Of a stretch of DNA of 48,518 nt, positions 1 to 48,518 are shown piece after piece; within the stretch, counting starts at the first letter, position 1, and each line of letters begins with the position of its first letter. The stretch is from Myxococcota bacterium (GTDB taxonomy: Bacteria; Myxococcota_A; Polyangia; Polyangiales; Sandaracinaceae), in the NCBI GenBank assembly GCA_036149055.1, contig JAYZQJ010000230.1, forward strand, positions 1 through 48,518. The letters run 5' to 3'. The notes below the pieces were generated by a model, which did no database searches, was not told where the DNA came from, and saw only the letters and a list, made by a program, of their open reading frames with translations. The translations under genes were made by a program, and so were the position numbers.

Positions 1-563
1 CCCCCGTGCCCCTGCCCGTGCCCGTGCCCCTGCCCGAGTCGCCCATCGAAATGGAGACCGAGCCCGAGACCGAAACCGAAACCGAGTCCGAGTCCGAGTC
101 CGAGTCCGAGTCCGAGTCCGAGTCCGAGACCGAAACCGAGCCCGAGCCCGAGCCCGAGCCCGAGTCCGAGTCCGAGTCCGAGCCCGCTCCCCTCGTCTCC
201 GCCGAGCAGGCGATGGCCGTGGCCGACGAGGCGCGGCGGGAGGGGCGGGAGAGGGAGGCGGCTTCGATCCTCGAGCGAGCGAGCCAGCTGCGGGGCGACC
301 CGGCGGCCGGGCTGGCGGCGTTCACGCTCGGGCGGCTCGAGCTGGATCGGCTGAACCGCCCGGCGCGGGCGGCGCGGGCGTTCTCCCGGGCCCTCGACCT
401 GAGCCTGCCGCCGCGGCTGCGCGAGGACGCGGCGGCCCGGCTGGTGGACGCGCACGTGGCGGCGGGGGACGAGCGCGCGGCCGCGCTCGCCGCGAACTTC
501 TACCTGCGCGACTACCCCAACGGCCGACACCGCGCGCGGGTCCGGCCCCACGCCGGGCCCTGA
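1..563 (+). CDS. Partial (5' end outside window) protein with Pro/Glu/Ser linker and C-terminal TPR-like helical domain; resembles C-termini of myxobacterial FecR-like anti-sigma factors
   Basis: Frame open from window start; (ES/ET/EP)n linker, then AAFTLGRLELD...EDAAARLVDAH...YLRDYPNG TPR-like motifs; stop overlaps next ATG (TGATG). Confidence 0.6.
   Translation, partial: PVPLPVPVPLPESPIEMETEPETETETESESESESESESESETETEPEPEPEPESESESEPAPLVSAEQAMAVADEARREGREREAASILERASQLRGDPAAGLAAFTLGRLELDRLNRPARAARAFSRALDLSLPPRLREDAAARLVDAHVAAGDERAAALAANFYLRDYPNGRHRARVRPHAGP
54..186 (+). repeat. Hexamer microsatellite (GAGTCC/GAGCCC/GAAACC)n encoding ES/EP/ET repeats
   Basis: About 22 tandem hexamers seen directly. 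Confidence 0.9.
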
Positions 564-1693
564 TGCGACGCCTCGTCGCGCTCGCCGCCGCGCTGTCGTT
601 CGCCGCCGCGCTCGCCTCGCCGGCGGCGGCGCAGTCCGTCGAGCTCACCGACCCGGCCTGCGACGCGCTCCCCATCGACCGCGCGGCGACCCGCGGCATC
701 CTCGCGCTCGAGCTCGAGGTGGACGGCTGGCGACTGGTCGAGGCCGACGCCGACGCCTCGCTCTCCTGGGCCCCCGAGCGCTGCGCCGCCGGCGCGACCC
801 GCTACCGCCTCGCGCTCCGCGACCCCGACGGCCGAGTGCGAGAGGCCACCGTCGACCTCGCCGCGGTCCCCCTCGGCGCGCTCCCCCGCGCCCTGGCCCT
901 CGAGCTCGTCGGCCTCCTCCAGGAGCGCCCGCCGCCGCCGAGCCCCGCCTCGGACACGGTCTCGGACCCGGACCCGGCTTCGGACTCGGCTTCGGACTCG
1001 GACTCGGACTCGGACTCGGCGTCGGACTCGGTCTCGGACCCGGCTTCGGACTCGGCTTCGGACTCGGACTCGGACTCGGACTCGGACTCGGACCCGGACC
1101 CGGACCCGGACTCGGCTGCGGACTCGGACCCGGCTTCGGACTCGGCTCCCGACGACGACACCGAGCGATCGCAAAGCCCCCTCTGGTCCATCGAGGGCAC
1201 CCTCCGCAACACCCCGGACACCGGCGCCCTGCTCAGCGGCCTCCGCCTCGCGCTCGAGCTGGCGGTGCTCGGCGACCTCTTCGGCGCCGACCTCCCGCTC
1301 CGGCTCCGGCTCGACGTCGGCGGCACCGGCGGGCCGGCGTCGCATCAGGTGTCCCTCGCGTCCGTCGAAGGCGGCGTGACGCTCGCGATCCGGGCCACCG
1401 CCGCTCGAGAGGTCGCCGTGCGCTTCGGCCCGCGCCTCTGGCTCGGCTACGGCTGGGTGCTCTCCCTGCCGCCGCCCCCACGGGTCACCTCGTTGGCTCC
1501 GCGGACCGAGGGCATGCTGCTCGGGCTGGGGCTGTCGGTGGGGATCGACGTCGAGGTGGCTCCCGGCTTCGAGCTCCGGCTCGGGGGAGAGGTGGGCACC
1601 AACCTGGAAGGCCTGCCGCAGGGCACCCCGGCCGGCACGACCGGGTTCCTCGGCGCCTACTGGGGCCTCGATCTCGGCGTCGGCTTCCGCTGA
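563..1693 (+). CDS. Secreted hypothetical protein with Ser-Asp repeat linker and probable C-terminal beta-barrel-like region
   Basis: Signal peptide (MRRLVALAAALSFAAALASPAAAQ), SD-rich linker, alternating hydrophobic strands ending WGLDLGVGFR; translationally coupled to upstream ORF. Confidence 0.7.
   Translation: MRRLVALAAALSFAAALASPAAAQSVELTDPACDALPIDRAATRGILALELEVDGWRLVEADADASLSWAPERCAAGATRYRLALRDPDGRVREATVDLAAVPLGALPRALALELVGLLQERPPPPSPASDTVSDPDPASDSASDSDSDSDSASDSVSDPASDSASDSDSDSDSDSDPDPDPDSAADSDPASDSAPDDDTERSQSPLWSIEGTLRNTPDTGALLSGLRLALELAVLGDLFGADLPLRLRLDVGGTGGPASHQVSLASVEGGVTLAIRATAAREVAVRFGPRLWLGYGWVLSLPPPPRVTSLAPRTEGMLLGLGLSVGIDVEVAPGFELRLGGEVGTNLEGLPQGTPAGTTGFLGAYWGLDLGVGFR
950..1147 (+). 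repeat. Hexamer microsatellite (GACTCG/GCTTCG/GACCCG)n encoding SD/SA/PD repeats
   Basis: Seen directly. Confidence 0.9.
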
Positions 1694-1706
1694 ATCGGCC
1701 GTCGCC

Positions 1707-1761
1707 TTGACACGCTCGCCGTCGAGACGTACGCATGCCGCGAAACTGAGAATCAGAGTCA
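1707..1761 (+). promoter_or_regulatory. Putative sigma70 -35 (TTGACA, 1707-1712) and Fur-box-like operator (1742-1760)
   Basis: GAAACTGAGAATCAGAGTC matches the E. coli Fur consensus GATAATGATAATCATTATC at 13/19 in a very GC-rich background, directly upstream of imelysin/TonB-receptor genes; -10 is weak. Confidence 0.55.
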
Positions 1762-1783
1762 TACTTACTTCGAGGTCTCACGA

Positions 1784-3313
1784 ATGCGTTCCCTCTCCGT
1801 TCTCTGCGCCCTGAGCGCGCTCACCCTGGTGGCCTGCGACGACGGCGACCCGGATCCCGTCGACTCGGGCGTCGCCGACACCGGCGTCGTGTCCGAAGAC
1901 GCCGACGTCATGGACGAGGACTCCGGCACCGACGTGGACGCCGGCCCGGGCGAGCTGGTCGTGCCCGACACCTACGCCTTCGAGAGCCGCTTCAGCGCCG
2001 GCGAGAGCAGCATTCGCCACACCGGTCAGACCGCGCGGCACCTCCTCATCAGCGACCTGAAGGACTACGTCGGCGGCCTCACCGCCGAGGTCGACGGCGG
2101 CTTCTCGCCCGCCGCCGACGGCGACGTCACCGCGCGCCTCGAGTACTTCTTCAGCCTCGACGGGGGCGACCGCGCCGACGACCCGTTCCGGCTGAGCACC
2201 GACCCGGCCGCCCTGCAGTCGACCTACGGCGACATCTCGAGCGCCAACCTGATCGACAAGGTCGCCGGCAACGACAGCTCCACCGACCACCGCGACTGGT
2301 CGACCGAGTTCGCCGGCTGGAGCGACGCCTCGATCGCGGCCCACGGCGGCGGGATCGACAGCCCGACCAACCTCGTGCGCGCCTTCTTCGAGACCCTCGA
2401 GGAGAACGCGATCGACCGCGCGGCCGGCCGTGACCGGCTCAGCCCCGCGCTCCAGCCGCTCCCCGTGCACGTGACCGAGAGCGGCCTCGACCTGCAGCAG
2501 CTCACCGAGAAGTTTCTCCTCGGCGCGCTCGCCTTCTCGCAGGCCGCGGACGACTACACGGACGACGACACCGACGGAAAGGGCCTGCTCGTCGACAACA
2601 CCATGCCGGCCTCGGATGGCGCGCCATACACCGCGCTCGAGCACGTGTGGGACGAGGCGTGGGGCTACTACGGCGCCGCCTCCTCCTACGGCTCCTGGAC
2701 CGCCGAGAGCCTCTCGAGCGGCCCGCGCTACATGGACACCAGCGGCGACGGCGCGATCGACCTCGGCACCGAGTACAACTGGGGCGCCTCGGTCAACGCG
2801 GCCAAGCGCGACAACGGCGCCAACGTGGCCACCGACTTCATGGGCCAGTCGTTCCTCGCGTTCCGCACCGGCCGCGCGATGATCGCGCACTACGGCGAGC
2901 TCGACGCGGACGAGCGCGCGGCGCTCACCGAGCAGCGTGACCTCGCGATCCAGGCCTGGGAGCAGGCGATCGCGGCGACGGTCGTGCACTACATCAACGA
3001 CACCCTGCAGGCGATGGGCGACTTCGGGACCGCGGCGTATGATCACGACCGCTTCCTCGACCACGCCAAGGCCTGGTCGGAGATGAAGGGCTTCGCGCTG
3101 ATGTTCCAGTTCAACCCCCGCTCGCCGCTGACCCGCGAGCAGTTCGTGCAGCTCCACACCCTCATGGGCGACGCGCCGGTGCTCCCGGCCGCCGGCCCGC
3201 TGGCCGCGGACGAGTACCGCGAGAACCTGCGCGCGGCGCGCACCCTCCTCGGTGACGCCTACGGCTTCGCCGCCGAGAACCTCGGCGACGACGCCGGCGA
3301 GAACGGGTGGTGA
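1784..3313 (+). CDS. DUF4856-family lipoprotein (imelysin-related, metal-uptake associated)
   Basis: Lipobox LVAC; motifs HTGQTAR, LQQLTEKFLLGA, EHVWDEAWGYYG, HAKAWSEMKGF; context. Confidence 0.8.
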   Translation: MRSLSVLCALSALTLVACDDGDPDPVDSGVADTGVVSEDADVMDEDSGTDVDAGPGELVVPDTYAFESRFSAGESSIRHTGQTARHLLISDLKDYVGGLTAEVDGGFSPAADGDVTARLEYFFSLDGGDRADDPFRLSTDPAALQSTYGDISSANLIDKVAGNDSSTDHRDWSTEFAGWSDASIAAHGGGIDSPTNLVRAFFETLEENAIDRAAGRDRLSPALQPLPVHVTESGLDLQQLTEKFLLGALAFSQAADDYTDDDTDGKGLLVDNTMPASDGAPYTALEHVWDEAWGYYGAASSYGSWTAESLSSGPRYMDTSGDGAIDLGTEYNWGASVNAAKRDNGANVATDFMGQSFLAFRTGRAMIAHYGELDADERAALTEQRDLAIQAWEQAIAATVVHYINDTLQAMGDFGTAAYDHDRFLDHAKAWSEMKGFALMFQFNPRSPLTREQFVQLHTLMGDAPVLPAAGPLAADEYRENLRAARTLLGDAYGFAAENLGDDAGENGW

Positions 3314-3317
3314 GCCG

Positions 3318-4544
3318 ATGACGCCGCGCACCTCCCGCTCGCTGGTGGTCTTCTTCTCCGTGCTCGCGTGCTTCGTCGGCTGTGACGGCGGCGACGCGCC
3401 GGTCGACGCGTCCAGCGCGGGCGACGGCGGCTCGGAGGATCCGTCCGCCCTGCGGCGCGAGGTGCTCGGCGCCCTGGGCGAGAACGTCATCCTCCCGGCC
3501 TTGCGCGACTTCGCCGAGCAGGCGGAGGCGCTCGAGGCCGCGACCGCCGCCTACGCCGCCGACCCTTCGGCCGACAACCGCGCCGCGGCCCAGGCCGCAT
3601 GGCGTGACGCCGCCGCCTCCTGGCAGCAGGCGGAGCTGATGCAGGTCGGCCCCGCCGGCATGAGCGGCACCGGCTGCGGCGTGGTGGGCGCGATGGAGCT
3701 CCGGGACGAGATCTACTCCTGGAACCTCACCAGCACCTGCCGCATCGACCAGGAGACCGTGGCCGACGCCCACGCCGACACCGCGCTGCTCGACGCCGAG
3801 CTGGTGAACGTCCGCGGCCTCGACGCGATGGAGTACCTCCTCTTCGTCGAGACCGACGACAACACCTGCGGCGCGCTCTCGCCGATCAACGACGAGGGCA
3901 CCTGGGAGGCGGAGCGGGCCAACATCGGCCAGCGCCGCGCGACCTACGCCCACACCGCCGCGCAGCTCATCCTCGAGGAGGCGCGCGGGCTCCGCGACGC
4001 GTGGGAGCCGAGCGGCGGCGACTTCCTCGCCGACTGGCGCGGCGCCGGCACCGACGGCTCCGTTTACGACAGCTCGCAGCGCGCGCTCGACGACCTCGCG
4101 ACCGCGATGCTCTACCTCGACACGGCGACCCGCGACATGAAGGTGGGCGACCCGGCGGGCATCACCTGCATGGACGCCAGCTGCATCGACTCCCTCGAGA
4201 CGCCGTGGGCCAACCACGACAAGCAGGCCATCCTCGCCAACCTCGACGCCTTCGGGCGCCTCTTCCACGGGGAGTCGCCGGACGCGATGGGGCTCGGGAT
4301 CGACGACCTCCTGCTCGCGGTCGGCGCGGACACCCTGGTGGCGGATCTGAGCGCCGCCCTCGCCGCCGCGGTCACCGCGGTGGAGGCCATCCCGGGCACG
4401 CTGCGCGAGGCCATCGAGGCCGACGCGCCCGAGATCACGACCGCCTACGATGCGCTGGGCACCGCGCAGCGGCTCTTCAAGGTGGACGTGGTGACGGCGC
4501 TCGACATCGACGTGCAGTCCTGCACCCCGGGTGACAACGACTGA
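3318..4544 (+). CDS. Imelysin-family lipoprotein
   Basis: ATG at 3318, lipobox FVGC; AQAAWRDAAASWQQAE and NVRGLDAMEYLLF (GxxxxE) motifs. Confidence 0.85.
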   Translation: MTPRTSRSLVVFFSVLACFVGCDGGDAPVDASSAGDGGSEDPSALRREVLGALGENVILPALRDFAEQAEALEAATAAYAADPSADNRAAAQAAWRDAAASWQQAELMQVGPAGMSGTGCGVVGAMELRDEIYSWNLTSTCRIDQETVADAHADTALLDAELVNVRGLDAMEYLLFVETDDNTCGALSPINDEGTWEAERANIGQRRATYAHTAAQLILEEARGLRDAWEPSGGDFLADWRGAGTDGSVYDSSQRALDDLATAMLYLDTATRDMKVGDPAGITCMDASCIDSLETPWANHDKQAILANLDAFGRLFHGESPDAMGLGIDDLLLAVGADTLVADLSAALAAAVTAVEAIPGTLREAIEADAPEITTAYDALGTAQRLFKVDVVTALDIDVQSCTPGDND

Positions 4545-4546
4545 CG

Positions 4547-5914
4547 ATGCGCGACCTGCGGGCGCGCCTGAACGACCCTCGCGACGCCGCCTCCGTGGCG
4601 GCGTTTCGCGTGATGTTCGGGCTCGTGATCGCGGGCGGGGTGATCCGCTACTTCGCGAGCGGCTGGATCGATCGCTTCTACGTCCAGCCCACCTTCCACT
4701 TCCACTACCTCGGGTTCGAGTGGGTGCGGCCCCTGCCCGAGCCGTGGATGAGCGCCGCCTTCGGGCTGCTCGGCGTCGCCGGGCTCTGCGTGGCGCTCGG
4801 GCTCTTCTACCGGGTCGCGTCGGCGCTGGTGCTGGTGGTGTTCACCTATCTGCACCTCATCGACGTGACCAACTACCTGAACCACTACTGGTTGGTCACG
4901 CTCCTCGCGGCGCTCTTCTGCCTGCTGCCGCTGAACGGGACGTGGTCCCTCGACGCCCGCCTGCGCCCCTCGCTGCGCCGGAGCACGGTGCCGGCGTGGG
5001 TGCTCTACCTGCTGCGCTTCCAGGTGGGGCTCGTCTACGTCTTCGCTGCCCTCGCCAAGATCGGGCCCGACTGGCTCCTGCACGGTCAGCCGCTCGGGAT
5101 CTGGCTGCACGCGCGCACCGAGACGCCGGTGATCGGGCCGCTGCTCGGCCAGCCCTGGGTGGCGCTGGCGATGAGCTGGGCGGGGCTCTTCTACGACCTG
5201 ACCATCGTCTTCTGGCTCAGCTGGCGCCGGAGCCGCCCCTTCGCCTTCGCCGCGGTGTGCTTCTTCCACGGCCTCACCGGCTACTTCTTCTTCATCGGCA
5301 TCTTCCCGGTGATCATGACCGCCGCCGCGACGCTGTTCTTCGCGCCCGACTGGCCCCGCAAGCTGCACGCGCGGCTGCGGCGGGTGGACCTCGAGCCCGA
5401 CGACCGGAGCCGGATCGGCCGCGCGGGGATGGCCGCCCTGGCGGTCTGGGGGCTGGTGATGGTGGCGGTGCCGCTCCGCGGTCACCTCTACGGCGGCGAC
5501 GTGCTCTGGCACGAGCAGGGCATGCGCTGGAGCTGGCGGGTGAAGGTCCGCGAGAAGAACGGCGACGTGACCTATCGGGTGCGCCTCGACGGCGAGCGCC
5601 GCGAGCGGGAGGTGCGCCCGAGCCGCTACCTCGACGGCCGGCAGGAGGCGGAGTTCGCGGGCCAGCCCGACCTCATCCTCCAGCTGGCCCATCACATCCG
5701 CGACGAGCTCCGCGCCCGAGGCCACACCCGGGTCGAGGTCCGGGCCGACGCCTGGGCCTCGCTCAACGGCCGCCCCTCGGCGCGCCTGATCGATCCGACG
5801 GTCGATCTGGCGGCCGTCGAGGACGGCTTCGCGCCCGCCGACTGGATCCTCCCCCGCCCCGACACCCGACCTCTCCCCATGCGCCGGCGCCGCCCGGCGG
5901 TCGCCCGCCACTGA
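4547..5914 (+). CDS. HTTM-domain, vitamin K-dependent gamma-carboxylase-like membrane protein
   Basis: SVAAFRVMFG, YLNHYWL, VYVFAALAKIGPDWL, FIGIFP, WSWRVKVREK, QPDLILQLAHHI, ASLNGRP motifs; multiple TM helices. Confidence 0.88.
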   Translation: MRDLRARLNDPRDAASVAAFRVMFGLVIAGGVIRYFASGWIDRFYVQPTFHFHYLGFEWVRPLPEPWMSAAFGLLGVAGLCVALGLFYRVASALVLVVFTYLHLIDVTNYLNHYWLVTLLAALFCLLPLNGTWSLDARLRPSLRRSTVPAWVLYLLRFQVGLVYVFAALAKIGPDWLLHGQPLGIWLHARTETPVIGPLLGQPWVALAMSWAGLFYDLTIVFWLSWRRSRPFAFAAVCFFHGLTGYFFFIGIFPVIMTAAATLFFAPDWPRKLHARLRRVDLEPDDRSRIGRAGMAALAVWGLVMVAVPLRGHLYGGDVLWHEQGMRWSWRVKVREKNGDVTYRVRLDGERREREVRPSRYLDGRQEAEFAGQPDLILQLAHHIRDELRARGHTRVEVRADAWASLNGRPSARLIDPTVDLAAVEDGFAPADWILPRPDTRPLPMRRRRPAVARH

Positions 5915-5933
5915 CCTGCCACCGAGGAGCGCC

Positions 5934-8600
5934 ATGACGAAGAGCTTGCGTCCGCCCCACGCGCGGGCATGTTGCGCCCCCGTGCGCGCCTTCGCCTCGA
6001 TCGTGCTCGTCCTCCTGGCCGTCGCCGCCCCCGCCGCGGCGCAGGACGCCGGCTCCCCCGACGCGGGCGTGCCCGACGCCGGCTCCCCCGACGCCGGCTC
6101 CCCCGACGCTGGCTCCCCCGGCGCCGCCCCGCCCGACGCCGGCCCCCCGGCGCCCCAGGACGCGGACGCGGCCCCGGCCCCGGACTCGGACTCGGACTCG
6201 GCTTCGGACTCGGCTTCGGACTCGGCTTCGGACTCGGCTTCGGACTCGGCTTCGGACTCGGCTTCGGACTCGGCTTCGGACCCGGACTCGGCTTCGGACT
6301 CGGCTTCGGACTCGGCTTCGGACCCGGACTCCGACCCGGCGACGGACGACCTCGTGCTCAGCGACGACGACGTCCTCCTCAGCGACGACGACGTGCTCGT
6401 CGATCCCGACCTCGACGACGTCGTCGAGTCCGAGGAGGACCTCACCGTCCCCGACGTCGTCGTCACCGCGCCCGCCATCGACCGGACCGAGCAGGAGCCC
6501 ACCGGCGGCGCCGTGCAGCGGCTCGACGAGGAGCAGCTGGAGCGCTTCTCCTACGACAACCCGGACGCGGTCGTGCAGCAGGTGCCCGGCGCGTACGTGC
6601 GCCAGGAGGACGGCTTCGGGCTGCGCCCGAACATCGGCCTGCGCGGCGTGAGCAGCGAGCGCTCCAGCCGGATCACGCTGATGGAGGACGGCGTCCTCTT
6701 CGGCCCCGCGCCCTACGCCGCGCCGGCCGCCTACTACTTCCCGCTGATGCTGCGCATGACCGGCGTCGACGTCTACATGGGCGCGGCGACCATCCCCTTC
6801 GGCCCCACCACCGTCGGCGGCGCGATCGACCTCCACAACCGCCCGATCCCGCGGGAGGCGACCGGCGGCCTGGACCTCGCGGTCGGCCTCTACAACTACG
6901 GCCGGGCGCACGCGTGGGCGGGCGCGAGCAACGACTGGGGCGGCTTCGCGGTGGAGGGCGTGTTCCTCCGGACCGACGGCTTCAAGACCCTCCAGGGCCT
7001 CCAGCGCCCGCCCGACACCGGCTTCGACCGCGGCGAGCTCCTGCTCCGCGGCGAGCTGCGCGGCGCCCTCGGCGACAACGCCTACCAGCGCCTCGAGCTG
7101 CGCTTCGGCTTCAGCGCCGAGGGCAGCAGCGAGAGCTACCTCGGGCTGACCGACGCCGACTTCCAGGCCGACCCCTACCAGCGCTACTTCGCGTCCCAGC
7201 TCGACCGCATGGAGTGGTGGCGCACCCAGGTGCAGCTCCGGCACACGCTCGAGGTGGGCGACGACTTCGTGCTCCGGAGCACCGCGTACCGGCACGACCT
7301 CGACCGCAACTGGTTCAAGGTCAACGCGATGGGCGGCCTCCCGCGGGAGGGCGGCGGGCAGACCCGGACCGAGCTGTTCGACGTGCTCATCAACCCGAGC
7401 GGCGGCAACGCCGTCCTGGTCGCGATCCTCCGGGGCGAGGAGGACGGGGAGCTCGGCCCGGCCTCCGACGACTACGTGCTCATCGGCAACAACGGCCGCG
7501 TCTTCGGCAGCACCGGCGTCCAGACCGAGGGCGTCGGCACCTTCGAGACCGGGCCCCTCTCGCACCGCGTGCGCATCGGCGCGCGCCTGCACCACGACGA
7601 CGTGCGCCGGCACCACACCGAGCGCGCGTACGGGGTGGCCGGCGGCGACCTGATCGAGGTGACCGACCAGCCCTACACGCTCCTCCGCAGCCAGGCCCAG
7701 GCGCTGGCGTTCAGCGCGCACGCCGCGTGGTCGGTCGAGCTCTGGGACGCGGTCACCGTCACCCCGGGCGTGCGCACCGAGCTCATCTGGACGAGCTACG
7801 ACGACGTCGAGGGGGGGACCTCCTCGTCGGCGTTCCGGGCCGCGGTGCTGCCGGGCGCGGGCATCGAGTGGGCCATCCTCGAGGAGCTGGCCGTCTTCGG
7901 CGGGGTGATGCGCGGGTTCGCGCCGGTGGCGCCCGGTCAGGCCGAGAACGTGCAGCCCGAGGACAGCGTGCTCTACGAGGCGGGCCTCCGGGCGTCGCAC
8001 GAAGAGACCGGGCTCGGCGGCCAGATCACCGGCTTCGTGAACGACTACTCCCGGTTCCTCCAGCGCTGCTCCTTCGCGGCCGGCTGCGCCGACATGGACC
8101 TGGACCTGGAGTCCAACGGCGGCCGCCCGATCGTGGCCGGGCTCGACGTGCGCCTCGGCGCGAACATCCGCGCGGGCGAGGTCCGGGTGCCGCTGCGCGC
8201 GACCTACACGTTCACCTACAGCGAGCTCCGCGAGGCGGTCGGCGACTCGCCGAGCCCGCTCTACGCCGGCGGTCAGCCCGGCGACCGGCTGCCCTACATC
8301 CCCGAGCACCAGATCTCGGCGCAGGCCGGCCTCGAGCACGACGACATCGGCCTCAACGTCTCGGCCAGCTGGGTCAGCGAGATGTGGGAGCAGGTGGCGG
8401 CGCCGGGCGACGAGCTGCCCCGGACCGACGCCTACTTCGTGCTCGACGCGACGGTCTACGTCGGCCTGCTGGAGCACCTCCGGCTCTACGTGCGCGGCGA
8501 GAACCTGACCTTCAGCCAGGCCGTCGCCTCGCGTCGCCCCTTCGGCGCGCGCCCGGTCCGCCCCTTCCAGATCCAGGGCGGCCTCAAAGTGGAATTCTGA
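5934..8600 (+). CDS. TonB-dependent receptor, FecA-like, with long acidic N-terminal extension
   Basis: Plug motifs YVRQEDGFGLRPNIGLRG, LMEDGVLFGPAPYAAPAAYYFP, GPTTVGGAI; C-terminal ENLT...GGLKVEF ending in Phe. Confidence 0.92.
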   Translation: MTKSLRPPHARACCAPVRAFASIVLVLLAVAAPAAAQDAGSPDAGVPDAGSPDAGSPDAGSPGAAPPDAGPPAPQDADAAPAPDSDSDSASDSASDSASDSASDSASDSASDSASDPDSASDSASDSASDPDSDPATDDLVLSDDDVLLSDDDVLVDPDLDDVVESEEDLTVPDVVVTAPAIDRTEQEPTGGAVQRLDEEQLERFSYDNPDAVVQQVPGAYVRQEDGFGLRPNIGLRGVSSERSSRITLMEDGVLFGPAPYAAPAAYYFPLMLRMTGVDVYMGAATIPFGPTTVGGAIDLHNRPIPREATGGLDLAVGLYNYGRAHAWAGASNDWGGFAVEGVFLRTDGFKTLQGLQRPPDTGFDRGELLLRGELRGALGDNAYQRLELRFGFSAEGSSESYLGLTDADFQADPYQRYFASQLDRMEWWRTQVQLRHTLEVGDDFVLRSTAYRHDLDRNWFKVNAMGGLPREGGGQTRTELFDVLINPSGGNAVLVAILRGEEDGELGPASDDYVLIGNNGRVFGSTGVQTEGVGTFETGPLSHRVRIGARLHHDDVRRHHTERAYGVAGGDLIEVTDQPYTLLRSQAQALAFSAHAAWSVELWDAVTVTPGVRTELIWTSYDDVEGGTSSSAFRAAVLPGAGIEWAILEELAVFGGVMRGFAPVAPGQAENVQPEDSVLYEAGLRASHEETGLGGQITGFVNDYSRFLQRCSFAAGCADMDLDLESNGGRPIVAGLDVRLGANIRAGEVRVPLRATYTFTYSELREAVGDSPSPLYAGGQPGDRLPYIPEHQISAQAGLEHDDIGLNVSASWVSEMWEQVAAPGDELPRTDAYFVLDATVYVGLLEHLRLYVRGENLTFSQAVASRRPFGARPVRPFQIQGGLKVEF
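6045..6340 (+). repeat. 15-bp (DAGSP)n repeat followed by 12/6-bp (DSAS/DS)n repeat within the receptor N-terminus
   Basis: GACGCCGGCTCCCCC units, then GACTCGGCTTCG units, seen directly. Confidence 0.9.
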
Positions 8601-8615
8601 GCCTATGTCGGTGCG

Positions 8616-9467
8616 GTGAGTCTCTCTCTGCTCGGGCTCGGGGTCGCGCTCGGGGGCGCGGCCTGCTGGGCCGGGCTCGACGCGACGCGCAAGGCGCTCG
8701 TCCGCGACGTCCCGCCGGCCGCCGCCGCGATGTGGCTGAGCCTCGGGCAGACCCCGTTCTTCGCCCTCGCGCTCCTCTTCGAGGCCGAGCTGTCGGCCGG
8801 CTACTGGCTGCCCGGCCTCTCGGCGCTCGGGCTGCAGGTGATCGCGAACCTGCTCTTCATGAAGGCCGTCCAGGTCTCGCCGCTGAGCGCGACCATCCCC
8901 TTCCTCTCGTTCACGCCGGTGTTCACCTCGCTGCTCGCGATCCCGGCCCTCGGGGAGCTGCCGAGCGGCTGGCAGTGGGGCGGCATCGGCCTCGTGGTGG
9001 TCGGGGCGCTCGCCCTGCACGCCCGGGGCGACGCGCCGCTCTGGCGTCGCCTCGAGACCGGCTCGGCGCTGATGGTCGGGGTCTCGGCCTGCTGGGCGTT
9101 CACCGCCAACCTCGACAAGCTCGCCCTCGAGCACGCGTCCGAGCCCGTGCACGCGCTCGTGCAGACCGCCGGCGTCGGCCTGGCGCTCCTGGGTTGGCTC
9201 CTCGCCCGGCGCGCGTCGATCGCCGTCCCGCGTCGCGCCCGCTGGCCGCTGGCCGCCTCCATCGCCTTCGGCGCCGGCGCCCTCGCGCTTCAGCTCTGGG
9301 CCATCCAGCTCCTCTTCGTCGGCATCGTGGAGACGATCAAGCGCGCGGTCGGCATGACCTCCTCGGTGCTCGTCGGCCGCGTCGCGTTCGACGAGCCCCT
9401 CGGCGTCGGCAAGCTCGTCGCCGTCGCGATCATGATGGCCGGGACGATCGCGGTCGTCCTGGGCTGA
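8616..9467 (+). CDS. EamA/DMT family transporter
   Basis: About 10 TM helices in two halves; AVQVSPLSATIPFLSFTPVF, LGELPS, FDEPLG motifs. Confidence 0.88.
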   Translation: MSLSLLGLGVALGGAACWAGLDATRKALVRDVPPAAAAMWLSLGQTPFFALALLFEAELSAGYWLPGLSALGLQVIANLLFMKAVQVSPLSATIPFLSFTPVFTSLLAIPALGELPSGWQWGGIGLVVVGALALHARGDAPLWRRLETGSALMVGVSACWAFTANLDKLALEHASEPVHALVQTAGVGLALLGWLLARRASIAVPRRARWPLAASIAFGAGALALQLWAIQLLFVGIVETIKRAVGMTSSVLVGRVAFDEPLGVGKLVAVAIMMAGTIAVVLG

Positions 9468-9482
9468 GCTCCCTCGCGACCT

Positions 9483-9902
9483 TCAGCCGACGAGGCGCTC
9501 CAGGGCGGGCGGCGCGACGCGGCGCTCGAAGGCGGCGGCCTGGGCGGCGCGGGCGAGGATGGCGCAGAGGGTGCGCCGCTCGAGGGGCTTCACGTGGACC
9601 TCGGCGAAGAGCGCGCGGTCGGCTTCGGTGGGGCGCTCGTCCGGCTCCACGAGCAGCACGAGGCGCGGGCAGCGGTCGCCGAGCCTGCGCTTCAGGGCCC
9701 GGGCCACCTGGGCGCCGCTCGCGTGGGCCATGCGGCTCGCGAGCACCACCGCCTCGGGCCGGCGCTTCGGGACCTGCTCGAGCGCCTCGAGCGGGCTCGT
9801 GTAGAGATAGACACGCGCTTCGTCTTCGAAGGCGGGGGCCATCGACCGCAGCCAGTGGGCCTGGTCGTCCACGAACACGACACATCGGCGAGGCAGCTTC
9901 AT
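9483..9902 (-). CDS. Stand-alone receiver-domain protein, atypical (phospho-acceptor Asp apparently absent)
   Basis: VFVDDQ acidic pair, SPLEAL, PEAVVLASRM (A where D is expected), SGAQVA, VKPL. Confidence 0.7.
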   Translation of the reverse strand: MKLPRRCVVFVDDQAHWLRSMAPAFEDEARVYLYTSPLEALEQVPKRRPEAVVLASRMAHASGAQVARALKRRLGDRCPRLVLLVEPDERPTEADRALFAEVHVKPLERRTLCAILARAAQAAAFERRVAPPALERLVG

Positions 9903-10084
9903 CTCGTGTCGACGACTGTGCAGAAACCGTGCTCAGCGACGGAGCCGGGAGGGACGGGGCGGAAGCTGCGCCATCCTTGCGTCAGGTGGGGCACGCCGCG
10001 TCATGGATGTCGCGCACCGTCGGGTCTCTGGCGGCCACCGTCGCCTCTTGACACAGGGGAGATCGGGCACTGAGTGTCGGCCAT

Positions 10085-12343
10085 ATGGCCAAAGACGAGG
10101 TGATGCTCCAGGTGGCCGCGGCCACCAACCAGGACGTGGGCAAGGGCGTCGCCCGGCTCAGCAAGCGGGCGATGGAGGCGCTGGGCCTCCGGGGCGGCGA
10201 GGTCATCGAGGTCGAGGGGAAGCGGCGGAGCGCCGCCCTCGCGCTGCCGCCCTACGAGGAGGACGCGGGCCTCGACATCATCCGCCTCGACGGGCTCGAA
10301 CGGCACAACGCCGGCGTCGGCATCAGCGATCGGGTCGCCGTGCGGAAGGCCGACGCCAAGCCGGCGCGCAAGGTCGTGCTCGCGCCGGCCCAGGACAACG
10401 TCCGGCTGAGCGGCCCCGGCGAGGCGCTGAAGCCGACCCTGATCGGCCGCCCGCTCTCGCCGGGCAGCGTCATCTCGACCAGCGTCTACCGCCGCGCGCC
10501 GGGCATGAACGGGGGCCCGTTCCCCAACGACGTCATGAACGCGCTCTACGCGCAGCGCGCCTACGGCCTGCAGGAGATCCGGCTCGTGGTGGTGTCCGCC
10601 GCGCCGACCGGGGTCGTGCGCGTCACGCCCGAGACCGAGATCGAGCTCCGCGCCGAGCACACCGAGCCCGAGGAGAAGGTGCTCGACGTCACCTACGACG
10701 ACGTCGGCGGCATCAGCCACACCCTCGACGAGGTGCGGGAGATGATCGAGCTCCCGCTGAAGCACCCGGAGCTCTTCCAGCGCCTCGGCATCGACCCGCC
10801 GAAGGGGGTGCTGCTCTACGGCCCGCCCGGGACCGGCAAGACCCTCCTGGCGCGCGCGGTGGCCAACGAGTCCGACGCGCACTTCATCTCGGTGGCCGGC
10901 CCCGAGATCATGGGCAAGCTCGTCGGCGAGTCCGAGGAGCGGCTCCGGCAGATCTTCGAGGAGGCGGAGCAGAACGCGCCGAGCATCATCTTCTTCGACG
11001 AGATCGACTCGATCGCGCCGAAGCGCGACGAGGTCACGGGGGAGGGCGAGAAGCGGCTCGTGGCGCAGCTGCTGACCCTGATGGACGGCCTGAAGCCGCG
11101 GCAGAACGTGGTGGTCATCGGCGCGACCAACCGCCCCGACGCGATCGACGAGGCGCTGCGCCGCCCCGGCCGCTTCGACCGCGAGCTGACCATCGGCGTC
11201 CCCGACAAGGACGGCCGGCGAGAGGTCTTGCAGATCCACACCCGCGGCATGCCGCTCGCCGACGACGTCGAGCTCGACCGACTCGCCCAGATGACCTACG
11301 GCTTCGTCGGCGCCGACCTCGCCGCGCTCTGCCGGGAGGCGGCGCTCGAGTCGCTGCGCCGGGTGCTGCCCGAGATCGACCTCGAGGCCGACGAGATCCC
11401 GGAGGAGGCGCTCCAGAAGCTGATCGTGCGGGGCGGCGACTTCGACTCCGCCATCCGGCGCGTGCAGCCGACCGCGCTCCGCGAGATCATGATCCAGACC
11501 CCCAACGTCTCCTGGGACGACGTCGGCGGGCTCGACGAGGCCAAGGAGGCGCTCCGGGAGGGCATCGAGCTGCCGCTCAAGCGCCCCGACGCGTTCACCC
11601 GCATGGGCATCCGCCCGGCGAAGGGCTTCCTGCTCTACGGCCCGCCCGGCACCGGCAAGACGCTGCTCGCCAAGGCGTGCGCGCGGGAGGCGGAGGCGAA
11701 CTTCATCTCGATGCGCTCGAGCGACCTGCTCAGCAAGTGGTACGGCGAGTCCGAGAAGCAGGTGGCGCGCCTCTTCCAGCGCGCGCGGCAGGTGGCGCCC
11801 ACCGTCATCTTCCTCGACGAGATCGACTCCCTCGTCCCGCGCCGCGGCGGCGGCCTCGGCGAGCCGGCGGTCACCGAGCGGGTGGTCAACACGATCCTCG
11901 CCGAGATGGACGGCCTCGAGGAGCTGAAGGGCGTGGTGGTGGTGGGCGCGACCAACCAGCCGACCCTCATCGACCCGGCGCTGCTGCGCCCCGGCCGCTT
12001 CGACGAGCTGATCTACGTGCCGGTGCCGAGCGAGAAGGGGCGCCTGAAGATCCTGAAGATCCACACCCACGGCATGCCGCTCGCCGCCGGGGTCGACCTC
12101 GCGTCGCTCGCGAAGCGCACCGAGGGCTACACGGGCGCCGACCTCGAGGACCTCGTGCGCCGCGCCGGCCTGATCGCCCTGCGTCACGACCTCGAGGTCA
12201 GCGACGTGCCGATGCCCATCTTCGAGGAGGCGCTGAAGCAGACCCGCGCCTCGGTCACCGAGGAGATGGACGCGAGCTATCGCAAGATGGCCGAGGACCT
12301 GAGACACGAGCGCCCGGCGGAGGCCAAGCGCATCGGGTTCTGA
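10085..12343 (+). CDS. cdc48: CDC48/VCP/VAT-family double-ring AAA+ ATPase
   Basis: CDC48 N-domain ([23 protein letters not shown]), two Walker A GPPGTGKT, Walker B FFDEID/FLDEID, two RPGRFD motifs. Confidence 0.93.
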
Positions 12344-12346
12344 GCC

Positions 12347-13491
<1,145 letters not shown>

Positions 13492-13495
<4 letters not shown>

Positions 13496-14283
13496 ACGAA
13501 CGCTCGGATGGCCTCGATGGTCTCGCCGGGCGCGCTCAGGTTCGGGCAGTGCCCGGTGGCCTTCATCAGGACGAGCTCGCTGTCGGGCAGGGCGGCGTGG
13601 ACGTAGCGGCCGACCGCCTCGGGGGCGATGATGTCGTCGGCGCACTGCAGGACCAGCGCTCTCGCCTGGACGCGCGCGAGATCCGCGCGGTTGTCCGAGA
13701 GGAAGGTGACCTCCGCGAACCGCTTGGCGATGCCCGGGTCCATGCGACAGAAGCTGTTGGCCAGCTCCTCGCCGAGCTCCGGGCGGTCCGCGTTGCCCAT
13801 GATGGCGGGGGCCATCTGACGCGACCAGCCGAGGTAGTTGCTCTCCAGAGACTCGAGCAGCCCGTCGATGTCGTCTCGCGAGAAGCCGCCGACGTACTGC
13901 TCGTCGTTCAGGTAGCGAGGGGAGGGGCCGACGAGGACGAGCTGCGAGAAGTGCCGAGGCGCGCGGTTCGCGGCGAGCACGCCGATCATCGCGCTGACCG
14001 AGTGCCCGACGAAGACGCCGTTCTCGATGTCCAGGGCCTCGGCGATCTCGATGACGTCGGTCGCGTAGCCGTCGAGCGAGCCGTACTTCTTCGGGTCGTA
14101 GGCGGTCGGATCGCAGGTGCCGGCGCCTACGTGGTCGAACAGCACGACGCGGAAATCGGCCTCGAACTCGGGCGCCACGTAGCGCCACATGTTGCGGTCG
14201 CAGCCGAAGCCGTGGGCGAAGACCATGTGGCGCTCGCCCTGGCCGGTGACCGTCACGTCATGTCGCAGGAGGGCGTCGGTCAT
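13492..14283 (-). CDS. rsbQ: RsbQ-like alpha/beta hydrolase (KAI2/D14-related)
   Basis: ATG at 14283; FAHGFGCDRNMW, GHSVSAM, GPSPRYLND, TGHCPNLSAP. Confidence 0.88.
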
Positions 14284-14324
14284 GTCGAATGAGTAGCGTA
14301 TCCCGCGGGGGCGCGACAGGGGCC

Positions 14325-16754
14325 CTACTCGAGGCAGCGGCCGGTCGCGTCGTCGCTGTCGTTGTTGTCCTCGCGGCACTCGCGGAACGTCGCCGTCTCC
14401 GGGTCCACGACCACCCGGGCGAAGAAGGTCTCGGTCGGCGGCACGCCGGCCGGGGCCTCGAGGGTCAGCTCGAGCACGCGCCCCGGGAACACCGGCTCGG
14501 TCGAGGTGACCCGGCCGAGCTCCACGTCGGGCGCGCCGCGCTGGAAGAACGCCACCGTGACGCCGGGCGGGAGGAGCGCGCGGCCCTGGTTGCGCAGCGA
14601 CGCGACGAGGCGGACCGGATCGCTGCACACCACGCGCAGGGCGAGCACCGCGTCGGGCGCGTCGAAGATGCCGCCCTCCTGCACGTTCTGCCGGAAGTTG
14701 TTGAGCCAGGGGAGCGCCCAGTTGTCGCGGGGGCGGCGCGGGATCTCGCCGTAGCCGCCCGCCGGGTCGCAGGCGGTGTCCGCGTCGTCGCACGTGTTGG
14801 TGACGTGGTAGGCGTGCTGCGTCCACATGGTGCGGGTCCCGACCCACGAGTTGGCCGCGTCGCGGAACACGCTGATGCCGCGCCACGCCCGGCCGTAGCT
14901 CGGCGCGGTCCACGGCGGGTAGCCGCCGGAGCCGTCCATGTGGTGGTTGCAGTGCCAGGAGTCCGGGTTGGCCCCGGTCGAGATCATCACCATCTCGGCG
15001 TGGCCGTCCGCGTCGACGTCGGCGACGAGCGAGGCCTCCGTCCCGGTGAAGGAGTTGGTCGGCGCGGCGAAGCGGACCGCGCCGGTGGGCCCGTCGTAGA
15101 CCCACATGTAGCACTCGTCGTTGTAGAGGACCTCGGCGACCCCGTCGCCCTCGAAGTCGAAGACCGTCGATCCGGTCACGGAGGAGCTGTTGTCGTGGTT
15201 CCGGGCCGACCAGACCTGGGTGATCGTGCCGCCGGCGTAGTCGGGCTTCAGCATCGCGTAGATGGTGGCCTGCGCGACGCCGATCTCCGGGGCGCCGTCG
15301 CCGTCGAAGTCGGCCACCGTCGGAGGGCCACCGACGCCGGTGCCCCCGATCGCCACCGGCCCGAGGCGCGTCGCGCCGGTCGCGGCGTCGAGGATGATCA
15401 CCTCGCCGCCGCCCACGAGCACCACGTCGGGCGCGCCGTCCATGTCGAAGTCGCCGATCGCCGCGAAGCCCTCCGAGAGGTCGGTGCGCTGCCACAGGAC
15501 GCTGCCGTCGGTGTCGATCGCGGTGCGGCCCGAGAGCACCTCGAGGTCGGCGTCGTCGTCGAGGTTCGCGAAGAAGCTCGTCGAGGTGCTGACCTCGCCG
15601 TGGGCCCAGCCGCCGCGCGCGCTCGGCACGTCGAAGCGGAGGGTGAAGGTGCCGCCGGCCCAGGTGTAGACGGCGCCGCGCCACGCGACCTCGGGATCGC
15701 CGTCGCCCTCGAGGTCGCCGAGCGCGAGCCCGCCGCCCCAGCCGAGGCCGGTCGAGGTGGTCACGGGCACGAGGTCGGCGCCGATCCCCATCACCGTTCC
15801 GTCGCCCCGGATGGCGGCGAGGCGGCGCTCTCCGGTGACCGCGACGATGTCGAGCACGCCGTCGTCGTCGAGGTCGCCGAGCGCCAGCGAGACCCCGCTG
15901 AAGCCGACCGAGCCCGGCTCCGCCGCGTCGAGCGACCACAGCTCCCGGCCGGTCGCGCCGTCGAGCGCGCGGAGGATGCCGCGGCGGCAGAGATCGGGCC
16001 CGTGGCAGGCGCCAGCCCGTACGTCGTTGGAGACGAAGACGATCGCCGACGGGTCGAGCTCGTCGATGGCTCCGTCGCAGTTGGTGTCGAAGAGGCGGCC
16101 CACCATCGGCGTGGACCAGACGTCGACCCGGTCGGGCTGCTCGACCGCGGTGGTCGGATCCCAGCGCCACTGCGGCACCGCGTCGAGGTCCTCGACCGGC
16201 GGCCGGTACTCGCAGGTGGCGCTGACGCAGGGCTCGCCCGGCGCCGCTTCGTCGCACGAGGGCGGCAGCGCGAGGCAGCGTCCGGCGCCTCGGACCGGCC
16301 CGCAGCCCGGGGTGACGCCGCCGTCCGGCACGCCCGCGTCGCTCCCCGCCCCCTCGCCGAGCGCCGGCTCGCAGTACTCGCCGTCCCCGCAGTCGCGGCT
16401 CGTGACGCAGCTGTCGCCGGGCACCACGCAGGCTCCGCCGAAGCAGGTCTCTCCCCCGCCGCAGCACTGCGCGCCGCAGACCGCCTCCTCCGACGCGCAG
16501 CACGCGCCGTCGAGGCAGACGCCGCCCCCGCACTCCTCGTCCGTGGCGCAGCGAGGGCCCGCGTCGCGGAGCCCCGCGTCCATCCCGCCGGCGTCCGCGC
16601 TCTCGCCCCCGTCGGGCCGCGGCACGCACACGCCGTCCTGGCAGCGCTCGCTCGCGGCGCAGTCGCCGTCGACGGCGCAGGACTCGCTCGGCCCGCCGCA
16701 GTCACAGCCGGCGAGCAGGAGGAGAGAGAGGAAGAGCAGACAAGCCGAGCGCAT
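14325..16754 (-). CDS. Lipoprotein with Cys-rich N-terminus, FG-GAP/VCBS Ca-binding repeats and CARDB-like C-terminus
   Basis: Lipobox LAGC; DLDDDG, DLEGDG, DFDMDG, DFDGDG, DFEGDG, DVDADG motifs; ECREDNN at C-terminus. Confidence 0.85.
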   Translation of the reverse strand: MRSACLLFLSLLLLAGCDCGGPSESCAVDGDCAASERCQDGVCVPRPDGGESADAGGMDAGLRDAGPRCATDEECGGGVCLDGACCASEEAVCGAQCCGGGETCFGGACVVPGDSCVTSRDCGDGEYCEPALGEGAGSDAGVPDGGVTPGCGPVRGAGRCLALPPSCDEAAPGEPCVSATCEYRPPVEDLDAVPQWRWDPTTAVEQPDRVDVWSTPMVGRLFDTNCDGAIDELDPSAIVFVSNDVRAGACHGPDLCRRGILRALDGATGRELWSLDAAEPGSVGFSGVSLALGDLDDDGVLDIVAVTGERRLAAIRGDGTVMGIGADLVPVTTSTGLGWGGGLALGDLEGDGDPEVAWRGAVYTWAGGTFTLRFDVPSARGGWAHGEVSTSTSFFANLDDDADLEVLSGRTAIDTDGSVLWQRTDLSEGFAAIGDFDMDGAPDVVLVGGGEVIILDAATGATRLGPVAIGGTGVGGPPTVADFDGDGAPEIGVAQATIYAMLKPDYAGGTITQVWSARNHDNSSSVTGSTVFDFEGDGVAEVLYNDECYMWVYDGPTGAVRFAAPTNSFTGTEASLVADVDADGHAEMVMISTGANPDSWHCNHHMDGSGGYPPWTAPSYGRAWRGISVFRDAANSWVGTRTMWTQHAYHVTNTCDDADTACDPAGGYGEIPRRPRDNWALPWLNNFRQNVQEGGIFDAPDAVLALRVVCSDPVRLVASLRNQGRALLPPGVTVAFFQRGAPDVELGRVTSTEPVFPGRVLELTLEAPAGVPPTETFFARVVVDPETATFRECREDNNDSDDATGRCLE

Positions 16755-16830
16755 GGAGCGACGCTACCCGCGGTGGCTCCCGGGCGCCACAGGCCGCTGC
16801 TCGTGCTCGCGCTTCGGAGACAAACAATTT

Positions 16831-17100
16831 CTCGCAGAGGCGCAGAGGCGCAGAGGGGCAGCGGGATGGAGGCTCGCCGGGGGGTGCGCGGCTGCCGCTC
16901 GCTCTGCGGGCTTCGGTGGCTTTTTGGGCTCTCGCAAAGGCGCGAAGCCGCGAAGAGGGATGGGTGGCCGCGGGATGGAGGCTCGCCGGGGTGTGCGCGG
17001 CTGCCGCTCGCTCTGCGGGTTTCGGTGGCTTTTTTACTCGCGCAAAGACGCCAAGACGCCAAGGGGGGCGGGTGGCCGCGGGATGGAGGCTCGCCGGGTC
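16831..17100. repeat. Non-coding tandem array, 3 units of 100-108 bp, each with a triplicated 8-mer and a GCGGGATGGAGGCTCGCCGG box
   Basis: Triplets start at 16833 (CGCAGAGG x3), 16933 (CGCAAAGG CGCGAAGC CGCGAAGA) and 17041 (CGCAAAGA CGCCAAGA CGCCAAGG). Confidence 0.9.
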
Positions 17101-17217
17101 GTGCACGACTGGCGCGCGGTAGGCGGCGGCCCGATGGCCTACGCGCCTCGCTTCCATCCTTCCTCGCTTCCCGCGAGTCACGCAGGCCGAGCCGCTGTCG
17201 GGTGGGGGGCAGGTGGG

Positions 17218-17245
17218 GTGACAAGCGCGGCGGGCGTCTTAGAAT
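17218..17245 (+). promoter_or_regulatory. Putative sigma70 promoter of a leaderless transcript
   Basis: GTGACA-N16-TAGAAT, ending 6 nt before the GTG at 17252; no Shine-Dalgarno. Confidence 0.6.
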
Positions 17246-17251
17246 TCGCGC

Positions 17252-17596
17252 GTGTCGAAGAAGAAGGCCGGGCTCTCGCAGCCGAAGTCGGAGAAGTCGG
17301 AGGACGTGGCGCTGGTCTGCGGCGCGACGCCGGACGGCGGGACCCTGGGCGTGCTCCGCAAGCGCGGGGACAAGGTCGAGGCCGCGGTCCTGAAGAAGAC
17401 CGTCGAGGGCCAGCCGGTGCACGGCGACCTCGTGCGCCTGAAGCCTCGGGAGGAGCCGCTCCTCTTCGACGTCGAGTCGGTCTACGAGGCCCCGGCGAGC
17501 GAGGCGAAGGCGGGACCCTCCCAGGTCGCCAGCGACTCCTACCGCAAGGGCTGGGACCGCCTCTTCCGCGCGAAGAAGCGCGCGGCGCTGAATTAA
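17252..17596 (+). CDS. Hypothetical protein (114 aa)
   Basis: Typical codon usage, upstream promoter, C-terminal GPSQVASDSYRKGWDRLF. Confidence 0.75.
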   Translation: MSKKKAGLSQPKSEKSEDVALVCGATPDGGTLGVLRKRGDKVEAAVLKKTVEGQPVHGDLVRLKPREEPLLFDVESVYEAPASEAKAGPSQVASDSYRKGWDRLFRAKKRAALN

Positions 17597-17606
17597 GCCG
17601 CTCGGC

Positions 17607-18260
17607 GTGAGGCGACTCGAGGAGTTGATCGACGCGGGGGATCCGGCGCTGCCGCGGCTGGGGGCGCTGGTGGAGGGGTCGCCGCATCGCGTGGACGTGC
17701 TGCTGCCGGGGGAGGGCGCGGCGGACTGCTTGCGCGCGCTCGGGATCACGACCCGGTCGATGCTCGGCGCGATCGCCTACCAGACCGGTGGCGTGATGAT
17801 CGCCGACGGCTGGCTGCGGGTGCTCGGGGGCGGCTCGGCGCAGCTGCCGCGGCGGCTCGATCTCTGGAACGGGCTCGGCGGGGAGCGGCGTCACGCCGGC
17901 GGGCTGCTGGTGGCGGACGACGCGGGCGGCGGGTTCTTCGCCTGGCAGGACGCGACCCGCACCGTCGCCTATCTCGCGCCCGACACGCTCGTCTGGGAGG
18001 ACACCGGGCTCGGCTACGAGAACTGGCTGAAGGCCATGCTCGGCCCCGAGCTGCTCGGGTTCTACGAGGGGCTGCGCTGGGACGGCTGGCGCTTCCTCGC
18101 CACCGAGCTCACCACGTCGCAGTCGATGTTCTTCCACCCGCCGCGCTTCACCGCGGAGGGGAGCGACCCGATGAAGTGCTACCGCGGCCTGATCCCGGTC
18201 GACGAGTGCTGGGACGTGCAGCTCGACCTCGCCCGGCAGCTCGCCGAGGCGCGCGCCTGA
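17607..18260 (+). CDS. DUF2625 family protein
   Basis: TTRSMLGAIAYQTGG...GWLRVLGGG, LVADDAGGGFFA, YLAPDTLVWE, FYEGLRW. Confidence 0.82.
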   Translation: MRRLEELIDAGDPALPRLGALVEGSPHRVDVLLPGEGAADCLRALGITTRSMLGAIAYQTGGVMIADGWLRVLGGGSAQLPRRLDLWNGLGGERRHAGGLLVADDAGGGFFAWQDATRTVAYLAPDTLVWEDTGLGYENWLKAMLGPELLGFYEGLRWDGWRFLATELTTSQSMFFHPPRFTAEGSDPMKCYRGLIPVDECWDVQLDLARQLAEARA

Positions 18261-18264
18261 CGGG

Positions 18265-18885
18265 TCACGCCGAGGCGCGCTCGCCCCGAGGCACGAAGGT
18301 CGCGGCGCGGCCGCCGACGAGGGGCTCGCTTCGGTCCTGCGGGAAGAAGGCGCCGAGCACGTTGCCGCGGCACATCGCGTAGAGGCCGTAGAGGCCGAGC
18401 GGCGGGAACGCGAGCGTCCAGAGCACGTAGGTGAGGGTGCCGACCGCCCAGCCCCACTTGCGCCGCCGGGCCAGCCCGACCGCGGCGAGCATCGGCAGCC
18501 CCGCGAGCACGGTCGTGATGCAGAGCATGAGGAACGCGCCCCACGCCTCGGGGCCGTCGAGCTGCCGGAGGAAGCGCCCGAAGCCGGCGGGGGTCGGGTC
18601 GAAGTGCCCGTGGAACGTGGCGTGGAAGACCGTCGCCCGCAGCAGCACGCCGTAGAAGAGGCCGAGCAAGCCGGCGATGGGGAGGAGCACCTGGGCGACC
18701 GCGAAGTGGGCGTCGTCGCGGAGGTGCTGCTCGAGCGAGGCGCCGCGTTTGATCGCGTCGAGCTCGCGGCGGAGATCGTTGGCCTCCGCCTCGGCGTCGC
18801 GCGCGCGCTCGGTCCAGCGCGCGAGCTCCGACGTCAGGGACTCGACCTGGGCCTGGGCGGCCACGACCTGATCACGGAACCCCAT
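18265..18885 (-). CDS. Hypothetical membrane protein with N-terminal coiled coil
   Basis: Heptad-like N-terminus followed by 3-4 hydrophobic segments. Confidence 0.7.
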
Positions 18886-18952
18886 GCAGACAGTGTGACA
18901 CGCCTGTCCAGTCCGTCGGCGCGGTCCACCCCCGCTCGTGGGGGAAGCCCCC

Positions 18953-19600
18953 TCAAGCGTCGAGGCCGACGGGGCAGGTCACGCCGGTGCCGCCGAGCCC
19001 GCAATAGCCGTTCGGGTTCTTGTCGAGGTACTGCTGGTGGTAGTCCTCGGCGAAGTAGAACGGGGGCGCGTCGAGGATCTCGGTGGTGATGTCGCCGTAG
19101 CCGGCCTCGCGCAGCTTCGCGGCGAAGGCCGCCCGCGCCGCCTCGGCCGCCGCGCGCTGGTCGTCGCCGTAGACGTAGATGCCCGAGCGGTACTGGGTGC
19201 CGACGTCGTTGCCCTGGCGCATGCCCTGGGTCGGGTCGTGGCTCTCGAAGAAGACCTTGAGCAGCGTCGCGTAGTCGACCTTCGCGGGGTCGTAGATCAC
19301 GCGCACCACCTCGTTGTGGCCGGTGCGCCCGCTGCAGACCTCCTCGTAGGTCGGGTTCTTCGTGTAGCCGGCCGCGTAGCCGACCGCGGTGCTGTGCACG
19401 CCCTCCACCTGCCAGAGCTTGCGCTCGGCGCCCCAGAAGCAGCCGAGGCCGAACATCGCCTCGCGCATCCCGTCGGGGAAGGGGCCCTTCAGCGAGGTCC
19501 CGAGCACGGTGTGGCGCTCGGCCACCGGCATCTCGGCGTCGCGGCCGGGGAGGGCGCTGTCGGGGCTGGGCATCTCGACCTTCTTCTTCAGGAAGAACAT
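18953..19600 (-). CDS. msrA: Peptide-methionine (S)-S-oxide reductase
   Basis: [54 protein letters not shown]. Confidence 0.97.
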
Positions 19601-20190
19601 ATCGAAGTCATAGAGCCGATCCGGACCACGCGGAAGGTCAGGTTGAGGCGCGGGCCGACCGGGCGCTTCGTCTTGGGGACCCGGTGGGTGTGCGTGCGCT
19701 GGAGGGCGCCGCCCATCTCGAAGAGCGAGCCCTCGCCGAGCGCGTAGCCGACGGAGGGGCCGCCGGCGCGGGCCTTGAGCAGGAAGCGGCGCCGCGCGCC
19801 GAGCGAGATCGAGGCGATGCGGATGTCGTCCGGCGAGGGGCCCAGCTCGGGCTCGTCGTCGGCGTGGGCGCCCATCGAGTCGCGCCCGTCGCGGTAGTAG
19901 TTGGCGAGCACGCTGTTGAAGTCGACGCCGCAGGCCTCGCGCAGCCTCGCCCGCAGCGCCGAGAGCGCGGGGGTCCAGGGGGCGGGCGCGAAGGTCCGGC
20001 CCGAGTACGCGTAGCTGCAGCCGGGGTCGCCGTGCCAGCTGGTCAGGCGCGGCGTGGCGACCTCGCGGCCGAAGAGCACCAGGGTCTCGGCCCGGAGCGG
20101 CAGGGTCCGGACGAGCTCGTCCATGAGCGCCGCGTCGTCCTCGACGAAGCCCTCGCGGAGGCGCGCCCAGCCGTCCCCGAAGCGGTCCAT
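19588..20190 (-). CDS. AlkB-family (ALKBH2/3-like) 2OG-Fe(II) dioxygenase
   Basis: [31 protein letters not shown] (HxD), HRVPK, RLNLTFR; ATG at 20190 chosen. Confidence 0.9.
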
Positions 20191-20224
20191 GCCCGGAATC
20201 TGGCGTCTGCTATGTTCGCGCGCC

Positions 20225-20755
20225 ATGCGCATCCACAGCGAGTCCCTGATCCGTCACCCGCAGCAGAAGGTCTACGAGGCGTACCGCGACCGGCTGCCCG
20301 AGATCGCGGCCTACATCCCCGACGTGAAGGAGATCATCGTCGAGAAGCGCGAGGACGTGTCCGACGCGCGGACGAAGATCCACAACGTCTGGATCGCCGA
20401 CCGTGACATCCCCGCGTTCGCGAAGGCGTTCATCAAGCCGGAGATGCTCCGCTGGGACGACTACGCGGAGTGGCGCGACGACGAGCACTGCGTGCACTGG
20501 ACGCTGAAGCTGCGGGTCTTCACCGACCAGGTGACCTGCGGCGGCACCAACTGCTTCGTGGCCGCCGGGGACGGGCAGACCACGGTGCGGCTCGAGGGCG
20601 ACCTCGACATCGACCTCAAGAACATCCCCGGCGTGCCGCGCATGTTCGCGGGCGGGCTCAAGCCGAAGATCGAGAAGTTCATCGTCGGGCTGATCACGCC
20701 CAACCTGCAGAAGGTCAACGAGAGCCTCCAGCAGTTCCTCGACGAGAAGGGCTGA
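20225..20755 (+). CDS. START/SRPBCC-like (DUF2505-like) protein
   Basis: ATG at 20225; helix-grip-like pattern with C-terminal amphipathic helix; strong codon bias. Confidence 0.65.
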   Translation: MRIHSESLIRHPQQKVYEAYRDRLPEIAAYIPDVKEIIVEKREDVSDARTKIHNVWIADRDIPAFAKAFIKPEMLRWDDYAEWRDDEHCVHWTLKLRVFTDQVTCGGTNCFVAAGDGQTTVRLEGDLDIDLKNIPGVPRMFAGGLKPKIEKFIVGLITPNLQKVNESLQQFLDEKG

Positions 20756-21448
20756 TCAGCGCAGCCAGCGCGAGAAGCGCCACGGGCCGCTCGGCTCCTC
20801 GAGCCGGCTCTCGTGCACCCGGCGCAGACGATCCGAGAGGGCGGCCTCGCCCAGGAAGGCGTCTCCGCGGGCCCGCGGGTCGAGCTCGCCCTCGAAGACG
20901 CTCAGCAGCAGCTCGTCGACCGCGAGGGGCGCGTCGTAGAGGGGACGCGCGACGGAGGGCCCGGCCTCGATCGACACCGCGTCGGCGCGCTCCCGGAGCC
21001 ACGCGATCGCGCCCCGGGGGCTCGGCTCGTCGACCCCGACCACCTCGACGCGGTCGGGCAGCGAGAGGGACGCCGTGGCCTCCCGCGTGGTGTAGACGAC
21101 CGGCCGGGCCCAGCTCTCCCACACCGGGTGCGCGGCCGGCAGCGCGCCGCGGGTCAGCACGCAGACCCGGGGCGGCGCCTCGAGCCCCCGGGCCTCGCGC
21201 CAGCGCCGGAGCGGATCGGGCAGGTCGTAGCGGAGCTCGGGCTCCGCGCGCAGCACGCTGCCGCTGACCAGGATGGCGCCCACCCGGGCCCGGGTGAGGG
21301 AGAGCGCGAAGAAGTCCGCGTCCGACTTCGGGGCGTGCGGGCCGATCCGGATCACGTCCCGTCCGGCGACCGCGACGACGTGCACCACGCCGCGCGCGAG
21401 GCCGAGGGGCTGGCCGTAGAGGCCGCGGGCGCGTTCGTCGACGTCCAT
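20756..21448 (-). CDS. RibD C-terminal / dihydrofolate-reductase-like oxidoreductase
   Basis: RARVGAILVSGSVLRAE, IEAGPSVA, VDELLLSV; start uncertain. Confidence 0.75.
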   Translation of the reverse strand: MDVDERARGLYGQPLGLARGVVHVVAVAGRDVIRIGPHAPKSDADFFALSLTRARVGAILVSGSVLRAEPELRYDLPDPLRRWREARGLEAPPRVCVLTRGALPAAHPVWESWARPVVYTTREATASLSLPDRVEVVGVDEPSPRGAIAWLRERADAVSIEAGPSVARPLYDAPLAVDELLLSVFEGELDPRARGDAFLGEAALSDRLRRVHESRLEEPSGPWRFSRWLR

Positions 21449-21507
21449 CGAACGCTGCTTAGGGCCTCCACCGGGCAATTCCAATCCGGCTGTCCTACCA
21501 TGCCCCG

Positions 21508-22980
21508 GTGAGTCGTTCGCTTCTCTTCGCTGGGCTGGTGCTGCTGTTCGTGGGCTGCGCCTCGGGTGGATCCGAAGATGACGCGGGGGTCTCCCCCCCG
21601 ATCACCGACGGCGGGCGCGACGACGGCGGCGGGAGCGACGACGGGGGCCCGCCCGGCCCGAGCGACGCCGGTCCTCGCGACGCCGGTCCCCAGGACGCCG
21701 GTCCGAGCTGCGCGACCGCGGGCTGCGACCCGCTCGCCACCTGCGACGCCTCGAGCGGCGCCCCGGTCTGCACCTGCCCGGACGGCTACCAGGGCGACGG
21801 GACGAGCTGCGCCGACGTCGACGAGTGCGCCACCGGGGCGGCGGGCTGCGACCCGAACGCCACCTGCACGAACACCGAGGGCGGCTTCACCTGCGCCTGC
21901 GCGATGGGCTTCGAGGGCGACGGGACGAGCTGCACCGACGTCGACGAGTGCGCCACCGGCATGGCCACCTGCGACACCAACGCCACCTGCGCCAACGAGC
22001 CCGGCGGCTTCTCCTGCGCGTGCGACGCCGGCTTCATGGGCGACGGCTTCAGCTGCGTGGACATCAACGAGTGCGCGACCGGGGCCGCCGGCTGCCACAC
22101 GTTCGCGTCGTGCGAGAACAGCGCCGGCTCCTTCTCCTGCACCTGCATCGCCGGCTACACGGGCGACGGCTTCAGCTGCGCCGACGTGAACGAGTGCGCG
22201 ACCGGCGCGGCCGGCTGCGACGCCAACGCGAGCTGCACCAACACCCCCGGCTCGTTCAGCTGCCGCTGCAACCCGGGCTGGACCGGCAGCGGCACGAGCT
22301 GCAGCGACGTGAACGAGTGCGCCTCCGGCCTCGACGACTGCAGCGCCAACGCCACCTGCACCAACACGCCCGGCTCCTGGAGCTGCGCCTGTAACCCCGG
22401 CTTCACCGGCGACGGCCGGACCTGCACGCCGATCGGGCCGACCTGCACCCTCATCGACGGCTTCGAGGGCATGGGCACCACCTGGCCGCGCAGCCCCTGG
22501 GTCGTCGAGTCGACCGGGGGCACCATCGTGACCACCCCGGTGCGGGACGGCAGCTATGCGCTCCAGAACCCGGACTGGCACTACCGGACCGACGTCTCCG
22601 TCGGCGCCATCGGGGATCGCCTCGAGGCCTGGGTCCACAGCGCCAGCGGGACCGGCCGCGTCTACCTGGGCTTCGACGCCAACGCCTCCGGGGCCCGGAG
22701 CGCGGTCTTCGCGCCGAACACCAGCGAGCTGATCATCCAGCAGAACTCCAGCTACGGGTACGCCAACGAGGCGACCACCGCCGCGACCTTCAGCGCCTCC
22801 ACCTGGTACCGGCTCGAGGCCGAATTCCTCTCGGGCAACCAGGTGCGGGTCCGCGTCTACACCGCCGGCGGGAGCGTCGTGGCCACCACCACCCACACCT
22901 TCACCAGCTCCAACGTGGGCGGCGTGGCCATCCGCACGTTCAACGATCTCGTGGTCGACACCATCCGCGTCTGCCGCTGA
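21508..22980 (+). CDS. Lipoprotein with six tandem EGF-like domains (five Ca-binding type) and a C-terminal beta-sandwich
   Basis: Lipobox FVGC; ~41-aa repeats D[VI][DN]EC...C...CxNxxGxFxCxCxxG[FYW]xG. Confidence 0.9.
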   Translation: MSRSLLFAGLVLLFVGCASGGSEDDAGVSPPITDGGRDDGGGSDDGGPPGPSDAGPRDAGPQDAGPSCATAGCDPLATCDASSGAPVCTCPDGYQGDGTSCADVDECATGAAGCDPNATCTNTEGGFTCACAMGFEGDGTSCTDVDECATGMATCDTNATCANEPGGFSCACDAGFMGDGFSCVDINECATGAAGCHTFASCENSAGSFSCTCIAGYTGDGFSCADVNECATGAAGCDANASCTNTPGSFSCRCNPGWTGSGTSCSDVNECASGLDDCSANATCTNTPGSWSCACNPGFTGDGRTCTPIGPTCTLIDGFEGMGTTWPRSPWVVESTGGTIVTTPVRDGSYALQNPDWHYRTDVSVGAIGDRLEAWVHSASGTGRVYLGFDANASGARSAVFAPNTSELIIQQNSSYGYANEATTAATFSASTWYRLEAEFLSGNQVRVRVYTAGGSVVATTTHTFTSSNVGGVAIRTFNDLVVDTIRVCR

Positions 22981-23025
22981 CGGTTTGCCGGGGCGGCCCG
23001 GGTCTCCTAGCTTTCGCCGTTCGCC

Positions 23026-24447
23026 ATGACGAAGCGGTACATCGTCCAGACCATGGGCTGCCAGATGAACGTCCACGACTCGCGTCGGATCGAGGAGGTC
23101 CTGCGCGGCGCGGGCTGGCAGGCGACCGAGGAGTCGAGCCTCGCGGATCTGGTGATCTTCAACACCTGCTCCATCCGCGAGAAGGCCGAGCACAAGCTGA
23201 TGAGCGCGCTCGGGACCGTCCGGCCGCTCAAGGACGCCCGCAAGGACGTGGTGATCGCGGTCGCCGGCTGCGTCGCTCAGCAGGAGGGCGAGAGCCTGCT
23301 GAAGAAGGCCCGCTTCGTCGACGTCGTGCTCGGCCCGGACAACATCCCGGAGCTGCCGGCCCTGGTCGACCACGCGCGGCGCGGCGGGGCCCCGATCGCG
23401 CGGACCGTCTTCGACGTGCACGCGCCCGCCTTCCTCGACGCGACGCCCGACCCGACCCGGCTCGAGGTCACCGCCTTCGTGACGGTCATGAAGGGCTGCG
23501 ACGAGCGCTGCACCTACTGCATCGTGCCGCACACCCGCGGCCCGGAGCGCTACCGCAGCGCCGACGAGATCGTGCGCGAGGTCGGCGCGATGGTCGCGGG
23601 CGGCGTGCGCGAGGTCACCCTGCTCGGCCAGACGGTGAACTCCTGGTTCGAGCCCGACGCGGAGACGACGCCGGCCTCGGAGGCGCCCAGGTGGCAGGGC
23701 AGCGTGGTCGAGACGAGCCAGTTCGCCGAGCTGCTGCGCCGCATCGCGCGGGAGGTGCCCGACCTGGCCCGCCTCCGCTACACCTCGCCGCACCCGCGCC
23801 ACCTGACCGACGCGCTCATCGACGCGCACGCCGAGCTCGACGTGCTCTCGGACCACCTGCACCTGCCGGTGCAGTCCGGGAGCGACCGCGTGCTCAAGCG
23901 CATGCTCCGCCGCTACACCCGCGAGCTCTACCTCGAGCGGCTCGCCAAGCTCCGCGCCCGGGTGCCCGGCCTGACCCTCAGCACCGACGTCATCGTCGGC
24001 TTCCCGGGCGAGACCGAGGCGGAGTTCGAGGAGACGCTCTCGCTGGTGCGGGGGGCGGGCTTCACCGCCGCCTTCGCCTTCAAGTACTCGCCCCGCCCCT
24101 ACACCCCGGCGCTGAAGCTCGGCGACGACGTGCCCGAAGAGGTGAAGGACGAGCGGCTCCAGCGCCTCTTCGAGGTGGTGGGCGAGCAGCAGCGCGCGCA
24201 CCTCGACGCGCTCGTCGGCACCCGTCAGCGCGTGCTGATCGAGGGGCCGAGCCGGGACGGCGCGCGCTTCACCGGGCGCACCCACCGCAACGAGATCGTG
24301 CATGTGGCCGGGCCCGACGGGGTCGACCTGACCGGGCGTTTGCTGGACGTCACCATCGACAAGGCGAACAAGCACTCGCTGATGGGCGCGGTGGAGGGGG
24401 CGCTCGCGCCGCGCAAGCGGCTGCCGGTCCTCGGGGGCGCGGCGTGA
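23026..24447 (+). CDS. miaB: tRNA-i6A37 methylthiotransferase
   Basis: TMGCQMNVHDS, NTCSIREKAE, radical SAM CDERCTYC, HLPVQSGS, C-terminal TRAM. Confidence 0.96.
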   Translation: MTKRYIVQTMGCQMNVHDSRRIEEVLRGAGWQATEESSLADLVIFNTCSIREKAEHKLMSALGTVRPLKDARKDVVIAVAGCVAQQEGESLLKKARFVDVVLGPDNIPELPALVDHARRGGAPIARTVFDVHAPAFLDATPDPTRLEVTAFVTVMKGCDERCTYCIVPHTRGPERYRSADEIVREVGAMVAGGVREVTLLGQTVNSWFEPDAETTPASEAPRWQGSVVETSQFAELLRRIAREVPDLARLRYTSPHPRHLTDALIDAHAELDVLSDHLHLPVQSGSDRVLKRMLRRYTRELYLERLAKLRARVPGLTLSTDVIVGFPGETEAEFEETLSLVRGAGFTAAFAFKYSPRPYTPALKLGDDVPEEVKDERLQRLFEVVGEQQRAHLDALVGTRQRVLIEGPSRDGARFTGRTHRNEIVHVAGPDGVDLTGRLLDVTIDKANKHSLMGAVEGALAPRKRLPVLGGAA

Positions 24448-24848
24448 AGCTCGCCTTCGCCTGGGCGCCGGCGGTCCTCTACATGGCGCTCATCTGGGTC
24501 CTCAGCTCGATGGAGCTGAGCGAGATCTCGGTCGACGAGTTCCCGCTGCGCGACAAGGGCGTGCACATGGTCGAGTACGGCGTGCTCGGCTTCCTGGTCG
24601 CCCACGCCGCGCTCCGCACCTGGCCGCGCCGGCCGCCGTGGCGGACGTTCTCGGTGGCGGTCTGGATCACCGTGCTCTGGGGCCTGCTCGACGAGGTGCA
24701 CCAGGCGTTCGTGCCGGGGCGCTCCTCCGAGGTGCTCGACCTGGTGGCCGACTCGCTGGGCGCCCTCGGCGGCGCCGGCGCGCGCCACGCCATCGCGTTG
24801 GCCGCGCGCATCACCGCGCCGAGGGCGGCCGAGGAGAGCCGACGATGA
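24444..24848 (+). CDS. VanZ family membrane protein
   Basis: DKGVHMVEYGVL, DEVHQAFVPGR, DLVAD; GTGA overlap with miaB. Confidence 0.88.
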   Translation: MKLAFAWAPAVLYMALIWVLSSMELSEISVDEFPLRDKGVHMVEYGVLGFLVAHAALRTWPRRPPWRTFSVAVWITVLWGLLDEVHQAFVPGRSSEVLDLVADSLGALGGAGARHAIALAARITAPRAAEESRR

Positions 24849-25360
24849 GCCTGTTCCCCTACCGCGGGCACATGCCCGTCGTGCACCCGAGCGGCTACGT
24901 CGCCCCGACCGCGTCGATCATCGGCGCGGTGACCGTGGGCGAGGAGAGCAGCGTGTGGTTCGGCGCCGCCATCCGCGGCGACGTGATGCCGATCCACGTC
25001 GGGTCCCGCACCTCCATCCAGGACAACGCGGTGGTGCACGCGACCCACGACTGGCAGGAGACGCGCATCGGCGACGACTGCACGGTGGGCCACGGCGTGA
25101 TCCTGCACGGCTGTCACATCCACGACCGCGTGCTCGTCGGCATGGGCACCATCGTGCTCGACGCGGCCGAGATCGGGGAGGACGTCATCCTCGGCGCCGG
25201 CTCGCTGGTGACCGCGCGCACCCGGATCCCGCCGGGGGTCATGGCCTTCGGTCGGCCGGCGAAGCCGGTGCGGGACCTGACGGACGCCGAGCGCGCGTCC
25301 ATCCGCGAGGCGGCCGCGCACTACCAGAAGCTGGTCCGCGACTACCGCGGCGGCGCGTAG
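24845..25360 (+). CDS. Gamma carbonic anhydrase family (YrdA-like) hexapeptide-repeat protein
   Basis: SSVWFGAAIRGD, IQDNAVVH, TVGHGVILHGC; ATGA overlap. Confidence 0.92.
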   Translation: MSLFPYRGHMPVVHPSGYVAPTASIIGAVTVGEESSVWFGAAIRGDVMPIHVGSRTSIQDNAVVHATHDWQETRIGDDCTVGHGVILHGCHIHDRVLVGMGTIVLDAAEIGEDVILGAGSLVTARTRIPPGVMAFGRPAKPVRDLTDAERASIREAAAHYQKLVRDYRGGA

Positions 25361-27099
25361 CGGGCGCGCCCTTCGACCCCGAGGTAGCCGCCGTCCTCGG
25401 TGATCGCGGTGGGGGTCAGCGCGAAGCCGGCGAGGCTCGGGACCGGCACCGGGCCGAGCGCCACCAGCGAGTCTCCGAGCGGCGCGAGCAACGCGCCCAC
25501 GAGCCGGTCGAGGCGTTCCCCCTCCGGGCCGCCGGTCGGCCCGACCACGTCGGCGCGCGCGCTCAGCTCGCCCGGTCGCAGCGAGATGCCCGCGTCGCTC
25601 AGCGTCGCCTCCACCGGGGCCGACAGCGCGATCGAGATCGCGCCGAGCGGCGCGCGCTCTCCGCCCGAGATCGCGAACGCGGTCGCGCGCACGTCCACCA
25701 GCTCGACCGTGGCTCCGCCCGGACCGAAGGAGACCACCGGGGGCAGCGGGTAGCTCAGCTCCAGCTCGACCGGGGCGTCCGAGGGGTGGGCCCGCGCGGC
25801 GACCGGGAAGAGCAGGGCGACCTGGCTCACGGTCAGCCCGGCGGTCTGCCGCGCGATCTCCGTCTGCTGCGCCTCGAAGAGCCCGCTCTGCCAGGCGGCG
25901 AAGGCGGCGGCGTTGAGGGTGTCGACCGAGACGTCCACCGCGAGGTCGCTCTCGTGCAGGGGCGGCTGCTCGTCGGCGAGCCCCACGAGGACGCCTCGCG
26001 CCGCGCGCTCGGCCAGCGCGTCCTCCGGGGTCAGCGCGAGGTCGGCCGCGGCCCAGAGGCCGTCCGGGCTCACGATCACCTCGAAGTCGGTCGCCTCGAG
26101 GGCGACGTCGACCCCGAGCACGTCGAAGCGGCTCCGGATCGGCATTTGCGAGACGAGGTCCCGGAGCAGCGGCGTCAGCGCGTCGCGGGCCGCGTCCTCC
26201 ACCGCCGCCTCCACCCGGCCGCGCACCGCGTCTCGCACCGCGCCGAGGTCCTCGAGCACCGAGGGCACGTAGCTGACGTCGAAGGAGAAGCCGGTCAGCC
26301 GGACGGCCACGTCGCGCAGCTGCACCGACGGGCGCCCCGCCACCACCGACAGCGAGGCGGTGGCGGTGAACACGGCCCTCCGGCTCTCGAGCCGGGCGTC
26401 CACGTCGCCGCCGAGGCGGGGATCGAGGGTCGCGTCCACCGCGAGATCCGCGATGGCCACCTCGGCGTCGAGCTCCCCGTCGCGCGGGGTGAGGGTCACG
26501 GTGGCGGTACCGTGGGACTCGCCGTCGATGTCGGCGCGGCCCCAGAAGCCGGAGGCGACCGGGTTGCCGGCGGTGACCTCGCGGTCGAAGTCGGTGCGGG
26601 TCAGGATCAGGCCGCCCGCGCGCCCGGCCTCGTCGAGCGCCCCGCGGCCGACGGTGAGGGCGGCGGCGTTGACGATCGGGGCGCCGGTCTCGGCGAAGGT
26701 GCCCACCACCGCGGCGGCGCTGCGCACGCTCTGGTTGCCAGCCTCGTCGGTGGCGACGATGCGCACCCGCTGCGCGCCGGGCGCCACCGCGCGGGTCACG
26801 GTGAACGCGCCGTCGGCGGCCACCGGGACCAGCTCGCCGTCGACGGTCACGGTCACCGAGCTGCCGTCTTCGACCCGCCCGCTCACCGTCAGGCTCTCGC
26901 CCTCGATGAAGGCGCCGACCTCGGGGCTCTCGATCACGATCCGGGGCGCCTCCGCGTCGCGCGCGGGCGGGGTGGGAGGCGCGGGCGCGTCGGGGCCCTC
27001 GCTGACCACACGCCCGACCACGCAGCCCGAGAGGGAAGCGGAGAGGCAGGCAGAGACGAGCATCGGGGCCAGGAGCAGCGACGAGGACGGCAGACGCAT
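25342..27099 (-). CDS. Putative lipoprotein with Ig-like domain and LBP/BPI (TULIP)-like region
   Basis: ATG at 27099, SLSGC lipobox; Ig-like (PRIVIESP...ATDEAGNQS); AALTVGRGALD and DLAVDVSVDTLNAAAFAAWQSGLF resemble BPI N- and C-domain patterns. Confidence 0.6.
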   Translation of the reverse strand: MRLPSSSLLLAPMLVSACLSASLSGCVVGRVVSEGPDAPAPPTPPARDAEAPRIVIESPEVGAFIEGESLTVSGRVEDGSSVTVTVDGELVPVAADGAFTVTRAVAPGAQRVRIVATDEAGNQSVRSAAAVVGTFAETGAPIVNAAALTVGRGALDEAGRAGGLILTRTDFDREVTAGNPVASGFWGRADIDGESHGTATVTLTPRDGELDAEVAIADLAVDATLDPRLGGDVDARLESRRAVFTATASLSVVAGRPSVQLRDVAVRLTGFSFDVSYVPSVLEDLGAVRDAVRGRVEAAVEDAARDALTPLLRDLVSQMPIRSRFDVLGVDVALEATDFEVIVSPDGLWAAADLALTPEDALAERAARGVLVGLADEQPPLHESDLAVDVSVDTLNAAAFAAWQSGLFEAQQTEIARQTAGLTVSQVALLFPVAARAHPSDAPVELELSYPLPPVVSFGPGGATVELVDVRATAFAISGGERAPLGAISIALSAPVEATLSDAGISLRPGELSARADVVGPTGGPEGERLDRLVGALLAPLGDSLVALGPVPVPSLAGFALTPTAITEDGGYLGVEGRARYAPPR

Positions 27100-27206
27100 G
27101 TCCCCGGACAGGGCAATCGGCGTGCCGAGCGAGAACTCACGGCTCCGGCCCGGTGACGGTCGACCGGGCGGAGCGCGGCGGGCTCCGGGGCCCCACGTGG
27201 TGGCGT

Positions 27207-27875
27207 CTACGGAGGCCAGGAGGCCGCGACGAGGATCGGCAGCGCCAGACAGACCCCGAGCGCGACCAGGGCGATCTGCCCCAGGGAGAGCCGCACCGCG
27301 GTGGTCCCCACGCCGACGCGCTCCGGCTGTCGATAGACGAGGAGCGCCACGAAGCCGACCGGCCACGCGACCGCGCTCCCGATCCAGACCGCCCAGCGCT
27401 CCGGGCCCGCCGGCTCGAGCCCGGTCGCGGGCTCGGCGGCGATCCGATCGCGCCGGGCCCCGCTCCAGCGCCACGCGAACCCGAGCGCCATGCAGAACGA
27501 GCCGGCGACGATCAGGCAGGCCATCACCACGATCGGCAGCGGACTCTCGTCGCCCGCCACGACGATGCCGCAGGCGCCGATCGTCGCGAGGGAGAAGTGC
27601 GCCACCAGGATCCAGTAGGCGTTGCGCCCGAGCCGCGCGTGCTCGCGTTTGAACAAGCCGTACGCGGCCATCGCCATCGCGGCGAGCCACACGGTGGACG
27701 CCCCGGCGTAGAACAGCGCCGCGTGCTCCGCCGACGGCACGGCGCTCCGCCCGAGCTCCGCCTCGACCTTCCGCACCCGCCGCTCGACGAGCCACCCGGC
27801 CCCGCCGGCCATCGCCGCCCACGAGCCCACGCAGCACGCGCTCGCGCAGATCGCCGCCGCCACGTCATGCGCCAT
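27207..27875 (-). CDS. Hypothetical integral membrane protein
   Basis: About 6 hydrophobic segments; TACGCT hexamer 7 nt upstream of ATG. Confidence 0.65.
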   Translation of the reverse strand: MAHDVAAAICASACCVGSWAAMAGGAGWLVERRVRKVEAELGRSAVPSAEHAALFYAGASTVWLAAMAMAAYGLFKREHARLGRNAYWILVAHFSLATIGACGIVVAGDESPLPIVVMACLIVAGSFCMALGFAWRWSGARRDRIAAEPATGLEPAGPERWAVWIGSAVAWPVGFVALLVYRQPERVGVGTTAVRLSLGQIALVALGVCLALPILVAASWPP

Positions 27876-27954
27876 GCCGGCGAGCGTACGTCAGCCACCG
27901 CCTCCTCTTCCCCGTTTCTTGCCGCCGCGCCGGTCTCGACGGCTGCCTCTTCGG

Positions 27955-28210
27955 CTCTCGCCAAGGCGCGAAGCCGCCCAAGGGGTTCGGGGGCGTCGGG
28001 ATGGCGGCTCGCCGGGGTGTGGCTTCTGCTGGGGCCTCGTCGGCTGTCTATTTGGCTCTCGCCAAGGCGCGAAGCCGCCAAGAGGTTTGGGGGCGTCGGG
28101 ATGGTGGCTCGCCGGGGGGTGGTGATCGCTATTGGTTCGGCGGCTGTCTATTTGTCTCTCGCAGAGTCGCAGAGCCGCAGAGGGGCGTCGGGACGGCGGC
28201 TCGCCCAGGT
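27955..28210 (+). repeat. Three forward units (~100 bp) of the triplicated-8-mer repeat family
   Basis: Triplets at 27959, 28060 and 28160, each followed by GGCGTCGGGA[TC]GG[CT]GGCTCGCC. Confidence 0.9.
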
Positions 28211-28299
28211 GTGGCGGTCGCTAGCCAGCGTCAGCTCGCCCAGTGCGCGCGAGCGGCGGAGGTCTCGGCACGAGGTGGCAAGAGGCCTTCTCGAATCCG

Positions 28300-29015
28300 G
28301 GCCCGTCCCTTTGCGTCTTTGCGTCTTTGCGTGACTAAAATTGACGCCGGCCAGCGCTCGTCGAGCGGGAGGGCGGCTCGGCACGCGGCGGCGAGTCACC
28401 GTCCCGCGGCCATGCCCGTCTCTGCGCCTCTGCGCCTCTGCGTGAAATTTTGTCCGGCGCAGGCAGCGAGCGGACAGCGGTGGGCGTCACGGAACCAGGC
28501 GGCGAGCCGCCGTCCCGCGGCCTAGCCCGCCCCCCTTAGCGGCTTGGCGGCTTGGCGAGAGTAAAAATTGACGAGGCGGTCAGGCGCCGAGCCGCGGGCG
28601 TCCCGGACGCGCCGGCGAGTCCCCGTCCCGCGGCCGCGCCCGTCTCTGCGCCTCTGCGCCTCTGCGTGAGAACTGTCCGGCGCCGGCCAGCGAGCGGAGA
28701 GCGGTGGACGTCTCGGGACGGGGCGGCGTGTCCCCATCCCGCGGCCCGTCTCGCCCCTTTGCGGCTTGGCGGCTTGGCGAGAGTAAAGTTGACGCCGCAA
28801 TCGTGCGCCGAGCGGAGGGCGTTTCGGCACGCGCCGGCGAGTCCCCGTCCCGCGGCCGCGCCCGTCTCTGCGCCTCTGCGCCTCTGCGTGAAATTTGTCC
28901 GGCGCCGGCCAACGAGCGGCGAGCCGTGGGCGTATCGAGACGAGGCGGCGTATCACCGTCCCCCTAGCCCGAGCTTTTGCGGCCTGGCGGCTTGGCGAGA
29001 GTGAGAAGTGACGCC
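28300..29015 (-). repeat. Seven reverse-oriented units (109-115 bp) of the same family, with alternating A/B subtypes
   Basis: Triplets at 28309, 28420, 28535, 28644, 28757, 28866, 28975; CTCTGCGC-type units alternate with CTT[TGA]GCG[GT]-type units. Confidence 0.92.
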
Positions 29016-29059
29016 GCCTTCAGGCGCCCACGCGTGAGCCGTCGAGCACGGACGGTGGG

Positions 29060-30841
29060 TCAGGCGGCTTTCTCGGCGAAGCCTCGGGCCCACTCGGCGA
29101 ACTCGGCCGGGGGAAGGGGCTTGGAGTAGTAGTAGCCCTGGATGTCGTCGCAGCCCTGCTGGCGTAGGAACTCGAGCTGCGGGACCTCCTCGACGCCCTC
29201 GGCGATGACGCGGAGGCCGAGCTGGTGGGCCATGTCGATGACCGCGTGCACGATGGAGCAGTTGTCCCTGTCCTCCGGCACGTGGCGCACGAACGAGCGG
29301 TCGATCTTCACCTCGCCCACCGGGAACGAGCGCAGGTTCTTCAGCGAGGAGTAGCCGGTGCCGAAGTCGTCGATCGACACGCCGCAGCCGTGGTCGCGGA
29401 GGCGCCGGAGCGACTTCGCCGCCTGCTCGCCCGCCTGGACCATCATGCTCTCGGTCAGCTCGAGCTTGAGCTGGGCCGCCGGCACGCCGGTCGTCTCCAG
29501 GATCTGCATGATGGTGTCGGCGAGGCCCTCGTCGCGGAGCTGCAGCGCCGAGAGGTTCACCGCCACCTTCAGCCCCGGGAGCTCGTCTTTCCAGGCGGCG
29601 ACCTGGCGGCAGGACTCCTCGAGCACCCAGCGGCCGATGTCGACGATGAGGCCCGTCTCCTCGGCGATCGGGATGAAGTGGAAGGGCGAGACCATGCCCA
29701 GCTCCGGGTGGTGCCAGCGGATCAGCGCCTCGACCCCGCGGAGCTCGCCCGTGTCGGCGGCGACCTGCGGCTGGTAGTGCAGCGCGAACTGCTGCCGCTC
29801 CAGCGCGCGGTGCATCGAGCTCTCGAGCACCAGCCGGTTGTAGGCGCGGTCGTGCTGCTGGGGGTCGTACATCGTGGCGTGGTTGCCGCCGCTCTCGCGC
29901 GCGTTGAACGCCGCCGCCTCGGCGTGCGCCGCGACCGCGAAGGCGCTCTCGTCGCCGCCGGAGTCCCACATCGCCACGCCGACGCTGCCGGTCACCCGCA
30001 GCTCGAGGTCGTCCATCGTGAAGGGCTGGCGGACCTCGCCGAGCAGGCAGTCGGCCACCGCCTCGGCGCCGATCGCGTCGCGCGCTCCGGCGTAGAGCAC
30101 CGCGAAGCGGCTGCCGCCCAGGCGGAAGACCTGCCCCTCCTCGGCCACGACCCGGCGGACGCGCATCGCGATCTCCCGGACCACCGAGTCCACCATCTCC
30201 GGCTGCATCGGGTGGAAGGCGCTCTGGAGCCGGTCGAAGCGATCGAGCTCGAGCACCATCACCGCCAGCGGGGACGGGCCGAGCTCGGCCGCCTCGAGGT
30301 GGGTGCGGTAGGCGGTCCGGTTCGGGAGGCCGGTCTCCGCGTCGTGGTGGGTGGCCTGCCACAGCGCCGCCTGCGTCTTCCGGAGACGCGAGGCGAAGGC
30401 GGTGGTCAGCCGCGAGTGGTGCGCCAGGCGCGCCTGCACGGTCTCGCGGATCTCCTGGGCCGTGAACGGCTTGGTCAGGTAGTCGTCCGCGCCCATGCCC
30501 ATGCCGCGGCGGACCGAGGCCCGGTCGTCCCGGGCGGTCATCAGGACCACCGGGATCGTCGCGCAGCGCGGGTGCTCCCGGATCGCGGCCAGGACCTCGA
30601 AGCCGTCCATGCCGGGCATGTTCACGTCCGTCAGGACCAGGCTGGGCCGGAGCGCGTCCAGCAGCCGGAGCCCCTCTTCGCCGCTCGCGGCGACCTCGAC
30701 GTCCATGCCCAGGCTCTTCAGGCTGCGCTTCACCGCGCGCCGCACCTCGGCGGTGTCTTCGATCACGAGGACGCGCGGTCGCGCCTCGGGGTCCGGGATC
30801 ACCGACGTGCCGGAATCATGTCGGTTCTCGATCGACTCCAT
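29060..30841 (-). CDS. Response regulator REC-GGDEF(degenerate)-EAL; probable c-di-GMP phosphodiesterase
   Basis: REC (VLVIEDT, LTDVNMPGMDG, TKPF); GGSRF in place of GGDEF; VEALIRW, ELTES, DDFGTGYSS, KIDRSF, AEGVE, IQGY intact. Confidence 0.92.
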   Translation of the reverse strand: MESIENRHDSGTSVIPDPEARPRVLVIEDTAEVRRAVKRSLKSLGMDVEVAASGEEGLRLLDALRPSLVLTDVNMPGMDGFEVLAAIREHPRCATIPVVLMTARDDRASVRRGMGMGADDYLTKPFTAQEIRETVQARLAHHSRLTTAFASRLRKTQAALWQATHHDAETGLPNRTAYRTHLEAAELGPSPLAVMVLELDRFDRLQSAFHPMQPEMVDSVVREIAMRVRRVVAEEGQVFRLGGSRFAVLYAGARDAIGAEAVADCLLGEVRQPFTMDDLELRVTGSVGVAMWDSGGDESAFAVAAHAEAAAFNARESGGNHATMYDPQQHDRAYNRLVLESSMHRALERQQFALHYQPQVAADTGELRGVEALIRWHHPELGMVSPFHFIPIAEETGLIVDIGRWVLEESCRQVAAWKDELPGLKVAVNLSALQLRDEGLADTIMQILETTGVPAAQLKLELTESMMVQAGEQAAKSLRRLRDHGCGVSIDDFGTGYSSLKNLRSFPVGEVKIDRSFVRHVPEDRDNCSIVHAVIDMAHQLGLRVIAEGVEEVPQLEFLRQQGCDDIQGYYYSKPLPPAEFAEWARGFAEKAA

Positions 30842-30947
30842 CGTGCCTCCACGGCCGAGAAGGTTCCTCGGCCCGTCAGGAGTCCCCAACGGCAAGCGGG
30901 GCACGATTCTTTAGCGACGGAGTCGTGAAGCGGCCCCGACGTGTCCG

Positions 30948-32756
30948 TCAATCGACCTTGAGAATCGCGTGGAAGGCGGCCTGCGGGATCTCCACGCTGC
31001 CCACCGCCTTCATGCGCTTCTTGCCGGCCTTCTGCTTCTCGAGGAGCTTGCGCTTCCGGGTGATGTCGCCGCCGTAGCACTTGGCGGTGACGTCCTTCCG
31101 GAGCGCCCGGACCGTCTCTCGGGCGATGATCTTGCCGCCGATCGCCGCCTGGATCGCCACCTCGTATTGCTGCCGGGGCACGATCTCCTTGAGCTTCGCG
31201 GCCAGGCTGCGGCCGAGCGCGTAGCTCTTCTCCTTGTGCACGATGGCGCTGAGGGCGTCGACGCGGTCGCCGTTGATCATCATGTCGACCTTCACGAGCT
31301 TGTTCGGGCGGTAGCCGGCCAGCTCGTAGTCCATCGACGCGTAGCCCTTGGTGGCCGTCTTGAGGCGGTCGAAGAAGTCGAAGAGGACCTCGCCGAGCGG
31401 CAGCTCGTAGGTGACGATCACGCGATCGGTCGAGGCGTACTGGATGCCCTTCTGCTCGCCGCGCCGCTCCTCGCAGAGCTTGATCACCGCGCCGACGTAC
31501 TCGGCCGGCACGTGGATGGCGACGTTGAAGTAGGGCTCCTCGATGCGATCGATCTGGGCCGGATCGGGCAGCCGCGAGGGGTTCTCGACGTCGACCTTCT
31601 CGGCGCCGCCCTTCGTGTACACGTGGTAGACGACGCTCGGCGCGGTGGTGACCAGGTCCAGGTCGTACTCCCGCTCGAGCCGCTCCTGCACGATCTCCAT
31701 GTGCAGCATGCCCAGGAAGCCGCAGCGGTAGCCGAAGCCGAGCGCGTCGCTGGTCTCCGGCTCGTAGGTCAGGGCGCTGTCGTTGAGGTGGAGCTTGTCG
31801 AGCGCGTCCCGCAGCGCCGGGTAGTCGCCCGAGTCGGTCGGGAAGATCCCGCAGAAGACCATCGGCTTCACTTCCTTGAAGCCGGGGAGGGGCTTCTCGG
31901 CCTTGCGCCGGGTCTCGGTGACGGTGTCGCCGATCTTCGTGTCCTGGACCGACTTGATGGAGGCGGCGAGGAAGCCGGCCTCGCCCGGCCCGAGCGAGTC
32001 GACCGCCATCGGGAAGGGCGAGAAGACCCCGAGCTCCGTGACCTCGTAGTCCGCCTTGGTGGCCATCATGCGGACCTTCATGCCCTTCTCGATGGTCCCG
32101 TCCATGACGCGGATGAGCACCATCGCGCCGCGGTAGCTGTCGTACCAGCTGTCGACGACGAGGGCGCGGAGGGGCCCGTCCGGGTGCTCGGTCTTGGGCG
32201 GCGGCACCCGCTTCACGATCGCCTCGAGGATCTCCTCGATGCCGATGCCGGCCTTGGCGCTGGCCGGGATGGCGCCCGAGCAGTCGAGCCCGATGACCTC
32301 CTCGACCTCGAAGGCGGTGCGGTCGACGTCGGCCCCGGGCAGATCGATCTTGTTGAAGACCGGGATGATCTCGAGGTCGTTCTCGAGCGCGAGGTAGACG
32401 TTCGCGAGGGTCTGGGCCTCGACGCCCTGGGCGGCGTCCACCACCAGCAGCGCCCCCTCGCACGCGCTGAGGGAGCGGCTGACCTCGTAGGAGAAGTCGA
32501 CGTGCCCGGGGGTGTCGATGAGGTTCAGCTGGTAGGTCTCGCCGTCCTTGGCCTTGTACTTCAGGCGGACGGACTGGGCCTTGATGGTGATCCCGCGCTC
32601 GCGCTCGAGCTCCATCTTGTCGAGCAGCTGGTCCTGCTTCTCGCGGTCGGTGATGGCGCCCGTGAACTCGAGGATTCGATCGGCGAGCGTGCTCTTGCCG
32701 TGATCGATGTGGGCGATGATGGAGAAGTTACGGATGCGCGAGATGGGAAACGACAT
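30948..32756 (-). CDS. lepA: Translation elongation factor 4
   Basis: [46 protein letters not shown]. Confidence 0.98.
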
Positions 32757-32851
32757 GGTGGTGCAGCCGGTGCATGCATGGAGTCGTCGCCCTGCGCAAG
32801 GACGACCTGCGAGCCGGCTCGGGGCCCCCGGGCGTCGGTCCCGGCGTGGCC

Positions 32852-33049
32852 CTACTTCTTCTTCGTCTCGCCGGCGGCGTCGAGCGTGAGCTGCCCGGGC
32901 AGGGAGTCGCGGTGCTTCTCGAGCACCATGTCGATCCCCTCGCGAATGTAGACCGCGATCGGCACCTTCGTCCGGGCGTTCAGCTGCTTGAGCCGATCGT
33001 TCTGCTCCGGAGTGATGTAGATGGTGGTCGAGATCTTCTTACGGGCCAT
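32852..33049 (-). CDS. Ribbon-helix-helix DNA-binding protein, CdbA-like (65 aa)
   Basis: [16 protein letters not shown]...[24 protein letters not shown] upstream. Confidence 0.8.
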
Positions 33050-33288
33050 TCGCCACCTCACCTCCGTGCGCACCCTCGGCGTCCAGTGGCGTGAAGTTAC
33101 ATGGCACCACACATAATGTCAATCGAACGCGCGAGCGGAAAAGGACGGGCACGAGGTGGATATGCGACGTTTCCGGAGGGGCGTCCACCGTGGCCCGCGC
33201 GGGTTGCGGGGCTAGGGACCGGCCGCGTATGCTTCGCCGCTACCGAGCTGCCGCTACGGGAAGCAGGGGAACCAGATTGGCGCGTTCG

Positions 33289-34218
33289 ATGATGATCAAG
33301 CGATCTCGGGCACTCGAGGCCCGTCCGTGGCTCCCGCTGGCCGCGCTCGCCCTCCTGGGGGCGTGCGGAGGCCCGTCGGCGGTCGAAGACGCGCCCGAGG
33401 GCGCCCTCGGCGACCAGCAGGTCCGTCAGCAGTGCGACCCGGGCGGCCGCGAGGTCCGGGCGGTCGACGTCAACAACGACGGCAACCCGGACATCCGGCA
33501 CGTCTTCGAGGGTGAGCGCGAGACCTGCGTCCAGCTCGACATGAACTTCGACGGCATCGTCGACGTGACCCGCTTCTTCGGGCCGGACGGCACGACGGTC
33601 GTGCAGGAAGAGCACGACTTCGACTTCGACGGCCGGATCGACATGATCTCGTACTTCAACGAGGGCGTGCTGGTCCGGAAGGAGCTCGACACCAACTTCG
33701 ACAACCGCATCGACACCTGGGTCTGGTGCGCGGGCCGGCTCTACGCGCGGCAGGAGCGCGATCGGCACCACACCGGCCGGGTCGACACGTGGGAGTACTT
33801 CGACGACGGCGTGCTCCGCGAGGCGCGCTACGACGACAACAACGACGGCCAGCCCGAGCGCTGGGAGATGTTCCGCTACGGGCGGCTCGTCCAGATCAAG
33901 CGCGACACCAACCTGGACGGCGAGCCCGACCAGGAGGAGGACGTCCCGCGCGAGAGCGCCGGCGACCGCGAGAGCGCCCTGACCTGTGACGGCAGCGAGC
34001 CGCCCCCGGTGGCGGACGAGCCCCGACCCGAGCCCGAGACCAGCGGCGGCGAGACGCCCGACGGTGGCGCCGAGGGCGAAGGCGCGGGCGAGGGTGAGGG
34101 CGAAGGCGAAGGCGAGACGACGAACCCCGGCGAGGGCATGCCGTGGGAGGGCGTCGACGACGTGCCGCCCCCGGACGACGCGGGCGAAGGCGACGCGGAA
34201 GGCGAGGGAGCGGAATGA
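33289..34218 (+). CDS. Lipoprotein with repeated Dx[DN]xDG Ca-binding-type motifs and acidic tail
   Basis: Lipobox LGAC; DVNNDG, DMNFDG, DFDFDG, DDNNDG, DTNLDG at ~21-23 aa spacing; start uncertain. Confidence 0.8.
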   Translation: MMIKRSRALEARPWLPLAALALLGACGGPSAVEDAPEGALGDQQVRQQCDPGGREVRAVDVNNDGNPDIRHVFEGERETCVQLDMNFDGIVDVTRFFGPDGTTVVQEEHDFDFDGRIDMISYFNEGVLVRKELDTNFDNRIDTWVWCAGRLYARQERDRHHTGRVDTWEYFDDGVLREARYDDNNDGQPERWEMFRYGRLVQIKRDTNLDGEPDQEEDVPRESAGDRESALTCDGSEPPPVADEPRPEPETSGGETPDGGAEGEGAGEGEGEGEGETTNPGEGMPWEGVDDVPPPDDAGEGDAEGEGAE

Positions 34219-34958
34219 AGCGGTTCGGTGTGGCCCTCGTGGCGCTGTCTCTCCTCGGGCTCGGCGCGGCCGGCTGCGGCGGCGGCAACCAGCGCGATCA
34301 GGAGACCACGGGGACCCAGGCGCGGGCGATGGAGGGCTCCTCCCGCCCCGACGACGACCAGGGGCGCTGCCAGACCGAGGGCACCGATCGCGAGGTGAGC
34401 GAGTACGACACCTCGGGCGACGACTACCCGGACGTCCGGCGCGTGTTCCGGCGGGTCGGCACTCCCCCGCTGATCCGGCTCATCCTCGCCTGTCGCGAGG
34501 CCGACCTGAACGCCGACGGCGTGAAGGACGTGGTCCGCTACTACAACGACGAGGGGCGCCCGCTCCGCGAGGAGGCGGACCGCAACTTCGACGGCGCGAT
34601 GGACATCATCACGTTCTTCCAGGACGGCCGCATCATCCGCCAGGAGCAGGACACCGACGCCGACGGGCGGGTCGACACCAAGATCTACTACGAGGACGGC
34701 CGCATGGTCCGCACCGAGCGAGACCGCGGCGGGCGGAGCACGGCCACCGAGTGGCAGCCGGACACGTGGGAGTACTACGAGGACGGCCGCATGGTGCGCG
34801 TGGGCAGCGACCTCGACGGCGACGGCACCGTGGACCGCTGGGACCGCGACGCCGACTGGAACGAGCAGCGCCGGGCCGAAGAGGAGCAGCAGGCGGTCGA
34901 CGACGCGGCCGAGGAGACCGAGGAGCCCGAAGAGGGCGTCGGTGAGTTCGAGGGCTGA
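34215..34958 (+). CDS. Paralogous lipoprotein with repeated Dx[DN]xDG motifs
   Basis: ATGA overlap; AAGC lipobox; DLNADG, DRNFDG, DTDADG, DLDGDG. Confidence 0.82.
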   Translation: MKRFGVALVALSLLGLGAAGCGGGNQRDQETTGTQARAMEGSSRPDDDQGRCQTEGTDREVSEYDTSGDDYPDVRRVFRRVGTPPLIRLILACREADLNADGVKDVVRYYNDEGRPLREEADRNFDGAMDIITFFQDGRIIRQEQDTDADGRVDTKIYYEDGRMVRTERDRGGRSTATEWQPDTWEYYEDGRMVRVGSDLDGDGTVDRWDRDADWNEQRRAEEEQQAVDDAAEETEEPEEGVGEFEG

Positions 34959-34961
34959 TCT

Positions 34962-36311
34962 TCAGCCGTCGTAGCTGACGCGATAGAGGCGGCCGTGCGC
35001 CTCCTCGGTGAAGAGCAGGCTCCCGTCGGGGAGGGCGAGCACGCCGACCGGGCGGCCCCAGGTGGTCGGTCCCTGCGGGTCGAGCAGGAAGCCGCGCACG
35101 AAGGGCTCGTAGTGCCCGAGGGCGCGGCCCTCGCCGTCGAACGGCACGAACGCGATCTGGTAGCCCGTGCCCCGGCTGCGGTTCCAGGAGCCGCGGAAGG
35201 CGACGAAGGCGCCGCCCCGGTAACGCGCGGGGAAGGCCTCGTGGTCGTAGAAGGCCAGGCCGAGCGCCGCCGAGTGCGCCTCGAAGAGCACGTCCGGGGT
35301 GACGGTCCGCGCGGCGCGCTCGGGCGCCTCGCTGCGCCCGCCCGGGGCCCGACGCGGGTCGAGGTTCTCGGCGCGCAGGTAGGCGTAGGGCCAGCCGTAG
35401 AACGCGCCGTCCTCCAGGTGGGTGAAGAAGTCGGGCACCAGCCCGTCGCCGAGGTGATCGCGCTCGTTGACCGTGACGTGGGGCGCGCCGGTCCGCGGGT
35501 GGAACGTCAGGCCCACCGGGTTGCGCAGCCCCGACGCGAACACCCGCCGCTCGCTGCCGTCGAGCCGCATCCGGAGCACCGACGCGCGCGGCGACGGCTC
35601 GGGATCGACGTTGCTCCGGCTCCCGACGGTCACGAAGAGGTGCGCGCCGTCCGGGGCGAGCACCACGTTGCGGGTCCAGTGCTGCCGGTAGCCGCCGCCG
35701 GGCAGCTCGGTCACCCGCGCGCCCCGCCCCTCGATCCGGGCGCCCGGGCGGAAGTCGAAGCGGCGCACCTCGTCCTGGTTGCCGACGAAGAAGCCACCCT
35801 CGGCGAAGGCCATGCCGAAGGGCAGGTCGAGCCCGTTCGTCTCGTCGGCGAAGACCTCCCGCGCCTCGGCGACGCCGTCTCCGTCCGCGTCGCGCAGGGC
35901 GGTGATCCGGTTCTCCCGCGACTGGGCGACCAGCACGCGGCCGTCCGGCGCGAGGGCGAGCCAGCGTGCGCTCGGCACGTCGCGGGCGAAGAGCTGCACC
36001 CGGAAGCCGGCCGGCGCCTCCAGGGTGGGCGCCTCGGGGACCTCCACGAGCTGCGGCGGGCGGCGCGCGCTCTCGGAGGCGAAGGGCGCCGGCAGGGTGT
36101 CGACCTCGATGCGCACCGGCTCCGGGGTGAAGGCCCGGGTGGCGATCTCCTCCGGCAGGTCGGCGCGCTCGGGCGGCTCCTCCGGGACCGGCTCTGCAGT
36201 CGGCTCTGCAGTCGGCTCTGCGGTCGGAGCGGGGGCGGGCGTGCGCGCCCCGCACGAGCCGCAGGCGGCCAGGAGCAGCCCGAGCCCGATGTTCGTCCAG
36301 TGGCGCCTCAT
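34962..36311 (-). CDS. Glucose/sorbosone dehydrogenase family (PQQ-type beta-propeller) lipoprotein
   Basis: QHWTRNV, VGSRSN, FASGLRNPVGL, VNERDHLGD, FYGWPY, AHSAALG, RGSWNRS, GRPVG. Confidence 0.9.
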   Translation of the reverse strand: MRRHWTNIGLGLLLAACGSCGARTPAPAPTAEPTAEPTAEPVPEEPPERADLPEEIATRAFTPEPVRIEVDTLPAPFASESARRPPQLVEVPEAPTLEAPAGFRVQLFARDVPSARWLALAPDGRVLVAQSRENRITALRDADGDGVAEAREVFADETNGLDLPFGMAFAEGGFFVGNQDEVRRFDFRPGARIEGRGARVTELPGGGYRQHWTRNVVLAPDGAHLFVTVGSRSNVDPEPSPRASVLRMRLDGSERRVFASGLRNPVGLTFHPRTGAPHVTVNERDHLGDGLVPDFFTHLEDGAFYGWPYAYLRAENLDPRRAPGGRSEAPERAARTVTPDVLFEAHSAALGLAFYDHEAFPARYRGGAFVAFRGSWNRSRGTGYQIAFVPFDGEGRALGHYEPFVRGFLLDPQGPTTWGRPVGVLALPDGSLLFTEEAHGRLYRVSYDG

Positions 36312-36349
36312 GCCTCGATCGGGTAGCCGCGGCGGGGCGTCCGGGAAGG

Positions 36350-37063
36350 TCAGGCGCCCTCGACGCGCTCGAGCGTCCGGGCGTCGCGCTTCTCGAGCTC
36401 GGCGGCCACCGGCCCGATCGCGTCCCGGGACGGATGCCGCATCCAGAGCACCAGGAGGCGGTAGGCGGCGACGTTGGTGTCGGGGTCGGCGTAGATGGCC
36501 TCCCGGAGCGGCGCGAGCGCCTGGACCACGAAGCTCACCGGGTTGAGGCAGAGCCCGAGCACCGCCGAGCCGGTGGTCTCGAGGAACACGCCGATGACGT
36601 CGAGGTCCGCCTCGACGATCTCCTCGTCCTCGGGCTCGCCCCGCATCAGCTCGGCGAAGCGATCGACGGCCGCCTCGACCCGATCGGCGGCCGCGGGGTC
36701 GGGCTGGGCGGCGAAGCGCTCCAGCGCCATCGTCGCCAGCCGGCGCCGCACCTCGAGCAGGTCGCGCACGATCGGGCGGATCCCGTCGCCCCGCGCCTCG
36801 GCGAGGGCCGCCACCTCGGGCAGCAGCTCCAGGCCCGCGACGCGCCGGTAGTCCTGCACCACGTAGCCGCTCCCCTGCCGCACGGTGAGCAGCCGAGCGC
36901 TCGCGAGCCGCCCGAGCGCGCCGCGCAGGGTGGTGCGGTTCACGCCCAGCCGCTCGGCCAGGCGGCGCTCCGGGGGCAGGCGCTCTCCGGGCGACACCTC
37001 GCCGGAGAGGATCCAGGCCCGGATCGCGGCTTCGCAGGCATCGACCGCCGTTCCTTCCGACAT
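36350..37063 (-). CDS. GntR/FadR-family transcriptional regulator
   Basis: PGERLPPERRLAERLGVNRTTLRGAL...RQGSG wHTH; ATG at 37063. Confidence 0.9.
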   Translation of the reverse strand: MSEGTAVDACEAAIRAWILSGEVSPGERLPPERRLAERLGVNRTTLRGALGRLASARLLTVRQGSGYVVQDYRRVAGLELLPEVAALAEARGDGIRPIVRDLLEVRRRLATMALERFAAQPDPAAADRVEAAVDRFAELMRGEPEDEEIVEADLDVIGVFLETTGSAVLGLCLNPVSFVVQALAPLREAIYADPDTNVAAYRLLVLWMRHPSRDAIGPVAAELEKRDARTLERVEGA

Positions 37064-37126
37064 CCGGAGCCGAGCGTACCCGATCCGGGCTTCAGGCGGC
37101 GGGCCGCCCGTCCGTATCCCCCCGTG

Positions 37127-37366
37127 ATGATCGGCCCGCTCCCCGGCGCCGCGCGGGCCCTCCGCGCTCACGAGGCTCGCCTCTCCGAGGCGGCGGACGA
37201 GACCGCCCGGGCGGCTGCGCCGGTCGAGGACCGGGTGACCCTCGGCGAGGCCTCACTGGCCGACGCGACCGTCGACCGGATCACCGCGTCCGCCGGCTTC
37301 CGCGCCCAGCTGAAGGTCGTGCAGACCGCCGAGGAGATGGCCCGGGAGCTCACGAGGCCGCGCTGA
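37127..37366 (+). CDS. Small flagellar basal-body rod (Flg_bbr_C)-like protein, 79 aa
   Basis: N-helix ARALRAHEARLSEAADETA and C-helix SLADATVDRITASAGFRAQLKVVQTAEEMARELT match rod/hook D0 patterns; fills the gap between flanking genes. Confidence 0.65.
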   Translation: MIGPLPGAARALRAHEARLSEAADETARAAAPVEDRVTLGEASLADATVDRITASAGFRAQLKVVQTAEEMARELTRPR

Positions 37367-39071
37367 CGCCGGCCCGCGCCGACCGCGGCTCGAACGAGGG
37401 CGGCGGCACCACCCCGGTGCCCCGTGGGAGCCGGGCGTCCTCGAGCAGCCAGTAGAGCCGGATCAGGGTCCGGGGCGGGCAATCGGCGAGGGTCAGCCGG
37501 ATCCGATCGGCGGCCGGGTCGGCCTCGATCGGGATCGAGCGCTCGAGCCCGGTGCCGAGATCGGTCGCGCTGCCGAACGCGGTCCGAGCCCGCCCCTGGA
37601 GCCCGCGCACGGTGAGCGAGACCGCAGCGCACTGATACCGGTTCAGGAGCGCGACGCGGCCGTAGGGCGTGGCCTGGGCGCCGGCGAGCCGACCCTCCTC
37701 GGTCACCGTCCGGGCCAGCGCGCCCTCGAGCTGCAGGTGGGCGTCGCGCTCGGTGTCGACCTCGAGCTGGGCCGGGAGATCGGTCCGGCCATCGGCGCGG
37801 CGGGCCCCCGGCCCGAGAGCCAGCCGGGCCCCGCTCGGCGCCTCGACCGTCTCGAGGTAGCGCTCCCGCGGGCTGCCGGGGGCGAACCGGACGCGTCGAC
37901 GGAGCTCCTGATCCCAGCGCTCGGCGCCGTGGCGGCGCGAGGGGAGGAGCGTCACTTCCGTCTCGTTGGTCGACAGGCGGGGGCCGGGCTCGGTCGCCTC
38001 GTCCTCGGCGGCCTCGAGCAGCGCGAAGCGCGAGCCCCGGCGCCGCACCGAGACCATCGGGCGGCGGGCCACGTCTCCGTCGACCGCGCGCCAACCGAAG
38101 GCGACCTGCTCGACCTCCATGCGCTCGCCGCCCGCCTCGCCGCCGTCGACCTCGATCACGTTGAACGACGGCCAGAGGCGCGCGGTGTCGCGGTGCGCGC
38201 TCGGTCTCCACACCTGGGCCACCCCGGCGCTCCCGGCCGAGACGATCAACACGTCGCCGGCGTCGCCCCGCGTGCCCTTGAGCAGCCGGGTGGTGGCGTA
38301 GTGCTTGTGCCCGTGCAGGACGAGCACCGCCCGCCCCATCGAGTGCAGGGTCGACAGCGCGGTTCCCGCCCCGAGCGCGGTCATGAACAGCTCCTCGCGA
38401 TCCGCGTTCGCGAGGATGCGCGGCAGGCCGCGCTCGACCAGCCACCGCACCGCGCCCGGCGCCGCGTCGACCTCCACCGGGCCCAGATCGGTCAGCGGGG
38501 TGGGGATGAGGTGGTGGTGGAGCAGGAAGAGCACCGGCCAGTCGGGGTGGTGGCCGTCGACGATCGCCGCCGCCCGCAGCAGGTCCTCCTGGCGGAGCGC
38601 GCCGCCGGCCCCGATCGCCCCGCGCGGGAGGTGGTTGGAGTCGTAGGCGACGACCCAGAGCGGGAGGCCGTGCACCTCGTGCGGCACCACCTCGCTCAGG
38701 AACGGCCGCTCGCCGCCCATCACCCAGGCCCGCCCCCGCAGCCGCGCCCGCAGCGCGTCGAAGAGGCTCGTGTCGTGGGGCAGGAACAGCCCCGCGCGCC
38801 GGCGGTCGTGGTTGCCGGGGATGATGAGCGTGGGAGCGGCGCCGATCGCGTCGTGGATCTCGTCGAGCAGCGTCGCGAACGCCTCGGTCGCGCGGTCGTG
38901 GGGGAGGGTGGCGCTGTCGAACACGTCACCGGTGAGACAGACGAGGGACGCGTCCTCGCCGCGCCGCCCGCGCTCCAGGCGGAGGGCGGCGACCAGGGAG
39001 CGGAGGATCGTCTCCTGCTCGGCCGGATGCCCGAGCAGGTGCAGATCCGAGAGGTGGACCAACCATGGCAC
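37350..39071 (-). CDS. Calcineurin-like metallophosphoesterase with uncharacterised C-terminal domain
   Basis: HLSDLH, TGDVFD, PGNHD, LHHHL, HGHKH motifs. Confidence 0.88.
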   Translation of the reverse strand: MPWLVHLSDLHLLGHPAEQETILRSLVAALRLERGRRGEDASLVCLTGDVFDSATLPHDRATEAFATLLDEIHDAIGAAPTLIIPGNHDRRRAGLFLPHDTSLFDALRARLRGRAWVMGGERPFLSEVVPHEVHGLPLWVVAYDSNHLPRGAIGAGGALRQEDLLRAAAIVDGHHPDWPVLFLLHHHLIPTPLTDLGPVEVDAAPGAVRWLVERGLPRILANADREELFMTALGAGTALSTLHSMGRAVLVLHGHKHYATTRLLKGTRGDAGDVLIVSAGSAGVAQVWRPSAHRDTARLWPSFNVIEVDGGEAGGERMEVEQVAFGWRAVDGDVARRPMVSVRRRGSRFALLEAAEDEATEPGPRLSTNETEVTLLPSRRHGAERWDQELRRRVRFAPGSPRERYLETVEAPSGARLALGPGARRADGRTDLPAQLEVDTERDAHLQLEGALARTVTEEGRLAGAQATPYGRVALLNRYQCAAVSLTVRGLQGRARTAFGSATDLGTGLERSIPIEADPAADRIRLTLADCPPRTLIRLYWLLEDARLPRGTGVVPPPSFEPRSARAGVSAAS

Positions 39072-39119
39072 GGGCCGGAGGTTGATCGGGCTCGGGATCG
39101 TGCCGGTGACGGAGCGCGA

Positions 39120-40919
39120 TCAGTCGCGCAAAAGGGCGAGCGCCGCCTCGTAGCGGCCGCGGGTCGCCTCGTCCCGCTCCCGGCGGATCAGCGCCTGGAG
39201 GGTGCCGGTGGCTTCGTCCCCGTAGATCTCGACCAGCGCCTCGGTCGCCTCGCGGTGGAGCGGGGCCAGGCCGGTCATGCGGGCGAGGTCCCGGCGCATG
39301 CGCGGATCACCCCGCACGCTCGGGTCGCGGCGGTATGCCCCGCGATACAGGTTGAGCGCGTTGGTGAGCCAGCCCCGGGCCACGTAGACCTGGGCGAGCG
39401 CGAGGCGGCCGCGCACGTCGGAGGCGTTGCGCCGGCGATACTGCTGGACCGCGCGGATGTGGCGGGTGGTGATCGGGTGCCCGCGCGCCACCCGGCGGCG
39501 CACCTGCACGAGGGCGCGCGGCGTCCCCTCGCGCCAGGGATTCCGGGCGGCCGGCCGCTCGGCGGGGGGCGCGACCTCCTCCTCCTCCGGCTCCTCCTCG
39601 GGGGCGTCGTCGGCCACCGTCAGGGGGCTCTCGTCCGCCGCCTCGTCGTCCGGCTCCTCGACCGGCTCCTCGACCGTCTCGTCCTCGAGCGCGCCCTCGT
39701 CGGGCTCGACCGCGTCCTCCGGCGTCGGCGCGATCGTCCCCGCTCCGGGGGCCGCGTCGGTGTTCGGCGGCGCGGGCGTCTCCTCGGGGCCGGCCGGGCC
39801 GCGCAGGTAGATCCAGGTCACCGCGCCGATCGCGATCGCGGCCATGATCGCGGCCAGGATCCAGGGGAGGCCTCCGCCCGGCCGCGTCCCGGCCTGGCTC
39901 CGCTGGAGGGCGGCCGGCATCGCGGGCGTGGTGGGCTGGGCGCCGATCGCGGTCGGCGCGTCCGATCGGATCGGCCGCTTGCCGGTGACGACGCCGCCCG
40001 CGGCGACGAACGCGCCCTCGGGCAGGGCGAGGAAGGCGTCGAGCATCGCGCCGCCGTCGGCGAACCGATCGGCGCCGTCCTTCTCGAGCGCCCGGGCGAG
40101 GAAGGCCTCGAGCGGCGCCGACACCTTCGCGCCGGGGCAGGCGCTGGCCAGGGTCGGGGCCTTGGTCAGCAGGTGCTGACGGAGCAGCTCCGCTCCCTCG
40201 AAGCCCTCGAAGGGGTGGGCCCCGGCCAGCATCTCGAAGAGCATGATCCCGGCCGCGTAGACGTCGGCCCGCTGGTCGGCGCGCCCGCCCGAGGCCTGCT
40301 CCGGGGCCATGTAGGCCGGGGTGCCGACCACGAGGCCGGTCTTGGTGAGGTTGGCGGCCGGGCCCGAGCCGTCCATGAACTTGGCCAGCCCGAAGTCGAG
40401 CACCGTGGCGTGCACCCGACCGCCGGGCAGATCGCGGACGAGCACGTTCTGCGGCTTGAGATCGCGGTGGATGACGTCGCGGGCGTGCGCGTAGGCGAGG
40501 CACGAGAGCACCTGCTCCATCACCGCGAAGGCCACCGGCGGCGCGATCGCGCCCTCGGCCTCGAGGCAGGCGTCGAGGTCCCGCCCCTCGATCAGCTCCA
40601 TCACCAGGAAGGTGGCGTCCCGGGTCGAGACGAAGTCGGTGATGGTGACGATGTTGGGGTGAGAGAGCGCGGCGAGCGCCATCGCCTCCCGCTCGAAGCG
40701 GCGCTGGAGCTCCGGCACGCACTGGTAGTGCTCGAGCAGCACCTTCAGGGCGACCTCGCGCCCGAGCACCAGGTGCTTCGCCCGGTAGACCCGGCCGATC
40801 CCGCCCACCCCGAGCAGCCCCGTGACCTGGTAGCGGTCGGCGAGCACGCGGCCCACGAGCCCCGACGGATCGGACGCGTCGTCGTCCTTGGGCGAGGTCA
40901 CCGGCGCGGGGAAAGACAC
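39120..40919 (-). CDS. Hanks-type Ser/Thr protein kinase with TM segment and C-terminal TPR-like domain
   Basis: GVGGIGRV, VALK, HRDLKPQN, DFGLAK, GTPAYMAPE, DVYAAG; TM WILAAIMAAIAIGAVTWI. Confidence 0.93.
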   Translation of the reverse strand: MSFPAPVTSPKDDDASDPSGLVGRVLADRYQVTGLLGVGGIGRVYRAKHLVLGREVALKVLLEHYQCVPELQRRFEREAMALAALSHPNIVTITDFVSTRDATFLVMELIEGRDLDACLEAEGAIAPPVAFAVMEQVLSCLAYAHARDVIHRDLKPQNVLVRDLPGGRVHATVLDFGLAKFMDGSGPAANLTKTGLVVGTPAYMAPEQASGGRADQRADVYAAGIMLFEMLAGAHPFEGFEGAELLRQHLLTKAPTLASACPGAKVSAPLEAFLARALEKDGADRFADGGAMLDAFLALPEGAFVAAGGVVTGKRPIRSDAPTAIGAQPTTPAMPAALQRSQAGTRPGGGLPWILAAIMAAIAIGAVTWIYLRGPAGPEETPAPPNTDAAPGAGTIAPTPEDAVEPDEGALEDETVEEPVEEPDDEAADESPLTVADDAPEEEPEEEEVAPPAERPAARNPWREGTPRALVQVRRRVARGHPITTRHIRAVQQYRRRNASDVRGRLALAQVYVARGWLTNALNLYRGAYRRDPSVRGDPRMRRDLARMTGLAPLHREATEALVEIYGDEATGTLQALIRRERDEATRGRYEAALALLRD

Positions 40920-40971
40920 CGCCCCATGATCGTGTGGGCCCGGCGAGGGAGCAAGCCGAACCGGCCTGCGA

Positions 40972-41304
40972 TCAGGCGCTCAGGACGAGCTGCGCGCCGT
41001 AGAGGTGGAAGATGCCGACGCCGGCGTACACGGCGAGCGCGCCGACGCTGCCGAGCCGGGCGAGCAGACGCTCGCGGTGACGCCAAAGCACCCAGACCCC
41101 GGCGGACACGAGCCCCAGCTTGGCGAGGGCGAAGCCGGGCGCGCCCAGCTGGAGGAAGCTCGCCATCACCGGGTTGGCCTCCTCCGCGTATCCAGCGGTC
41201 ACGAAGAACACGGTGGCCACGAGATCGAAGAGGTTGAGCAAGAGCACCCCGGCGAGCGTGAGCGAGACCCAGCGGCTGGAGGGGGCGCGAGCGGTGGCGA
41301 TCAT
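40972..41304 (-). CDS. DUF5658-family small membrane protein
   Basis: LNLFDLVAT...EEANPVM...FALAKL. Confidence 0.75.
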   Translation of the reverse strand: MIATARAPSSRWVSLTLAGVLLLNLFDLVATVFFVTAGYAEEANPVMASFLQLGAPGFALAKLGLVSAGVWVLWRHRERLLARLGSVGALAVYAGVGIFHLYGAQLVLSA

Positions 41305-41398
41305 GTCCCCCAAGCACAGCAATCGCCGATCCAGCCGGCGCGGCCGGGGCGTGCGGCCCCACGCGGCGCGACGAATGCGTCACGCGTGCGGCGAGGCG

Positions 41399-42799
41399 CT
41401 ACGGGCTCTCGCAGACGAGGCTCAGGTAGCCGACGCCGCAGCCGAGATCGTTCCAGCGCCCGCCGGCGGCCGCGGCGATCTCGACGCAGTCCTCCTCGAC
41501 CGGGGCGAGCCCGCCGTTGTCAGGCTGGTCGGCGTTCCAGTTCGAGTAGCCGCCGAGGGGTGAGCCGTCCGGCCAGACGTAGACGCCCTCGCTCGCCCGG
41601 TCCTCGAGGCCGATCCACCAGTCGTCGGGGGCGCCGCGGCTGATCTCGCCCCACACGAACGACTGCTCGGCCGCGCTCTCGATCGCGGTGAGCGCGTAGC
41701 CCACGCTCGCGCAGCGCGCGGTGGCCATCGTGTGGTCGTAGGCGCCGCGGCAGAAGAGGTAGCTGTGGCCGCCGAAGGTCCGGCGCGGGCAGGGACACGG
41801 CTCGGCGCCCCCCGAGGGCGCCTCGTCGAGCGTTCCGTCGCAGTCCTGATCCCGCGCGTCGCAGGTCTCGGTCCCGCCCGGCCGGCAGCTCGCGCAGTCG
41901 TCGTCGCAGTCGCCGGCCGACGCGACGTGCCCGGCCGGCGCGGTGCAGGCCTCCACGGTGACGCCCGGGTCGCCGTGGCCGTCGCCGTCCCGGTCCCGGT
42001 AGAAGGTGGTCCGCGCGCCCTCGTCGACCCGGCCGTCGCAGTCCTGGTCGCGCGTGTCGCAGGCCTCGGCCGCGCCGGGGTGGCAGCCGGCGCAGTCGTC
42101 GTCGCAGTCGTCGCCCACCAGCGCCCAGCCGGGGGACGCGCCGCAGTCCGCGGTCACCATCGACGCGTCGCCGTGCCCGTCGCCGTCGGCGTCCCGGTAG
42201 ACGGTGATCTGCACGCCCTCGTCGACGAGGCCGTCGCAGTCCTCGTCGGTGATCCCGTCGCAGGCCTCGGCGGCCGGCTCGACCGCGCCGACGCAGGGGC
42301 CGAGCGCGCCGCCCGCGCAGGTCTGGGTCCCCGGCCGGCAGGCCCCGACGTCGCTCCCGCAGGCGCGGCTCTCCCCCTCGACGCACGGGCAGCCCTCGTC
42401 GGTCGCGCCGTCGCAGTCCTCGTCGGTCGCGCCGTCGCAGGCCTCCGCGCCGGGCCCGACGCCCCCCTCGCACGCGCCCCACACGCCGGCGGCGCAGGTC
42501 TCGGTCCCGGGCGCGCAGGCCCCGACGTCGCTCCCGCAGCCGCGGGTCAGCGCCTCGTCGACGGCCCCGTCGCAGTCCTCGTCGCGGCCGTCGCAGGTCT
42601 CGGGCGCCGGCACGCAGTCGCCCCCGTCGACCCCCCCGTCATCGCCACTCGCGTCGACCACGCTCGCGTCTCGCACCGCGCCGTCGAGAGGCTCGCGCAA
42701 CCCTCCGCGATCCAGCGCGCAGCCCGTCGTGAGCGTGAGCCACGGGATTATCGTGAGACACGCGATGAAGGCCCATCCCCAGCGCCGACGTCCCCCCAT
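41399..42799 (-). CDS. Lipoprotein with Cys/Asp-rich (MopE-like) repeats and C-terminal C-type lectin domain
   Basis: ExCDGxDxDCDGxxDE and YRDxDGDGHGD repeats; WWIGLED, EGVYVW, NWNADQPD, EDCV, WNDLGC, LVCE. Confidence 0.88.
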   Translation of the reverse strand: MGGRRRWGWAFIACLTIIPWLTLTTGCALDRGGLREPLDGAVRDASVVDASGDDGGVDGGDCVPAPETCDGRDEDCDGAVDEALTRGCGSDVGACAPGTETCAAGVWGACEGGVGPGAEACDGATDEDCDGATDEGCPCVEGESRACGSDVGACRPGTQTCAGGALGPCVGAVEPAAEACDGITDEDCDGLVDEGVQITVYRDADGDGHGDASMVTADCGASPGWALVGDDCDDDCAGCHPGAAEACDTRDQDCDGRVDEGARTTFYRDRDGDGHGDPGVTVEACTAPAGHVASAGDCDDDCASCRPGGTETCDARDQDCDGTLDEAPSGGAEPCPCPRRTFGGHSYLFCRGAYDHTMATARCASVGYALTAIESAAEQSFVWGEISRGAPDDWWIGLEDRASEGVYVWPDGSPLGGYSNWNADQPDNGGLAPVEEDCVEIAAAAGGRWNDLGCGVGYLSLVCESP

Positions 42800-42823
42800 G
42801 ACCCGGCCATGGTGACAATCCGT

Positions 42824-44023
42824 TCAACGATTGTCGAGCGGATCTGCGGTCGGGGCGAGCGGGCGGACGAAGACGACGACCATCACGAGGGCGAGGAGCG
42901 CGGCGCTGAACACGTACGGCAGCTCCGGCCGCAGCTCGAAGAACGCGCCGCCGACCACCGGGCCGAGCGTCCGGCCGAGCCCCTGCGAGCTGCCGTTCCA
43001 GCCGGCGACCGCGCCCTGCTCGTCGGCGCCGACCGAGAGCGACAGCGCCGCCGTCACCCCCGGCAAGACCAGCCCCTGTCCGAGGCCCTGCACCCAGAGC
43101 GCGGCCGAGAGCAGCCAGAGATCGTCGGCGAAGACGAAGAGGCCGAAGCCGGCCAGCGCGATGGGCACACCGAGCCGGACCAGGGTCGCCGGCTGCCAGG
43201 TCACGCGCCGCACCAGGAACCCCTGGGTCAGCACGACCACCACCCCGTAGCCCACCAGGGCGATCCCGACGGTCTTCGCCGTCTCCACCTCCCCGAGCTC
43301 GAGGCGCGCCTGGAAGTAGAGCGCGACCGTCTGCTCCATCGCCACCGACGCGAGCGTCGCCGCGAGCCCCACCGCGAGGATGGGCCAGACCTTCGACCAC
43401 ACGCTCGGCGCGTCGGCGTCGGGGGGAGGCGGCGCGCGGCGCTCCGGCTCGGGCAGCGCGAAGAGCACGAACAGGCCGTTGACCACCGCGATCGACGCGC
43501 TGAAGAAGACCGGCGCGAGCAGGTTGTCGGTGAGCGCCGCGAGGCCGGCCCCGATCGCGGGCCCGAAGACGATGCCCGAGCCGAAGGCGGCGCCGATCAG
43601 GGCCATCGCCCGCGTCCGATCCTCGGGGCCGGAGAGGTCGGCCGCGTAGGCCTGCGCGGTGGGGATGGTGGCCGACGAGAGCGCGCCCCCGAAGAGCCGG
43701 CAGCCGAGGAGCGCGCCGTAGAGCGGCCAGTGCGAGAGCCCGCCCTGGAGGCCCAGCCAGGCCACCGCGCCGAACGCGTAGAACGAGATCGCGAAGCCGC
43801 CGATGCCGATCAGCATCGTGGAGACCCGCCCCTTCGCGTCGCTGCGCCGCCCCCAGAAGCGGGACATCACGAGCTGCATGAACGCGTAGCCGGTCGAGAA
43901 GGTCGTGATCTCGAACGGGCTCAGGCCGAGCTCCAGGCCGAGCGGCGGCAGGACCGGGAAGAGGACGGAGAGCCCCAGGATGCTGTTGAAGAGCGCGAGG
44001 AACAGCAGGGCCATGGGGCGCAT
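42824..44023 (-). CDS. MFS transporter (TetA/DHA1-like)
   Basis: [10 protein letters not shown] motif A, AQAYAAD, FGPAIG; about 12 TM. Confidence 0.92.
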
Positions 44024-44070
44024 CGATCGCCCGGTGTGCCCCGCCCGCCGAACGCGTGCAAGCTCGGCGG

Positions 44071-44553
44071 GTGGCGAAGGCGACCAAGACGAACGCGGCG
44101 CGGCTGCTCGATCGGGCCGGCGTGGCCTACGAGGTGCGCGAGTACGAGGTGGATCCGGACGACCTCTCGGCGACGACGGTGGCCGGCAAGGTGGGCCTGG
44201 CGCCCGAGCGCGTGTTCAAGACGCTGCTCGCCCGCGGCGCGACCACGGGCCCCTGCTTCGCGCTCGTCGCGGCCCACGCGGAGCTCGACCTCAAGGCCCT
44301 CGCGCGCGCCCGCGGCGACAAGAAGATCGCGCTCGTGGCCCTCAAGGAGGTCGAGCCGCTCACCGGCTACATCCGCGGCGGCGTCACCGTGCTCGGCGCC
44401 AAGCGTCGCTTCCCGGTCGTCGCCGACGCGAGCTTCGTGACCTTCGATCGGGTCGCGGTCAGCGCCGGCGTGCGCGGCGCCCAGCTCGTGCTCGACCCCG
44501 AGGCCTACGTGCGTGTGATCGAGGCCACCGTCGCCCCGATCCAGAGCTGCTAG
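44071..44553 (+). CDS. ybaK: Cys-tRNA(Pro) deacylase
   Basis: [30 protein letters not shown]. Confidence 0.92.
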
Positions 44554-44589
44554 CAGCGCATCACGCGCAGATTCGCCGCGCGCTGCTAG
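44550..44589. promoter_or_regulatory. Perfect 10-bp inverted repeat between ybaK and frmA (operator or terminator-like)
   Basis: CTAGCAGCGC-N20-GCGCTGCTAG; no U-tract. Confidence 0.4.
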
Positions 44590-44615
44590 GGTGCGCATCC
44601 ATCCGAGGAGGAACC

Positions 44616-45724
<1,109 letters not shown>

Positions 45725-45725
<1 letters not shown>

Positions 45726-46549
45726 TGGAGACGACGAAGTCCTGGGCCGCCTTCGGCGGCACGCAGCGCTGGTGCGCGCACGAGTCGGAGGCCTGCGGCG
45801 GGCGCATGGAGCTCAGCGTCTACGTGCCGCCCGGCGACGGACCGTTCCCGGTCGTCTACTTCCTCTCGGGCCTGACCTGCACGCCCGAGAACTTCACCAC
45901 CAAGGCGGGCGCGCAGCGGGTCGCGTCGGAGCTCGGCCTCCTCGTGGTCGCGCCCGACACCAGCCCCCGCGGCGCGGGTTACCCGGGGGAGGACGACGAC
46001 TGGGACTTCGGCACCGGCGCCGGCTTCTACGTCGACGCGACCGAGGCCCCGTGGTCGGCGCGCTACCGCATGTACAGCTACGTGACCGAGGAGCTGCCCG
46101 GGCTGATCGACGCGAGCTTCCCGACCACCGGCGCGCGCTCGATCCTCGGTCACTCCATGGGCGGACACGGCGCGCTGGTGATCGGCCTCCGGCAGCCCGA
46201 GCGGTGGCGGAGCGTCTCGGCGCTCGCGCCCATCGTGGCCCCGACCCAGGTCCCGTGGGGACAGAAGGCGTTCTCCGGCTACCTGGGAGACGACGAGCGC
46301 GCGTGGCGGGCCTACGACGCGACCGCCCTCGTCGCCGGGACCCAGCGCGAGGACACGATCCTGATCGATCAGGGCACCGCCGACTCCTTCCTGGAGCGCG
46401 AGCTGCGGCACGAGCTGTTCCAGAAGGCGTGCGCCGACGCGGGCCAGCCGCTCGAGCTGCGCATGCGGGACGGCTACGACCACAGCTACTACTTCATCGC
46501 GACCTTCATCGAGGACCACCTCCGGCATCACGCCGCGCACCTGGCCTGA
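45725..46549 (+). CDS. fghA: S-formylglutathione hydrolase
   Basis: LSGLTCT, APDTSPRG, GAGFYVDAT, GHSMGGHGAL, GYDHSYYFI; TGATG coupling. Confidence 0.95.
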
Positions 46550-46576
46550 CCGCGCTCTGCGGCTACAGGCCCGTGC

Positions 46577-47683
46577 ATGACGGCCACGGCGAAGGAGCGG
46601 ATCCAGGGCGCGCTGCACGCGGTGGAGGAGCGCGTCGACGCGGCCCGGCGGGCGGTGAAGGCGAAGACCGGGCTTCGGGATCCGGTGCGTCCGCTCCCCT
46701 ACCGCGGGTGGGGAGCGGACGGCGCCCTCCATCTGCGCGGGCGGGTGCTCGAGGACGAGGGCATCCAGGACATCGACGGGGACGGCCTCGCCGGCCGCCT
46801 CTGGAAGATGTGGAAGCGCTACGAGAGCGACGAGATCCCGGGCGCGGAGCTCGAGGTCCGGCTCGGCGACCGGGTCGAGCGGCTCGAGACCGACGAGGAG
46901 GGCTTCTTCACCGTGGAGCTCGAGGGCGTGCCGCTCGAGGCGCCGTGGACCGAGCTCGAGGTGCGGCTGCGCTCGCCCCTGAACGACGACCAGGACAACC
47001 CCCCGGTCACCGGCTGCGTCCGGGTGGCGGGCCCGAACGCGAAGCGCGCGATCGTGAGCGACATCGACGACACCATCGTGAAGACCGGCGCGACGAGCTT
47101 CCTGAAGCACGCGCGCACGGTGCTGCTGAACGACGCGGAGAGCCGCGAGCCCTTCGCCGGCGTCGGCGCCCTCTACCGGGCCCTCGAGGCGGGCCCTTCG
47201 GGAGACCAGGCCAACCCGATCTTCTACGTCTCGTCGAGCCCCTGGAACCTCTACGACCTCTTCGAGAGCTTCCTCGAGCTGCACGACATCCCCCTCGGCC
47301 CGATCTTCCTGAAGGACTTCGGCGTCGACGAGGACAAGCTCCTGAAGGAAGGCCACACGAGCTACAAGGTCGACCGCATCCTGCGCCTCGTCGACGCGCA
47401 CCCGTCGCTCTCCTTCCTGCTCGTCGGCGACAGCGGCCAGCGCGACGCCTGGGTCTTCGAGGAGGTCGTGAAGCGCCGCGAGGGCAGAGTGGAGGCCTGC
47501 TGGCTCCGCGACCTCGATCCCAGCGACCCCGACCCCGACATCGAAGCGATCGAAGCCCGCGTCCGCGCCCGCGGCGTCCTCATGCGCCGCGTCCCCCACC
47601 TCGGCGAAGCCGCGCGCGACGCCTTCGACCGCGGCTGGATCGACGGGCCCCAGCGCGACGCCGTCCTCCGCGCCGTCTCCTAG
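46577..47683 (+). CDS. App1-like phosphatidate phosphatase (DUF2183) protein
   Basis: IVSDIDDTI, FYVSSSPWNLY, LVGDSGQRD. Confidence 0.88.
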   Translation: MTATAKERIQGALHAVEERVDAARRAVKAKTGLRDPVRPLPYRGWGADGALHLRGRVLEDEGIQDIDGDGLAGRLWKMWKRYESDEIPGAELEVRLGDRVERLETDEEGFFTVELEGVPLEAPWTELEVRLRSPLNDDQDNPPVTGCVRVAGPNAKRAIVSDIDDTIVKTGATSFLKHARTVLLNDAESREPFAGVGALYRALEAGPSGDQANPIFYVSSSPWNLYDLFESFLELHDIPLGPIFLKDFGVDEDKLLKEGHTSYKVDRILRLVDAHPSLSFLLVGDSGQRDAWVFEEVVKRREGRVEACWLRDLDPSDPDPDIEAIEARVRARGVLMRRVPHLGEAARDAFDRGWIDGPQRDAVLRAVS

Positions 47684-47695
47684 CCCCCTCTTCCG

Positions 47696-48271
47696 GGGAC
47701 GATCCTATTCGAATCATCGAAGGCCCCCGCGCTCCGCCCTCCGCCCAAGTTCTCGTCGTCAACGCATTCTTGGGGGGAGAGGGGAGGAGGGAGGCGAGGG
47801 GGAAAATGGGTCCAGATGCTGCCGCATCCAGGCGCACGCGCCGCCGACCCCCGTACGCATCCCTCGCCCGCGTCCTCACCGCTCCTTCCCAGGGACGAAC
47901 CCATTCGAATCATCGAAGTCCCCCGCGCTCCGCCTCCGCCCGAGGTTTTCGTCGTCAACGCAGTTTTTGGGGGAGAGGGGAGGAGGGAGGCGAGGAGGAG
48001 AATGGGTCCAGACGCTGCCGCATCCAGGCGCACGCGCCGCCGACCCCCGTACGCATCCCTCGCCCGCGTCCTTTGCGCTCCCTCCCAGGGACGAACCCAT
48101 TCGAATCATCGAAGTCCCCCGCGCTCCGCGCTCCGCCCAAGGTTCTCGTCGTCAACGCAGTTTTTGGGGGGAGAGGGGAGGAGGGAGGCGACGAGGAGAA
48201 TGGGTCCAGACGCTGCCGCATCCAGGCGCACGCGCCGCCGACCCCCGTACGCATCCCTCGCCCGCGTCCTC
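47696..48271. repeat. Non-coding tandem repeat, 3 x ~196 bp, high identity
   Basis: GGGACGA at 47696, 47892, 48088; shared TTCGAATCATCGAA, TCGTCGTCAACGCA, purine tract, AATGGGTCCAGA, GCATCCAGGCGCACGCGCCGCCGACCCCCGTACGCATCCCTCGCCCGCGTCCT. Confidence 0.95.
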
Positions 48272-48284
48272 CCCGCCCCCGCGT

Positions 48285-48450
48285 CCTCCGCTACCGCGCC
48301 CGCTACCGCGCCCGCTGCCGCCCCCCGCTGCCGCGCCCGCTTCCGCGCCCGCTGCCGCTCCCCGCAGCCGCTCCCCGCAGCCGCTCCCCGCAGCCGCTCC
48401 CCGCAGCCGCCCCCGGCTGCCGCCCCCCCCAGCCGCTCCCCGCAGCGTGC
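48285..48450. repeat. C-rich short tandem repeats (12-mers, then 13-mer CGCAGCCGCTCCC)
   Basis: Seen directly. Confidence 0.8.
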
Positions 48451-48518
48451 CGCGGGGCCCCCGCCGCCCCCCCGGCCCAGTTCCAAGAATGAAAACGATC
48501 GGGCCCGCCGCACATCCG

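What the first reader, a model, noticed from the sequence alone, without database searches (positions are those of the whole stretch)
1742..9467. Vitamin K-dependent carboxylase-like enzyme embedded in a putative Fur-controlled outer-membrane uptake operon
Seen: five co-oriented genes separated by only 4, 2, 19 and 15 bp (DUF4856 lipoprotein, imelysin-like lipoprotein, HTTM protein, FecA-like receptor, EamA transporter), behind TTGACA and a 13/19 Fur-box match. Established: imelysin-family proteins and TonB receptors act in iron/metal uptake; animal GGCX makes metal-chelating Gla; the bacterial homologue MloH carboxylates an aspartyl residue in malonomycin biosynthesis. Inference: a metal-acquisition system in which a quinone-dependent membrane enzyme either builds malonate-type ligands (on a partner protein, or on a small molecule exported by EamA) or provides redox chemistry for metal release. 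I recall similar gene neighbourhoods in other phyla but know of no mechanistic description.
Basis: partly seen in the sequence, partly recalled or inferred. Interest (0 to 1): 0.78.

Follow-up and report, generated by a model that had tools for sequence, protein, structure and literature searches.

The report
Clotting-enzyme cousin in iron-uptake cassette
Many marine and soil bacteria keep a relative of the human vitamin K-dependent clotting-factor carboxylase inside an iron-starvation gene cassette, beside a lipoprotein with a fixed acidic tail that it may convert into an iron-grabbing group, which would be an undescribed protein modification in bacteria.

Summary
EamA follows in only 1 of 40 informative relatives. 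The unit recurs in Myxococcota and Bacteroidota. A Fur-like box precedes it in 28 of 32 relatives, and the matching Riemerella genes are iron-induced in published RNA-seq. The enzyme has the GGCX fold and keeps the catalytic Lys218/Asp263/Trp223 and the carboxylation pocket Asn159/His160/Phe299, but lacks GGCX's propeptide clamp B; Tyr395 is Met here. All 89 imelysins directly upstream of such enzymes end in Asp-x-Asp. Among 61 such imelysins in one Myxococcota sample, 39 neighbour HTTM, 18 a di-iron fatty-acid-hydroxylase-like enzyme, none both; proteobacterial ones mostly neighbour DUF1513. Best reading (0.4): a swappable O2-dependent enzyme modifies the Asp tail, here by menaquinol-driven carboxylation, to make an iron ligand. 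Rivals: lipid/small-molecule substrate, or epoxidase/redox only. Earlier scan notes on other genomes described the hydroxylase version and mentioned the swap. Ten literature searches found no mechanistic description.

The parts
1707..1712 (+). TTGACA, a -35-like hexamer; no consensus -10 follows
   Evidence: one search found 0 promoter-like sites
1742..1760 (+). Fur-box-like site, 13/19, overlapped by a 12/19 site at 1748; ends 23 bases before the first start codon
   Evidence: only site at or above 13 in the window; 28 of 32 related upstream regions reach 13 or more (mean 13.8 vs 9.8 in shuffles)
1784..3313 (+). DUF4856 lipoprotein (509 aa, lipobox Cys18); all-helical; conserved E286-H287-x-W289-D290-E291 and Y258, K243, R364, Y403, E433; possible distant kin of algal Fea1 (lead only)
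3318..4544 (+). Imelysin lipoprotein of the IPPA/PA4372 type (408 aa, Cys22; G167-x-x-x-x-E172 without the His), ending in Asp406-Asn-Asp408; proposed substrate
4533..4541 (+). Codons of the C-terminal Asp-x-Asp tail (residues 406-408)
   Evidence: 89 of 89 HTTM-upstream imelysins end D-x-D; about 17 of 6212 putative ORFs in this genome do
4547..5914 (+). GGCX-like membrane enzyme (455 aa; HTTM plus VKGC lumenal domain). N112, H113, K171, W176, D217, F240, H241, F253, W330 correspond to human N159, H160, K218, W223, D263, F286, H287, F299, W399; M326 stands for Y395; no clamp B or C-terminal domain
5934..8600 (+). TonB-dependent receptor (888 aa) with a low-complexity Asp/Ser/Ala N-terminal extension; closely related receptors (E about 1e-100 to 1e-160) accompany the hydroxylase version of the cassette
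8616..9467 (+). EamA-family transporter (283 aa): co-oriented local addition, not part of the conserved unit
   Evidence: 1 of 40

Best explanation
A Fur-repressed, four-gene outer-membrane iron-acquisition cassette (well supported, about 0.9). Two lipoproteins (DUF4856 and an IPPA-type imelysin) work with one TonB-dependent receptor family, plus an inner-membrane O2-dependent enzyme in a swappable slot. Here that enzyme is a GGCX-like protein whose active site faces the periplasm (inferred from homology and charge distribution). Inferred mechanism: Lys171 deprotonates menaquinol, O2 turns it into the strong base and the epoxide, the base removes a proton next to a carboxylate of the imelysin's free C-terminal Asp-x-Asp tail, and CO2 is added. 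The product is a malonate-type (carboxy-Asp) end, i.e. a protein-bound Fe(III) ligand. It would supply what this imelysin type lacks (the His of GxHxxE) and let it hand iron to or from the receptor. Where a di-iron hydroxylase-like enzyme holds the slot, the equivalent product would be a hydroxy-acid ligand; the quinone enzyme would be the iron-free substitute. Shown: anatomy, conservation, catalytic residues, tail, slot exclusivity, iron induction in one orthologous cassette. Inferred: carboxylase activity, substrate, product, metal binding.
For: Cassette: imelysin adjacent in 56 of 62 and receptor downstream in 53 of 68 loci with enough flank. In 201 Bacteroidota genomes, 38 of the 39 best HTTM hits have imelysin within 500 bp upstream vs 0 of 13 weaker hits (rank cut chosen after seeing the list), and 29 of 30 DUF4856 genomes have it next to HTTM. 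Iron: Fur-like boxes in 28 of 32. Riemerella RAYM_09794/09789/09784/09779 (hypothetical, imelysin, 'vitamin K-dependent gamma-carboxylase', receptor) have WT-Fe/WT+Fe ratios 2.41, 3.07, 2.64, 2.11 (PMC5609570 Table 4). Enzyme: AF2 pLDDT 93.8; TM 0.80-0.83 by query to GGCX for most of the 16 hits, 0.68-0.79 for apo forms. N159, H160, K218, W223, D263, F286, H287, F299 are invariant in 57 + 33 cassette proteins and W399 in 89 of 90; these include residues whose Ala mutants impair GGCX (PMC12647623). MenB is in this genome. Tail: 89 of 89. It is disordered in the crystal of the IPPA ortholog, which did not bind Fe3+, haem or Zn as made in E. coli (PMC3143127). In four genomes where a cassette-type HTTM stands alone, a tailed imelysin lies elsewhere (G174, G354-G356). 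Imelysins of 7 Bacteroidota genomes without a cassette-type HTTM lack the tail. Precedents: MloH carboxylates an Asp residue (passages in PMC12186529); MbnH modifies neighbouring MbnP to make a copper site (PMC11951088 passage). Slot: 39 HTTM, 18 hydroxylase, 0 both, 4 neither of 61; at least 4 label changes forced on the imelysin tree.
Against: The tail is a feature of the whole IPPA/PA4372 family. Five proteobacterial examples also end DGD; four are followed by DUF1513 and one (Sinorhizobium) by CorA, and none has an adjacent HTTM. So the tail can be conserved without this enzyme and may simply bind iron or a partner unmodified. The alternative slot enzyme's His boxes lie on the cytoplasmic side (family knowledge; consistent with the internal signal peptide after them in the fusions), while HTTM's site is periplasmic, so a shared protein substrate needs modification before export. 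Tyr395, a Glu-carboxylate ligand whose Ala mutant impairs GGCX, is Met in this protein and in 55 of 57 Myxococcota-set proteins (Tyr in 29 of 33 Bacteroidota). N290 is Thr/Val, M401 is Val, and clamp B is absent. The Leptospira ortholog was reported to epoxidise vitamin K without carboxylating (recalled; not found in searches). 13 of 31 HTTM-cassette genomes had no VKOR hit, so no epoxide recycling is evident there. In Riemerella the delta-fur strain still responds to iron (2.7-3.1; delta-fur+Fe/WT+Fe only 1.36-1.93), so Fur control is partial.
Confidence: 0.4

Rival explanations
1. The slot enzyme acts on a membrane lipid, a lipoprotein acyl chain or a small amphiphilic acid, adding a carboxyl (HTTM) or a hydroxyl/double bond (fatty-acid-hydroxylase-like) next to a carbonyl. 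This makes a membrane-bound or released iron chelator, or remodels the envelope under iron starvation. The Asp tail works unmodified.
For: The interchangeable partner belongs to a family that acts on acyl chains and sterols (PF04116). Both enzymes are integral membrane proteins. Giant viruses fuse a vitamin K epoxidase domain to a sterol desaturase (PMC13486548 passages). The bacterial enzyme lacks GGCX's protein-recognition clamp B.
Against: No biosynthetic or export gene was seen as a conserved member; EamA 1 of 40 (other neighbours were not surveyed systematically). Basic residues line the LL9 loop (Arg at G396 in 88 of 90, Lys/Arg at R406 in 89 of 90), which suits an acidic peptide. Bulk turnover would consume menaquinol without VKOR in 13 of 31 genomes.
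Confidence: 0.25
2. The enzyme is an epoxidase or quinol oxidase only, uncoupled from carboxylation. It supplies redox chemistry (ligand oxidation, or electron transfer from the quinol pool) to release or re-speciate iron at the periplasmic face; the di-iron enzyme and the DHOR peroxidases of sister operons do a similar job.
For: Recalled: the Leptospira ortholog has epoxidase but no carboxylase activity (not read here). Viral homologs are argued to keep only epoxidase activity (PMC13486548). Tyr395 is Met in the Myxococcota branch. Sister operons carry di-haem peroxidase-like DHOR.
Against: The carboxylation pocket (N159, H160, F299) is invariant in 90 of 90 and the LL9 loop is kept, unlike the truncated viral epoxidases that lack residues 374-418. 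Continuous epoxidation without VKOR would drain menaquinone (13 of 31 lack a hit). DHOR and HTTM occur together in one operon, so they are not substitutes.
Confidence: 0.2
3. Non-catalytic or sensory role: the membrane protein docks the imelysin's acidic tail (as DUF1513 may in Proteobacteria) to receive iron at the inner membrane, or senses quinone redox state; the tail itself is an iron or partner ligand.
For: Three unrelated folds fill one slot next to the same tail. No permease is a conserved member, so an inner-membrane acceptor is missing.
Against: Complete conservation of the quinol-activating Lys/Asp/Trp and of the CO2 pocket. Neither family is known to transport iron (own knowledge).
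Confidence: 0.12
4. One reading: a small-molecule product is exported by the EamA protein, which is part of the system.
For: EamA is co-oriented 15 bp downstream, and one contig from an RNA library spans receptor and EamA (a contig does not show one transcript).
Against: EamA directly follows the receptor in 1 of 40 informative loci, the closest relative; in one other locus it lies on the opposite strand.
Confidence: 0.03

Closest known systems
Human gamma-glutamyl carboxylase GGCX (PDB 9BVQ, 9L21 and others; PMC12647623, sections and passages read)
   Same: HTTM plus lumenal domain, fold (TM about 0.8 by query), Lys218/Asp263/Trp223 and Asn159/His160/Phe299.
   Different: 455 aa; no clamp B jelly-roll or C-terminal domain; Tyr395 is Met, N290 Thr, M401 Val; no Gla domain in the operon proteins; bacterial iron-regulated context; VKOR not linked.
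MloH, Streptomyces vitamin K-dependent aspartyl carboxylase of malonomycin biosynthesis (Law et al. 2018; seen only through passages)
   Same: Bacterial GGCX homolog; carboxylates Asp to give a malonate group.
   Different: MloH acts on an NRPS/PKS intermediate in an antibiotic cluster; no such genes were seen as conserved members here. Sequences were not compared.
Fur-regulated imelysin operons PA4370-PA4373 / VC1264-VC1267; IPPA family (PMC3143127, results and discussion read)
   Same: IPPA/PA4372-type imelysin with GxxxxE and a DGD end; iron/Fur control. This genome's second cassette (C137) and Chondrinema have the imelysin-DHOR-imelysin layout with HTTM in the DUF1513 position.
   Different: DUF4856 replaces the first imelysin and DHOR; HTTM replaces DUF1513. 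The paper's text does not contain 'carboxylase' or 'desaturase' (its Fig. 8 image could not be seen).
Riemerella anatipestifer RAYM_09779-09794 (PMC5609570; Table 4 and passages read)
   Same: Consecutive tags: receptor, 'vitamin K-dependent gamma-carboxylase', imelysin, hypothetical; all listed as iron/Fur-regulated.
   Different: In the passages read, listed without discussion of the carboxylase or a mechanism. That RAYM_09794 is DUF4856 was not checked.
MbnP/MbnH (di-haem enzyme converts a Trp of a neighbouring protein to kynurenine in a copper site; PMC11951088 passages)
   Same: Works-like analogue: a neighbouring redox enzyme builds a metal site on a partner protein by post-translational modification.
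   Different: Unrelated proteins, chemistry and metal; here the modification is hypothetical.
Giant-virus VKOR / vitamin K epoxidase / sterol desaturase modules (PMC13486548 passages) and DUF5819-HTTM pairs (bioRxiv 10.64898/2026.08.19.745780 passages)
   Same: GGCX-like domains outside animals, linked to a desaturase in the viruses.
   Different: Viral proteins lack the carboxylation segment kept here and are fused to or beside, not exchanged with, the desaturase. No iron-uptake context in the passages seen.

Membership tests
Vitamin K-dependent carboxylase (GGCX/MloH) | HTTM plus lumenal domain and GGCX fold | tested here: met
Vitamin K-dependent carboxylase (GGCX/MloH) | Quinol-activating Lys218 with Asp263, Trp223, Phe286 | tested here: met
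   K171, D217, W176, F240; invariant in 90 of 90 cassette proteins
Vitamin K-dependent carboxylase (GGCX/MloH) | Carboxylate/CO2 pocket Asn159, His160, Phe299 | tested here: met
   N112, H113, F253; 90 of 90
Vitamin K-dependent carboxylase (GGCX/MloH) | Tyr395 substrate anchor | tested here: not met
   M326 here; Met 55, Phe 2 of 57 in the Myxococcota set; Tyr 29, Phe 4 of 33 in Bacteroidota
GGCX proper (animal type) | Clamp B and C-terminal domain for propeptide binding; Gla-domain substrates | tested here: not met
   Alignment ends near human residue 505 and the protein ends at 455 aa; TM by target 0.54-0.59; no Gla domain in the five operon proteins
Vitamin K-dependent carboxylase (GGCX/MloH) | Menaquinone supply and epoxide recycling | tested here: inconclusive
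   MenB above cut-off in own genome. VKOR: 2 hits in own genome; 18 of 31 HTTM-cassette genomes vs 102 of 151 overall
Vitamin K-dependent carboxylase (GGCX/MloH) | Quinol/O2-dependent CO2 fixation on a substrate | not testable with these tools
   needs assay
IPPA/PA4372 family of imelysin-like proteins | Imelysin domain, GxxxxE without His, exported | tested here: met
   PF09375; G167-L-D-A-M-E172; Cys22 (family definition from PMC3143127)
IPPA/PA4372 family of imelysin-like proteins | C-terminal D-x-D as in IPPA and PA4372-type proteins (feature noted here, not a published criterion) | tested here: met
   89 of 89 HTTM-upstream; 5 of 5 proteobacterial second imelysins; IPPA end read from the cloning primer printed in PMC3143127
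Fur regulon | Conserved Fur box at the operon start | tested here: met
   28 of 32; a shuffle reached 13 or more in 6 of 32 regions (20 shuffles each); the set includes near-duplicate loci
Fur regulon | Direct Fur binding and derepression in this organism | not testable with these tools
   Only the Riemerella data exist, and they show partial Fur dependence
Fea1/ISIP2-type iron-binding proteins (for DUF4856) | Sequence or fold kinship with Fea1 (PF07692) | tested here: inconclusive
   ESM Atlas feature scores 0.87 and 0.86 (lead only); 0 of 46 members hit PF07692; no clear PDB fold match
MbnPH-like partner-modifying systems | Demonstrated modification of the neighbouring protein that creates a metal site | not testable with these tools
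   needs MS and metal-binding data

The most novel reading that the evidence does not exclude
Bacteria run a Gla-like protein carboxylation for iron uptake: a menaquinol-dependent GGCX homolog carboxylates the free C-terminal Asp-x-Asp of an imelysin lipoprotein to build a protein-tethered malonate iron ligand. The same tail is matured in other lineages by unrelated enzymes (a membrane di-iron hydroxylase, DUF1513), so PA4372/VC1266-type proteins across Gram-negative bacteria would be post-translationally armed iron carriers, and the cassette could show an ancestral job of the clotting carboxylase.
Probability: 0.3. Interest if true: 0.92.

Novelty: new variant of a known kind. Interest (0 to 1): 0.74.

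Why it matters
Bacterial GGCX homologs are widespread (3467 of 8000 scored candidates at E 0.001 or better), yet the papers read name only MloH as having a known substrate. Imelysins have been tied to iron uptake for years without a known ligand. This cassette links the two open questions and gives one cheap test: mass spectrometry of a three-residue C-terminal tail with and without the enzyme. A positive result would be a Gla-like protein carboxylation in bacteria, which my searches found nowhere described, and a new way to make an iron carrier. A negative result still leaves a three-way enzyme swap that narrows what HTTM, this hydroxylase subfamily and DUF1513 do.

Tried and rejected
Complex prediction of HTTM with imelysin was not available, so binding and tail docking are untested. 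EamA as a member: rejected. Tail as HTTM-specific: rejected by the proteobacterial control. DUF1513 as the Myxococcota/Bacteroidota alternative: 0 of 201 Bacteroidota over cut-off; 9 of 151 in the own phylum, none of the 9 fetched loci with an imelysin in about 1.5 kb of flank. The hydroxylase query rang in 0 of 201 Bacteroidota at 1e-25, with no positive control there, so this is not absence. VKOR co-occurrence: no enrichment with HTTM (kin are not independent). DUF4856 fold: no Foldseek hit below E 0.001; best VIA Z 8.2 to generic helical bundles; no PDB sequence relative; no match on plasmids. Futalosine-pathway MqnA family not found in own genome. RNA runs: contigs of one seawater metatranscriptome cover most of 1883-8914, one spanning DUF4856-imelysin-HTTM and one receptor-EamA; DNA carry-over is not excluded, so not used as proof of expression or co-transcription. 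In one search, five loci that I had put in the 'non-cassette' group (L053, L059, L064, L067, L079) later proved to have an adjacent tailed imelysin; they are not in the 57 + 33 counts. Literature: all 10 searches used. 'HTTM'+'imelysin' and 'DUF4856' each gave 0 papers. The library lacks most subscription journals (Law 2018 and the Leptospira paper were not readable); supplements were not read and bioRxiv supplements are closed.
Full report
1. Observation. The five ORFs, their gaps (4, 2, 19, 15 bp) and domain labels are as reported. The third protein carries both HTTM (E 5e-83) and the VKGC lumenal domain (E 2e-39), so it is a near-complete GGCX homolog, not just a membrane HTTM domain. TTGACA is present at 1707-1712 without a consensus -10. 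The 13/19 Fur match at 1742-1760 is the only one at that level in the window but one of 54 in the genome. The nearest named relatives are Sandaracinaceae (67-70% identity), so I treat the host as Myxococcota.

2. What is conserved. A scan of species-representative genomes returned 77 loci with relatives of the enzyme. By tblastn, 57 had the imelysin, 61 the receptor, 34 DUF4856 and 2 EamA (many loci are short). With flank filters: imelysin adjacent in 56 of 62, receptor downstream in 53 of 68, EamA directly after the receptor in 1 of 40. In an evenly drawn sample of 201 genomes from the phylum of a Saprospiraceae locus (Bacteroidota), 43 had an HTTM match. 38 of the 39 best hits had an imelysin within 500 bp upstream, against 0 of 13 weaker hits (cut chosen after seeing the ranking), and 29 of 30 DUF4856 genomes had it 1-2.5 kb upstream of HTTM. 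The gene after HTTM carried TonB-receptor domains in all 14 such loci where I scanned it; a fifteenth ORF, picked on the wrong strand, gave no family. A second layout, imelysin-DHOR-imelysin-HTTM, occurs in Chondrinema, Persicobacter and in this genome's contig C137. The unit is therefore four genes, and EamA is a local addition.

3. Regulation. In 250 bp around the DUF4856 start, 28 of 32 related loci have a site of 13/19 or better (mean 13.8; mean best in shuffles 9.8; some loci are near-duplicates), and the C137 cassette has two boxes. In Riemerella anatipestifer, four consecutive tags annotated hypothetical, imelysin, vitamin K-dependent gamma-carboxylase and TonB receptor have iron-starved/replete ratios of 2.41, 3.07, 2.64 and 2.11. 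They remain iron-responsive in the fur mutant, so Fur control is partial (PMC5609570, Table 4 and passages). Iron regulation of this window's copy is inferred from these, not shown.

4. The enzyme. All 8 PDB sequence hits are GGCX (E about 2e-39). The AF2 model (pLDDT 93.8) matches only GGCX structures below E 0.001 (16 hits, TM mostly 0.80-0.83 by query, 0.54-0.59 by target). Mapping through and the residue roles in PMC12647623 (section 13 and passages): N159, H160, K218, W223, D263, F286, H287 and F299 are invariant in 57 Myxococcota-set and 33 Bacteroidota cassette proteins. Departures: Y395 is Met in the Myxococcota branch, N290 is Thr/Val, M401 is Val, and clamp B and the C-terminal domain are missing. 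The T290/V401 signature marks the cassette subfamily. All 9 such proteins in my 'other' set had a tailed imelysin adjacent or elsewhere in the genome; the 9 N290-type paralogs had none adjacent. Basic loops 127-149, 226-231 and 265-293 lie opposite the loops that bear N112/H113 and F253, which fits a periplasmic active site as in GGCX (inference). MenB is present. VKOR is not tied to the enzyme: 18 of 31 HTTM-cassette genomes, 102 of 151 overall. That fits a low-turnover job such as one modification per protein better than bulk chemistry (inference).

5. The tail. Without selection, all 89 imelysins lying directly upstream of an HTTM gene end in Asp-x-Asp (DND 46, DGD 39, DTD 2, DDD 1, DSD 1); about 17 of 6212 putative ORFs in this genome do. 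The other imelysins of the same loci, and those of 7 Bacteroidota genomes without a cassette-type HTTM, lack it. These proteins are of the IPPA/PA4372 type (GxxxxE). In the IPPA crystal the last six residues are disordered, and the E. coli-made protein bound neither Fe3+, haem nor Zn (PMC3143127). The control cuts against specificity: five proteobacterial second imelysins also end DGD, four followed by DUF1513 and one by CorA.

6. The slot. In 151 evenly drawn genomes of the own phylum, 61 imelysin hits extend through the tail. 39 neighbour HTTM, 18 neighbour a fatty-acid-hydroxylase/sterol-desaturase-family protein (PF04116), none both, and 4 neither (3 at contig ends, 1 with the hydroxylase elsewhere). 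Of the 19 hydroxylases, 12 share one stop-free frame with the receptor, 2 are fused in front of the imelysin, 4 stand alone next to it and 1 is remote. In the fusions inspected, a signal-peptide-like segment follows the last His box. On a tree of 47 imelysins (19 HTTM and 19 hydroxylase from this sample, plus 9 HTTM-type outgroups; 20 further HTTM-adjacent ones not included) the label changes 5 times, at least 4 forced by well-supported branches, so the swap recurred. I reached this. Earlier scan notes read afterwards report the hydroxylase cassette in other genomes and the same swap; they are unchecked notes and are not counted as evidence.

7. Mechanism. Two unrelated O2-dependent membrane enzymes and a third protein take turns beside one invariant acidic tail in an iron-starvation operon. 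GGCX chemistry functionalises the carbon next to a carboxylate to give a malonate; 2-hydroxylases of the PF04116 family give a hydroxy-acid; both are bidentate Fe(III) ligands (established chemistry, own knowledge). The only bacterial homolog with a substrate named in the papers read, MloH, carboxylates Asp, and MbnH/MbnP is a precedent for a neighbour enzyme building a metal site on a partner. I therefore put 0.4 on carboxylation of the imelysin tail, 0.25 on a lipid or small-molecule substrate, 0.2 on epoxidase/redox only, 0.12 on a docking or sensing role and 0.03 on EamA export. The main weaknesses are the opposite sidedness of the two enzymes' active sites, the tail's conservation where HTTM is absent, the Tyr395 change, and the recalled report that the Leptospira ortholog does not carboxylate.

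8. DUF4856. A confident all-helical model (pLDDT 96.9) has no clear solved relative. A conserved E-H-x-W-D-E motif with nearby Tyr/Lys/Arg/Glu and language-model neighbours annotated Fea1 (0.86-0.87) hint at an iron-binding protein akin to algal Fea1; 0 of 46 members hit that Pfam family, so this is a lead only.

9. Novelty and verdict. The parts are known families; the iron-induced gene set appears in one table without comment in the passages read; bacterial conservation of GGCX residues has been noted. Ten searches found no paper describing the cassette as a system, the tail, or the enzyme swap, within a library that lacks most subscription journals. It works like a vitamin K-dependent carboxylase by fold and core residues, but it is not filed as animal-type GGCX (clamp B and Tyr395 not met). 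Class: new variant of the Fur-regulated imelysin operons, with a testable and potentially new modification chemistry. Interest 0.74.

Noticed in passing
G000:C137:28701-33599 (L153): Second cassette in this genome: two Fur-like boxes, imelysin, DHOR, DGD-tailed imelysin, HTTM; the PA4370-73 layout with HTTM in the DUF1513 position.
   Followed up: yes
G000:C79:58168-59481 (L080, L154): Third GGCX-like paralog, of the N290/His395 type, without imelysin, followed by a Ser/Thr kinase gene; this subfamily recurs alone in Bacteroidota and Paracoccus and may have another substrate.
   Followed up: partly
L209, L211, L213, L214, L216, L217, L219, L221, L222, L224-L226; L208, L210: Hydroxylase-receptor and hydroxylase-imelysin single ORFs with a signal-peptide-like segment after the membrane enzyme: likely cleaved polyproteins.
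   Followed up: partly
151-genome own-phylum sample: All 19 genomes with the cassette hydroxylase have a VKOR hit, against 18 of 31 with HTTM; may be lineage only, but echoes the viral VKOR-desaturase link.
   Followed up: no
window 6-563, 563-1693 and about 6180-6340: Three neighbouring proteins carry long Glu/Ser or Asp/Ser/Ala repeats, including the receptor's N-terminal extension; several Bacteroidota receptors have a CarboxypepD_reg domain there instead. 6-563 may be the cut 3' end of a gene at the contig start; neither upstream ORF has a family above cut-off.
   Followed up: no
window 5543-5545 (residue 333): Lys at the position of GGCX Met402, where 49 of 57 Myxococcota-set relatives have Met and one has Lys.
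   Followed up: no
window 9483-9902 (-) and 10085-12343 (+): Convergent receiver-like protein (below Pfam cut-off) and a CDC48-type AAA ATPase follow the operon.
   Followed up: no
G000 C76:10559-10583, C133:80761 and 81032, C169:10744, C149:76872, C279:40314: Other AT-rich Fur-like sites, probable members of the same regulon.
   Followed up: no
L212:10743-11726 (-): A distant HTTM-like gene (E 1e-18) lies about 1 kb past the receptor of a hydroxylase-type cassette, on the opposite strand.
   Followed up: no
L139:7796-11529: A non-cassette HTTM paralog is followed by feoB in one Bacteroidota genome.
   Followed up: no
L158:6335-8671 (Sinorhizobium record): DGD-tailed imelysin followed by corA, with no DUF1513 or HTTM next to it; the rest of the record was not searched.
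   Followed up: partly
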